A DNA stretch of 64,000 nucleotides from Heptranchias perlo (lineage: Eukaryota). The notes beneath the pieces were generated by a model. It ran no database searches and was not told the origin of the DNA. It was given only the letters and a program-made list of their open reading frames with translations. Of the stretch, positions 1-64,000 are shown one piece after another. The DNA lies in assembly GCF_035084215.1 (NCBI RefSeq), contig NC_090335.1, positions 39,308,001 to 39,372,000 of the forward strand, in the 5' to 3' direction. Position 1 is the first letter of the stretch. Every line of letters starts with the position of its first letter. A program made the translations under genes and the position numbers.

Positions 1-1290
1 CTGCTACCTTCAGGGATCTGTGGACATGCACTCCAAGATCCCTTTGTTCCTCTTCACCTCTCAGTATCCTCTCATTTATTGTGTACTCCCTTGCCTTGTT
101 TGCCCTCCCCAAATGCATTACCTCATACTTCTCTGGATTGAATTCCATTTGCCACTTTTCTGCCCACCTGACCAGTCCATTGATATCTTCCTGCAGTCTA
201 CAGCTTTCCTCCTCACTATCAACCACACGACCAATTTTTGTATCATCTGCAAACTTCTTGATCAAGCTTCCCACATCCAAGTCCAAATCATTAATGTACA
301 CCACAAAAAGCAAGGGACCTAGTACTGAGCCTTGTGGAACCCCACTGGAAACAGCCTTCCAGTCACAAAAACACCCGTCAACCATTACTCTTTGTTTCCT
401 GCCACTGAGCCAATTTTAGATCCAACTTGCCACTTTCCCTTGAATCCCATGGGCTTTTACTTTTTTGACCAGTCTGCCAAGTGGGACCTTGTCAAAAGCC
501 TTGCTAAAATCCATGTACACTACATCAAATGCATTACCCTCATCGACCCTCCTTGTTACCTGCTCAAAAAATTCAATCAAATTAGGCAGGCACGACCTTC
601 CCTTAACAAATCCATGCTGACTGTCCTTGATTAACCCGTGCCTTTCTAAATGATGATTTATGCTGTCCCTCAGAATCGATTCCAATAATTTGCCCACCAC
701 TGCGATTAGACTGATTGGCCTATAATTACTCGGTCTATCTTTTTAAACAACAGTACAACGTTAGCAGTCCTCCAAACCTCCGGCACCACACTTGTATCCA
801 TGGAGGATTGGAAAATGATGGTCAGAAGCTTTGCTATTTCCTCCCTTGCTTCTCTTAACAGCCTGGGATACATTTCATCCGGGCCTGGCGATTTATCTAC
901 TTTCAAAGATGCTAAACCCTTTAATACTTCCTCTCTCACTATGTTTATCCCATCCGATATTTCACACTCCTCCTCCTCCTTAACTACAATCTCTGCATCG
1001 TCTCTCTTTTTTGTGAAGACAGATGCAAAGTATTCATTAAGAATCATACCCACATCTTCCTCCTCCACACATAGGTTACCTTTTTGGTCTCTAATAGGCC
1101 TTACTCTTTCCTTAGTTATCCTCTTGCTCTTTATGTATTTATAAAACATTTTTGGGTTTTCCTTAATTTTATTTGCCAGTATTTTTTCATGCCCTCTCTT
1201 TGCTTTCCTAATTTCCTTTTTAATTTTACCCCTGCACTTTCTATACTCCTCTAGGCTTTCTGCAGTATTGAACTCTCGGTGTCTGACATA
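1..1290 (-). mobile_element. CR1/HER1-type LINE ORF2 (RT region) fragment, disrupted
   Basis: Minus-strand ORFs with KSPGPDEMYPRLL, QHGFVKGRSCL, VYMDFSKAFDKV; frameshifts/deletions; runs off the window start. Confidence 0.93.
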
Positions 1291-4200
1291 GGTCTACAAC
1301 CTAAGGGTTGTAGGACTGGAGGAAGTTACAGAGACAGAGAGGGGTGAGGCCATAAAGGGATTTAAACAAGAAGATGAGAATTTTAAATTGGAGGTGCTGA
1401 GAAATGGAGAAAAAAGAAAATGGTAGCTGAAAGTAATGTGAGCAAATTATTCACATGATTTAATTGGTCTATTTTATGGTATATTCTGGTTTGCGATGGT
1501 AGCTTTGAAATGAAATTGATCATTTTGATTGCTTGGATTTCGACTGGATACTCATTTCTTACTGGTACTTTTTGCTACATTTAGTTTTGTTCACATTGGA
1601 TGGTTCACATTGGTAACTTAATGGATAAAAGGTTATTTGAGCCAATCACTATTTTTTGTCTTTGGATGTTTGCACTTTGGAGGTATGATACCTCTTAGGC
1701 TATACTTACAAGGATCTTGCCACTGAAAGATATGACACTAAGAATGTGCACTAAAAGCAAGGCTTTTAATTATTTAAGAATGTTGCAATATCATCTGACC
1801 TGAGGGAACCGAGTTGTCATGTAATTCAAATTATTGGAACTTGGACTTTTAAAGTATTTTCTCATTCAAACAGCCTAAGAACAATACCAAATTCCTGAAT
1901 TTTTAAAGTTTAAAAACAACTTGAACATAATCTCATTTTATTTACGAAGATTCCCAGAATGGGAAGAAATTCAGCGATAGTTAATAAGCCTAGCAATTCA
2001 GCAGCTGGTGCATAAATCTGTTACTCCAAATAATTTTGTGATTTTGAAATACATAATGAGATTAGCAACTACAACATCAGATAGCTGAATGTAATCTTTG
2101 AAATTTGCCACTAGATCTTGAAGCATATAGCAAACACCTGTTCTGGGGGCATGATGTGCAACACTCATACAGCTGCAGTCAAGTGGAAGACAAAGGAGGT
2201 GGCACCAGGATCATTGTGGGAAGCCATTCTTCTTTCCTGAAGCCTCCTTTGATATCTACATGCATTGACATTCTTAAGGTTTATGCACGCTTGACTGGCC
2301 AATGATTGTATGGATAATTAGCAATCTGCCAACTCAGACCAAGAACCATATGAACTCTGAAAGGAGGGGACTCAAGTGGTAATTATAGCTTATACATGAA
2401 ATGGCTGATGTTATAATTTTTTATGTGCAAAACTGGATTATAATTCAATCAGATACTTATGCATGAGCACAATTTATACACATTTTATTTGCTATAATAG
2501 GTTAAGTTAAAGGAACACTATCTCTGCAAAACATGTTTGAAAAACCTAATTTCTTTTTGTTTAGGAGGGAGAAGCCCAAGAAGAGCCATAATTCATTCCT
2601 ACCACAATGACATTCTGCACCCAAGGGTTTCAATATGAATTATGTCATTAAACCATGCGATTGAGAACAAAAGGTTTTTTTCATGAAGATGGTGCCTCTT
2701 TATGTGATTAGATCAATGACAAGCATACCATAAATTATATTAACATTGCACTGAGTAAATCATCATTTCTGTTCTAGTTGACCAGCATACCTAAGACACT
2801 GACAGGGACGATTTCAGAGGTAAGTAGTGACATTGTGATGTACTGTTCAGTCTTTGCTAATTCAGAGATGCTTAGGTTTTGGGAGCCAGTACAGTGCGGT
2901 CATGCTGCACATTGGTTATACAAGTAATGAGCCATAGGATGGTATAATGTGGTTTTACACCCGTGATTCCCCAGATGTTAGTTCTCAGGATGAGGCATTG
3001 TGAAGAGGCACAGAGTGGAAGCCAGACATTTTCCGAAAAGAAAGAGAAGGAAATTTGGTGGAGAGTCACAATGGCTGTTCTTGTGCACATCGCAGCAGCT
3101 AATCACTGAGAATTATTGGCAGAGGACTAGGATTGGACTACTAACTTCATTTCCTGGCTAGGTGTGGTAATGTGAGGACATCTAGAGGGGTTTTAACCGC
3201 GTATGTACAGTTTCATTTTTGTTACAAATACCATGAATCTTCATATTGTGAATTCCTGTTAATTGTCTGGGGAAGGGCTATGACTAACAACAGGAAGGCA
3301 GAAAAAAATCAGCAGGACAGTCACCCCAGGCTGCTGTTACACAGCTCCTAGCTGCTGGATACACAGTAACAAAAGAGGAAAGCCGGAATCCAATTATTAT
3401 TAAAAAAGGAGGGAATAGTACAATTGTTCATTCAAGGATTTACATGTGCCAGACACAGACACCCAAGTATCTGATGTTCATATATTTGTTAAAGCATATC
3501 ACAGTGTGAGCTCATTCTAGCATGGGGTGGATGATTTGTTGCTTTGGCAACAGGCCCTGCCAATTCCTCATCAATCAACAGGAGGCAAATTTCAATTGGG
3601 TTTACATGATATGGATGCCTGTGATCTCCTATGTGGGGTGCTGTTGTCAGTTTAATTAGTGCCAAGTACACTATGACTATCATGGACATCAACAGATTGT
3701 ACCAGTAGTGCATCAAGCCTCAATATCTATGTATCACTAGAAAAAATCATACAAATATTTAGTATTGATGAATTTACAAAAAATTTAGCAAATATTGCTG
3801 AAATTTGACTGACTAAATATTATATAATTTCTATAGCATTTTCTGTTTATTCATAATCTCAATGAAATGTCTTTATTTTTCATGCAAATACTGCCCATCT
3901 GTCAAGAGATAAATTCTTTCTAATCCACTGCACCATATTAAATTTCAATTAAAAGGAAAGGCAAATTTAGGAGAGATTACTTTTAATTAAACGTACTGCA
4001 CCATTTTATACCAAAAGTAGCTAGACTTAACAAAACCTGGTTCTACCTGGTGGGAAGGATAAGTTCAGATCTCTCTCCTTTCCAGACCACTTCATGAGGT
4101 CATTAAGTAGGAGTCTCCTAGAGAAGCTCTGTATAAAACAGCGAAGGATGTGACTTCAGACTGGGCGGAAAGCGAACCGGGAGACACGGGGCCGCATGAA

Positions 4201-4294
4201 ATAATGCTACCAGCTGGGAACTCTTCCTATATAGTGTTTTTCCATTATAAAATAGGAAAATACTTTGAACAAAAAGTCTCTCTCCAAGACTTAC

Positions 4295-4388
4295 CTTCCC
4301 CTTTAAATAATGAAGCTATTGCTATGAAGTGCCTGGTTGTAAGCATGTTTAGGGTCAATTCCACACCAAAGAGCAGTGAATTTCTCAT
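4295..4388 (-). CDS. Possible leader (signal-peptide-type) exon of a neighbouring minus-strand gene
   Basis: ATG at 4388 opens MRNSLLFGVELTLNMLTTRHFIAIASLFKGE, ending in a phase-1 GAAG|GTAAGT donor; only moderately hydrophobic and no partner exon found. Confidence 0.25.
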
Positions 4389-5009
4389 GAATAGTTTATC
4401 TTAGTTGCTATCCAAGAGGGATTTAGTGGTAACTGGGGCAGAAAGGTTTTCGGAACATTGGACTGGTGTGTATGTGCAATCTGTATTTCTTATACATATA
4501 TGACATATGTTTTGATGGCGAATGTATGGAGACTTATCATTAATATGTGCTTTAATCATTTCCTGTAAAAAAAGGAAATAATGTTATGAATGAACAGAGT
4601 CTACACTCTTGAAGCACATATTTGAATACATTCAGAACAAGCAATTCATTACACATTTCAAATTACATATTTATGAAATGCATTGGAGAAAAACTTTGAC
4701 AAGATTAAAAGTAGGCAACACTTATTTTTGTTAATCACAGTGCAGCAGGCCAACATTTAGCGACCGGTTGGTTTAAATTTAAATTTTTCAGATTATGCAA
4801 GAACAAGAACGAGTAATCCAAACAATCAAACTCTTTACCTAATAAAATTCTTCCTGCAAATTTCTCTGTTTCTTCCGTGTCCTGCTCCCACCCTGTCCAA
4901 CAGTCCCCCCACACAATTATGTAAATGTCACAGGGGGAGAAACAAACAGGAGAAATAAATAAAACAAAATAATACCAAAAATAAAGATGGGATGGTAATA
5001 CGAAAGAAA

Positions 5010-5270
5010 TATGTGGGGATAAGGAGACAGGTTGCTGGTTTTCCCATGGTCCAGGGTGCAATCGATGGCATCCACATTGTTTTGCGAGCTCTTACAGAAA
5101 ACCCCTCAACTACATCAAGTAGGAAGGGCTTCCACTCCCTGAACATCCAGATAGTGTGTGACAACATGCAGAGGATCTTACATGTGAATGTGAGATATGC
5201 TGGAAGTTGTCACATTGCTTTCATCCTTCAAAATTCAGCCCTTCCTGATCTTTTCAGGGAAGAAAATCAT
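5010..5270 (+). pseudogene. Old Harbinger transposase remnant, 5' half (target of the nested insertion)
   Basis: VAGFPMVQGAIDGIHIVL...RKGFHSLNIQIVCD...RYAGSCHIAFILQNS, cut at 5270 by the young element. Confidence 0.9.
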
Positions 5271-5528
5271 GGGCTCGAATTTAGCAGGCCTGCGGGTTCC
5301 CAGCGGGTGGTCCTCCGGGAGCGTCGAAAACGCGGACGGGTAATTGTTCGCGTCCCCCACGCGATCGCGGGATAATTGGACCCATTAAGGCCTGCTTCCG
5401 GGTTCTGCGCTCCCCAGCTGCGTGCCGGCCGGCTGCGCATGCGCAGTACCGTCGACGCGATGTAGGAGCTCCAGTTAAAGGGGCAGTCTCCCAAAGCCCC
5501 TCCTGCTGCAAGCAAGAGGTCTGGGAGA

Positions 5529-7368
5529 ATGGCTCAACCAAGGGGAAAGGCTGCGCCCCGTTTTTCAGATCTGGCACTGCAGCTGATGCTGGAGGGCGTG
5601 AGGAGGAGGAGGGAAACACTCTTCCCTGAGGATGGGCGCAAGTTCCCTGCCGCCGCAACCAGGAAGGCATGGGCAGAGGTGGCGGCGGAGGTGAGCAGCA
5701 GGGGCAACACCCCAAGGACTTGGGAGCAGTGCCGCAAGCGCTTCAATGACCTGACTAGGTCTGGCAAGGTGAGTACACCAACGCACCCTCCCACATCCCG
5801 TCCCCACCATCACGCCAAGCAGATCACAACCCCCTCCTGCACAGCCACCACTGCGCTCCATCAGCAATCCTCACAGCCACTCATTCACCATCCTCGCCGT
5901 GCACGCAAGTACCCACCGTCCCTGACCCCACCCGAACACTACCACACACCCCAATCCCCATGCAATGGGATGGGCACGTGGCCCACACTTCCTCCCATCC
6001 GTTCCGCGCCACGCTCAACCCAACCACACCGATGCTCGATGCGTCTAACGATGCAAGACGCACCCACTCACACATCTGTGTTTTGCCTTCACAGGAGAAG
6101 AGGAGCAAGAACAACCGCGAAAGGGCACGCACCGGAGGTGGGCCGCCGCAAGTGGTGGAGCTCACCGACGCAGAGGTGGAGGCGCTCGACCTCGCCCGCA
6201 CGCGACATTGCCTGTCGGTGGCCGATGGCGAGTGTGTCGCTGCCGAAATGGGCGGTAAGGGAAAGCTGACACTCAACACCCATGATCGCGAGTGACCGTA
6301 TCATCACCTGCCATCAGGCGCACTGTCAAGTTGGTCCACATGCCTCAAAGTGCCCTCTGTTCTCTTGCAGGTGCGTCTTTGGATCAAGCGAGCATGGAGG
6401 GCGATTCCTCAGAGGACATGGCGGTCTCTGAGGGTGCATCGTCACATCAGAGCCAACCATCCACCAGCGCAGAGACACGCACCTCGGTGGGTCCCCCTCG
6501 CCAACTAGTTGGGGTAGCACTTGGTGAGTCACTGCGCACGAGTGAGCATGAGCAGACCCTGGTGGCAGGGGCAGCCGCGGAGGGTCCGCGACGGAGGGAG
6601 CACTCATCTCCAGGCTCTGCTCAGCCGGACCCAGATGCTGAACCCAGGGGGCCACCAGAGAAAAGGAGAGTCGTCGAGGGCCACCAGCTAATTGCTGAGG
6701 TGCTGGCAGAGGTGCCGCGCGCATTGTCCACAATAGCGCAGGCGATGGAGGAGTCCACCTCCTGCATGTGGGCATTGGTGGCGCAGGCACAGGAGGGTAC
6801 CGACGACACAGTGTCGCAGGTAGGTGCGGGACTGTCTGCGGTGGAGGACAGGCTGGCCTCCCTCGAGCGTCACGCACAGCTCCACTTCGAGTCCTTGCAG
6901 GCCCTCACAACGTCTGTACGGATTCAGGGTGAGCAACATTCCGACGCCACCAACAGGCTGAGGGATACACTAGGGGTGGCCTTGCAAGGCCTCACACATG
7001 CCATCCAAACTGCCGTCCAGCAGGGTGGAAGGGGTGATGTGGGCCGAGGCCAAGAGAGGGATGATGGTGACCGGGGACATGGAAGCGGGGACGCCTCTCA
7101 AGGCGTCCCCACGTCCCACCCGTCGCCCACCTCTCAACCAGCACCCGCAATGGTGCCTCCTCTCCAGGTGGCCGAGTCTGCCCCTGCCCCGGTGCAGGAG
7201 GAGCAGTCTGTGGAGGTGCCCTCACGGGCACCGAAACCCAGGGGCCGTCCGCCAAAAGCATCTACCCGGTCAAGGCAAGAAGACGAGCAACCTGCCACTA
7301 CCTCTGCTGGAGCCACAGGGGTAGCACCACGTAGGGGTTCCCGGAGAAGAATTCCAAAGGCCTTATAA
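5529..7368 (+). CDS. Harbinger Myb/SANT-like DNA-binding partner protein, 3 exons (5529-5768, 6095-6254, 6371-7368), ~465 aa
   Basis: APRFSDLALQLMLE...KAWAEVAAEV...RTWEQCRKRFNDL Myb/SANT-like domain; donors AAG|GTGAGT and GCG|GTAAGG, acceptors TTCACAG and CTTGCAG; 240+160+998 nt splice in frame; RTGGG motif in exon 2; KPRGRPPK near the C-terminus. Confidence 0.9.
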
Positions 7369-7665
7369 TCACAAAGGGAATACACCAGGGTGTTTATTAT
7401 TTTGTACTTTGTTTCTTAAATGATGTCACATTCCACATATTAAATAGTCTATTCTCACCACTCCTGCCACCTCTCGTCCATTCTTCCGCGGCTTGTGCAG
7501 TAGTTGCGTTCCGTGGAGGCCATCATGACGGCGAACACCTGCTGCCACCCATTGGGCACACTGCTGTGGGTGCAGGATTACTGGCAGCACTCTTCAGTGG
7601 AGGGGGCTGGTATGGCCGCTCGCATGTGCAGGTGAGGAGATGCGAGCGCCTCGCAGTGTCTGACT

Positions 7666-8919
7666 CTAGGAGAACCGTTGACGTATGAGTGCGTCCCTGG
7701 CCCGGCGACCATCCCGGTGAGTCGCGGCTCGGCGCATGGGTCGTCCAACATCCTCGGGCGCGTCCTCCTCCTCCTCCTCCGCCTCCTCCTCCTCCTCCTC
7801 CTCCTCCTCCTCGCCCTCGCCTTCCTCAATGTGGGTGGCGGGTGTGGATGGGGCCTCCTCCAGCGGCACCCCTCTCTGTTGGGCCATGTTGTGCAGGGCA
7901 CAGCAGACAACTATGATTCGTCCCACTCTGAATGGTGTGTATTGGAGCGCTCCCCCAGAACGATCAAGGCACCTGAAGCGCATCTTGAGAAGCCCTATGG
8001 TCTGCTCAATTGTAGACCTGGTAGCAGTGTGGCTGTCATTGTACCGACGCTCCGGCTCGGTGATGGGGTTCCTCAGAGGTGTCATGAGCCACGTGTGGAG
8101 GGGATACCCCTTGTCGCCGAGGAGCCAGCCGTTGCCGGCGTTGGGTGCCTGCAGGATGGGCGGGACGGCGGACTCCCTGAGGACGAAGGCATCGTGGCAG
8201 CTGCCGGGGTATCTGGCGCACACGTGTAGGAATCTCTGGCGGTGGTCACAGATGAGCTGGGCGTTCATGGAGTGATACCCCTTCCTGTTGATGAACAGCC
8301 CTGGCTCATGCGGAGGTGCCCGTATTGCGATGTGGGTGCAGTCGATTACACCCTGCACCCGTGGGAAGCCGGCCATGGCATGGAATCCAACCGCCCTCTC
8401 CATCTGGCTGCGCTCGTCCATGGCGAAGTTGATGTAGTGGGAGGCCCTGCGGAACAACCCATCGGTGACCTGCCTTATGCACTTGTGTGCAGAGGACTGA
8501 CAGACCCCGGTGATGTCCCCGGTGGCACCCTGGAAGGAACCGGATGCGAAGAAGTTGAGGGCAGTGGTGACTTTGACGGCGACAGGTAAGAAGATGCTGC
8601 TTGGTCCATCAGGGAGCAGCTCGTCGTTAAGGAGGCTGCAGATGTCGGCGACTACCTGGCGATTGACTCTGAGCCTCCGTATGCACTGCTCCTCGGAGAG
8701 GTCCATGAAGCTGAGCCTCGCTCTGTACACCCTGTGCGGAGGGTGGTGCCTCCTGCGACGCATCTCTCTCTGCGGTTGCCCGCCCTCCTGCTGTGCAGGT
8801 GGGTGTGCCGCAGCACCGTGTTGGGGGGCCCCACCTCTCCGAGGCGGACGGCGTGGACTGTGAGGCTGCTGGGGCTGGTCATCCTGTTCGTCCTCCGACG
8901 ATGTCAACGCACCACCCAT
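7666..8919 (-). CDS. Harbinger (HARBI1-family) DDE transposase, ~417 aa from the ATG at 8919
   Basis: Uninterrupted ORF with LPVAVKVTTALNFFASGSFQ, VQGVIDCTH (D), LLGDKGY (D), TIEQTIGLLKMRF (E), CCALHN; acidic poly-Glu tail. The frame is open further upstream, so the start is inferred. Confidence 0.95.
   Translation of the reverse strand: MGGALTSSEDEQDDQPQQPHSPRRPPRRGGAPQHGAAAHPPAQQEGGQPQREMRRRRHHPPHRVYRARLSFMDLSEEQCIRRLRVNRQVVADICSLLNDELLPDGPSSIFLPVAVKVTTALNFFASGSFQGATGDITGVCQSSAHKCIRQVTDGLFRRASHYINFAMDERSQMERAVGFHAMAGFPRVQGVIDCTHIAIRAPPHEPGLFINRKGYHSMNAQLICDHRQRFLHVCARYPGSCHDAFVLRESAVPPILQAPNAGNGWLLGDKGYPLHTWLMTPLRNPITEPERRYNDSHTATRSTIEQTIGLLKMRFRCLDRSGGALQYTPFRVGRIIVVCCALHNMAQQRGVPLEEAPSTPATHIEEGEGEEEEEEEEEEAEEEEEDAPEDVGRPMRRAATHRDGRRARDALIRQRFS
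7764..7812. repeat. (CCT)n microsatellite encoding the transposase poly-Glu tract
   Basis: Directly visible CCT run. Confidence 0.9.
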
Positions 8920-9452
8920 CTGGCAGGTGTTGGTGTGAGGGGTTGTGCAGGGTAGGTGGGTGGGTCCTCGGACTGGGGCTGCGGTTTCGTGTCGGTCTGT
9001 CCTCTGGCTTGGCGGGGGTTGGTGGAGGGCAGGGGTTGCCCTATGTGACGCGGTGGCCTCCTGCGTGGGTGAGGGCGCTCCCCCGTGGAGCGCACCTTGG
9101 CACCTGGCACAGGCTGCTGGCTGCAACACGCCTGGTTTGAAGGGTCCTGTTTCCCCCAGTGTGGGAAACTGACTGCTTTGACCGTAAAATCCCACACTTC
9201 CTCTTTTGACAGCTGCTTCAGCTCATTAACTGACCACAACGAGCAAGTTAAGTACTCTCAAGTGGAACCCCGCTGGCTTTAATTGCCTGCGGGATTCCCA
9301 CCAGCGGGGCTTGCGCGCGCAGCCCCGCACGTCAGCGCGGTACCCGGAAGTGGCCGGGATTTCGTCCGATTCCGGTCACGTGATCGGAGATCGGGATTTT
9401 CGGGGCCCCCCCGCTGGAAACCCGCAGGTAACCCGACCCTAAAATCGAGCCC

Positions 9453-9850
9453 CATGTCACTAGATGGCTCTGGTTGATAAAACCTATCACTGCTCCTATG
9501 GATTATGACTCTCCTAAGAGTTGCCTGAAAAGCAGCAGAGGAGTGCTACAATGAAGTACATGTCTCTATAAGATTGGGCATCAAGAGGTCTTAAGGGGAC
9601 TTAAAGGACACTTTCGCTGCTTAGACTGGTAGGGAAGGGCTCCAGCTCGGGTGTCACACATAGTTAGAGCCTGCTGTACTCTGTTCAACTTTGCCAATCA
9701 AATAGACATTGCTCAAGAGTCAACCTAGCTTATTTGGAGGCAGAACTACAAGGAGGAGAACATCATGATGACCTGCGCTCAGAGGATTCCTCAGTCGCTA
9801 ATACACGGGGCATCAGAGCACAACTGATCACTGAAGTCTTCACTTCTGTG
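9453..9850 (+). pseudogene. Old Harbinger transposase remnant, 3' half
   Basis: Continues the 5010-5270 piece with frameshifted W-L..DK..Y, WIMT, EECYNEVH and LKGHFRCLD motifs. Confidence 0.8.
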
Positions 9851-10513
9851 TAACATAGTCCAACTTTGACAACAGCGCCCTACCTCCTTCTCACCCAGCT
9901 TTAAATAAAGAACATTCCTTCAATCCAGTACTCATCCTAGCATATGACAAAGCATCAGCCCTCATTGCCCCCACATGACCATGCCAATAATTATCGCCTG
10001 GTTGAATAAGTCAGCATGAAATAAATGTGCCCTTTTCTGTATGACTCTAACCTCCATGAATCACAAAGCACAACTTAAATGCACATTCTGTTTTATTAGA
10101 ACAAAATCCAAAGCGAACACAGGCCAATCTACTAAATATGCTAAAAGTGCCTTTCTTTCACCTATTTACTGCTTCTCCTTGGTGCAACATGAGGGCCAGT
10201 ATTGTGAGAGGTGGTTGGTTGTGAGACAGCATCGTGCATCCTTACCACCATGGCCCTGAAGCCGGTACGCACGATGCTGTCTGTTCACTCCGCTATTGCT
10301 ATCAGAGCTGCAGTCTATGCTTCTGTGGTGGTGGCAGCACTGATTCCTGGCTTCTTCTTAGGTGAGGATCTGCTGTAGATTCAAATTAAGCATCCATATG
10401 CTCCATTGATGTCTGCAACAAAGAAAAAGTTTTCCTGGTGTTGCTGCAGATGAGAGTTGTAGACTCAAGAGTCTTACTTGAAAGTTGTCACACATCCTCG
10501 GAGACAGAGGCAT

Positions 10514-11330
10514 GGGAGTAAATTTTAATGGGAAGCCAGGAAGAGAACGGGAGTGGGGGGATTTCCTGATGGGAAACCCGGAAGTATGGGTTTCCCCGGA
10601 CGTCCTTATGACTTTGACGTAAGGATGAATTTCATTTTTTTTCTGTAGGTTTCCCAGCCTACAGGCTGGCGGTCAATGGAACGGGAGAGCAGCCAGGGAA
10701 TGATTGCCAGCAGGTAAGTCTTAGAACAGGGAAGGGGGCGTCAATCATCGCGGGGGTAGGGAGGGTTCAGTCAACAGGGGGGTCATGGGTGGGGGTGGGG
10801 GTGGTTATCAAAGGCTCAGTCATTGGAGGGGGTCAGACATTGGGGGCTCAGTCATGGGGGGGTCGGACATCGAGGGGGGTCTCGGGGGTGTCGGAGATCG
10901 TGGGGGAGCAGGAGATCGTAGGGTGGGTCAGAGGTCGTGGGGGGATACCGTTGAGGGGGTCACAGCAGGTAAGCTTGTTGGGCCTGGAGGAAACACTCCT
11001 GTTCCTCCTGGTCCACAAGCAGTCCAATAAAGGCACTTACCTGTTGACCTGGGCCTTCTCACCTCCTCTGATATGGTGTGAAGCAGAAGGCTCGGGAATC
11101 CATGCCACCAAGAGTTAAAAAATAAAAAATCTATTAAAATGGAGGCCCGCAGCCTCCTTAAAAGATTTTACTGACTGACCCGCCTCCTGAGAGCGGGTTG
11201 GTCGCCCGCCCCTCGTCCTGCCTCTGTTAAAACCGGAAGTGGGCAGATTGGGGTTGGATTTTACTTTTAAAAAATGTTTACCTTCCCACCCGCCCCCAAC
11301 CCACCCATTCATGGGGTTAAAATTTACCCC
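10514..11330. mobile_element. Non-autonomous Harbinger-like/MITE element
   Basis: Termini GGGAGTAAATTTTAA ... TTAAAATTTACCCC; G-run-rich interior; no coding capacity. Confidence 0.6.
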
Positions 11331-11611
11331 AGGCAGTCTGGTTAGCGTGACCCCCATGCTGCTGCTGCAATCTTCAGCCAGGACAGGCTGTTTAAAAAGT
11401 GTACTCTAATTTCCACGCTTCCATTTTACATGGGATTTACACTAATCACCACTCCAAGAGATACGTTAATGAACTGAACCAGGAAATTCTAGTCCAAAGG
11501 TGGCAGCAACTCATTGTCCATTGGCGTAAAAGTGGTGCAACTCATCGTGCGGACATTCTAGGCCCAGATACATAGTTATTTAAAACATCACCAAAAACTA
11601 GCAGCGGGAAC

Positions 11612-12160
11612 AACAGCAACAATTTGCAAGTATATATTGCCTTTAACATAGAAAATCATCCCAAGACATTTCATAGAGGTGTCAGGAAAAAATGGATGAA
11701 GAGCCAAAGAAGGAACTACTAGCACAGGCAGTAAAAAGCTTGATCAAAAAGGTGGGTTTTAAGGAGGGTCTTAAAGGACGTGATAGAGTTGGAGAGATAA
11801 AGAGATTTAGGAAGCGAATTTCAGACTGGGGCCTAGGTGGCTGAAGACAAGGCTGCCAATGGTAAAAGGGGGGGAATGCACAAGAGGCTGGAGTCAGAGG
11901 ATTGGAGAGTTCAGGGCGGGTTGTGGGGCTGGAGGAGGTAACAGAGATAGGGAGAGGCAAGGCCACAGAAGGATATAGTGGATGAGAATTTTAAATTTAA
12001 GACATTGGCAGTCAGGAGCAAATATAGGTCAGTGAGGACAGAAGTGATGAGCTAGCAAAACTTGGCGTGAGATAGGATGTGGACAGCAGAGTTTTGGGTG
12101 AGCTGAAGTTTACAGAGGGTGGAGGATGGGAGACCAACTAGGAGAGAATTGGAATATTCT
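11612..12160 (-). mobile_element. L2-type LINE 3' fragment
   Basis: Similar to 47150-47700; ends in a ...TATATACTTGCAAATTGTTG tail on the minus strand. Confidence 0.7.
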
Positions 12161-13385
12161 CTATTTATTTAGTGGAATATAAATAAACAGGTAAATTCAA
12201 TAAAAATTTAAAGTAATAAAGTTTTGTCAAAGAAATGTTCCTTAATTTAGTAACAAAGGGGAAAGTTTTGAATTGGGCTATTTCTTCCACCATGTCTACT
12301 AAATTAACCTTCCCATCAATATAAAGTAGAACAAAAATCATTGGAGAGTCATTCAGTATTGCAAGTACTGTTATGGGAGGGAACAATAAATGGAATAAAA
12401 ATTTAATGCAAATTGAGTTTAAAAAAAAGAGGCCTAGATAATATACCTTCTATCCACCCACAAATCAGCACAATTCTGGTGAGCGGGGTCAGAAATTGAC
12501 ATGCGCTGCTACATCCTCACTCATTTTTGCCCACATTTACTTTTCCAGCCTAAGTGACATGTAGAGAAAGTAGCGCTCACTGACTTCCCGACTTCAACAG
12601 TTAAATAAGGGAGTAATGATGGAGTGACATCACACATCGCATTGTTATTCCCTTTGGTATGACCAACCGATTTAAACAGCTGCAGAACAGCGCTGGGTGC
12701 TTTCATCAAGGCAGAAGTGATTTCCATTTGTTATGTAGTGTAATAAAGTACTCAGTTCCATGACTTTGTCTCTTTTTTTCTGCTCTATTATTTCTTGCAG
12801 CTCAGTAACAGCTATAAAAGATTTACAATGCTGACTATCCTGAAAATGCAATCCCCCCCACCATGTCCTCAGTCCCACTCCACTATACCAGGCTGCTACT
12901 GAGGATGAAGCCCAAGAGAATACAGAGAGAAACATAATTTGTGCGCCCGACAGATCAGAAGCATTGATCATGGGACAGCTTCTCCTGAAGATCATCAATC
13001 AGTTCCTGAAGCACAACGTAACCTTTTCACCAAACCCCTCCATCCAAAAAAGCCCAATTAATCTTTGTCAGTGTCACCTCATAGTGAAAAGCTGTCACAG
13101 ACATTTTGTGCTCTGACTCTGTTAAAAGCATGTTTGTGGCAGCATATGCAATGATACTCAGGTATCAACAAGCTTAGCATGCAAAGGTGAGTATACAGGT
13201 TGCCATCACACTCACTAGGGGCAGGCTTGCAGTGTAGGGTGTAAGACTATGGCCATGTGTTGAAGGGCTATAGGTGTGATAAGATTGTCGGGATATATGG
13301 CATGGACTGTGACATGTATGAAGGGATGCTAGGGAAATAGATAACATGATATCACAGAGTCTTCTGGGCAGCTTCAGGTAAGTCC

Positions 13386-13628
13386 TCATACCTTATTGAT
13401 TCTTGTAAAGTCATTGTACATTGTCCTGCATTGCGCTGCAGTATATGGGGTGACACTACCAATCAAAGCCACTGCCCTCCACCTAGCTGCCACTGTTCCT
13501 TGGGATGACCCCATTCCTGGAGAACCAAAAAGCCCTTCCCTCCTTCTGATTTCTTGCAGAAGCATCTCCAGTTCACCCTTAGAGAAATTTGTTGATCTTT
13601 TTCCCGAAAGGGCCCTGGCAGTCATCAT
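13386..13628 (-). pseudogene. Degenerate Harbinger Myb/SANT gene, exon 1
   Basis: KRSTNFSKGELEMLLQEIRRR...ARWRAVA...QCRTMYNDFTRINK followed by a GTATGA donor. Confidence 0.7.
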
Positions 13629-15039
13629 AACATTCTAGCTGTTTTCTGACGCCTGCCCCTTTGAACTGCTGCAGAACTTGAAATCCTGCAGCAACACAGT
13701 ACTTCCCCACCTCACTCCCACACAGAGGAGCACAAAAGCAGCAGAAGCCTACCTCAATATAGTTAAATGAATTGACCCCAGAAATTAGAATGGAGTCAAT
13801 AACTCAAACATCAGGTGGGCAGAAGAACTCACCCAATTCATTTTCATTTCCATGCACCACTGCACCATAAAATTCAAAGAAAGAAAGCAAAATTCAACCA
13901 TGCATTTCCACAATAATTACAATAGTGTGACTTTACTCTATCCGTAGTACCGAGGCTTTTAATTCCCATCATATTGAACTGTACTAGAATGATATGCACT
14001 AGGTTTTATTATTTTCTATGAACTAATGTCAGTAATGACAACAGCTTTGCAAGTGATATAATCATCTTCACTTGACCCATGCAAGATTGTGAATGCAAAC
14101 ACATTGTAAATGCAATGATGAATGAGCATTTAAGGGTGAATTCACAGTCCAGCTGTATTGTCAGTGTGAAGCAGTCTGGCTTTGCACCAACACTGAAGTT
14201 ATAGTGAAAATGCATCTTGAATCGGGCATCAGAGCCTAAGCTGACACTGAAAAGAAGCTGAATGGGACTCTTTGGAGGAGGTAGTCTCAATCAGTTTTGT
14301 CTGTGAATCAGAGTGGATTTCTGCACCCAAGTTTGTGTTAATGCAAACTAGTTTTAGTTTTGCATTAATGTGAAACTTATGGAGATGAATGGTTGATATC
14401 ATGATACAGCAAATCAGGACTTTGCTTCAGGGTGAGATATAATGGTGATGTTGTCATTCATAATGACTTTTTTGATGATCTGTTCATCTTGGGGTTAAAA
14501 TTGCACTGTGTGTTATTAATCATAATTTGTTCTTATGAAATTCTTTTGTCTCCTATTTTAATGAAGGAATTAACCCATTTATTTTGAACATGTTAATGCC
14601 TTTGTTAAAATATTAGACAGAGCAATTTCATATTAACCAGTTACTAATATTGCACAGTATAATTTCAGCTTCCTTGTTTCATTATTTTTTAAGATCTACC
14701 TCACAAAGGTGGTAATATTACTCTTCATTAAAGCCAGCACAAGTATTAATTATGCATTAAGGTGTGGTGATTATTATATTTTAGCATTAATGAAGGGGCT
14801 GCTAACTTTTGCTTATCTACAACCTTGCTGGCTAACTACCTTTACATGATGCCTACTGAGATACTCCAGCCTATGTGTCAGGAATGGACTGTCCTGTTCT
14901 TGTGACGACCTGTATACTTTCTGATGCTTCTTTAACCACTTACCCAGAGGTACGTGAAGACATGGAACTAACTGAAACTACAGAGCCATTCGACTGTTCT
15001 TATGCTACTGCACGCATGCTGTGTTAGTGCCCAAAGCCT

Positions 15040-15610
15040 GGATTGTCTTGGTGAAATCCATCTGATTTTGTGGTATAGAGGTGGCCTGGCAAAGGAAAAG
15101 GGATGAGGAGGAAACTTCAAAGGGACGAGAAATAAATTAACCTCGGTAAATTGGATGAACTCTAAATGGGTAAACCTACTGACAAACAGTGGGAAGTATT
15201 CAAAGAAGTATTTGGTACAATACAAAACCAGTACGTACCCCTAAAAGGCAAAAGCTCCACTTGTGCATTTAAGCAACCATGGTCAACATGGTTAATAAGA
15301 GACAATATTAAGCTAAAGAAAAAGGCTTGCACAAATGCAAGAAAAAGCAGAAATGCATCAGACTGGGATAACTATAAAAAAAACAACAAAGGGATACAAA
15401 GAAAGTAATAAAAGTACAAAATGGGAATATGAACAAAACCTTGCAAGAGATGTCAAATCTCAGGGTAAAAGTTTTTATAAATATCATAAAAGCAAGAGTA
15501 AGGGGGAATGTGGGCCCATTAAAGACAGATACAGATGAGACCATAATGGATAATATAGAAAATGGCAGAGTTGTTAAATGACTACTTTGTATATCTTTTC
15601 ACAGTAGAGG
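15040..15610 (+). mobile_element. CR1 LINE ORF2 fragment (degenerate)
   Basis: QWEVFKEVF..IQNQYVPLK..PW and KSFYKY..SK motifs; similar to the 61930-62300 copy. Confidence 0.75.
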
Positions 15611-15649
15611 TGTAAAGTGATTTTAATTGATGAATCCATCTTTATTTAT

Positions 15650-16052
15650 TGAAATCAGTGGGCTATCAGTTGCACCCTCCTTTTTGGAGGCTACTGGCTG
15701 TCCTGTCCCATGTCCTCTCCTTCCGTGCACCTCCCCTTTCATCACCATTGCCTTCAGCTACTGGAAACAGCAAGCCTTTCTTCATTGTGCTATTATACCG
15801 AATTCAGCAAAGTAGAATGATTCATGAAACTCTCACTGGACCGTATTGTAGGGCTTCATCAGATTTATCCAGGCACCTAAAATCAGAACTTGAGAATTCT
15901 TCTCTATGCACTTCTTGTGGTGGCATGGGCCTCATTATAGCCATGTCTTCAAAATAAAGCAGTTCTTTGAGCAGAGCTGAGTAAACCTGACAGCAATATT
16001 CCTGCCTGATCCTCCACCAACCTTCAGTAGCAGCAAACAAAATGGCCTCCAC
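15650..16052 (-). pseudogene. Internally deleted Harbinger transposase remnant
   Basis: N-terminal piece fused directly to FRCLDKSDEALQYGPVRVS (compare FRCLDRSGGALQYTPFRVG in the intact copy). Confidence 0.7.
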
Positions 16053-16496
16053 AATGTGGTATCTGCCTCAGGGATACCTTCCTGCAACTCCAGCATTTAT
16101 ATAGTGGTGGTAATAATTTGGGCTGGGTTTAGGGCAGAAATTGGAGGAAATGGTTGGAGGGTTAGCCACGCCCGTTTGTCTCCACATCCTGGTGGTGGAT
16201 CAGGTTTCCGGCGAGCCTTAAAGGGGTCTAGTGATTTTTTTTTTAAGACAACAATTCAGGTCCAGATTTTTGGCAGTGGATTTGTGGTGATATTCTGTAT
16301 GAACCCATTTTACTCCAATTATTGTCCCGTAATGGGCTATAATTTAAAGGAGAATCTAGCCCTCTGGGTCTTAAAGATCCTAACTATACCGATTACAACT
16401 TAAGTACTCTTACTTTTTCCATATTTAAATTGTTTCTGTCACCCATTACATGTTTGATTTGCTTTTATGGACATTAAGCTCCCTAGGTTATCTGAT

Positions 16497-16579
16497 TTAT
16501 AGAGAACTCTTGGATTTTCTCATGTAGTGCACATTCTGATAAGTTCGGTCTTCAAAATCTTGTTCTCATTTTCTTCCTC
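16497..16579 (-). pseudogene. Putative last cytoplasmic exon with Tyr motif (EEENE/EQDFEDRTYQNVHYMRKSKSSL*), 1-nt frameshift
   Basis: Acceptor TTTCTTTCCTTATCAG; acidic stretch followed by TYQNV; needs a 1-nt correction after GAAAATGA. Confidence 0.45.
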
Positions 16580-16791
16580 CTGATAAGGAAAGAAACACGT
16601 ATGTTTATATCTCCTTTGTATAAATATATGTCAGGTATAAACAATAAATGAAATACCCAAAACAAATTTACCATCGGAGAGGCTAAGCAATACATTAATA
16701 ACCCTTACTGCTGCAATTGCCATTGGGCATCACCAATGAACTATGATAAGTGTGTTTGATAATATTTGCTGGAGACAGGCTTGGGGTTGTT

Positions 16792-18680
16792 GGGCTATAA
16801 ATTGGGCCAAGTAGCACCCTTTTTGTAGGTGCTACGTGGCTTCCTAAGGACATAAAATGGCGTCCGGAATGCGTGCACACACTTCTAGCATGGCATGCGC
16901 TGGACGCCAGCTTGGTAAAGGCGTGTGTGCATGTGCCAATAACGAACGCTGGCAACAATGTAAAGTAGGGAGACTATGCGGTAGATCAGTCCGTAACGCT
17001 GATTTAAAGGGACAGATGCGATTTTGGAACTCAACACTTCAGCCAACGCACTGTTTTAACTTTGCATAGCTGAACAGGTCGCAAACAGCATGGAGAACCC
17101 CACCCCCACCACCACCACCACCCCACCAGCTCTATTTAAAGGGACCATGCAGGATTTACAGGTTAGTTGCTGGATTATTGCTTCTGGCTGCTGATGCATT
17201 TGTACTTGTTTTTGGATGTCTCCTATACTAGAATACTAGGACCAGGGAACATAGCCTAAAAATTAGAGCCAGGACTTGCAGGAGTGAAGTTAGGAAATAC
17301 AGGGTCTACTCGCAAAGGGTGGTGGAAGCTTGGAACTCTCTTCTGCAAATGGCAGTTGATACTAGCTCAATTGCTAATTTCAAATCTGAGATTGATAGAT
17401 TTTTGTTAACCAAAGGTATTGAGGGATATGGGGCTAAGGTGGGTATATGGAGTTAGGTCACAGATCAACCATGATCTCATTGAAAGATGGAACAGGCTCA
17501 AAGGGCTAAATGGCCTGCTGCTGTTCCTATCTTCCTATGTTCCTATAATAAAGTTTCAATACTCTACAGGGAGTGGGCTGGCTAGCTGACAGGTAACAGC
17601 AAGGGCACTGGCAGAGTGGCAGGGGTGGGACAGGAATGCTGTCATCCTGAGAGAGTACAGCAGGTTCATGTTCCATGGAGCCACCGCCACTTGCTGCTTC
17701 CTGTTATGTGCCACCTTCTCCTGCAAGAAAGCTTGACGTGTGTCGGAGAGTGTCCTGCAAGATATTTGGGTGACGTGCTTGTCATGGTTCAATAGCTGCC
17801 AGTGCGTGTGACCTGTGAGTTGTGAGTGTGTGGCTTGCAACAGTGGTAATGTACGCGGGTGAGAGGAAACATCTGATTGGAAGAGTTTAGTACTGATTGA
17901 AAGAGTTTATTGGTAGGTGGGTGATGGGGTTGTAATGCCTGGAGCAGTGGAGCCGGCTAGTGGTACAAATTTTAGGAGATGCCACTTGGCGGTTGACCTC
18001 ACTCATCTTGACCACTCTTGTCAAAGCATTGAACTTCTTCCTGCACTGCATTCATGTTCGAGGTGCTATGCACCTGGCATTGACTTCGTCCCCTACTGCC
18101 TCCCACTGCTTCGGGAGCAAATGTCTGGAGGGCCTCTTGCCACCCCCCCCACCCCCACAACTTGCGGATATAGGATGCCTCTCCTTCTGTCAATTTCTTG
18201 CACTAAGGCCTCTAGTACAGCATCAGAGAACCTTGGTGCATGATCTCTCTTAGGCCTGGTACAAACTCAGATCGGCAGATTGGTGAGGTCTGGCCTGCAG
18301 ATTGGAGGATGTGGGATTTAGTAGTGCGCAACCTTTATTCAATGTTTTAACATAACTCAACAGTTTGTAAACATAGAGACGGGATCTGCATCTGTGTGAT
18401 GTCTGATCTCAGTTCAGACTCCGTGCGGACCCATATCTTATATTTTGCAAATAAGAGATGCAGGCTGCCTTTTAAGTGGTGCGAACCACTCACGCTATCG
18501 GGGCCCTCTGCTGGTGAACAGCCACTCAACAGCGCGGCTAGGCCTGACTGCTCACAGAAATCAAGTAATCCACCAGGCAGCAAGAATGTTATGTGCTGCC
18601 TGCATCTCAATGACCAGGCACGGGTTAATCAGGCACTGCGACCCCTGCGCCCGGTTTCGGGGGTTATCCAATATAACCCG
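16792..18680. mobile_element. Non-autonomous Harbinger derivative, copy A (captured CR1 3' tail plus truncated Myb gene)
   Basis: Starts GGGCTATAAATTGG, ends CCAATATAACCC; CR1 3' end at ~17230-17545; minus-strand Myb exon 1/intron/exon 2 start at ~17690-18250; colinear with copies B and C. Confidence 0.8.
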
Positions 18681-20104
18681 GCATAAAACAGGTGCCAAAG
18701 CGTCTAATATGGTGGGCATCGTGCACACACACATTACCATGCCAGAGTTCCACCACCCACCATTTTAATAAAGGCTGAAAAAGAGGTGTCTAGGGTTCAC
18801 ACCTGAAACAGGTGTTATGCCTTTTTCATATGCAAATAAGGTGTCTAACAACTGTTTCAGGACCCCTTCCCAAAATTGTGCCACCCAGAATGCAGCTGTG
18901 CCGGGCTGGCTGCATTCAGCAAAATGTGGTCTACATGCGGCCTAACCAGCGGTCCTTAAAGGGACAGCTGGAAGCTGCTGCCAATAAGGTAAGCTTGCTG
19001 AAAAGTACTTACCTGAGTGTAGAACTGGGAGGTTTATCAGCTGCAGGATAAAACGAGAATATCGTGGGCAGGCGCAAACTAATTTCTAGGCCAGAGACTT
19101 TCGTTTATAGATTTATTAGAGGAAATGATACTCATAAACAACACACACAATGATGTGAAGGCTGCAGGAGACCTCACGTTACAGTTGCTAAGCTCAGTCA
19201 CAGGGTGATTAGCCCTGGATCTTCCCTAACATCCTGTGATAGTGGTCTTGTTTTATCCTAAAAGGATATTACATCATGTTTTGCATTTTGTGACCTTTAG
19301 CCTTGATTTATGCTAACTTAAATCAGTTCAGCATTCCAAAGACCTGTTGACTTCTTTGGTATCAGTGGGTAAAAATGACATGGCCTTACCCATCTATGGT
19401 TATGGTGGCCTTAGGACAGTAACACAGATAAGCTTACCTATAAGGATGGTGAAGCTACACAAAGAACAGTCATCTATCCTCACGACTCTATCTGTACCAG
19501 CCATTGTGGCCTTAAATGTCTGAGCTGATATTTGGACATTTTCCAGGATGCTGTTGCCAGCAGATTCTGGAAAAGCTGTCTGTTTGTTATAAAATGGAGG
19601 GTCTTTGCATAGAAATGGATTCTTTAATGCAGCCTTTCCTGCTAGCACTCCTAACAGTGTGCCTGGTACTTCTGACACATTCCACAGAATCAGAGTTTTT
19701 TTGTTCATCTCTGCTCAAGAAATCTATGCATCGAATTTAAAGATTAGACAGTTATCAAATATATGAATCTGAACCATGCCAAGCTAATCCAGTAGTTGGG
19801 ACATTATTCTTGGATTCAGTATCTATGGACTAGGAAAATGGAAAATATTCCCACTATTTACTACTTTCAATTGGTATCAGTAATCCCTGCTGGAAAATTA
19901 ATATGTAGGCATCTGCTGAGGACAAGATCAGCTTGGCTGTGATGCTAACTATGGTTGAGTAGACTGTCAACACTCTCACATCTAGGTTCAGACATGAAGA
20001 ATGGTCACATCTGTAAGGTACCAGAGGGTTGCAGATCTGTACTACTGCATGTGATTGCCTTGAAGAGAGGAAGGGAGAAAAAAATGTTTTTAATTGTGTA
20101 GTGA

Positions 20105-20305
20105 TACATACCGCACATGCTACACAATGCACACGCCACACACCACAGATGCCACACATCACACATGCTACAAACTGCACACGCTATACACCACACATGC
20201 TATATAATGCGCATGCTACACACCACAGGTGCCACACAGCACACTTTCTGCACACCACACATTCTACAGTCTGCACACTGCAAGTGCTATACACCACAGA
20301 CTACA
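20105..20305. repeat. Degenerate CA-rich minisatellite (CACATGCTACAC-like units)
   Basis: Repeated CACATGCTA/CACCACA units. Confidence 0.7.
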
Positions 20306-22428
20306 GATTCTACACCTCAATTCCTCTGCTCTTGTTCAGAAAGAAATAAAAGTTTTCATCAGTTTTGTTTGCCTATCAGGAGACCCTAGGGTAGATTTTC
20401 CTCTCAGGACTTTCCAAGAGTGCAGCGTGGGTGGAACAAGATAGGATGACCATTGTCCCCCCTGCCCCCACTTCCACTCCTGCAATTTCTTGTGGGGTCT
20501 AAATACCATAGTGTGGGCATGCACCCAGCAAATATGTCAATGCAAAATTGGGTTTAAGCCTACAAGGGGGAGGGAAGCCAAGTGCTACCAGGGCCTTTCA
20601 TGCAGCAGCTTAGTTAACTAAGATCATAATTCAGTTAGTTTTAGCATAGTTATGGAAAAGGACAAAGATGGAACTGGAGTTAAAGTTCTTAACTGGGGAA
20701 AGCCAATTTTACGAAGCTGAGAAACGATTTAGCAAAAATGGACTGGAAACAGCTTCTTGAAGGTAAATCAATGTCAGAGCAGTGGGAGACATTCAAGGAG
20801 GATATAGTGAGGGTTCAGAGCAAATATGTTCCCACAAAGGAAAAGGGTGGGACTCCCAATTCTAATGACCCCTGGGTGTCAAGGAGCATACAGGGTAAGA
20901 TAAAGCAGAAAAGGAAAGTTTATGTTGGACACCGAGAGCTCAATACTAGAGAAAGCCGAGAGGAGTATAGAAAGTGCAGGGGTGAAATTAAAAAGGAAAT
21001 TAGGAAAGTAAAGAGAGGACATGAAAAAATATTGGCAAATAAAATCAAGGAAAACCCAAAGATGCTTTATAAATGCATTAAGAGCAAGGAGGATAACTAA
21101 GGAAAGAGTAGGGCCTGTTAGAGACCACAAAGGTAACCTATGTGTGGAGGCAGAAAATGTTGGTATGGTTCTTAATGAATACTTTGCATCTATCTTCACA
21201 AAAGAGAGGGATGATGCAGACATTATAGTTAAGGAGGAGGAATGTGAAATAGTGGATGGGATAAATATAGTGAGAGAGGAAGTATTAAGTGGATTAGTAT
21301 CTTTGAAAGTAGATGAATCACCAGGGCCAGATGAAATGTATCCCAGGCTGCTAAAAGAAGCAAGGGAGGAAACAAAGGAGACTCTGAGCATCATTTTGCA
21401 ATCCTCCCTGGATACAGGGATGGTGCCAGAGGATTGGAGGACTGCTTTTGTTGTACCGTTGTTTAAAAAGGGAGCGAGAGATAGACCGAGTAATTACAGG
21501 CCAGTCTGTCTAACCTTGGTGGTGGGCAAATTATTGGAATCAATTCTGAGGGACAGGATAAACCGTCACTTAGAAAGGCACAGAGTAATCAAGGACAGTC
21601 AGCATGGATTTGTTAAGGGAAGGTTGTGTCTTACTAACTTGATTGAATTTTTTGAGGCGGTTACAAGGACGGTAGATGAGGATAGTGCATTTGATGTAGT
21701 CTACATGGATTTTAGCAAGGCTTTTGACAAAGTCCCACATGACAGACTGGTCAAAAGGTAAAAGCCCATGGGATCCAAGGGAAAGTGGCAAGTTGGATCC
21801 ACAGTTGGCTCAGTGGCAGAACGCAAAGGGTCGATGGGTGTTTTTGGGACTCGAAGGATGATTCCAGAGGGGTTCCGCAGGGCTGAGTACTAGGTCCCTT
21901 GCTTTTTGTGGTATATATTAATGATTTGAACTTTAAATGTAGGGAGCATGATTAAGAAGTTTGAAGATGATACAAAAATTGGCCGTGCGGTTGATAGTGA
22001 GGAGGAAAACTGTAGACTGCAGAAAGATATCAATGGACTGGTCAGGTGGGCAGAAAAGTGGCAAATTGAATTCAATCCAGAGAAATGTGAGGTATTGCAT
22101 TTGGGGAGTGCAAACAATGCAAGGTATTACACAATAAATGGGAGGGTACTGAGAGGTGTAGAGGAAGTGAGGGACCTTGGAGTGCATGTCCACAGATCCC
22201 TGAAGGTAGCATGACAGATAGATAAGGTGGTTAAGAAGGCATATGGAATACTTTCCTTTATTAGCCGAGGCATAGAATATAAGAGCTGGGAGGTTATGCT
22301 GGAACTGTATAAAACATTAGTTAGGCCACAGCTTGAGTACTGCGTACAGTTTTGGCCACCACATTACAGGAAAGATGTATGTAAGGAATCTTACAACACC
22401 AGGTTATAGTCCAACAGTTTTATTTGAA

Positions 22429-22467
22429 AATCACAAGCTTTTGGAGGCTTTCTCCTTCGTCAGGTGA
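22429..22467 (-). ncRNA. Minimal hammerhead ribozyme motif (left arm), core GAAA mutated to AAAA
   Basis: Minus strand reads TCAC CTGACGA AGGAGAAAGCCTCC AAAA GCTT GTGA. Confidence 0.6.
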
Positions 22468-23486
22468 GTGTGGGATTCCATGGAAGGTACTGCATATATA
22501 GTCAGAGAACAATGCCTGGTGATTACAGATAATCTTTCCAATTGCCCGTTGTCAAGGCAATCAAAGGAGTCGAATAGTGTTCAGACAGAGAGACATTACA
22601 TACAGGACGACTGAATATACAAATGGTCAGAACCCAAAGACAGAGAGGGAGAGAGAGAGAGAGAAACATCCGAAAGGAAGAGAAAGAGAGAGAATGACCA
22701 GTTTTATTAAAAACAGATAACTCTTTTTTCGCTGGTGGTGTTACGTGTAGCGTGACATGAACCCAAGATCCCGGTTGAGGCCGTCCTCATGGGTGCGGAA
22801 CTTGGCTATCAATTTCTGCTCGACGATTTTGCGTTGTCGTGTGTCTCGAAGGCCGCCTTGGAGAACGCTTACCCGAAGATCGGTGGCTGAATGTCCTTGA
22901 CTGCTGAAGTGTTCCCCGACTGGGAGGGAACCCTCCTGTCTGGCGATTGTAGCACGGTGTCCGTTCATCCATTGTCGCAGTGTCTGCATGGATGAACGGA
23001 CACCGCACAACAATCGCCAGACAGGTGGGTTCCCTCCCAGTCGGGGAACACTTCAGCAGTCAAGGACATTCAGCCACCGATCTTCGGGTAAGCGTTCTCC
23101 AAGGCGGCCTTCGAGACACACGACAACGCAAAATCGTCGAGCAGAAATTGATAGCCAAGTTCCGCACCCATGAGGACGGCCTCAACCGGGATCTTGGGTT
23201 CATGTCACGCTACACGTAACCCCACCAGCGAAAAAAAGTTATCTGTTTTTAATACAACTGATCATTCTCTCTCTTTCTCTTCCTTTTGGATGTTTCTCTC
23301 TCTCTCTCTCTCTGTCTTTGGGTTCTGACCGTTTGTATATTCAGTAGTCCTGTATGTAATGTCTCTCTGTCTGAACACTATTCGACTCCTTTGATTGCCT
23401 TGACAACGGGCAATTGGAAAGATTATCTGTAATCACCAGGCATTGTTCTCTGGCTATATATGCGGTACCTTCCATGGAATCTCACA

Positions 23487-23526
23487 CTCAACTGACGAAG
23501 GAGAAAGCCTCCGAAAGCTTGTGATT
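23487..23526 (+). ncRNA. Minimal hammerhead ribozyme motif (right arm)
   Basis: CTGACGA-AGGAGAAAGCCTCC-GAAA-GCTT-GTGA; stem I has one mismatch (TCAA instead of TCAC). Confidence 0.7.
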
Positions 23527-24853
23527 TTCAAATAAAACTGTTGGACTATAACCTGGTGTTGTAAGATTCCTTACATTTGTCCACCCCAGTCCATCACCGG
23601 CATCTCCACATTACAGGAAAGATGTGATTGCGCTAGAGAGGGTACAGAAGAGATTTATGAGAATGTTGCCAGGACTGGAGAATTTTAGCTATGAGGAAAG
23701 ATTGGATAGGCTGGGGTTGTTTTTTTTGGAACAGAGGAGGCTGAGAGGTGATTTAATTGAGGGGTACAAAATTATGAGGTGCCTAAGTAGAGAGGACATA
23801 TTTCCCTTAGCAGAGAGGTCAATAACCAGGTGGCATAGATTTAAGGTGATTGGTAAAAGGATTAGAGGGGAGCTGAGGAAAAAAAAAATCATCCAGATGG
23901 TGGTGGGGGTCTGGAACTCACTGCCTGAAAGGGTGGTAGAGGCAGAAACCTTCAACTCATTTAAAAAGCACTTGGATGTGCACCTGAAGTGCCGTAACCT
24001 ACATGGCTACGGACCAAGTGCTGGAAAGTGGGATTTCGCTGGGTGACTCATTTTCAGCCGGTGCGGACACGATGGGCCGAATGGCCTCCTTCTGTGCCGT
24101 AAATTTTCTGTGATTCTATGATTAACTAACAAGTAAACTGTGTTCACACAATTTCAACCCAAGCTTCTGCCATTGGGCTCCTAGGTGCATTAGGAGCCCA
24201 ATGACAGAAACTTGTTCCGAAATTGTGTAGAAACAGTTTATTTGTTGGTTATTGGAAGCAGGTGGGGTATTTTAGCTGAATCTGCATGTTTAAAATTGTT
24301 TATTTCCAGTGCTGCCAGCTTGAAGCTTTGCTGTGCTCATCTTTGCTCTTCTTGTTTTGTTTTTGATGTGCCTTCACCTGTGAATGTGTTTCAGGACCAG
24401 TGTTTTAACTCTATTTTGTTTAGTACTTTAAAAAGTAAAGGCAGTAACAGCTATTTTGATTTGTTGTATCGGTCTGTTTACTTCCAAAAATTGCTTTACT
24501 TGCAATTATAGTCAGTGAGCTCCACTTTTATCAGGTCACAACTATTCTCTGACTAAAAATTGTTCAGACATGTTGCCATTTTTTTCTGCAGTTTGCAGCT
24601 GTTTGTTTGTTGTCCCCATAATTTACTGAGATATGCACAGTGTTTTTAAGTGGTTACTTATCTATGCACCTGAAAATGACTGCACACAGGCAGGAGGGCT
24701 CTGATCCTGCTAGATTAGCTCATTTGATTACACATTGCCATTGCAATGTTGTTAAAAATATCACGGCTTGATTCCATTTAACAATGCGATGAATATATTC
24801 ATCGCTGTGTTTGAAAGCTTAGTCTTTTACTAATATAAGAAAAATTATTACAC

Positions 24854-24954
24854 CTATCTGGCAATGCTTTTTTTTTTCTTTCTTTTCTTAATAATCCATA
24901 TCACCAGTACAACTGTCACAGCAAAAGCCATAGCGGAAGCTCCTATTATTAAAA
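24854..24954 (-). pseudogene. Transmembrane exon of the CD200R-like gene
   Basis: Polypyrimidine-CAG acceptor; ILIIGASAMAFAVTVVLVIWII followed by the stop-transfer sequence KKRKKKK; runs into TAG. Confidence 0.8.
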
Positions 24955-26099
24955 CTGACAAAAAAAGAAAACATAGATAAAACTTGCCCAATTTAGTTGC
25001 AGTATTGTTTACAAACTGATATTCATTTACAGTGTTCATTATATTTATTATCATCCCTTGATGAGCGGGCAATTCCATTTTATTTTAATTGTAATGTGAT
25101 ATTAGCAGAGCTATTTCTGATCATTTGCATGAAAACATTACAAGAGCTATAACAATAAAATACGACTGACAATTAGGCTAGGTTTTTCCAGTTCGCGATT
25201 CCCCCACCGCCCCATTCATTTTAATGGACAGCAAAACCCCAGCCTCTGATTACAGCTAGTGGTAACATTCTCAACTAACAATACCAGTTAGACGTTAAAA
25301 CCTATATCTGGCTGAGCAAGTCAGGACCTTATGGCCAGCCGGAATCAGTTAAGATCTCTCTGTGAGCTGTTCCCCATGTCCAAATATTTAGGCTCGCCAC
25401 TGGCAAGAATCAAACTTTTATATCTGAAATCTTGCTGCCTTCCGGCAAAAGAAGGGGAGTGCAGACATAGTAGGTTTATTAAGGCCTGCTTCAAGTTACT
25501 CCTAATATTGTTCCTGAACTAATAAATGGAAAATCACAAGTGGTAGCAATCACCTGCCTCCTGCCATATTTACATAAAACACCCACAGGAGCATTAAGGC
25601 CTGTGGACACACAACGAGAACTGACTTGGTTAAAGGCCGATCAACAGCTCTGGCCATTAACACTATTGTTGCTTAATTCTTGAGAAGAGCACTATCAATA
25701 AGATCACAACAATGCGGTAAATTCAGTCATCCTGTGCTCCCAGTGAGGAGCCTTGTTCAATGGAAGTACGGGTTCTAAAATAGGGTTACAGCACTATAGT
25801 TCTAATTCTCCAACCCATGCTCTTGTTGAGTGAGGCCTACTGCTGGGAGCATAACATTACTGAATAAGCCATTCTGATCTTAATATTTTAGATCCGCACT
25901 TCTGTAAACATCCAAGTTAACACCTCGGATTACTCCTGCTTTATATTTAGTCCCATAATGTTTGTTACAAATTATATTGAATAGGTACTCATTTTGGACC
26001 CCAACAGTTAGGAGTTAATGGAATATTTACAGAAATCTTATGGGAAAAGAAAATGTGTGTGCTATTATCTGAAGATATATTCTTGGTAATTTGACTTAC

Positions 26100-26150
26100 T
26101 GAAATTTATTTGCGGTGACATAATCCTGGTATTGTCTTTTCTATCCAAGG
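26100..26150 (-). pseudogene. 51-nt stalk exon (LDRKDNTRIMSPQINF)
   Basis: GAACAG acceptor, GTAAGT donor, phase 1-1, open frame, lies between the C2 and TM exons. Confidence 0.65.
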
Positions 26151-26364
26151 CTGTTCAAGAATGTATAAAATATAAAAATACAATTATTAATGTAGTTATT
26201 AAGTATTTTAAAAAGTACATGCCTGTAACCTTGTTCTCAAAATGATGGAGAAGAGAACTGGAAATATGGAAAAGATAAAATATATGTGAAAAAAATTACT
26301 GACTGATTTATGAAGTGCCAAATGTAAAACTATTATTGAGCAAAAATAATTTCCACAGATTTAG

Positions 26365-26705
26365 AAAAAGAAAAGAAAGACTTGCATTTATACAGTGTTT
26401 TTTCACAACCTCAGGACATCCCAAAGCACTTTACAGCCAATCAAGTACTTTTGAAGCGTAGTCACTGTTGTAATGTAGGAAATACAGCAGCCAATTTGAG
26501 CACAGCAAGGTCCCACGAACAGCAATGTGATAATGACCAGATAATCTATTTATTAGTGGTGTTGGTTGAGGCATAAATATTGGTGAGGACGCCAGGGAGG
26601 AATCCCTGCCCTTCTTTGAAATAGTGCCATGGGATCGTTTATGTCCACCTGAGAGGGCAGACGGGGCCTTGGTTTAACGTACACTGCACCTCCAACAGTG
26701 AAGCA
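26365..26705 (-). mobile_element. SacSINE1/DeuSINE-like SINE (5' truncated)
   Basis: Core GATCCCATGGCACTATTT...GCAAGTCTTTC shared with the other copies in the window. Confidence 0.8.
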
Positions 26706-26719
26706 GTATCACACCCTTG

Positions 26720-27190
26720 CTGGGTATCACACACAATCTGCACATTCAACGAGTGGAACCTATTGATAAAATAATTAATCCCATGTTTCAGGTTTTGATC
26801 CACCTTCTCTTGTTCCTGTTTATGTATGACAGTGGGTACCAAGTTGGCACCTTCAGAGCCACATGGGTGCCGTCATTAGCCCCCTGCACCTTAGGGAAGT
26901 TAGCAAGCCTGTTAAAGTGAATGACCCTGTCTCTTCACTCCACATGGGACATGCCATAGCTGATGAAGTCAGGTGGCCTCCGAGAAAGGGCATTTGTCTC
27001 CTGGTGAATGAAGGCCCATACAGCTCCATGGCTGATATTACAGATCCCCCAGTGACTGACTGGAAGGATTCGGTAAAAGTTCAGGTGGTGGTGACCTTCA
27101 TCTGTAACGATAACACTCTGTGGAAAGTTCACAATGGCTTCAGGCGTTCTTCCACAAAATCGCACAGATAGCCAATGGCTTGCTTCGAGA
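26720..27190 (-). pseudogene. Harbinger transposase remnant
   Basis: DGTHVALKVP and RFHSLNVQIVCD motifs, frameshifted. Confidence 0.75.
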
Positions 27191-27557
27191 AGCGCAGTCT
27201 CCTGACCACACAGCTCCTCAAAAGGTTATAAATTGTTGGAAATCTTTTGCGCGAGTTTCCTCGCTAAAAAGCGGCACTACGCCGAAGTTACAGCGGGCGA
27301 GCGGAAGAACCCATGTGAAAATTCACCGTCAATGTGTTTAAACAATAAATGGTTCACTATTATATCTCTCATAAAACATTTGCACAAGTAGAGGGCTCAT
27401 TTTTCCAAATTGCTGCAGAATGCTTTATATCCTCTTAAATTTATATCCTGATAATTATATTATCTGTGGAAAATCTGTTATCTATGTGGCAGGAATACAA
27501 ACCATTATAATTTCTCAAAGGCAGAAGGCCTAGATTAGAAAGACTGGAATACAAACA

Positions 27558-27829
27558 CATCAAGGGAAATGATGTGGTTCTGAGTTTCATTCAATGCTGG
27601 GTGGTTTATGATGCAGGTTCGTTTTTCTTCGGAAAAGTTCATGCTGTGTGGAACTGGCTTTCCACAGTTACGGTACCATCAACATTATCAACCAAGATAT
27701 GTGTGAAGTTTCCAAAAGTATTTTCTTTCCAGGTAATAGTTGCAACTGGTTTACCCTTTGAAGCAATGCATAGAACCTTCTTCAGGCCATTTGGCAAGGA
27801 ATTGACACTTAATGAAATAGTAGGTGGAA
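27558..27829 (-). pseudogene. C2-set Ig exon of the CD200R-like gene, frameshifted, with mutated acceptor
   Basis: PPTISLSV...VLCIASKGKPVATITW...NVDGTVTVESQF, then TGA (27639-27641); TCIINHPALNETQN lies in another frame; acceptor reads TTTTACAA instead of ..CAG. Confidence 0.85.
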
Positions 27830-29179
27830 TTGTAAAAGAGAAAAAAAACCTGTTTATAAATAATATGAATGATGTGGAGAGTCTGCCAAATGAACATTTG
27901 TTTCTGAGTAGAACACATTTGGGTTTCAGTTTACTTCCTCAATCTGGGTTGTAGGAAAATGCCTTGTAAATTGCCTGATTGTTCTCAAAATGGAGTTTAG
28001 CTTAAAGATCTCCATTCATAATGGAGTCAGGTCTTGAACTGATTACTGGAAAATGACTGGAAAGCAAAGCTAACTAAAACCATAGAAGTTTCTAAGGCCA
28101 ATAAAGCCATATAAGCTTGTGTAGATAAACAAGGCATTTCTTCCTATTGTTAGAAAGCCATTTGGAAGATCCTGGCCCAGGAAACAATTCCCCCGGTCTT
28201 CCGTTCCAGTGCCAGATGACGTCTCACTCTCTCTCTTTCCCACCCCCCCCCCCCTCGCATTGCAGCTCCTGATGGCAGCCAGCCTGTCAATCAGGCTAGC
28301 TGCCGGGCCCGAAACCCGGAGAGGATGTTAACTACTATCAATCAACGTGCGATGGCGTCGGAAACAGTAAGTTTGGTGCATGCGCCCAATCGCCCCCCCA
28401 CCCCCCTCCCCGCCGCCATCCTGCCTAATATCGGGGTCATAGCGTTCCTGGGAATTGTATTGAAGTTTGTGCTGAAATGAGAGGCCAACTTGTAGTGCAA
28501 AAGAAGGATAGAAGTCTCATGTAATTGATCCTGTTGATTGCTGTACTGGAAATCAAAAGGAAGAGAGGTTCCACAGCCTAATTCATCAGAACCAGCAACA
28601 CTAGTTCAGCTCTACATTTAAACTTCTGCAATATAATGGCACGAGGTCCAAGTGACAGCACTTCCTGGAGAGTTCCATAAACAGGAGTAGTGCTAGTTGA
28701 AGTTTCACTCCTGGACTTTTTGGATTGATATGGATATTAGATTTATTGATATTAGATTTTTAAATCCTTACACATGGCAAGCACACACTGTAAAACTGGT
28801 ATGGTTTTGCAACGTGGCTTTGTGGTGTGCAAGACACCTAATGCACATGAGGAATCAGCAAATCTGCCCTAGAATATAGTGCAGTTTCACCAACTCTTAT
28901 ATTCCTGGCAAAAATATGTAAGTCTGACTTAAGTGTCAGCAACTGTTCTGATTCTCCATTCATAATATTTAGAGGACTAACAGCTCGTCCAAATTTTTGC
29001 TGGAACAAAGGTGGGTAAATGGAGTTGAGGTGCAAATCAGCCATTATCTAATTGAATGGCAGAACAGGTTTGAGAGGCTGAATGGCCTACTCCTGTTCTT
29101 ATGATTTCATGTGTATGTAACATAAGTACTTTTTTGCTTACAAATATTTTTAACTTTGACTTCGTCCTTTTACTTTTAC

Positions 29180-30413
29180 CTTTTTGTGGAGGTAACAAGG
29201 AGGGTCGATGAGGGTAATGCGTTTGATGTAGTCTACATGGATTTTAGCAAGGCTTTTGACAAGGTCCCTCATGGCAGACTGGTCAAAAAAGTAAACGCCC
29301 AAGGGATCCAAGGGGAAGTGACAAGTTGGATCCAAAATTGGCTCAGTGGCAGGAAGCAAAGGGTAATGGTCGACGGATGTTTTTGTGACTAGAAGGTTGT
29401 TTCCAATGGAGTTCCTCAGGGCTGAGTAATAGGTCCCTTGCTTTTGGTGGTATATATTAATGATTTGGACTTGAATGTAGGGGGCATGATCAAGGAGTTT
29501 GCAGATGATACAAAAATTGGCCGTGTGGTTGATAGTGAGGAGGGAAGCTGTAGACTGCAGGAAGATATCAATGGACTGGTCAGGTGGGCAGAAAAGTGCC
29601 AAATGGAATTCAATCCAGAGAAGTGTGAGGTAATGCATTTGGGGAGGGCAAACAAGGCAAGGGAGTACACAATAAATGGGAGGATGCTGGGAGGTGTAGA
29701 GGAAGTGAGGGACCTTGGAATGCATGTCCACAGATCCCTGTAGGTAGCAGGATGGGTAGATAAGGTGGTTAAGAAGGCATACAGGATACTTTCCTTTATT
29801 AGCCGAGGCATAGAATATAAGAGCAGGGAGGTTATGTTAGAACTGTGTAAAACACTATTGAAGCCACAGCTTGAGCACTGCGTACAGTTCTGGTCACCAC
29901 ATTACAGGAAAGATGTGATTGCACTAGAGAGGGTACAGAGGAGATTTACGAGGATGTTGCCACGGTGAAGAATTTTAGCTATGAGAAAAGATTGGATAGG
30001 CTGGGGTTGTTTTCTTTGGAACAAAGAAGGCTGAGGAGTGATTTAATTGAGGTATCTAAAATTATGAAGGACCTAGATAGAGTGGATAGGGAGGACCTAT
30101 TTCCCTTAGCAGAGGGGTCAGTGGCATAGATTTAAAGTAATTGGTAGGAGGATTAGAGGGGAGCTGAGGAGAATTTTTTTCACCCAGAGGGTGGTGGGGG
30201 GTCTGGAACTCACTGCCTGAAAGGGTGGTGGAGGCAGAAACCCTCAACTCATTTTAAAAAGTGCATGGATGTGCACTTGAAATGCCATAACCTACAGGGC
30301 TACGGACCAAGTGCTGGAGAGTGGGATTAAGCTGGATAGCTATTTTCGACCGGCACGGACACGATGGGCTGAATGGCCTCCTTCTGTACCGTAACTTTCT
30401 ATGATTCTATGAT
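29180..30413 (+). mobile_element. 5'-truncated CR1/HER1 LINE
   Basis: RT C-terminal half (DFSKAFDKV, FADDTK) with stops; 3' UTR and (ATTCTATG)n tail; closely similar to 20620-24122. Confidence 0.93.
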
Positions 30414-31578
30414 TGTCACTCTAGGTTTTTGATTCACAGAATTGAATTTACATACAGTTTCATGGAAACTACTTTCTTCAGGCTGCGAATAGTAAGGGTA
30501 CAGATATCTGTCAGACATGGTTGATTAAGGAGAGTTTTCTAAAATATAATCCCTGCACTGTGATGTTCTTTGATGTGTGCACTGTTGCACAGTTTATTTG
30601 TAAAGGTTATGTACCCCTTGGTTTATTAGTAATCAACTTGTGTTATCTATAAAATGGAGACATTCTTATCTGCAAATTGCATAGCTGTTAAATTTAGATA
30701 TGAAATGACATTTATTTTCCCCTGACAATTCTGATAAGCGCCAGAAGGATGCAGTCCATTTTAGGTGTTAATTGGGATTCTAATGAAGCAATATTGAAGA
30801 TGGCAGCACAGCTTTTTCAGTGTTTTACTGGCTTTAGAATTAATAACCAGCAATTTGTTTCTAAATTTTTCCAAAGACGTTGAGTCTTATCATCAGTATC
30901 TCTTTTAAAAATCATTCTGAAAGAATTATGATTAACTTTAACATCCACTCTTTCCAGTGCTTTTTTTTAGGTTTATTGAACTTTTAATCTCATTATAATA
31001 ACAAAGATACCATGAGGACAGTACGATCACGGCTTACATAGAAGTATGATCAGACTAGCATACAAAATCATGTACAAGGCACACGGCGGATTAAAGTCTG
31101 TATAAAAAAATTTGCAAGTGCCTCCTGTATGCTATCTGAAGATACTATCCAATGGTTTGTCTTGCCAGAAAAATAGGGGCCAAGAGAAATTATAGTCAAT
31201 ACTCAAGCAGTCTGAGACTGCCTGAAAAGAGAGGGGGACAAGTAAAATTTGAGCATTATATTAAATGATAAGACTGCTAAAGCATCTTGGTTAATGACAG
31301 CACGTTTACTGATATTTATTCTGCTCCTTCACACTGTCAAATATAGGTTGTAATGTTAGATTGATTTCTTACTTGATTAACTTCAAGGATCAGGGAGAAA
31401 TTTGTGGAGTATTTTCATCTGTCTGGAGATAAAATAATTTGGGGAAAATCTGTGGCAATGCAAAGTGTACTTTTCCTCTTTATATTTTCTTACAATTCTT
31501 TGTTCTGGAGTGAAAGTACTTCGAGATGATAACCTTCAGGTTGGAATCATGCTGTGCGACATTAAAAACAAGCACATT

Positions 31579-32393
31579 GGGGCAGAAATCACTCCGGAAA
31601 TAACGGAGGGGCTCAACAGTGCTCTCCGTCGTTAGTGGCAAAATGGAGGAGCAAGTTTCGGCACTTGCACACGTGCAGTGAAACCTGGAAATCGTGAACT
31701 TACTCCTAGTGGTTCGTTGGCGATATGACAGCTTCGAATGAAAGGGCCATCGCACGCTGCAATCAGAGAAATCATTGAAAAAGCGCCAACTTGCTTATTT
31801 GCCCAGCTGGAAAGTAACTAATTACACCTCCAAAGAGGCACACTTAAAAATACCAGGTCTAAACTAAGTTTTAACAGTGCAGTTAGTCTAAATGATTATC
31901 AAACAACTAAAAATGAACTTTTAATAATGTGGAGTTTCATATTACTACTTATTTTAATAATATTTGATCATTAAGATTTTTTTAAAATTAAAAACTTATA
32001 TATTTTTTTACTTTTTCCTTCTGTCTCTTTAATTTAATTCAATTATTTCTTTGGCCTCTTATAAAAAAAAATTAACATTTTTGATTTACAATTACATCCA
32101 GAATACTAACTTTAAATGAATGAAGTCTGCTTGCCTGCTTGAGCAATGCAGCCTGAATCTGTGGGCATGACCTCTCTTCCTGACAGATTTTGTGGGCGTA
32201 TCTTTTCCTCACAGACTTTTCCAGCCGTGAGGCAACTCATGCTGCTCAGAGTCTGGGTTGATAGCGCAGAATTCTTTTAAAGTTCAAATTCTAGCAATTC
32301 GACACCACAGAGCCTGCAGTATATAATTTTGTTAATTTAATTCGCAAGAGCAGCGGTGAGCATTGCTTCGCGGCTCCAAGCGATTCCTGGCCC
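31579..32393. mobile_element. Harbinger-type MITE (815 bp)
   Basis: Imperfect TIRs GGGGCAGAAATCAC / GCGATTCCTGGCCC; ATT duplicated on both sides. Confidence 0.65.
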
Positions 32394-32599
32394 ATTGGCA
32401 CTGCACGCTAAAGAACTGTCCACGTCTGAAATACCAACATCACAGATGTGGTGAGGATGTGGGCCAAGACTTTTTCTTATCAGTTGTTGGGGAGTTTGCA
32501 GTCTGCATTTTCTATGTTTATTGCCAGCATTTGCTTTTTTTGTGTGCATATGTTCCATGCATTGTGCCCACTTTATTTAGCTATTTTCATGACATTAAT

Positions 32600-32815
32600 G
32601 GGTTAAATTTTCATCTTTACTGCTTGGGCGTCAAGCTTTGGATGAAGAACAGAAGGGAAAATCGGGTGGGCAAGATCACACAGCAGTAACAGAACACACT
32701 GAATTTTCCTTCCATTGAAATTAAGGGAGAAGTGATCGTCCACGTCAGATTTTCCTTTCCACATTCCGCCTAAGCAAAGCATAATTGCCAGGCAGTAAAT
32801 CTGAAAATTCACCCC
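32600..32815. mobile_element. Short MITE
   Basis: TIRs GGGTTAAATTTTCA / TGAAAATTCACCC. Confidence 0.6.
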
Positions 32816-33324
32816 AAGGGCTATAAATTGGGCCGCGCAGCACCCGTTTTTTAGGCGCTACGCAGCCTCCTAAGGTCCCAAAATGGTGTCCGGAATGCGC
32901 ATGCATGCTTCTAGTGTGACGTGCGCCAAACGCCGTCTTGGTAAAGGTGTTTGCGCACGCGCAGATAATGAACGCCGGTACCATGTAAAGTAAAGAGAAT
33001 ATGCATTAGATCAGTGTGTGATGCTGATTTAAAGGAATAGATATCATTTTGGCACTCAATGTTCCAGCCGACCACGAAGAGCTGATCATGTCGTAGACGG
33101 CCTGGTGGACCCCCCACCAGCACTATTTAAAGGGACCATGCAGGATTTACTGGTAGTTAGTTGATGGGTTATTGCTTCTGGCTTCTGATGCATTTGTACC
33201 TGTCTCTGGAGGCCTCCTATAATTGAATACTAGGACTAGGGGACATTGCTTAAAATTTAGAGCCAGGATTTGCAAGAGTGAAATTAGTCAACGCTTCTAC
33301 ATGCAAAGGGTGGTAGAAGTTTAG

Positions 33325-33597
33325 GGGAGAGATACAAAAGGGTCCAGAGGGGCAATTTTTTCACTCAAAGGGTGGTGAGTGTCTGGAACGAGCTGCCAGA
33401 GGCAGTAGTAGAGGCGGGTACAATTTTGTCTTTTAAAAAGCATTTGGACAGTTACATGGGTAAGATGGGTATAGAGGGATATGGGCCAAGTGCAGGCAAT
33501 TGGGACTAGCTTAGTGGTATAAACTGGGTGACATGGACATGTTGGGCCGAAGGGCCTGTTTCCATGTTGTAAACTTCTATGATTCTATGATTCTAGA
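33325..33597 (+). mobile_element. Short CR1/HER1 3'-end insertion
   Basis: FFTQRVVSVWNELP-coding segment, GGCCGAAGGGCCTG UTR and (TTCTATGA)n tail. Confidence 0.85.
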
Positions 33598-33735
33598 ATG
33601 CTGTTCTGCAAACGCCTGTTGATGCTTGCTCAATTATTAATTTTAAATCTGAGATTGATAGATTTTTGTTAAACAAGGGTATTAAGGGATATGAGGCAAA
33701 GGTGGGTATATAGAGTTAGGCCACAGATCCACCTT

Positions 33736-35080
33736 AGAATCATAGAATCATAGAAAGGTTACAGCACGGAAGCAGGCCATTCAGCCCATCGAGTCCGTGC
33801 TAGCTCTATGCAAGAGCAATCCAGCCCTATCCCCATAAGGGGTGCAAATTTTTTCCTTTCAGGTATTTATCCCGTTCCTTTTTGAAGTCCATGATTGAAT
33901 CTGCCTCCACCACCTGTGAATTCCAGATCCTAATCACTCGCTGTGTAAAAAAGCTCTTCCTCATGTCACCTTTGTATTTTTTGCCAATCACCTTAAATCT
34001 ATGTCGTCTGGTTCTTGATCTTTCCGCCAATGGGAACAGTTTCTCTCTATCTACTCTGTTGACTTTCTTCATGATTTTGAATATCTCTATCAAATCTCCT
34101 CGTAACCTTCTCTGTTCCAAGGAGAACAACCACAGCTTCTCCAGTCTATCCACGTAATTAAAGTTCCTCATCCCTGGAATCATTCCAGTAAATCTCTTCT
34201 GCACCCTCTCTAAGGCCTTCACATCTTTCCTAAAGTGCGGGGCCCAGAACTGGACACAATACTCCAGTTGTGGCCGAATCAGTCTTTTATAAAGGTTCAT
34301 CATGACTTCCTTGCTTTTGTACTCTATGCCTCTAGTTATAAAGCCCAGGGTCCCCTATGCTTTTTTAAACACTTTCCCAACCTGCCCTGCCACTTTCAAC
34401 GGTTTGTGCACATATACCCCCAGATCTCTCTGTTTCTGTACCCCGTTTAGAATTGTGCCCTTTAGTTTATATTGCCTCTCCTCGCTCTTCCTACTGAAAT
34501 GTATCACTTTGCATTTTTCTGCGTTAAATTTCATCTGCCATGTATCCGCCCATTCCACCAGCCTGTCTATATCCTCTTGAAGTCTATCACTATCCTCCTC
34601 ACTGTTTACTACCCTTCCAAGTTTTGTGTTATCTGCAAATTTTGAAATTGTGCCCTGTACACCCAAGTCCAAATCATTAATATATATCAAGAAAAGCAGT
34701 GGTCTTAGTACCGACCCCTGGGGAACACTACTGTACACCTCCCTCAAGTCGGAAAAACAACCGTTCACCACTACTCTCTGTTTCCTGTCACTTAGCCAAT
34801 TATGTATCCATGCTGCTACTGCCCCCTATATTCCATGGGCTGCAATCTTGATGATAAACCTACCATGTGGCACTTTATCAAACGCCTTTTGAAAGTCCAT
34901 ATACACCATATCAACTGCATTGCCCTCATCTACCCTCTCTGTAACCTCATCAAAAAACTCTATCAGGTTAGTTAAACATGATTTGCCTTTAACAAATCTT
35001 TGCTGGCGTTCCCTAATCAATCCACACTCATCCAAGTGACTGTTAATTTTGTCCCGGATTATCGTTTCTAAAAGTTTCCC
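33736..35080 (-). mobile_element. 5'-truncated CR1 LINE
   Basis: Minus-strand ORF2 fragments (DFQKAFDKV, KFADNTK, RPQLEYCVQFWAP) and tail. Confidence 0.93.
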
Positions 35081-36219
35081 CCTTGACCTCATTGAATGGC
35101 AGAACAGGCTCGAGGGGCTAAATGCCACTGCGAGAAAGCATGCACCAAGGTTCTCTGTTGATGCACTAAAAGCCTTGGTGCAAGAGGTGAAGAGAAGGAG
35201 GGGCATCCTATATCCTATATGCTGCCTCCTGTCATGAGCCATCTTCCCCTGCAAGAAAGCGGAACGTGTGTCGGTGAGTGTCCTGCAGGATGTTTGGGTG
35301 ATGTGCCTGTCATGGATGAATAGCTGCCAGTTGTGGGTGTGTGGCTTGCAACAGTGGTAATGTGTGAGGGTGAGAGGAAGCATCTGATTGGAAGAGTTGA
35401 GTACTGATGGAAAGAGTTTGTTGGTGGGGGTTGTAGTGCGTGGAGCAGTGGATGTGGCTAGTGGTGCAGTTGGTAGGAAATGCCACTTGACCACTTACCT
35501 TGACCACTCATGTCAAAGCATTGAACTTCGTCCTGTACTGCATTCATGTTCGTGGTGCTATGCGCCTGGCATTAACTTTGTCCCCTACTGCCTCCCCCTG
35601 CCTCGGAGCATATGTCTGGAGGGCCTCTTGTCCCCCTGCGGATACAGGATGCCCCGCCTTCTGTTCACCTCTTGCGCCAAGGTCACTAGTGCATCATCAG
35701 AGGACCTTGGTGCACGTTCTCTCACAGGCCTGGTACAAACTCAGATCGGCAGATTGGTGAAGTCTGGCCTGCAGATTGGAGGATGCGGAATTTAGTAGTG
35801 TGCAACCTTTATTCAATGTTTTAACATAACTCAACAGTTTGTAAACATAGGGACAGACCTGCATCTGTGTTTTACATGTGCGAAGTCTGATCTTCGTTCA
35901 GACTCCGTGCCGACCCGTATCTTATTTTTTTCAAGTAAGAGGTGCAGAATGCCTTTAGGAGGTACGAGCCACTCACATGCTATCTGAGCCCCCCCCACCC
36001 CTCCCCCTCCCCCCCCCCTCCCCCCGCCTTGCTGGTGAGAAGTCACTGAACAACGCAGCTAGGCCTGGCTGCTCACATTGGAATCGGGTAAGTGAGCAGG
36101 CAGCACGAATCTCAAAAAATGATATGAGGAAGGAGAAAGGAGGTCAAAAGGGACAAGGAGTGTAGGAAAGATAAAAGAACAAAACAGATCAGAAGGATTC
36201 AGGGAGTAAAATAAGATTA

Positions 36220-37050
36220 TCAGATGGAAGGAGATTTGAGTGGTATATAAGCAAATACACAAAGTACTGTGCATAAAATTGTAAGTTAGAGGCACAAATT
36301 GCTATGGAGGTTATGATATAAAGTGTTAACACAAACATGGTTTAGGCTAGGGCAGGACTGTGACCTGATCATTCCTGGTTACAAAATATTCATGAGGAAC
36401 AGAATAGGAAAAAAGGGAGGAGGTGTAACAGTATTAATCAAAGATTCCATTATACTACTAGAAAATAGGGGATGGTACAAAAGCTGGGTTAGAGTTAATG
36501 AATATGAAGGAGCCTGTTACTTTGCAAGTATATTATAGACCACTGAAAAGGGAACAGGAGAAGAGATAAGCAGATAAATTAGAGAAATTACAAGAACAAG
36601 AGGGCCTTAAAAATGTGTGATGTTAATTATCCAAAGATAGACCCGGGTAAGAGGGTGAAGATGGGTTGGGTTTCTGCAATATTTCTAGGATTGATTTAAT
36701 AGGGTAGATATTCATTTCAGCCCGTATTTGGGTGCAGCACTGTCGCCACGCTGGGAGCACTCGCCAGATGTTAAGGAGGATGAAAGAATAGTGGAGATAT
36801 TGAATGCAGTAATGGTAATGAAAGGGTACAAGGGGAGGTAGTGAAGCAATTAGATAGGATAACGATAAATAAAGAAGTAGCACTCAAAAATTGGTGGAAA
36901 CTCAAGATAGAAGAGGCATTGGGTCCTAATGGCATGCATCCAGGAATATTAAGGGAAGTCAGAGTGGAAATAACAGAGGATCTAACTGCAATCTTTCAAA
37001 TATCCTTAGATAAGGAAATTGTGCCTGAGGACTGGAGGGTTGCAATTTCA
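36220..37050 (+). mobile_element. Highly degenerate CR1 ORF2 (endonuclease/linker) fragments
   Basis: IPGYKIF.R.R..KKGGGV.VLIK and GPNGMHPGILREV..VPEDWRVA motifs. Confidence 0.7.
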
Positions 37051-38039
37051 TTCTCCATATTGTTATATTGTAATGTTGCTTATGTTGACTATCAAATGGG
37101 TCAATTAACAAATACCAAGTACAAAAGATTGCTTACAGTGGCAAGTTCACAGACTCTCATAATGTGCTGTCATCTTGGGACAGAAGTACAACTCATCTTC
37201 TCCCACAATCCCCTATCTTAAATATGTTCATTCTATCTGCTTGTGTGAGAAAGTTGCACATAGCAGGAGTCAGTACTTGCAGACAGGACAGGGGTCAACA
37301 AATCAATGACTCTTTATTCCTTATGAGAAAAGGACAATCAAAATTATCAGTGTGTAAATAATAAAAGGAGTGGGAGGGTGAATTTGGCAAGCTCATGGCT
37401 AATGTCCTTTGCTTTTCATTGCTTATCTCTTTATTTACTCACTCATTCAGTCGTGATCATGATGGCCCACTGCAGCATCTCATTGTAACACATTACCATG
37501 TGCCCTGTGCTGCAAGAGGTTTCTTACTGCAAGTATTATAAAGTATGCTCTTATTCTGCTTCTGCAGGTGCCCAAGAAGAAGAAGCAGCTGAGCCACTGT
37601 ACAGCCTCAACCTAGCACTTCACAGCACCCTATATCACCCACTCTTACACTGGAAAGTATCATCACAGATATTTTCAATCTAGGAGGTCTGTGTTAGTGA
37701 GTTGCAGGATAGACCATTTGGTTGAGCACACGTGAGGAGGAGAAAATACAGGTAGAATTACAGGAGATACAACCAGATGACTGCAAGACCAGCTGAAGGC
37801 CTTCTACAGTTGCTCTGCAAAGGGATATGGACCTCACACAGCCTGCTAACAAACTGTTCTTTGGTAGCTGAACATCAGCAAGTCATGAAGTCATTTGAGT
37901 TTGTGCCATGCAGCTTGTACAGTTTGGGCAAATCCTTAGAGGAGCCCACAACCCACATTTGTGTTTCATGACTGCCTGAATGAGCTGCAGAGTGCTACAG
38001 AGAATGTGGCAACTCCAGGGCCCCTTTCAGTGGAGCGCC

Positions 38040-38460
38040 CCTTAGATGAGGTTCTAAGCTCAAGCTTTGACCTCCAATCTCCAGCAGTCTCTTGCTGCAT
38101 GCTGCTTTCCACAGAAAATGTGATGAAAACCTTGGTGCTGGCAAACAATGCATCAGTTACAAGTTTAATACAATTGTGGACTAACAATTTGGAGATGTGA
38201 CAGAGGTCTCTTGCATTTGCGTGGAAGCAGCCTGTTGTGTAAAAGTTCAAAGCAGCTGTGATCTCGATAACCATTTACAGATCTATCCCTGTGCTGGAAT
38301 TGCTCTGCAAGTCTGGCTGCATGAGTGTGCAGAATTCAGGAATCTTAGCAAGGTTTCTTCAGACCGATCCAGATAAGAGACCTCAGCCCATGAATATGAG
38401 CATAGGAATGTGTCTGAATTGAGCACCTAAGGTACAACATCACTTGTCTGGCATACCCTC
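38040..38460 (-). pseudogene. Harbinger transposase N-terminal remnant
   Basis: EITAALNFYTTGCF...DLCHIS...HNCIKLVTDALF. Confidence 0.75.
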
Positions 38461-38996
38461 CTCTAATCTTCCTCCTGCAGAATGTGCCCATAGAAATACC
38501 CAAATACACTAATGAGTCACTGATAAAAGATGCAATATAGCTTTAAGTTGGTATCAGGAAGGCTCCAACAACTTCCTTTGTCCAACAGGACCAAAACTTT
38601 GCAGAAACGATTAGTTGTCAAGAAATAGAGCAATAACAGTAATGCACCTTAACAACAAGGACCTACATGAATGGAACAGGCCTCCTTGGAAGTGCCAGTT
38701 TTATATAGGTGCAAAACCAATCAGGTGCTGTTCCTGCCTTCTGATCACATTATGGGGAGGACCATAATACTGTTAATTGAAATGTCTGTGCACAGGCTCT
38801 AAATGCTTAAAATGCTTCAGGATCACATTTTAGCATGTTACACATATCAGGCACTTCGTGTACTATCTATACAAAAGTACTTTTCATTTTTATTTAAATT
38901 GACACACAACACTCTAGTGATTATAAAATGTTAGTTTTAATGTTTGCCAGCAAGAAGATTGCACTAGTTGTGTGGAGAGTTTGGTAGTGATCTTAC

Positions 38997-39316
38997 CTAT
39001 AACAGAAAAGAAAAATGGTCTCGAAAAATTCCCCTGAGAGCTATAATTTCACATGTATAATTTCCATTATCAGTCAGGTCTACAAGCTGTGTCTGAAGAC
39101 AAGTTCCATTACAAGGTGAAACTGTTAGTTTGTTAACTTTGGAGAATTTAAACAACCCATGATCAGCTTTGTAGGATACAATGTCTTGGGATGCTCCCAT
39201 TACTGATCGTCTCCATTTGACCAGAGTGATTTCTTTAGAGGACTGATTAGCACAGCAGTTTAAATTGATCTTGTTGCCCAGGATAGTGGTTACATGTGCA
39301 GCATATGCTCCATTTA
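38997..39316 (-). pseudogene. V-set Ig exon of the CD200R-like gene (320 nt; stop codon at the exon end)
   Basis: CTGCAG acceptor and GTAAG donor; GNKINLNC..VKW..DNGNYTCEI canonical V-set motifs; length is one short of a multiple of 3. Confidence 0.88.
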
Positions 39317-39534
39317 CTGCAGTGACAAAACAGAAGCTATGCATGAAAAAGGTGCAATACTTGCAAGTATCAAAATATTTAGCAACAAAGGCAGGTGATT
39401 TTTAACCTTAGAATTGGAAAAAAAAATCATCAAATGCTAAAGTTGAGAATTTACGATCAATCATTTTTATTTATTATTGTTCAAAATAAGATAATTTTAT
39501 TTTCAATATTTAATATTACAGCTGAGGTTTATTT

Positions 39535-39908
39535 GACTTGAGTACCTAATCTAGGCTGACACTTCGGTGCCCACTGTCAGAGATGTTGTCCTTCAGATGA
39601 GACGCTAAACCAAGGCCCCGTCTGCCCTCTCAGGTGGATCCCATGGCACTATTTCGAAGAAGAGCAGGGAGTTCTCCCCACTGTCCTGGCCAATATTTAT
39701 CTCTCAACCAACGTCACTAAAAACAGATTATCTGGTCATTATCTTATTACTGTTTGTGGGAGTTTTATGTGCGCAATTTGGCTGCCACATTTCCTACATT
39801 ACAACAATGACTACACTTCAAAAAGTATTTAATTGGTTGTAAGGCGCTTTTGGGCTTCCTGAGTTTGTGAAAGGTGCTGTACAAATGCAGGTTATTTCTT
39901 TCTTTCTT
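39535..39908 (+). mobile_element. SacSINE1/DeuSINE-like SINE
   Basis: Matches the other copies; ends ...AAATGCAGGTTATTTCTTTCTTTC. Confidence 0.8.
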
Positions 39909-42132
39909 TAAAAGATTAGTAACCTATACTTGTTACAGCTACTGACATAGAAGGTGACAGTTCTTTCTACACCAAGATAATACAAATGGTCGACAAGTTG
40001 TTCAAAGAAACAGGCTTAAAGAGCTGAATGTCCCTTTTGTTACAGGTTTTTTATGTTGTTATGGGACTTTTAACCATATGACAAATGGTAAATAGCAGGA
40101 GGAAAGTCACATTCCTACAAGTAAGTGAGCAGAGATAGTTTCAAACAAACATACATATCATTCATATGTGAGCTTCCAGAAACCATTATAAACCACTTAA
40201 GGTATGAACTTAAAGTCCACTTTACCATCAGTACCCTCTTAAACTCATTATTGTCCACTTTTGTACATACAATCTTCCAGATAACAGGAACCCATCATTT
40301 TAGCACATATTTATAATCACATCTGCTTTCATCAGCAGTCTGACCGTTTAAATGGCATGCTCTCATTTCCGAGGTATGAAGCTTTCACTTTAGATAACAA
40401 AGAAAGTGAAATATCACAACTTAATTGATAATTGTTAAATAGTAACAATATAACTAAATGTAAAAGTTAGATGAATTGCATATTATTAGATCATTTAAAT
40501 AATATTGGTTCAAAATATAAAATGTATTTATGCTACTGAAGAGAATATATCAGCACCCTGTTAGATACATTTTTTATCCAACAAATAGACTCGACCAAAT
40601 AATGTACAAATTTGGGAGAATGTTATGTTGGGTCCACTTGTTGGATAAATAATGTATCCAATGAATTGCTGATGTATTTTCTGTGCATATTAAGATACTT
40701 GTTAGCTCTTTGAGAATTGTTTTTTTCATGTCAGTGGAAGCAGCTTAAATAGTTGTCAAAATTTATGTTGTCCATAAAGAACATAGTACAAACAGAATAA
40801 AACATCATGTGGATAGCTGGAGGCTTTTTGTGTGAGGTATAATTGGTGACACAGCTTTGAAGACAGTGTGAGCTGCAGCAGTCTTGTGCTGTACTTTTTC
40901 TGTGCTTTTGGTGGCAGAAAAATAGACGCAGATGCAATGTTAGCATGAGGTTTGAAATGTTGCACCATGCTGGAGTGTGATGACATCTTTTTCTCTCACA
41001 ATAATCTCCATATCAATTGTAAGAAACTAAATTAAAATATCTCCACTGCAAATTGCATTCTTTTCCCAAGATTTTGCTTCATCTTTTTTTAAAGTGAAGC
41101 CAAGGTGTCATTCAGTACGACAATAACCTATTATCTGTGGTGTGTGTGTCACTGTATCCCTAGGTTATTAAAGGCCAACATACCATACACAGATGAAATT
41201 TGGTGGTGTTGATTTAAACAAGTCAGATTCATGTTTCAGGGAATTTCAACTCTGTGTTTCAAATTAAATCATTTTCAGTTTTGGAATCTTTTCCTGTTTT
41301 CTGTCTGAATGCCAGATTACACAGATTGCATGTTAACAATGATTTAAACATCTACCTAACAAAATAATTCTCCTCCACCTGTCATCATTTCTAAATGAAT
41401 CAATTTAGTATGGCACTAAACTGCAATAATAAGCACATTTTGTGTTGTCTATCAAAAGCAGATTCAATTTCTGGCACTGTAAATACAAAATGAATGTTAA
41501 AGTTTTGTAACAGCAGTATCCAAGAACTATAAATTTGAAAAGTACAACCCTTATTTTATTTATACAAGTGCATTCCATTTAAGACAAATAGTTACACATT
41601 CCACAAGACCTCAATGGGGTAATATGTAATAGGGCACTAATATGTAATAAGGCACTGTTGTAGTACCCATCAGGTACTTCTTAAGGTGGTGAAGAAAGAT
41701 CTGGGGGAAATTCTCCTCTTTGTGGCAGAGTTCCAACGGAGGGAGCACTTCTGCCTGCCCCTACAGATCTGCCCCCAACTCTAACCCTGGTTCATTCCAT
41801 AAGCACTGAGGGTACCCAGTGGGAGTCCCACCATTAATAGAGAGCTTACTAGTGTGAGGGCGGAGAATCCTAATGGTACTATACCAAGGACACCAAATAG
41901 GCTGCTAGAAGGCACTGTCCCTTCACTGGGACCACAGATCCTTTACTGCCACTTCCTGGGGCCTACTGATACTTTACACATAGCACTTCCTGGAAGCAGA
42001 AGTAAGCGAGGTAGATGGGCGGCCACCATTTGTCATTTGCATGCTACCCTTTGGTGACGTTATAGGAAACATTGGGTCAGTATTCACATCTATGTTGATG
42101 ATATTCAGGTCTATCTCACCATCTCCTCCAAC

Positions 42133-42350
42133 TAGTGCCGTGGGATCTTTTGCATCCACCTGAGGGGGCAGACGGTGGCCTTGGTTTAATATCTCATCCG
42201 AAAGATGGCACCTCTGACAGTGCAGCACTCGCTCAGTACTGCACTGGAGTGTCAGCTCAGATTATGTGCTCAAGTCTCTGGAATGGGACTTGAACCCACA
42301 ACCTGACTCAGAAGCAAGAGTGCTACCAACTGAGTCACGACTGACACCTG
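42133..42350 (-). mobile_element. SINE 5' half (tRNA-like head)
   Basis: Box A/B-like TGACTCAGTTGG..GGTTCAAGTCC on the minus strand. Confidence 0.75.
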
Positions 42351-42929
42351 ATAGATCTGGAGGGAGGAGACCGAAGCCCAAATTTTCCTCAACAGCGGCT
42401 TTGACACTGAAACTATGGTGGGACAGGCTTTCTTGCTAAAAAATTGACCTCGCGCTGACCCTGCAATTTTGCTAATTTTGGCAAGCTCCCTGAAGGATTT
42501 CTAACTGTGATGGGGACCCTGCTACAGGGTAGGGAGGAAAATGGCCGCTACAGGCCTCAGGCGTCTGTCACAGTGGAGTAAAGCTGGCAACCTATAGGGC
42601 AATTGAAAATGAGAGCTAGCTTTTAAAAAAAAGTTAAAAATACAGAGGGTGGGAGTGCATATTGGGATGGTGTATATAACGTCTGCTGTCACATCTGGTG
42701 GAAAATTCCTGAAAGGGAAGTGGGCAGTGGGCAGCAACCCAGCCCAATTCCTGCCCCCAATCACTGCTCTACAGCATGAAATTGGTTGGTAAAAGAGCAG
42801 AATATCTGGGACAAACTTTGTAGCCGGATGATGGATATTTGATATCTGGTGAAGTGGAGGTGGTGTGAAAATAAAATAGTAGTGAGCAGGATGGTCCTGC
42901 TTTCCATTCCAGTGCACCTTCCCCTTAAA

Positions 42930-43210
42930 ATAGAATCGCAGCCTGCTGGAAACAGGCAGAGGAGGAAGACTTGAGGGTACAGCTGACCATCACAGCCACT
43001 GGCAGTGCCTTATCGTTCATGAGAGCTTCAGGTCACCTTCCAGCATCTGGCTGTCTGCTGATCCGCTGTGTAGGTTGTCTCCTTTGGTCATGGCAGATAG
43101 GTGCACCTCTGCCTATAATTATGGGTGAGAGGGTACCATCGGGTGTCACAGTCTGCTTCTGGGGCAGCTTGAACTGCCTGGCATCCTTCCATTCAGCCTC
43201 CTCTTCTTCC
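42930..43210 (-). pseudogene. Harbinger transposase N-terminal remnant
   Basis: ALPVAVMVSCTL...CFQ, resembling LPVAVKVTTALNFFASGSFQ. Confidence 0.5.
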
Positions 43211-43879
43211 AAAAAACACAAGTAAAAAGAGATTTCTTTAAGAGACACACTGTTTATATATTGTGCACGTAGGAAAAAAATGGCAGTGCAGGCCTCCTGG
43301 CCAACTACATGGAAACAGGAAACAACCCCTAAAGACAAGAAAGAAGAATTAGAAATAGGCAATAGGCCTCTTATTAGCATATTCAAAGGGCTGTTTCAGG
43401 CTGACGCCAGGGATGTCTCTGGAGTTCCCGAACCAATACACATCGGACAGAAAGTTGGCCCCCTTTATTGGACCTATGTGCCCCCATTTTCCACCGGGGC
43501 CCAATATCTTCTCATTTTTAAACAAGACAAAATGGCTTCAAAAAGCAACAGATTAACAGAAGAATCATAACACGTTTTTGTTTGCACAAATTGAATAGCT
43601 GGACAAAATATTTAAGGCAAAAATTAATACTTTTTAAAATAAATTATATGTTATTAAATACATGAAAAGTCACTTTTAAAAATATTTAAAGACTTCGGAT
43701 AGTGAACCATTTTTAATTTGTGCTTTTTAAATTGATTACAAAAAATGATCAGATTTAATTTCCGACTCATCAAATGAACAAGCATGATGCAATCACTGTA
43801 TAGTAGTGCATGTTTTATTTAAAGAAAAATGTGCACTAAAGCACAGAAGATAATATTTTTAGCAGAAAACTTCAAAAGT

Positions 43880-46226
43880 TTGAAAAGTGCATGTGTGTAA
43901 GCGCATGAAGCATGAAAAATAAGGTTGGTGAGCTGCAGGTGCAAATAGCCACATGGCAATATGATGTAATGATGATAACTGAGACCTGGCTCAAAAAAGG
44001 CAGGATTGAGTACTAAATATTCCTGGATACAAAGAAACAAGGAGGGTTAAATTGGATAAACCCTGAGTCTGGGCACGGGGGTCACGGTGTACGATTAACC
44101 CACGCCCGGTCGTTGAGATGCAGGCAGCACGTGAGATTCCTGCTGCCGGATCATCTTTATTGCTGCGTGCAGCCAGTGCGACCACACGCAGCGCATCATG
44201 CAGGTTAATGCCTGCTACCCTGGCAGCAGTCATGACGCCTTCATTATGCGGCAATCCAACGTCCCACCAATCTTTCAACCAGCATGGCAAGTCAAAGGCT
44301 GGCTATTGAGTGACAAGGGCTATCCCCCCATGAGGTGGTTCATGACTCCGGTCAGGAATGCACACACACATGCAGAGCAGGCCTACGATGAGAAGCATGC
44401 GGCCACACAAAACGTCATCGAGCACACCGTAGGCATCCTAAAACACCGCTTCCGGTATGGAATGCATCCGAGACAGTTTTCTAGAACAATATTTTGAGGA
44501 ACCAACTAGGGAACAGGCTATTTTAGATCTAGTATTGTGTAATGAGACAGGATCAATTAGGAAGATGATGCTGCCAAAGTCACAGTAAAAGAGGAAGTAA
44601 TTGAGATACTGAATGGGCTAAAAATTGATAAAGAGGAGATTCTAGAAAGGCTGGCTGTACTTAAAATAGATAAGTCACCCGATCCGGATGGGATGCATCC
44701 TAGATTGCTGAGGGAAGGAAGGGTGGAAATTGTAGCGGTACTGGCCATAATCTTCCAATCCTCCTTAGATAAGGAGGTGGTGCCAGAGGACTGGAGAATT
44801 GCAAATGTTACACCCTTGTTCAAAAAGGGTGTAAGGATAAACCTGGCAACTACAGGCCAGTAAGTTTAACCTCAATGGTGGGGAAGCTTTTAGAAATGAT
44901 AATCCGGGACAAAATTAATAGTCAACTAGAAAGTGTGGATTAATTAGGGAAAGCCAGCACGGATTTGTTAAAGACAAACCGTGTTTAACTAACTTGATAG
45001 AGTTTTTTGAAGAGATAACAGGGAGGGTTGATGAGGACAATACGGTTGATGTTGTGTATTTGGACTTCCAAAAGGCGTTTGATAAAGTGCCACATAATAG
45101 GCTTGTCAGCAAAATTGAAGTGCATGGAATAAAAGGGGAAGTGGCAGCATGGATACGAAATTGGCTAAGTGACAGGAAACAGAGAGTAGTGGTGGACGCT
45201 AATTTTTGGATCGGAGGAAGGTATACAGCAGTGTTCCCAGGGGTTGGTACTAGGACCACTGCTTTTTTTGATATATATTAATGACTTGGATTTGGGTGTA
45301 CAGGGCACAAATTCAAAATTTGCAGATGACACAAAACTTGGAAGTGTAGTAAACAGTGAGGTGGATAGTGATAGACTTCAAGAGGACATAAACAGGCTGG
45401 TGGAATGGACGGACACATGGCAGATGAAATTTAACGCAGAGAAGTGTGAAGTAATACATTTTGGCAGGAAGAATGAGGAGAGGCAATATAAACTAAATGG
45501 TACAATTCTAAAAGGGGTGCAGGAACAGAGAGACCTGGGGGTATATGTGCACAAACCTTTGAAGGTGGCAGGACAGGGTGAGAAAGTAGTTAAGAAAGCA
45601 TGCAGGATCCTGGGCTTTATAAAAAGAGGCATAGAGTACAAAAGCAAGGAAGTTATCTTGAACCTTTGTAAAACAGTGGTTCAGCCACAACTTGAGTATT
45701 TTGTCCAATTCTTAGGAAGGATGTGAAGGCCTTAGAGAGGGTGCAGATAAGATTTACTAGAATGGGTCCAGGGATGAGGGACTTCAGTTATGTGGATAGG
45801 CTGGCGACGTTGGGGTTGTTCTCCTTTTAGAGCAGAGAAGGTTGAGAGGAGATTTGAAAGAAGTGTTCAAAATCATGAAGGGTTTAGATAAAGTAAATAA
45901 AGAGGGACTGTTCCCATTGGCAGAAGGGTTGAGAACCAAAGGACACAGATTTAAGGTGATTGGCAAAAGAACCAAAGGCGACATGAGAAAACACTCTTTT
46001 ACACAGCGAGTAGTTATGATCTGGAATGCGCTGCCTGAAAGGGTGGTGGAAGCAGATTCAATCATGGCTTTCAAAAAAGAATTGGATAAATACTTGAAGG
46101 GAAAAAATTTGCAGGGCTATGGGGAAAGAGCGAGGGAATGGGACTAACTGGATTGCTCTTACAAAGAGCTGGCACAGGCTCAATGGGCTGAATGGCCTCC
46201 TTCTGTGCTGTAACCATTCTATGATT
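43880..46226 (+). mobile_element. Internally deleted CR1 LINE with a Harbinger fragment embedded
   Basis: Endonuclease start (ITETWL), RT motifs (DFQKAFDKV, KFADDTK), 3' UTR and tail. Confidence 0.92.
44045..44456 (+). mobile_element. Harbinger terminus fused to a transposase catalytic fragment
   Basis: First ~140 bp resemble the reverse complement of copy A's right end; then YPGSSHDAFI...WLLSDKGYP...VIEHTVGILKHRFR. Confidence 0.85.
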
Positions 46227-46920
46227 TCAGGTTTGAACACAGGGTCCTAAATGTCTGAATTCAGCTGCTTAAGTATCTATTTACAAAAGACAAGGATTAG
46301 ATAAGAGTTCTTTTGCCGTATGTAAAAATGTTTGTGTTAAATCAGGACTTAGTAAGTGTTTTGTAAATTAACTACTTTTGGAAGGAATAGTTATGCAAGT
46401 AAGCAGTGCGCTGGTTTTTCAACGTGAACAGTTATAAGACAGATTAACTTAAAATAGATAATTTTGGAAAAGAAAAGCAGATCCTCTCCCAAACCAACAG
46501 ACAGTCATGAAGAAAGTCACAAACATAGCAGTTTGTATATTCATATCCATCAAGCCATTCACTTCAGCACTAACTACTTATTTGGCCAGCTGCCTTCTCT
46601 GCAAACAATTTCCTCGATTTCACATTTGTGCAGTTGGCTGCATTCAAACTAAATACGAAATCTTTGGAGGAAGCAATATTTGCATTTTGCATAGATAACT
46701 TCCTCTTGTGATAGGAAGACACTACATGGATCTAACGTGTATTTCCTGCTAGTCAACAATCCATTGTGTACTGAGGTTTTTTCAATTGGGTTTACCAGAA
46801 AATGCAATAGATTCAATGAGATGTCATTTTAATTTTAGAGTTTCATGCATACAATGTATGCAAAATATGCTAATAAAGTCTTGATATTCTAGAGATGTAA
46901 CATGGAGCAAATCTACTTAC

Positions 46921-46980
46921 TTGTAGTTAATCTTTCACCAAGAATTTGATATGGAAAACGGAATTGTATCTTTGGAAATC
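46921..46980 (-). pseudogene. 60-nt N-terminal exon (GFPKIQFRFPYQILGERLTT), candidate exon preceding the V domain
   Basis: TTTCCTAG acceptor, GTAAGT donor, phase 1-1, open frame. Confidence 0.5.
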
Positions 46981-47149
46981 CTAGGAAAGCTGAAGCCAAA
47001 ACACAAATCACATTAAATTAACAACTGTCGAAATCTCAATAGACACCCAGCAACAAGGAGCGGGGTGGGGCACCTTCCAGCAAGACATTCATACATAATC
47101 ACTTCTCATACCCACTTTTTATGTGCAGTTCTGTCCTCAGGTATGTACA

Positions 47150-49745
47150 GCAGCAACAACTTGCATTTATATAGTTCCTTTAACATAGAAAAACATCCCA
47201 AGGCACTTCACAGAAGCGTAATCAAACAAAAAGTGACACTGATCCAAACAAGGAGATATTAGGAGAGGTAACTAATTACTTAGTTAAAGAGGTAGGTTCT
47301 ATGGAGAGTCTTAAAGAAGTAGAGAGGTGGAGAGATAGAGAGATTTAGGGATGGAATTCCAGAGCTCAGGTCATAGATGGCTGAAGGTACAGCCATCAAT
47401 TGTGGATGAAGGGAGTGAGTTTGGACATGAGGCCACAATTGGAGAGTTCTTGGGGAGTTGTAGGGCTGAAGGAGATTACAGAGAAAGGGAGGGGTGAAGT
47501 CAGAAAGGGACTTGAACACGAGAATGAGAATTTTAAATTGGAGGCATTTGGTAACAGGAGCCAATGTAGGTCAGCCAGCATAGTTGTGATGGGTGAGTGG
47601 GACATGGTGCAGGTTATGTTATAGGCAACAGAGTTTTGGATGAACTGAAGTTTATGAAGGATGGCAGGCCAGCCAAGAGGACATTCCAATAGTTGAGCAT
47701 GAAGGTAAAAAAGGCATGGATGAGGGTTGCAGCAGCAGATGGACTGAAGCAGGGGCAGAGATGTATAATGTTAGGAAGGTGGATATATACAGTCTTTGTG
47801 AAGGTGAGGATATGGGGTCAAAAGCTTAGGAGGTTGTGAACGGTCTGGACCAGCCTGAGACAGTGGCCAGGGAGGGGGATAAAATCAGTGGTGAGGAAAT
47901 GGAGTTTGTGTTGGGAGCCAAAGAGAATGGCTTTGATCTTCCCAATGTTTAACTGGAGGAAACTGCAATTCATCCAGGTCTGGATGTCGGATGCAGAGGT
48001 AGAGCTGGGTGCTGTCAGTGTACATGTAGAAGCTGATAACATGTCCTTGGATGATGCTGCCATGTGGCAGCATGTAGATGAGGAACAGGTATGGGCCAAT
48101 GACAGATCCTTGAGGGACTCCAGAGCTAATGGTCCAGATGAGGGAAGAGAAGCCACTGCTGGAGATGCACTGGCTACAATTAGATAAGTAAGAGTGGAAC
48201 CACACAAAGGCTGTCCCACCAAGTTGGACAATGGAGGACGGGTACTGGAGGAGGAAAATGCGGTGGATCGTGTCAAAGGCTATAGAGAGGTCGAGAAGGA
48301 TAAGGATGTATAGTGGACCATGTTCAAAAACCCAAAGGATGCCATTTGTGGTTTTGATTTGGGCAGTTTTAGTGCAGAGATTCAAATATGGAGTTAGAGG
48401 AAAGATGGGCACAGATTTAGGAGGCGACAACACGTTCAAGGACTTTGGCGAGGAAAGGGGGGTTGGAGAGGGGCGGTAGTTTACAAAGACAGAGGTGTCC
48501 AGGGTGGGCTTATTGAGGAGGAAAGGTGATAATGGTGGTTTTGAAAGAGAGGGGAGCAGCACCTGAGGAAAGGGAACCATTTACATTGTCAGCTAGCATG
48601 GGACCAGGAGGAGAAGTTGGGTGTTCAGCAGTTTAGAGGATATAGGGTCAAGAGAGCAGGAGATGGGTTTCATGTGCAAGGTGAATTCACAGAGGGCATG
48701 AGAGGAGATAAGAGAGAAGCCAGAGAAAGATATGGGTTCAGGGTTAAGGCAAGGGGAACCTTGTGGTAAGTTTGGCTTGGCGAGGAAGGGGAAGGGGGTT
48801 ATGCAGCTCAGGCAGCTAAATGGATGCTCCCTATCTCCGTGACAAAGAATTCCATGAGTTCCTCGCACCTGTTGTTGGAAGTGAGGGTGGAGGGTGGATG
48901 GGAAAGGGGTTTAAGGCAACTTTTTGTACTGGAGAAAAGAAGCTGGGGGTTATTTTTTCATTTCAAGATGATCCAGGAAGTAGTAAATGGTTTGTCAGTA
49001 GAGATCAATGCCCAATAGTGCTTGATGCGGTCCAGCCAGATCTGGCAATGGATGGCTAAAGCAGATGTGCGCAGTCTGCTGTGATCGAGATGATACGAGT
49101 AGAAGGGCCACGTGAGATTGTAAGGTCGCTGGGGTGGCCATTAAAATGGTTGGGAGAGTTTATATGGAGGGGGAGGTTAAGGGAGGACAGGAGGGCAGTG
49201 AAATCAGAAGAGGGAGGGCAAGGTGAGTTGAGATGGTGATTGAAATCACCGAGAATGAGGAGTCTTTCAGTGCAGAGGCTGAGTAAGGAAAGATAGGAGG
49301 ATATCTCGGTGAGAAACTCGGGAAAGGGCTTGAGATGGGAGGGGGCGTGGTAGAGAATTCCCTAATGGAGTAGGAAGAGGCATGGAACAAAGTGAGGTGC
49401 CAGAGAAGTTGGGGGAGAGACCCAGGTGTGATTTGGTAACATGGGCCACAGGTGGTTTGGGTGGGCAGCTGATGGAATGTATAGCAAGGCAGGGAGGCTT
49501 CAGTAAAGGACAAGGTATCTTCAGCTGGAGCCAAGTTTTCTTCAAGACCATGATGTCAATCCAATCATCCAGAATAAAGTCATGATTGGCAAGGGCCTTG
49601 TTTGTGAGTGAATGGATATTCTGGAGGGCAGTGCAGAAAAGGGCTTTGATTGTTGATCCACTGGCAGAGTCCAATGGGGCAGCACTGGATGGGGTGAGTA
49701 AGATGGGAAGGATGTTGGCGACTTTAGTCCCCAAGTGGCGCACTG
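47150..49745 (-). mobile_element. L2-clade LINE, degenerate ORF2
   Basis: NIHSLTNK (endonuclease start), SCSLDPI, LILLDLSIAFDTI, GVPQGSVIGP, FLQLNIGK; 3' tail ATATAAATGCAAGTTGTTG. Confidence 0.88.
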
Positions 49746-51829
49746 GACAGAAAAGTCATCGACGGAGGAGAATGGGGCAGCTGGGGTTGTCTCTCTTAAG
49801 GAGGCAGTGATGTGTGCATCAATGGACCCTTTGGAGAATGTCAAGAGAGACACAGAGTGTAGCTGTGAGCTTATCAAAGGGACAATCAAGCCTGAGACAG
49901 TGACAGGAGAGTAAGAAGGAACAGGATTTGTGACGGGTTGGGTTAGGGATGGAGGGGGGTGGTGGGGGCAAGGTACCCAGGAGCAGAGAAATGAAAAGTG
50001 CCATGACTGGGTGACAGGAAGGGCAGGAGATAGGAGTGAAAAGACCAATATGGGTCAAGTAAAGAGCAAAAATAGGGAGTTAGAAGTAATGGGCTTGGGG
50101 CCGGTGTGGCAGACAAAATGTGCAGGCGAATGGCCATAGAGGAAATGATCTACCAAGAGGAAAGCCGGAAAAATCATGCAGGAGAGATTTTGACAGTGGT
50201 CTTAGGTTATTAATATAACACACACCGGGGGATGCCCCAGGAAATGCACATCATGCACAAAGGAGGAGAAGACTTGGTGTAATGGGCCTCCACCACAATT
50301 TCTTCTGCCTAACACTCCACATCTAGATACTCCTATGGTGTTAGGTAGAGAATAGTTGACCCCTTTATGTCTGACCAGGTATCCTAGAGCGGGCCAAGTC
50401 ATTCAATTTAAATACAAGAATCTTTTGGATTTTGTTTGTATATCTGTTTGATTGGAGCTCTTTTGAGTTTAAGAGACATGTATTTAAATTTCCTTTGTTC
50501 TTGCTGTTTTTGAAAAGTATTTTTCAGCCTGTCTTGTTCATACTGGGTTGTCCATCTGAAATAGATAGACAGACAGATAGACTAGAGACACTCCATGGAA
50601 GGCCAGAAATAAATTGTCATGTAAAGATTAATGTTCAGGGACCTTTGGTCCTATTTACATTGCAGTTTAACATGGCAGACACACTGTTATTTTCTATCTT
50701 CCAAAGAGGGATAGGTTAGCCTGTAACTACTGAAAATCTACATTGTGTCATTGCATTTGTTCACTTATCCATTTACTATCTACTATATAGTTAAAAGCAG
50801 TGAGTGGTCTTAATAATTTAATGGTATTGTGCCTGTGAGTGGAACAGTATTGTACCTAACATTAGGTGACCATCAATCAACTGAACTCAAGCCTTTTATG
50901 CCAATTCTAACTGCAGCTTTTAACATCTGTCACAGAGTGTCACTGTAGCAATACATGTCCTGGAGAACAGTAGACATCTTGCTAAAGATAAGTAAAAGCA
51001 AGTCCAATGTACTCAGCTTGGAGCCTACATAAATTGGTGTTTCTGTGTTTCTCCTCACTCCTGTTTTTGCTAAGTAGCATGAGAACAGCTCCCGAGGCCT
51101 ACTCAGCCTGTTTTATGGCAATATTGCCACTGTTTCTGTGTCTCCCTTCCCCCAACATTTGTTAAATGGCTGCCCCAACCACTGAGCCATTCTGCCTACC
51201 GCTGTTGGCTCCTTAGCTGCCCTCCCTCAATTGTTTGCCTGCCCACCTGCCTCACTGGTCTTGCGGTACTGCAGCCTTATTCCTCACTGCTGCTGCCCCC
51301 AATAGCCCTGTGGTAATCAGTGGGATAAAGCTGGTTGTCTGCGTTGTTTTCCTGTGTCCCCGCTGATCAGCGTCTCAATGGCCTTACATTTAATTAATTT
51401 TCCTTAGAGATGTCCTGACCTTTATTTAAATCATTTTCCCCAGTGAAGCCCCAATCTTAAATTAATTTTGTTGACTGAAGCCCTGGTACTTATTTAATTA
51501 GTGTTACTAATGTGTAACAGCCCTTTCAATTTACTAACACCTCAGCCCCGATTTTAACCTAACCCGCCCCATTTCCACCAATTTCGGGCAGGGTGTAAAA
51601 CAAATGATCAACCCAAACTCATTCCCGCTGGGTGGGTTAGGTTGAAATTACCCCCCACATCTTTATTTCGTTAATTTTATGCCCAATTCATTCATTCATT
51701 CATCCCCACCATTGGCAACTTTATTTTACGTATTTGGTGCCATTTCTCCCATTCTGCATAAAGTTGCTTTAAACTCATAAATCATCCATCTACATTCAAT
51801 TCATTTTTCTCACTTGCATTTTTATTTTC

Positions 51830-52110
51830 AACTACCTCATCCTCTTCCCCTCCCTGTCTCTCTGTACCCTATTCTCTTCCCTCTGTCCCTGACCTCTCTG
51901 ACTGCCCTCGCCCCTCTTCCCCTCCCTGACATCTCCCATTCCCCATCCTCTTCCCCCTTCATAGTCTTCCCCTCTCTATCATCCTCTTCCTCCTCCCCAA
52001 ACTCTCTCCTCCTCCTCCCCATACCCTACTCTCTCCATGCTCCGCATCTCTTCTCCTTCTCCATTTCTTCCCCGATCCACCTTCCCTTCTGATCTCCCCA
52101 TTTCACCCTC
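51830..52110. repeat. Polypyrimidine low-complexity tract
   Basis: Plus strand is almost entirely C/T. Confidence 0.8.
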
Positions 52111-52194
52111 CTTAAAGTACTTGTGTCACCAATTCAAGTAATGAAGCTGCTTCCTTTAGTTCTAATCTAACAAGGTGGGCACAACATTACAAGA

Positions 52195-54056
52195 AGAAAT
52201 TAAAAAGGATATAAAGACATTTAAGAAAGAAAGGGGGAAGATAATTGGTAAACTAATCAAACTTAGAGAAGATAAAACCTCTGGTCCGATAGATTGAATC
52301 CACGCACATTAAAAGAAGTTAGGGAAGAGATAGCCGAGGCATTGTTATGTATATATAATAATTCATTAGAAAAGGGAATAGTGCCAGACGACTGGCGGAG
52401 AACTAATTTTATTCCTATATTTAAAAAGGGGGATAGAACACGTCCAGGGAACTGTAGACCAATATGCTTAATGTTAGTGGTAGGAAAGATAATGGAATCT
52501 TTACTCAACGATGTAATAGAAAAACATCTAGAAAACCAAAATATAATAAAGAATAGTCAGCACGGATTTCAGAAGGGAAAGTCATGCTTGACCAGCCTTA
52601 TTGAATTCTTTGAAGAAGTAACAGAAAGAGGGCAATGTAATAGATGTAATATATTTGGATTTTCAAAAAGCCTTCGATAAGGCACCGCATTGTAGACTCA
52701 TGACTAAGATCAGAGCATGTGGAGTCAGGGGCAGATAACAGAATGGATAGCAAGCTGGCCACAAAATGGAAAAAAGACAATAGGGGTTAAGGGTAGCTAC
52801 TACAGTGGGATGTGCTGTTCCACAGGGATCGGTGCTGGGACTACTGTTGTTCACAATTTATGTTAATGGTTTGGACTCGGGAATCAGACGTACAATTTCA
52901 GAATTTGTGAAAGACACCAAATTAGGGGGTATAGTTAATACAAAGGAGGAATGCGTCAAAATGAACAAGACATTAATAAACTTGCAGAATGAGTGTGTAA
53001 TTGGCAAATGAATTTCAATATAAATAAGTGTGAGGTGGTGCATTTTGGTAGGAAGAATAAAGAGGCCACATACTGCTTGGATAATAACAGTCTAAATGGG
53101 GTAGAGGAGTAATGGGATCTCGGGATACAGATACACAAATCACTAAAAGTAGCGATGCAGGTTAATAAGGCCATAAAAATGGCAAACCAAGCACTGGGGT
53201 TTATTTCTAGAGGAATAGAATTGAAAAGCAGAGAAGTTATTTTAAACTTGTGTAGAATCTTGGTTAGACCACACTTGGAGTACAGTGCACAGTCCTGGTC
53301 TCCAAGCAGTATGTGGCCTCTTTATTCTTCCTACCAAAATGGACCACCTCACACTTATTTATATTGAAATTCATTTGCCAATTTCACGCCCATTCTGCAA
53401 GTTTACTAATGTCTTCTTGCATTTTGAAGCATTCTTCCTTTATATTAGCTATACCCCCCAATTTGGTGTAATTCGCAAATTCTGAAATTGTATTTCTGAT
53501 TCCCGAGTCCAAATCATTAATCTCCATGTTATAAAAAGGATATAGAGGCACTGGAGAAGGAGCAAAGAAGATTCACAAGGATGATACCAGAACTGAGAGG
53601 ATATCATTATCAGGAAAGGCTGAACAGGCTGGGGCTCTTTTCTTTAGAAAAGAGAAGACAGAGGGGTAACCTGATAGAGGTCTTTAAGTTAATGAAAGGG
53701 CTTGATAGGGTAGGCATAGAGAAAATATTTCCACTTGTGGGGAGTCCAAAACTAGAGGTCATAAATATAAAATAGTCACAAATAAATCCAATAGGGAATT
53801 CAGGAGAAACTTCTTTACCCAAAGAGTGGTAAGAATGTGGAATGCGCTACCATACGGAGTAGTTGAGGCAAATAGCACAGATAAATTTAAGGAAAAGCTA
53901 GATAAGCACATGAGGGAGAAAGGAATAGAAGGGTATGCTGATAGGGTTAGATACAGTAGGGAGGGAGGAGGCTTGTGTGGAGCATAAATGCCAGCATAGA
54001 CCAGTTGGGCCGAATGGCCTGTTTCTGTGCTGTAGACTCGATGTAACTCGATGTAA
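52195..54056 (+). mobile_element. CR1 LINE fragment with an internal inverted duplication
   Basis: ORF2 motifs, 3' UTR and (ACTCGATGTA)n-like tail; 53301-53520 is inverted. Confidence 0.9.
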
Positions 54057-54373
54057 TCTTGCGCTGACAGCCTCTGGTGATCTTCGATTCTCTGGCCCCC
54101 TCCCCCTCCCACAGACCTCTAACTCTCCTCCCCTGGCCTCTGATGACAATCTACCCTCCCCCACTCTATAACCCTGCTCTACCTTTCTCTTTCCCCAGTC
54201 CGCCAGCCTCTACCCTGTCCAAAATACTGTAACTAGAATTTTCTGTTTGACCCTGGGCCTGCTACAAATTACTGAGGTATTAATGTGCAAGTAAAGGCAC
54301 ACTTTACCTGCACATTAATAGGGGCTCACCTATTGGGGATGTTCTGAGATGCTGAACTTGAGAAAAATATCGT

Positions 54374-54923
54374 GGCCCAGAGTTTCCACTAGATTGCACT
54401 GCCTTTTCAAAACAATCTGGCCGAATCAGCGCAAAACATTGCGGAATTTTGATTTATACTCGGCGTAATTTGCGGCCAGTGTAATTCGAGTTTGTGCAAT
54501 GTTTTGCAGTGGCTAAAAAAAAATCACGCTGAAGCTAGCTCCGCCCACAAAACTGGCCACACCCCCCGATCGAAACAACAAGGATGGTGAGTTTTCGCCA
54601 ATTACACCAGTTTGAGGCCGTTTGAGGACAGGGCACTTTTATTAAAAATGCTTATTTTTAATGCTAAACCCATTTTCAGCTTTATTAGTAAAATTGCACC
54701 AGGTTACCACTCTTAAATACATCTATGAATATTTTTGATTGCAATAAAAAATAAAAAATTATGCTATGTTAAGCTGCCAAATTGCACTGCTCCATGGCAA
54801 ATATTACGTTTGTGATTACGTTAATGCATTTTAGTGGAAACTCAGTGTAAAATGCAGCAGTGCAGTTTTCGGGCACAATTTGCGCCCAAGTGTTAATTGC
54901 ATTCAAAGCGGAAACTCCAGGCC
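54374..54923. mobile_element. Harbinger-type MITE
   Basis: TIRs GGCCCAGAGTTTCC / GGAAACTCCAGGCC. Confidence 0.65.
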
Positions 54924-56106
54924 TTAGAGTAAAAGCCCAAAAACATAACGATCACCATCTACATATGGAGCATCATTAGTGCATTAAAGACATGTCTCGA
55001 TGACAGCATACTGACTGATTTTTAAGGGTGATCCAAGCCTTGAAAGATGCTATGTGAAATGCTGTTGCACTCCTGTAAGCGGTTTGCCAGTAAACGGTAG
55101 TCAACAGTGAATATCAAATGAGACAGATTTTTTTCAGTAAATTGATATATTTCAACATGTAACCAGAAACCATCATCACAAGCAACAGACCTAATATCAT
55201 TAATGCCATGACGGATGGAGGCTATAACCATATTAGTTGTTTTGTAAACTCTCAATCTGATAGTATTTAACTCTATTAGTCAAGCATTGTATCCATTGCC
55301 AGAAGCATCTGCTATTACTTCCATTGCAATGCCAAAGCCACAGCTTGGATCCAGTAACAGCAAGGTATGTCTGACTTAGGATAAAAACTCATGTGAAATT
55401 GCCTTCTACATGCTGGACAGATACCTTGAGGAAAAATGACAGTACTCCATATCAGACTCACAGGGGCAGATGAGTAATTGTCAAGCGATTGTTATGCAGA
55501 TGAATGTTAATAATGCTTTCATTATAAGCCAAGTGTTCCCCATGACATGTTTTGTCCCGCAAGAAGTGATGGACTAATGCAAAGACACAAACATTCCTTC
55601 CACGATCTCTTTCCCTTCATTTGTAACTTCCTCCAGCTCTACATCACAATTTGCACCCTGCACTTTTCTGAGTCAGGACTACTTCTTGTTTTCCCTCCAT
55701 CTGCTCCTCCATCAGCAGAAAGACCTTCAGCCATCATGGCCCTGTTTCTAGAAATCTCTTGCAATACTCCTTTACCTAGATTCACCTGTGCCCACCTTAA
55801 AACGGCTCCTCAAAACCTATCTCTTCAACTTCACCTTTGGTCACATCCCCTAATCTGCCCTCGTGAAACACCTTGGAATGTTTGGGTATATTGAAAGTGC
55901 TTGTCATGTTTCAAGATTTTTGCTTATTTGGTCAGAAGGATTTTTTGAGTTAATTTCTGTTATGTTGTTGCTATGAAATCAACTTCAGCTTACACGGGGG
56001 TTCACTACCAGAAACACACAATGTGGAGATGCCGGTGATGGACTGGGGTTGACAATTGTAAACAATTTTACAACACCAAGTTATAGTCCAGCAATTTTAT
56101 TTTAAA

Positions 56107-56145
56107 TTCACAAGCTTTCGGAGGCTTCCTCCTTCGTCAGGTGAA
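56107..56145 (-). ncRNA. Minimal hammerhead ribozyme motif
   Basis: Mirror copy of 56546-56584. Confidence 0.72.
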
Positions 56146-56545
56146 CGATGTGAAAATGAAATCCTCGAAATGAAATCGCATTTATAATTCACAGAACAAT
56201 GCTTGGTGAGTACAGACAGTTTTTTCAACTGCCCGTTGCCAAGGCAATCAGTGTGCAAACAGATAGGTGTTACCTGCCAGGTCTCACAGAATATACAAAT
56301 CACCAAAAAAAAACAACAAACAAAAAAAAACAGAGATAGAGAGGTACCTCTCTATCTCTGTTTTTTTTTGTTTGTTGTTTTTTTTTGGTGATTTGTATAT
56401 TCTGTGAGACCTGGCAGGTAACACCTATCTGTTTGCACACTGATTGCCTTGGCAACGGGCAGTTGAAAAAACTGTCTGTACTCACCAAGCATTGTTCTGT
56501 GAATTATAAATGCGATTTCATTTCGAGGATTTCATTTTCACATCG

Positions 56546-56584
56546 TTCACCTGACGAAGGAGGAAGCCTCCGAAAGCTTGTGAA
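56546..56584 (+). ncRNA. Minimal hammerhead ribozyme motif
   Basis: TTCAC-CTGACGA-A-GGAGG AAG CCTCC-GAAA-GC-TT-GTGAA: stem I TTCAC/GTGAA, stem II GGAGG/CCTCC, palindromic AGCT stem III. Confidence 0.75.
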
Positions 56585-56656
56585 TTTAAAATAAAATTGC
56601 TGGACTATAACTTGGTGTTGTAAAATTGTTTACAAGAAACACACAAGTTATTGGTA

Positions 56657-58762
56657 TGTCAACTGTAGCTCAGCACTTTTGCCTCTGGGTCAGAAGGTTG
56701 TGGGTTTAAGTCCCACTCTAAAGACTTGAGTACAAAATCTAGGCTAACACTCCAGTCCAGTACTGAGGCAGCTCTGCACTGCTTGAGGTGAGATTTCGTC
56801 TTTTGGATGAGACATTAAACAGAGGCCTTGTCTGCCCTCTCAGGTCGATACAAAAGATCCCGTGGCACTATTTGAAGAAGAGTAGAGGAATTCTCCCCAG
56901 TGTCCTGGCCAATATTTATCCCTCAAACAACATCACTTAGAACATATTGGGCGCTAAATTGGGCCTTGTACCGCCCGTTGTTTCAGCGCTACTTAGCCTC
57001 CCTGACATCCAAGATGGTGTATTGGATGAGTACGTATGTTTCCAATGTGATATGCGCTGGATGCCATCTTGGTACAGGAGTTAGCGCAGGCGCAGGTAAC
57101 GAACGCTGGAAATGTGTATAATGGCTTCAATCAGTGTGCAACGCTGATTTAAAGTGATAGACACCATTTTGGGACTTAATGCTCAACTCAACGTACAGTC
57201 TTAACCCCGACCATCTTAACGTGTCTTAGAGTGCCTGGAGGACTACTCACCTGCGCTATTTAAAGGGACCATGCAGGATTAACAGGTTAGTGGCTGGATT
57301 ATTGCTTCTGGCTGCTGAGACATTTGTAACTTTTTTGGAGGTCTCCTAGACTTGAATACTAGGACACGGGACATAGCCTAACATTTAGAGCCAGGACATG
57401 CAGGAGTGAAGTTAGGAAATGCTTCTACATGCAAAGGATGGGAGACATTTGGAACGCTCTTCTGCAGACAGCAGTTGATGCTAGCTCACTTGTGAATGTT
57501 AAAGCTGAGATTGATAAATTTCTGTGAACCAAGGGTATTAAGGGATATGGGGGCTAAGGCGGGTATATGGAGTTAGGTCACAGGTCCACCATGATCTCAT
57601 GAATGGTGGAACAGGCTCAAAGGGCTAAATGCCACTGCCACTTGCTGCCTCCTGATATGCGGCATGTGCTTGTTCGGGTTGAATAGCTGCCAGTGTGTGT
57701 GGCCTGTGAGTTGTGGGTGGGCAGCTTGAAACATTGGCAATGTGTAAGGGTGAGAGGAAGCATCTGGTTGGAAGAATTGAGTACTGATGGAAAGAGTGAG
57801 TTTGTTGGTACGTGGGTGATGGGGGGGTGGGTGGGTAGTGCATGGTGCAGTTGGTAGGAGATGCCACTTGACAGTTGACCTCACTCACCTTGACCACTCA
57901 TGTCAAAGCATTGAACTTCTTCCCGTACTGCATCTATGTTCATGATGCTGTGCGCCTGGCATTGACTTTGTCTCCAGCTGCCTCCCACTGCCTTTTGGAT
58001 ATATGTCTGGAGGGCCTCTTGTCGTCCCCCCCACCCCCCGCTGCGGATATAGGATGTCCCTCCTTTTGTCCACCTCTTGCACCAAGGTCCCTAGTGCATC
58101 AGCAGAGAATCTTGGTGCATGCACTCTCGCAGGCCTGGTACCAACTCAGATCGGCAGATTGATGAGGTCTGGCATGCAAATTGGAGGATGTGGGATTTAG
58201 AAGTGCGCAACCTTTTTTCAATGTTTTAACTTAACTCATCAGTGTGTAAACATAGAGATGGGATCTGCATTTGTGTTTTACGTGTGCAATATCTGATCTC
58301 CGTGCAGACAGTACACTGTTATTTTCAGCAAATAACAAGTACCAGGTACCTTTAAGAGACTTCTAAGAAACATCCTCCCTTTAAGATTTTGCACTCCCCC
58401 TGGTGGTGGAATGTGCAAATTGCATTGATTCCATGTGCAAGGCCTGGAATGGAACGCCGACAGGTGAGTCCTCAAGCTGAAACTCGCATTCTGCCTGCAC
58501 AGGGGTCATTGGGCGCGAGGTAATAGCGCATCACGCTATGCGTGCCCAAAAACGGCCCTTATCCAATTTTTTTTTTCCCCCGTTATCTGGTCAATACCAC
58601 ATTGCTATTTGTAGGACCTTGCTGTGCGCAAATTGGATGACGTGTTTCCTACATTACAACAGCGACTACACTTCAAAAGTACTTCATTGCCTGTAAAGTT
58701 CTTTGGGATATCCTGAGGTCATGAAAGGTGCTATATAAATGCAAGTCTTTCTTTCATTCTTT
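56657..58762 (+). mobile_element. SINE interrupted by Harbinger derivative copy C
   Basis: SINE 5' part 56657-56948 and 3' part 58583-58762 rejoin at ...AACATA/TTATCTGGTC. Confidence 0.85.
56949..58582. mobile_element. Non-autonomous Harbinger derivative, copy C
   Basis: GGGCGCTAAATTGG ... CCAATTTTTTTTTTCCCC; CR1 tail at ~57350-57630; Myb remnant (HAPRFSADALGTLVQEV) on the minus strand at ~57885-58125. Confidence 0.8.
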
Positions 58763-59299
58763 TATGTTATTGATTTGAACCATGGGGTACTAGGTGAGTA
58801 GTTGATAGAATTGTGTATACTTACAAAGCCTTATCATTTTGAGATAATGGGGTGGGTCATCAGCACATTCCAAAGAGGGTCACACCTATTATATTGAATT
58901 GGTTTCATTAACCCACCCTGCAGAAGAGTAAAATTCTATTAGTGCTGCAGTGAGACTGCTCCTGCAGCACCAGAAGTCAGGAATGCTGTTAAAGGGGTAG
59001 AAGTGCCCTGAAGATTGGATCAAATGTCCCACTAAAGGCCTTGAATGAGACCGGGGCCTTCAGCAGATAATTGCTGGAGGTGGAATGGTTTGGGAGTACC
59101 ACCCTCCTGGGACCTGCCACTCCCTTCCCCATTGCAGCTGAGTTAGCGACAGTAACATAGGCGGATGAGAAGGAAATTCACTGGGGATGTGTGCGTTATT
59201 TACATGCAGCAGGCAGGTGGAGGGAAATTCACAATTTTCCTTTGTCCCTGGATGGTGTGGCGGTGAATTGTGCTTCTCAACATCCACATTAGCTCTTGC

Positions 59300-59420
59300 G
59301 CCTTCACTTACCTTGGCTAGCCTGGTGAGGTCATTAAAATGTTTCTGACACAGAATCGCCATTCGTGAGGTGATATCGTTGTCACAGGGATACAGGATAT
59401 TAAATTATTTCTTCCATCGC
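59300..59420 (-). pseudogene. Harbinger Myb gene remnant
   Basis: CQKHFNDLTRLAK|GTAAGT. Confidence 0.55.
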
Positions 59421-59943
59421 TGAACAAAGCTCATCAAATTAAAGTAATGGTTTTTGAATCTCATCTAGATGCTAGACACGAATTGTGTTACCAAGACAAA
59501 GAAGGAAGCCTATGTTAACTGCTTTCTATTTGTATTGCATTCAAAACGTATTTGCATTTGAATAATCCTTTGCTTCCAAGTGAGTATGAAAGACTATGGA
59601 AATGGTTTGGTGTACATTTCAGTTCGACTGCTTGTTGGAATAAACACAATTTAAAGTAACCAGCAACATCTCAAAAAATGACATAAAAAGTAAAGAGGCA
59701 TTCTTGTGGTTTGAAATGTGATAGATTTCCCTTCCTGTCACTTTATTTTCCATATTCCATAGTTATCTGTGTCGTTTTACTCTCAGGATTTTTTTCTGAA
59801 ATATATTTTTCTGGATAATTCAAAGATCTGGCTGAACATTGATACAGGGTGTAATGACCCATATGTTGCTATAACACATTTTTAAAAAAAAATTACAGTT
59901 AAGATTTGAGCCAAGTCCTATGCAAATACCAAAGCCACACATT

Positions 59944-60573
59944 GGGGTCAATTTTATGTTCTATCGAATGCCATTAATGGGGAGGGGGGGGTTAATGTCC
60001 TCAAAATGGGTTCAGTAGCCTTACTGCCCCATTAATATCGAAGAAGAGGTCAGCGACATTTTGAAAAGGGCCTACCACTGGGCGTCCAAAGTGTCTGCCT
60101 GTTTCAGGTGGTAGGCCCCTTTTAATATGCAAATCAGAGTCCCAGGGCCCCAATTGCCATTGTGGGTCAGAACTGGTCGCAGGATGTACCATTTACAAAC
60201 TGACCAGTTCCAAGGGTGATGGAGCCGAATAAGCCCAGCCAAGGTAAGTTAGGAATTATTTTTGTGGGGCCACTCCTGCTCCTCCGGGGCCCACAAAAAT
60301 AATCTTGGCCACCACAGCCCCAAGGCCCTACACTCCGCGATCGCGACCCCAACCCCCTTCCCCGCTCATACCTTGCTGGCGGCCAGAGCAGCCTGATATT
60401 GGGAGGCCTTAATCCGGCAAGCTGCATCGGGACACCTGTTTGGCGAAGTGCAACTCACTGGGCCAATGTTAATGAGGCCAGTACTTCAAAATTTCAGCCG
60501 CCTCTTTGCCACAGGTATGGGCAATCTGTCAGTGCGCTGCACTAACCGTTCCCCCAAGAGTCAAAATCGACCA
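59944..60573. mobile_element. MITE-like element related to 10514-11330
   Basis: GGGGTCAATTTT ... AAAATCGACC termini; interior resembles the reverse complement of the 10.5-kb element. Confidence 0.5.
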
Positions 60574-61435
60574 CATTATTTTTTAAATTAGGAAATTTTC
60601 TACATTAAAGGTGCTATATAAATGCAAGTTGTTGTTACTGTTGTTGTAGTAAGCCTTTATGCCATCTGTTCCATAAACTACATCTGGAGCAGGCTTTAAT
60701 TCTTAGGCTCTAAGAGGTTTGCAATATTTCTTGCTCCATCAGCCAGGGACTTTAAAAAGAAACAGATTTAACCACTGTTCTGCAAAAATAAATTGTTTTC
60801 CTTCTTAATTTTCTCTCCTTCCTTTCTCTCCTGTAGGTATTGAGTCCTTGCTGGGGTCCAGTTTCACAGGTGCCAGTCACCTTCCAGTATCTGGCCAAAG
60901 TAGCCACTCTTCATACATCAGGCTAGATAATGACTGTCAAATGGCTATTTAAATATGGGAATATCACAGCAAAAGTCAAATCCTGGTTTAAGTTGTTGAC
61001 CACACACACACGCCACACACATTTCTGGCAGGGATCATTGGGTAAAAAAAGGCTTGCAGAGGTTAAAAGACCTCTCATGTCTCTTAGAAACATCTCAAAG
61101 TGGTTCATATGCAATAGATTACTTTGATGTGTAGTGACTGGTATTATACTGGCAACTGTGGCAGTCATTTTGCACAAAACAAAATTCTCACAAACAATAA
61201 GATAATGGACCAATTAATCTTTACTGGTGGTGCTGGTTGGGGCAGAATATTGATTAGGACACCACGAAAACTTTATTTTGAAGAGTTCCATGAGATTTTT
61301 AACATCCACCTGACCCACAGGAACAGGCAAATGGGGCCTCAATTTAACAAGTTATCTGAAGGACTGCACCTTTAACAATGCGGCACTCTTCCAGAAGTGC
61401 ACTAAAGTGTTCTGGAGTAGGGCTTGAACCCAGTC

Positions 61436-61888
61436 AAAGAAAGAAAATAAAGAACTTGCATTTATATAGTAACTTCCTTGATCTCAGTACATCTCAGAAT
61501 GCTTCACAGCCAATTAAGTACTTTCGAAATATAGTCACTGTAGAGAAATGCGACAGCTAGTTTTCACACAGCGAGGTCCCGTAAACAGCAATGAGATAAA
61601 TAACCAGATAATCTGCTTTTAGTGATGTTGACTGAGGAATAAATGTTGGCCAGGACAACACCTCTGCTCTTTGAATAGTGTGATGGGATTTTTTTTTACG
61701 TCCGACTGAGAAGGCTGATAGAGCCTCGATTTGATGTCTCATCTGAAAGGCAGCACCTCTGACAGTGCAGCACTCCCTCAGTACTGCATTGAAGTGTCAA
61801 TTCAGATGATATACTTAAGAGTCTGGAGTGGGGCTTGAACCCACAATCTTCTGACTTAGGGGTGAGTGTGCTACCAACTGAGCCCAGC
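61436..61888 (-). mobile_element. Near full-length SacSINE1/DeuSINE-like SINE (an older degenerate copy lies at ~61040-61432)
   Basis: GGCTCAGTTGG box A, GGTTCAAGCCC box B, conserved core and L2-like tail. Confidence 0.85.
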
Positions 61889-61929
61889 AATTAGGTCCCG
61901 GATCCTCCCTAACCTTTAATGTAATTCAG

Positions 61930-63218
61930 AACCAATTTATACCCCTAAGGGGCAAGAGCTCTACTTGCCAAAAAAAACAGCCATGGGCAACAAAAGAGGT
62001 AAGGGACAACATAAAACTAAAAGAAAAAGCATACAATAATGCAAAAAATAGCACAGATCCTGGTGACTGGGAAAGATACAAAGAACAGCAAAGGGTAACA
62101 AAACAGATAATAAGAGCTACAAAAAGGGAGTATGAAAAGAAACTTGCAAGAGATATCAAAATCAATACAAACATTTTTTACAATTATATTAGGAAAGAGA
62201 GGGTGGTCAAGAGCAATGTGGGCCCCTTAAAAACTGATAATGGTGATATTGTAAATGAAAGTAAGGAAATGAAAGACATGTTAAATAATTACTTTGTGTC
62301 AGTATTTACAGTAGAGGAAGAGGATAGCATGCCGGACATCCCAAGGAAACAAATTTTGAATCAGGGAAGGGGAGTCACCATAATTAATGGAAGTAAATTA
62401 ACAGTAATTAAGAAAATAATGGCACTAAAGAGTGACAAATCCACAGGACCAGTTGGTTTCCATCTCAGGGATTTAAAGGAAGTAGGTGAGAACAATACAA
62501 ATGCCCTAACTATAATCTTGATTGAATTTTTTGAAAAGGTGACTAAAATAGTGGACATGGAATTGAGGGCAAATTATTGACCTGGTTAGGAAATTGGCTG
62601 AGTGGCAGGAGACAGAGAATAGGGATAATGGGCAGGTACTCAAATTGGCAGGATGTGGCTAGTGGTGTCCCACAGGGATCTGTGTTGGGGCCTCAACTAT
62701 TCACTGTATTTATTAATGACTTAAATGACGAGATAGAGAGCCACATATCCAAGTTTGCCGATGACACAAAGATCAGCAGCATTGTAAGCCGTGTAGATGG
62801 AAGCATAAAATTACAGAGAGATATTAATAGATTAAGTGAATGGGCAAAACTGTGGCAAATGGATTACAATATAGGCAAGTGTGAGGTCATCTACTTTGGA
62901 CCTGAAAAGATAGATCAGAGTACTTTCTAAATGGTGAAAAACTCGAAACAGTGGAGTTCCAAAGAGACTTAGGGGTCCATGTACATAGATCATTAAAATG
63001 TCATGGACAGGTACAGAAAATAAACAAAAAGGCTAATGGAATGCTGGCCTTTATATCTAGAGGACTAGAATGCAAGGGGGTAGAAGTTTTGCTACAGTTA
63101 CACAAAGCCCTGGTTAGATCACACCTGGAATACTGTGTTCAGTTCTGGGCATTGCACCTTAGGAAGGATATATTGACCTTGGAGAGAGTGCAGCATAGAT
63201 TTACTAAAATGATACCTG
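61930..63218 (+). mobile_element. CR1 LINE ORF2 fragment, interrupted by a Harbinger element
   Basis: GVPQGSVLGP, KFADDTK, HLEYCVQFW; stops abruptly at ...FTKMIP. Confidence 0.9.
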
Positions 63219-64000
63219 GGGCTTCATTTTAGCACCCGCTATCGGGTGGGTTCCTGGCGGGGGGGCTCCGAAATGCCCGCATGTGGGGATCCCGCAGGCA
63301 ATTAAAGCCAGCGGGATGCCACTTGAAAGTATTTATTGTGCTATTTCAGGTCATTAACTGACCTGATTAAGGGATTATGTGAGGAGGGGTGGGATTTTAT
63401 AGACAACTGGGACTGTTTCCCATACTGGGGGAAACATTACCCAGTTGAAATGGACGTGTTGCAGCCATCAGCCTGTGGCAGCTGCAAAGGTCCATTTGAC
63501 AGGTGGGGGGTGGGGGGCAGACCCTCACTCATTGCAGGAGGCCACTCTGTCACTTGGGACAAAGTTTGGCCTCCACCACCCTCCTCCTGACAAGAAAATT
63601 CACCAACTTGCACATTTACCCCGGGGTCCAGAGACATGTACCTACCTTGCGGACCCCCTCAGATGTACATCTTCCGGATGGGGGCCGCCATAGCTGCAGT
63701 CATGACCTCCTCGGAGGGCGAAAAGCATCACCAGCCTCGCCGGTCACGCCGTCCACCTCTGACACGTGGAGCTCCACCACACAGTGCTGTGACACATCCA
63801 CCTGCACAGCAGGAGGGAGGGCAACCGCAGAGAGAGATGCGTCGCAGAGGGCACTACCCTCGCCACAGGGTCCACAGACCGAGGCTCAGCTTCCTGGACC
63901 TCTCTGAGCAGCAGTGCACATGGAGGCTCAGAGTCACTCGACATGTAGTCGTGGACATCTGCAACCACCCTTCATGCCGAGCTGCTCCCGGTTGGCCCGA
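63219..64000 (+). mobile_element. Second, diverged Harbinger element (transposase end), running off the window
   Basis: TIR-like GGGCTTCATTTTAG; from the ATG at 63678: MGAAIAAVMTSSEGE...HPPAQQEGGQPQREMRRR...LSFLDLSEQQC, close to the 7666-8919 protein; +1 frameshift near 63968. Confidence 0.88.

Follow-up and report, generated by a model that had tools for sequence, protein, structure and literature searches.

Does the Harbinger-like element in this 64,000-nucleotide stretch of Heptranchias perlo DNA (the window) belong to a family that still jumps, and how would such a family keep itself going? We put at roughly two in three the probability that it is a coding-intact, youngest-subfamily copy from a two-gene, autonomous PIF/Harbinger family that likely still transposes in the shark germline, that this copy likely sits on one homologue here, and that the family is a ladder-shaped lineage under selection along its trunk. 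The assignment to PIF/Harbinger (PHIS) follows from a DDE_Tnp_4 domain with intact triad, a separate Myb/SANT gene, short terminal inverted repeats (TIRs) with a 3-bp duplication of the target site (TSD), and an extended target. The element, 4,182 bp long (5271..9452), has its two genes, TIRs and TSD all in place:

4959..5267, plus strand: older decayed Harbinger transposase, 5' part (tblastn 52%; DDE_Tnp_4 E=2e-8)
5268..5270, no strand: left TSD, CAT, paired with 9453-9455
5271..5284, plus strand: left TIR, 14 bp, GGGCTCGAATTTAG from 5271; 13/14 match to the right TIR
5289..5313, plus strand: left subterminal inverted arm, likely bound by Myb
5529..5768, plus strand: Myb/SANT gene exon 1, DNA-binding domain
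6095..6254, plus strand: Myb/SANT gene exon 2
6371..7368, plus strand: Myb/SANT gene exon 3, long C-terminal region with near-neutral evolution, stop TAA
7666..8919, minus strand: Harbinger DDE transposase, 417 aa, open frame
8343-8341, 8115-8113 and 8007-8005, minus strand: transposase triad D193, D269 and E305
9404..9428, minus strand: right subterminal inverted arm
9439..9452, minus strand: right TIR, whose reverse complement matches the left TIR
9453..9455, no strand: right TSD, CAT
9456..9700, plus strand: 3' part of the same decayed transposase, with frameshifts and stops, translated across the empty site

What the original prediction had said of this architecture was borne out throughout. 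The 5271 and 9452 ends agree at 13 of 14 positions between CAT duplications, and the left TIR is identical across 30/30 of the best copies; the subterminal pair is 88% complementary. The transposase frame is open from 8919 to 7666 on the minus strand, matches Pfam DDE_Tnp_4 at E=4e-37, and carries all three predicted motifs (D193 in IDCTH, D269 in GDKGY, E305 in TIEQT). The three Myb/SANT exons splice in frame across two GT..AG introns (326 and 116 nt) into a 465-aa product without internal stop that matches Myb_DNA-bind_5 (E=1e-10), and the CpG richness claimed for the element stands, at 0.68 observed/expected where the flanks have 0.24 and 0.30. Both flanks turn out to be a single decayed older Harbinger transposase that the insertion interrupted, its left part retaining 52% amino-acid identity over 81 aa.

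A search of the source genome, proposed as a check for near-identical copies, found them in abundance: 2,255 exact matches to a left-end 40-mer, 1,012 to a transposase-core 42-mer, and 140 matches that mark out the youngest subfamily, to which the window copy belongs (controls 0). The 30 best copies differ on average by 4.8 substitutions, 28 of them with a TSD, and both frames are open in all 30, one having lost its stop codon; an acidic triplet-repeat tract of the transposase (~7750-7830), kept out of variant counts, varies only in frame among them. Two pairs of copies are fully identical, the members of each pair lying on different contigs. A second sample of 78 core matches on one chromosome (contig C1, from 81 listed) gave 67 full-length copies, with both genes intact in 41 and TSDs in 63/67; from the left-end set of 40 loci, L039 and L043 were dropped. 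Between the window copy and the nearest relative sampled there are 5 substitutions, and the acidic tract of the window copy is two residues shorter than in the majority of copies. Its sole private amino-acid substitution, transposase Y59H, is N-terminal to the conserved core, so that the possibility of damage at conserved residues, which the prediction had raised against itself, did not materialise. Preferential insertion as tandem arrays was considered and rejected, exact head-to-tail junctions numbering 6 genome-wide.

Target sites carry 3.28 bits of information against 0.40±0.11 for random sites, a value reached by 0/2000 shuffles (25 sites; a 63-site set was also examined). The target is a palindrome of ~13-15 bp with a consensus near A-G/A-A-C-A-C/T, then A/C-W-T/G, then G/A-T-G-T-C/T-T, the middle 3 bp being duplicated. 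This layout (here ~AGACAC-AWT-GTGTCT), together with the Myb-like and DDE genes and the 3-bp TSD, is shared with zebrafish Harbinger3_DR, whose described target is AAACAC-CWG-GTCTTT (PMC2836001, PMC3016246). However, Harbinger3_DR is a reconstruction from a consensus, while the shark family has hundreds of native copies with both frames kept, and the shark TSD is relaxed by comparison, with ATG and AAT the commonest of the 63 trinucleotides and CAG at 3/63. Compared by published description, the NuwaI/NuwaII elements of PMC4482050 resemble ours in their GGG-starting TIRs (12-61 bp there), in a size of about 4.4 kb and in having two ORFs, with Myb/SANT; the TSDs differ from the CWG of NuwaI (CTG 0), from the C-TNA-G target of NuwaII (T at the first TSD position in 19%, despite flanking C/G in 63%), and from the TWA of PIF/Harbinger in the narrow sense (TAA 1/63, TTA 0). 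The central TSD base is W in 88%.

Rather than radiating in a single star-like burst, the family advanced stepwise, each subfamily seeding the next. In a parsimony tree, built on a recombining alignment from one chromosome with copies picked by the exact core 42-mer and four deep copies as outgroups, the 67 copies line up as one ladder-shaped lineage; the Colless index is 1515 (maximum 2145), where 2000 Yule simulations reached at most 411, and terminal branch length falls along the trunk (rho -0.78), grading continuously down to zero. The transposase core shows 4 nonsynonymous to 29 synonymous changes on the trunk (dN/dS 0.04) against 96 to 74 on the tips (0.39; p=2e-6), the tips too being below 1. 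The same contrast for the Myb gene, 0.19 against 0.32, was non-significant (p=0.09). Over the C-terminal 330 Myb residues the trunk ratio is 0.95, near neutral, and leaves positive selection there, of the kind expected from an ORF1p-like arms race, unsupported. Purifying selection on PIF-like transposases is described for Triticeae (mean dN/dS 0.2), with Drosophila cited likewise (PMC4565680), but those values are pairwise, cross-species, from several lineages and from open fragments only, whereas ours set trunk against tips within one genome. CpG transitions account for 42 of the 542 changes on the trunk, compared with 280 of the 1062 on the tips. Exchange between copies has also occurred, with nine clustered borrowed tracts and, at distances above 50 bp, incompatibility in 22-30% of site pairs. 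Linkage did not decay with distance as crossovers would produce (p=0.38 and 0.62); the incompatibilities better fit short tracts.

Exchange of this kind may also explain the right end of a 2.05-kb non-coding family that shares the first 64 bp of the element and has TSDs in 21/21 sampled copies. Six of the 21 are 0-0.3% from a recent subfamily over their last 330 bp and 15-25% diverged further in; the 2-kb family has repeatedly acquired the element's current right end, probably by short-tract exchange.

In Harbinger3_DR and Ping/Pong both proteins are needed, the Myb protein binding the ends and the transposase (PMC2836001). By analogy with these systems, the spliced shark Myb/SANT protein would bind the subterminal repeats and recruit the DDE transposase, which would cut at the GGG-ended TIRs and paste into the palindromic target, duplicating 3 bp. 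The copies themselves show a single lineage that renewed itself, subfamily after subfamily, with the core under purifying selection on the trunk. We infer that the ladder arises because expression and mobility are coupled within the same copies: fresh, CpG-rich copies, probably unmethylated, would be at once a source of the enzymes and usable as substrates, while older ones would drop out through methylation and through ever-changing element ends.

Mammalian LINE-1 evolves by single-lineage succession, and the shark family resembles it in having one replicating lineage, successive subfamilies, trunk selection and a non-coding parasite. Unlike LINE-1, whose purifying selection within genomes is attributed to cis-preference (PMC7070016), the shark family is a cut-and-paste DNA element, a class for which the same 307-genome survey describes neutral evolution within vertebrate genomes and dependence on horizontal transfer, arguing that cis-preference has no opportunity there; a 2026 model likewise treats DNA transposons as self-limiting 'public' replicators (PMC13558583). 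We suggest, tentatively and with less than even confidence, that this is a vertebrate cut-and-paste transposon outside the invade-decay-die cycle: vertical, selected, LINE-like and still jumping, its replication made effectively private by a separate DNA-binding protein and changing ends, with a non-coding parasite that copies the new ends. As a counter-example it is testable: ~1,000 copies can be dated, old and new variants of the ends occur naturally, and a parasite tracks them. Our literature search, mostly outside subscription journals and without Repbase or Dfam, found no description of this family or of ladder-like Harbinger evolution. PHIS elements are reported absent from sharks in the survey of PMC4482050, and PMC9179366 reports none in elephant shark and called for testing further species; they are abundant here, and probably supply variation to a lineage whose point-mutation rate is very low. 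The native, unreconstructed genes and the long palindromic target preference could also be of use in biochemistry or vectors.

The prediction that this copy may be natively competent holds as far as intactness and the presence of both genes go, but native Harbingers that are intact have been described in vertebrates before. Harbinger-Snek of sea kraits has 269 intact copies in L. colubrina, with RNA covering both of its genes (PMC8437027). The two families share native origin and many intact copies and, as far as the putative shark RNA goes, coverage of both genes, and differ in history: Harbinger-Snek, after horizontal transfer, is described with one sharp divergence peak and few near-identical copies, in contrast to the long graded ladder to identity seen here.

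For the shark RNA, four runs that we presume to be RNA, from a single sample and analysed as assembled contigs, cover both genes, the contigs giving neither strand nor source locus. Of the two junctions proposed for checking, the GT..AG joint 6254/6371 (intron 2) occurs in 3/4 of these runs, its joined form having 0 matches in the genome, but 5768/6095 (intron 1) is absent among the joints listed for the putative RNA contigs. These contigs carry alleles of slightly older subfamilies at 5348, 5349 and 6803, so expression is not assignable to the window copy.

The prediction of a recent insertion is favoured by the near-identical copies and by a probable empty allele. In two DNA runs of one sample, possibly the assembly's own, flank contigs end exactly at 5271 (runs X1 and X2) and begin exactly at 9453 (X1), the bases at which the sequence shared by filled and empty alleles ends and resumes. 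Because the contig breakpoints fall exactly at this fork, the site is probably heterozygous. One X2 contig has 26 unmatched letters ahead of 9453, the length expected for 5242-5267, compared by length alone; no direct 5270-to-9456 joint is among those listed for the DNA runs, for which 57 further joints exist. The right flank has single-copy depth, its paralogues being at most 81% identical. The insertion is thus probably on one homologue only, by contig arithmetic. 'Young', however, can mean hundreds of thousands of generations: at the rate reported for another species, the epaulette shark (7e-10 per base per generation, CI 1.4-14e-10; PMC10587355), one substitution per element takes ~350,000 generations, and at this slow clock the near-identity of copies allows ages of 10^5-10^6 generations.

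This slow clock opens the way to a reading that we consider doubtful, in which the family has recently been silenced or gone extinct, with slow mutation behind its intact near-identity and an old polymorphism behind the empty allele. The large long-term Ne of the epaulette shark (PMC10587355) would suit it, as would the 5 substitutions separating the window copy from its nearest sampled relative and the lack of any observed de novo event. Against this, terminal branches grade to zero, fully identical copies exist, the newest diagnostic alleles are spread over 140 copies, and spliced Myb transcripts exist in the putative RNA runs. We regard present-day jumping of the family as likely. Also unlikely, in our view, is that the ladder reflects one or a few persistent master loci, gap-repaired after excision, with selection acting on those loci, possibly at host level. 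A single trunk with 542 changes against 45 on side branches would fit master loci, and the sparse CpG decay of the trunk fits a long-lived unmethylated donor. Yet small side subfamilies exist, each with its own shared alleles, the 2-kb family has been mobilised in trans, and change on the trunk ran at about double the rate of 13 older copies, above expectation for a static locus.

That excess of rate lies in the older half of the trunk, and the trunk spectrum is GC-balanced and CpG-sparing, as might arise if the trunk had evolved elsewhere, in a host or vector with a higher evolutionary rate, and had come back into this genome again and again by horizontal transfer; purifying selection would then be the ordinary transfer filter known to accompany such transfer (PMC7070016). 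We hold this to be very improbable: dozens of events would be required, one per small ladder step, and outside cartilaginous fish the best among the matches listed is at most 51% identical. Near-identical element pieces do occur at depth 2-16 in sequencing runs of two other organisms, B and D. Those in D resemble contamination by a very high-copy repeat, which we favour over transfer to D, and one D junction flank was found in the source genome beside an element end.

An intact copy alone is of moderate interest; intact native Harbingers are known elsewhere, with hundreds of such copies already reported in sea kraits (PMC8437027). The significance of the window copy is increased by its terminal place in an unbroken lineage under selection, by its being probably polymorphic, and by the presence of an end-tracking parasite, a 2.05-kb non-coding family. 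The structure given in the original prediction was borne out: the terminal inverted repeats agree at 13/14 bases; CAT target site duplications (TSDs) lie on either side; the transposase is open (DDE_Tnp_4, E=4e-37), its DDE triad being D193, D269 and E305; and the three Myb/SANT exons, joined at canonical GT..AG sites, give a 465-aa product with the Myb/SANT domain at its N-terminal start. CpG is abundant as claimed, at 0.68 observed/expected inside versus 0.24-0.30 outside. Immediately inside the terminal repeats lies a further inverted pair.

Features of the window:
4959-5270 and 9456-9700: older decayed Harbinger transposase, the host sequence of the insertion
5271-9452: two-gene Harbinger transposon
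within it, plus strand: Myb/SANT gene, three exons
8919-7666, minus strand: 417-aa transposase
15771-15881, 26717-27048, 38083-38355, 44177-44455: four more decayed Harbinger transposase fragments
21012-21758, 47888-48580, 61882-62577: long stop-free frames, presumably resembling LINE fragments
63257-63998: right-end portion of a sister Harbinger family, 72% DNA identity over 754 bp, cut at the window end

The window is dense in Harbinger relics; the insertion point in the decayed transposase, whose family has many paralogues at 71-81%, lies just before a GWLLGD-like motif. The closest named proteins are from sharks and rays, including Heptranchias perlo and Carcharodon carcharias (top five: 60-77% identity across 65-86% of the query), and identity outside cartilaginous fish is at most 51% among the protein matches listed, which points to a shark as the likely host. 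Harbingers have been reported absent from sharks (PMC4482050), with none in the elephant shark (PMC9179366). In the transposase alignment many shark ‘putative nuclease HARBI1’ proteins lack at least one triad residue (e.g. K for E305); these may be decayed transposon copies, not a host gene.

Our reading of the window site is that it is heterozygous for the insertion, with a probability of about 0.8, from contig ends and lengths. The filled and the empty allele would be identical through 5271 and again from 9453 onward; the left-flank contig stops at exactly 5271 in two DNA runs of one sample (X1 and X2), and the right-flank contig begins at exactly 9453 in X1. In X2 the right-flank contig has 141 letters, of which 115 were placed on 9453-9567 and 26, unlike the element end, equal 5242-5267 in length. 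A filled allele alone predicts that both contigs enter the element, so these ends at the fork points argue for an empty allele, but a joint across the empty site was not among the joints listed in the X1 and X2 contigs. The right flank is single-copy in depth (42 vs 43-47 in X1), and among the 40 candidates scored out of 137 no right-flank paralogue exceeded 81%. PIF/Harbinger elements mostly excise precisely (PMC2836001), so the empty allele may either predate the insertion or have been left by excision.

Near-identical copies are numerous: at least 35 full-length matches at 99-100%, window included, with 34 of 4,884 candidates scored. Exact patterns count 2,255 left ends, 1,012 transposase cores and 140 copies with youngest-subfamily alleles in the genome. 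Any two of the 30 best copies are separated by 0-11 substitutions (mean 4.8); 28 have TSDs and all keep both frames, with the stop codon lost in one. Their transposases are 415-421 aa long, the acidic-tail triplet repeat (window ~7750-7830) changing length only in multiples of three, and two pairs on different contigs are fully identical (L011/L017, L013/L018). Of 40 left-end loci sampled in genome order, 38 were classified: 15 full-length elements (both genes open in 11), 21 members of the 2.05-kb family, a single copy with an internal deletion and a single more distant relative. On contig C1, 67 of 78 core matches (from 81 there) were full length and 41 had both genes intact; scaled from this one chromosome to the 1,012 matches, this gives roughly 500 coding-intact copies.

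The claim that the insertion is young and recent is favoured by these copies and the probable empty allele, but at the epaulette shark mutation rate (7e-10 per base per generation; PMC10587355) one substitution per element represents ~350,000 generations, so that near-identity alone does not prove present activity. At this rate the ladder described below would span a very long time.

Shared variants nest like a staircase across 63 copies, and the tree built from 67 copies has a nearly complete comb shape (Colless 1515 of 2145; Yule maximum 411); moving along its trunk, terminal branches shorten from 2.8% down to zero (rho -0.78). For the transposase core, 4 nonsynonymous and 29 synonymous changes fall on the trunk (0.04), against 96 and 74 on the tips (0.39; p=2e-6, or 5e-5 leaving out CpG transitions); a count of shared variants made without a tree points the same way, at 2:11 for the core and 6:22 for exons 1-2 of Myb. 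Trunk and tips did not differ significantly for Myb, whose C-terminus evolves near neutrally. CpG transitions are rarer on the trunk (8% vs 26% on tips), which is without GC-to-AT bias (186:179, vs 192:650). DNA transposons have been described as neutral within vertebrate genomes (PMC7070016), a finding on which PMC13558583 builds; between species, PIF transposases have been found under purifying selection before (PMC4565680). Set beside 13 older copies, the trunk accumulated 67-99 changes vs 24-46 in those copies, in comparisons that all share one trunk; copies below 80 substitutions showed no excess. The excess, greatest at the element ends and absent in the core, may come from error-prone gap repair, sister-family import or selection on ends.

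Four putative RNA runs of one sample, as contigs, cover the element and not its flanks. Of the predicted Myb junctions, the intron-2 GT..AG joint (6254/6371) appears in 3/4 runs, but the intron-1 joint (5768/6095) was not among the joints listed. The joined intron-2 form has no genomic match at ≤1 mismatch, and so reflects splicing. Alleles in these contigs point to slightly older subfamilies; the transcript evidence applies to the family, not to the window copy.

Empty sites reconstructed from 25 of the 30 copies (leaving out three that adjoin another element and two without TSD) show a palindromic target preference reaching ~6-7 bases either side of the insertion (3.28 bits vs 0.40±0.11; 0/2000 shuffles as high), as do 63 additional sites. 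The layout resembles that of Harbinger3_DR, with target consensus AAACACCWGGTCTTT (PMC3016246); the duplicated triplet of the present family is loose, and matches none of the TSD classes TWA, CWG and TNA described in PMC4482050. The element belongs to the PIF/Harbinger superfamily without being assignable to the TSD-defined groups of that source.

At spacings above 50 bp, 22-30% of non-CpG site pairs are incompatible, with no decay with distance, and nine copies carry clusters of at least three borrowed alleles in short spans, a pattern consistent with short conversion tracts. Members of the 2.05-kb family (21 loci, L031-L070, TSDs in 21/21) retain pieces of Myb exon 1 and of the beginning of the transposase from a sister family, diverging by ~33% in the left 700 bp and 15-25% in the transposase remnant; the first 64 bp and last ~460 bp of this non-coding family are common with the autonomous lineage. 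Six copies lie 0-0.3% from a recent subfamily over the last 330 bp and most others match old stages there, so this family has acquired new ends on more than one occasion; right-end stage follows interior age at rho 0.62, on non-independent points.

X11, a run labelled as another organism, contains an element junction whose flank occurs in contig C18 of the source genome (L131); this is likely cross-contamination, and could pass for horizontal transfer. Head-to-tail double insertions with one TSD between occur at L002, L007, L068/L069 and three more sites, among them a pair with a 2-kb element first and a full-length element second, and L006 adjoins a different, GGGCTC-ended element.
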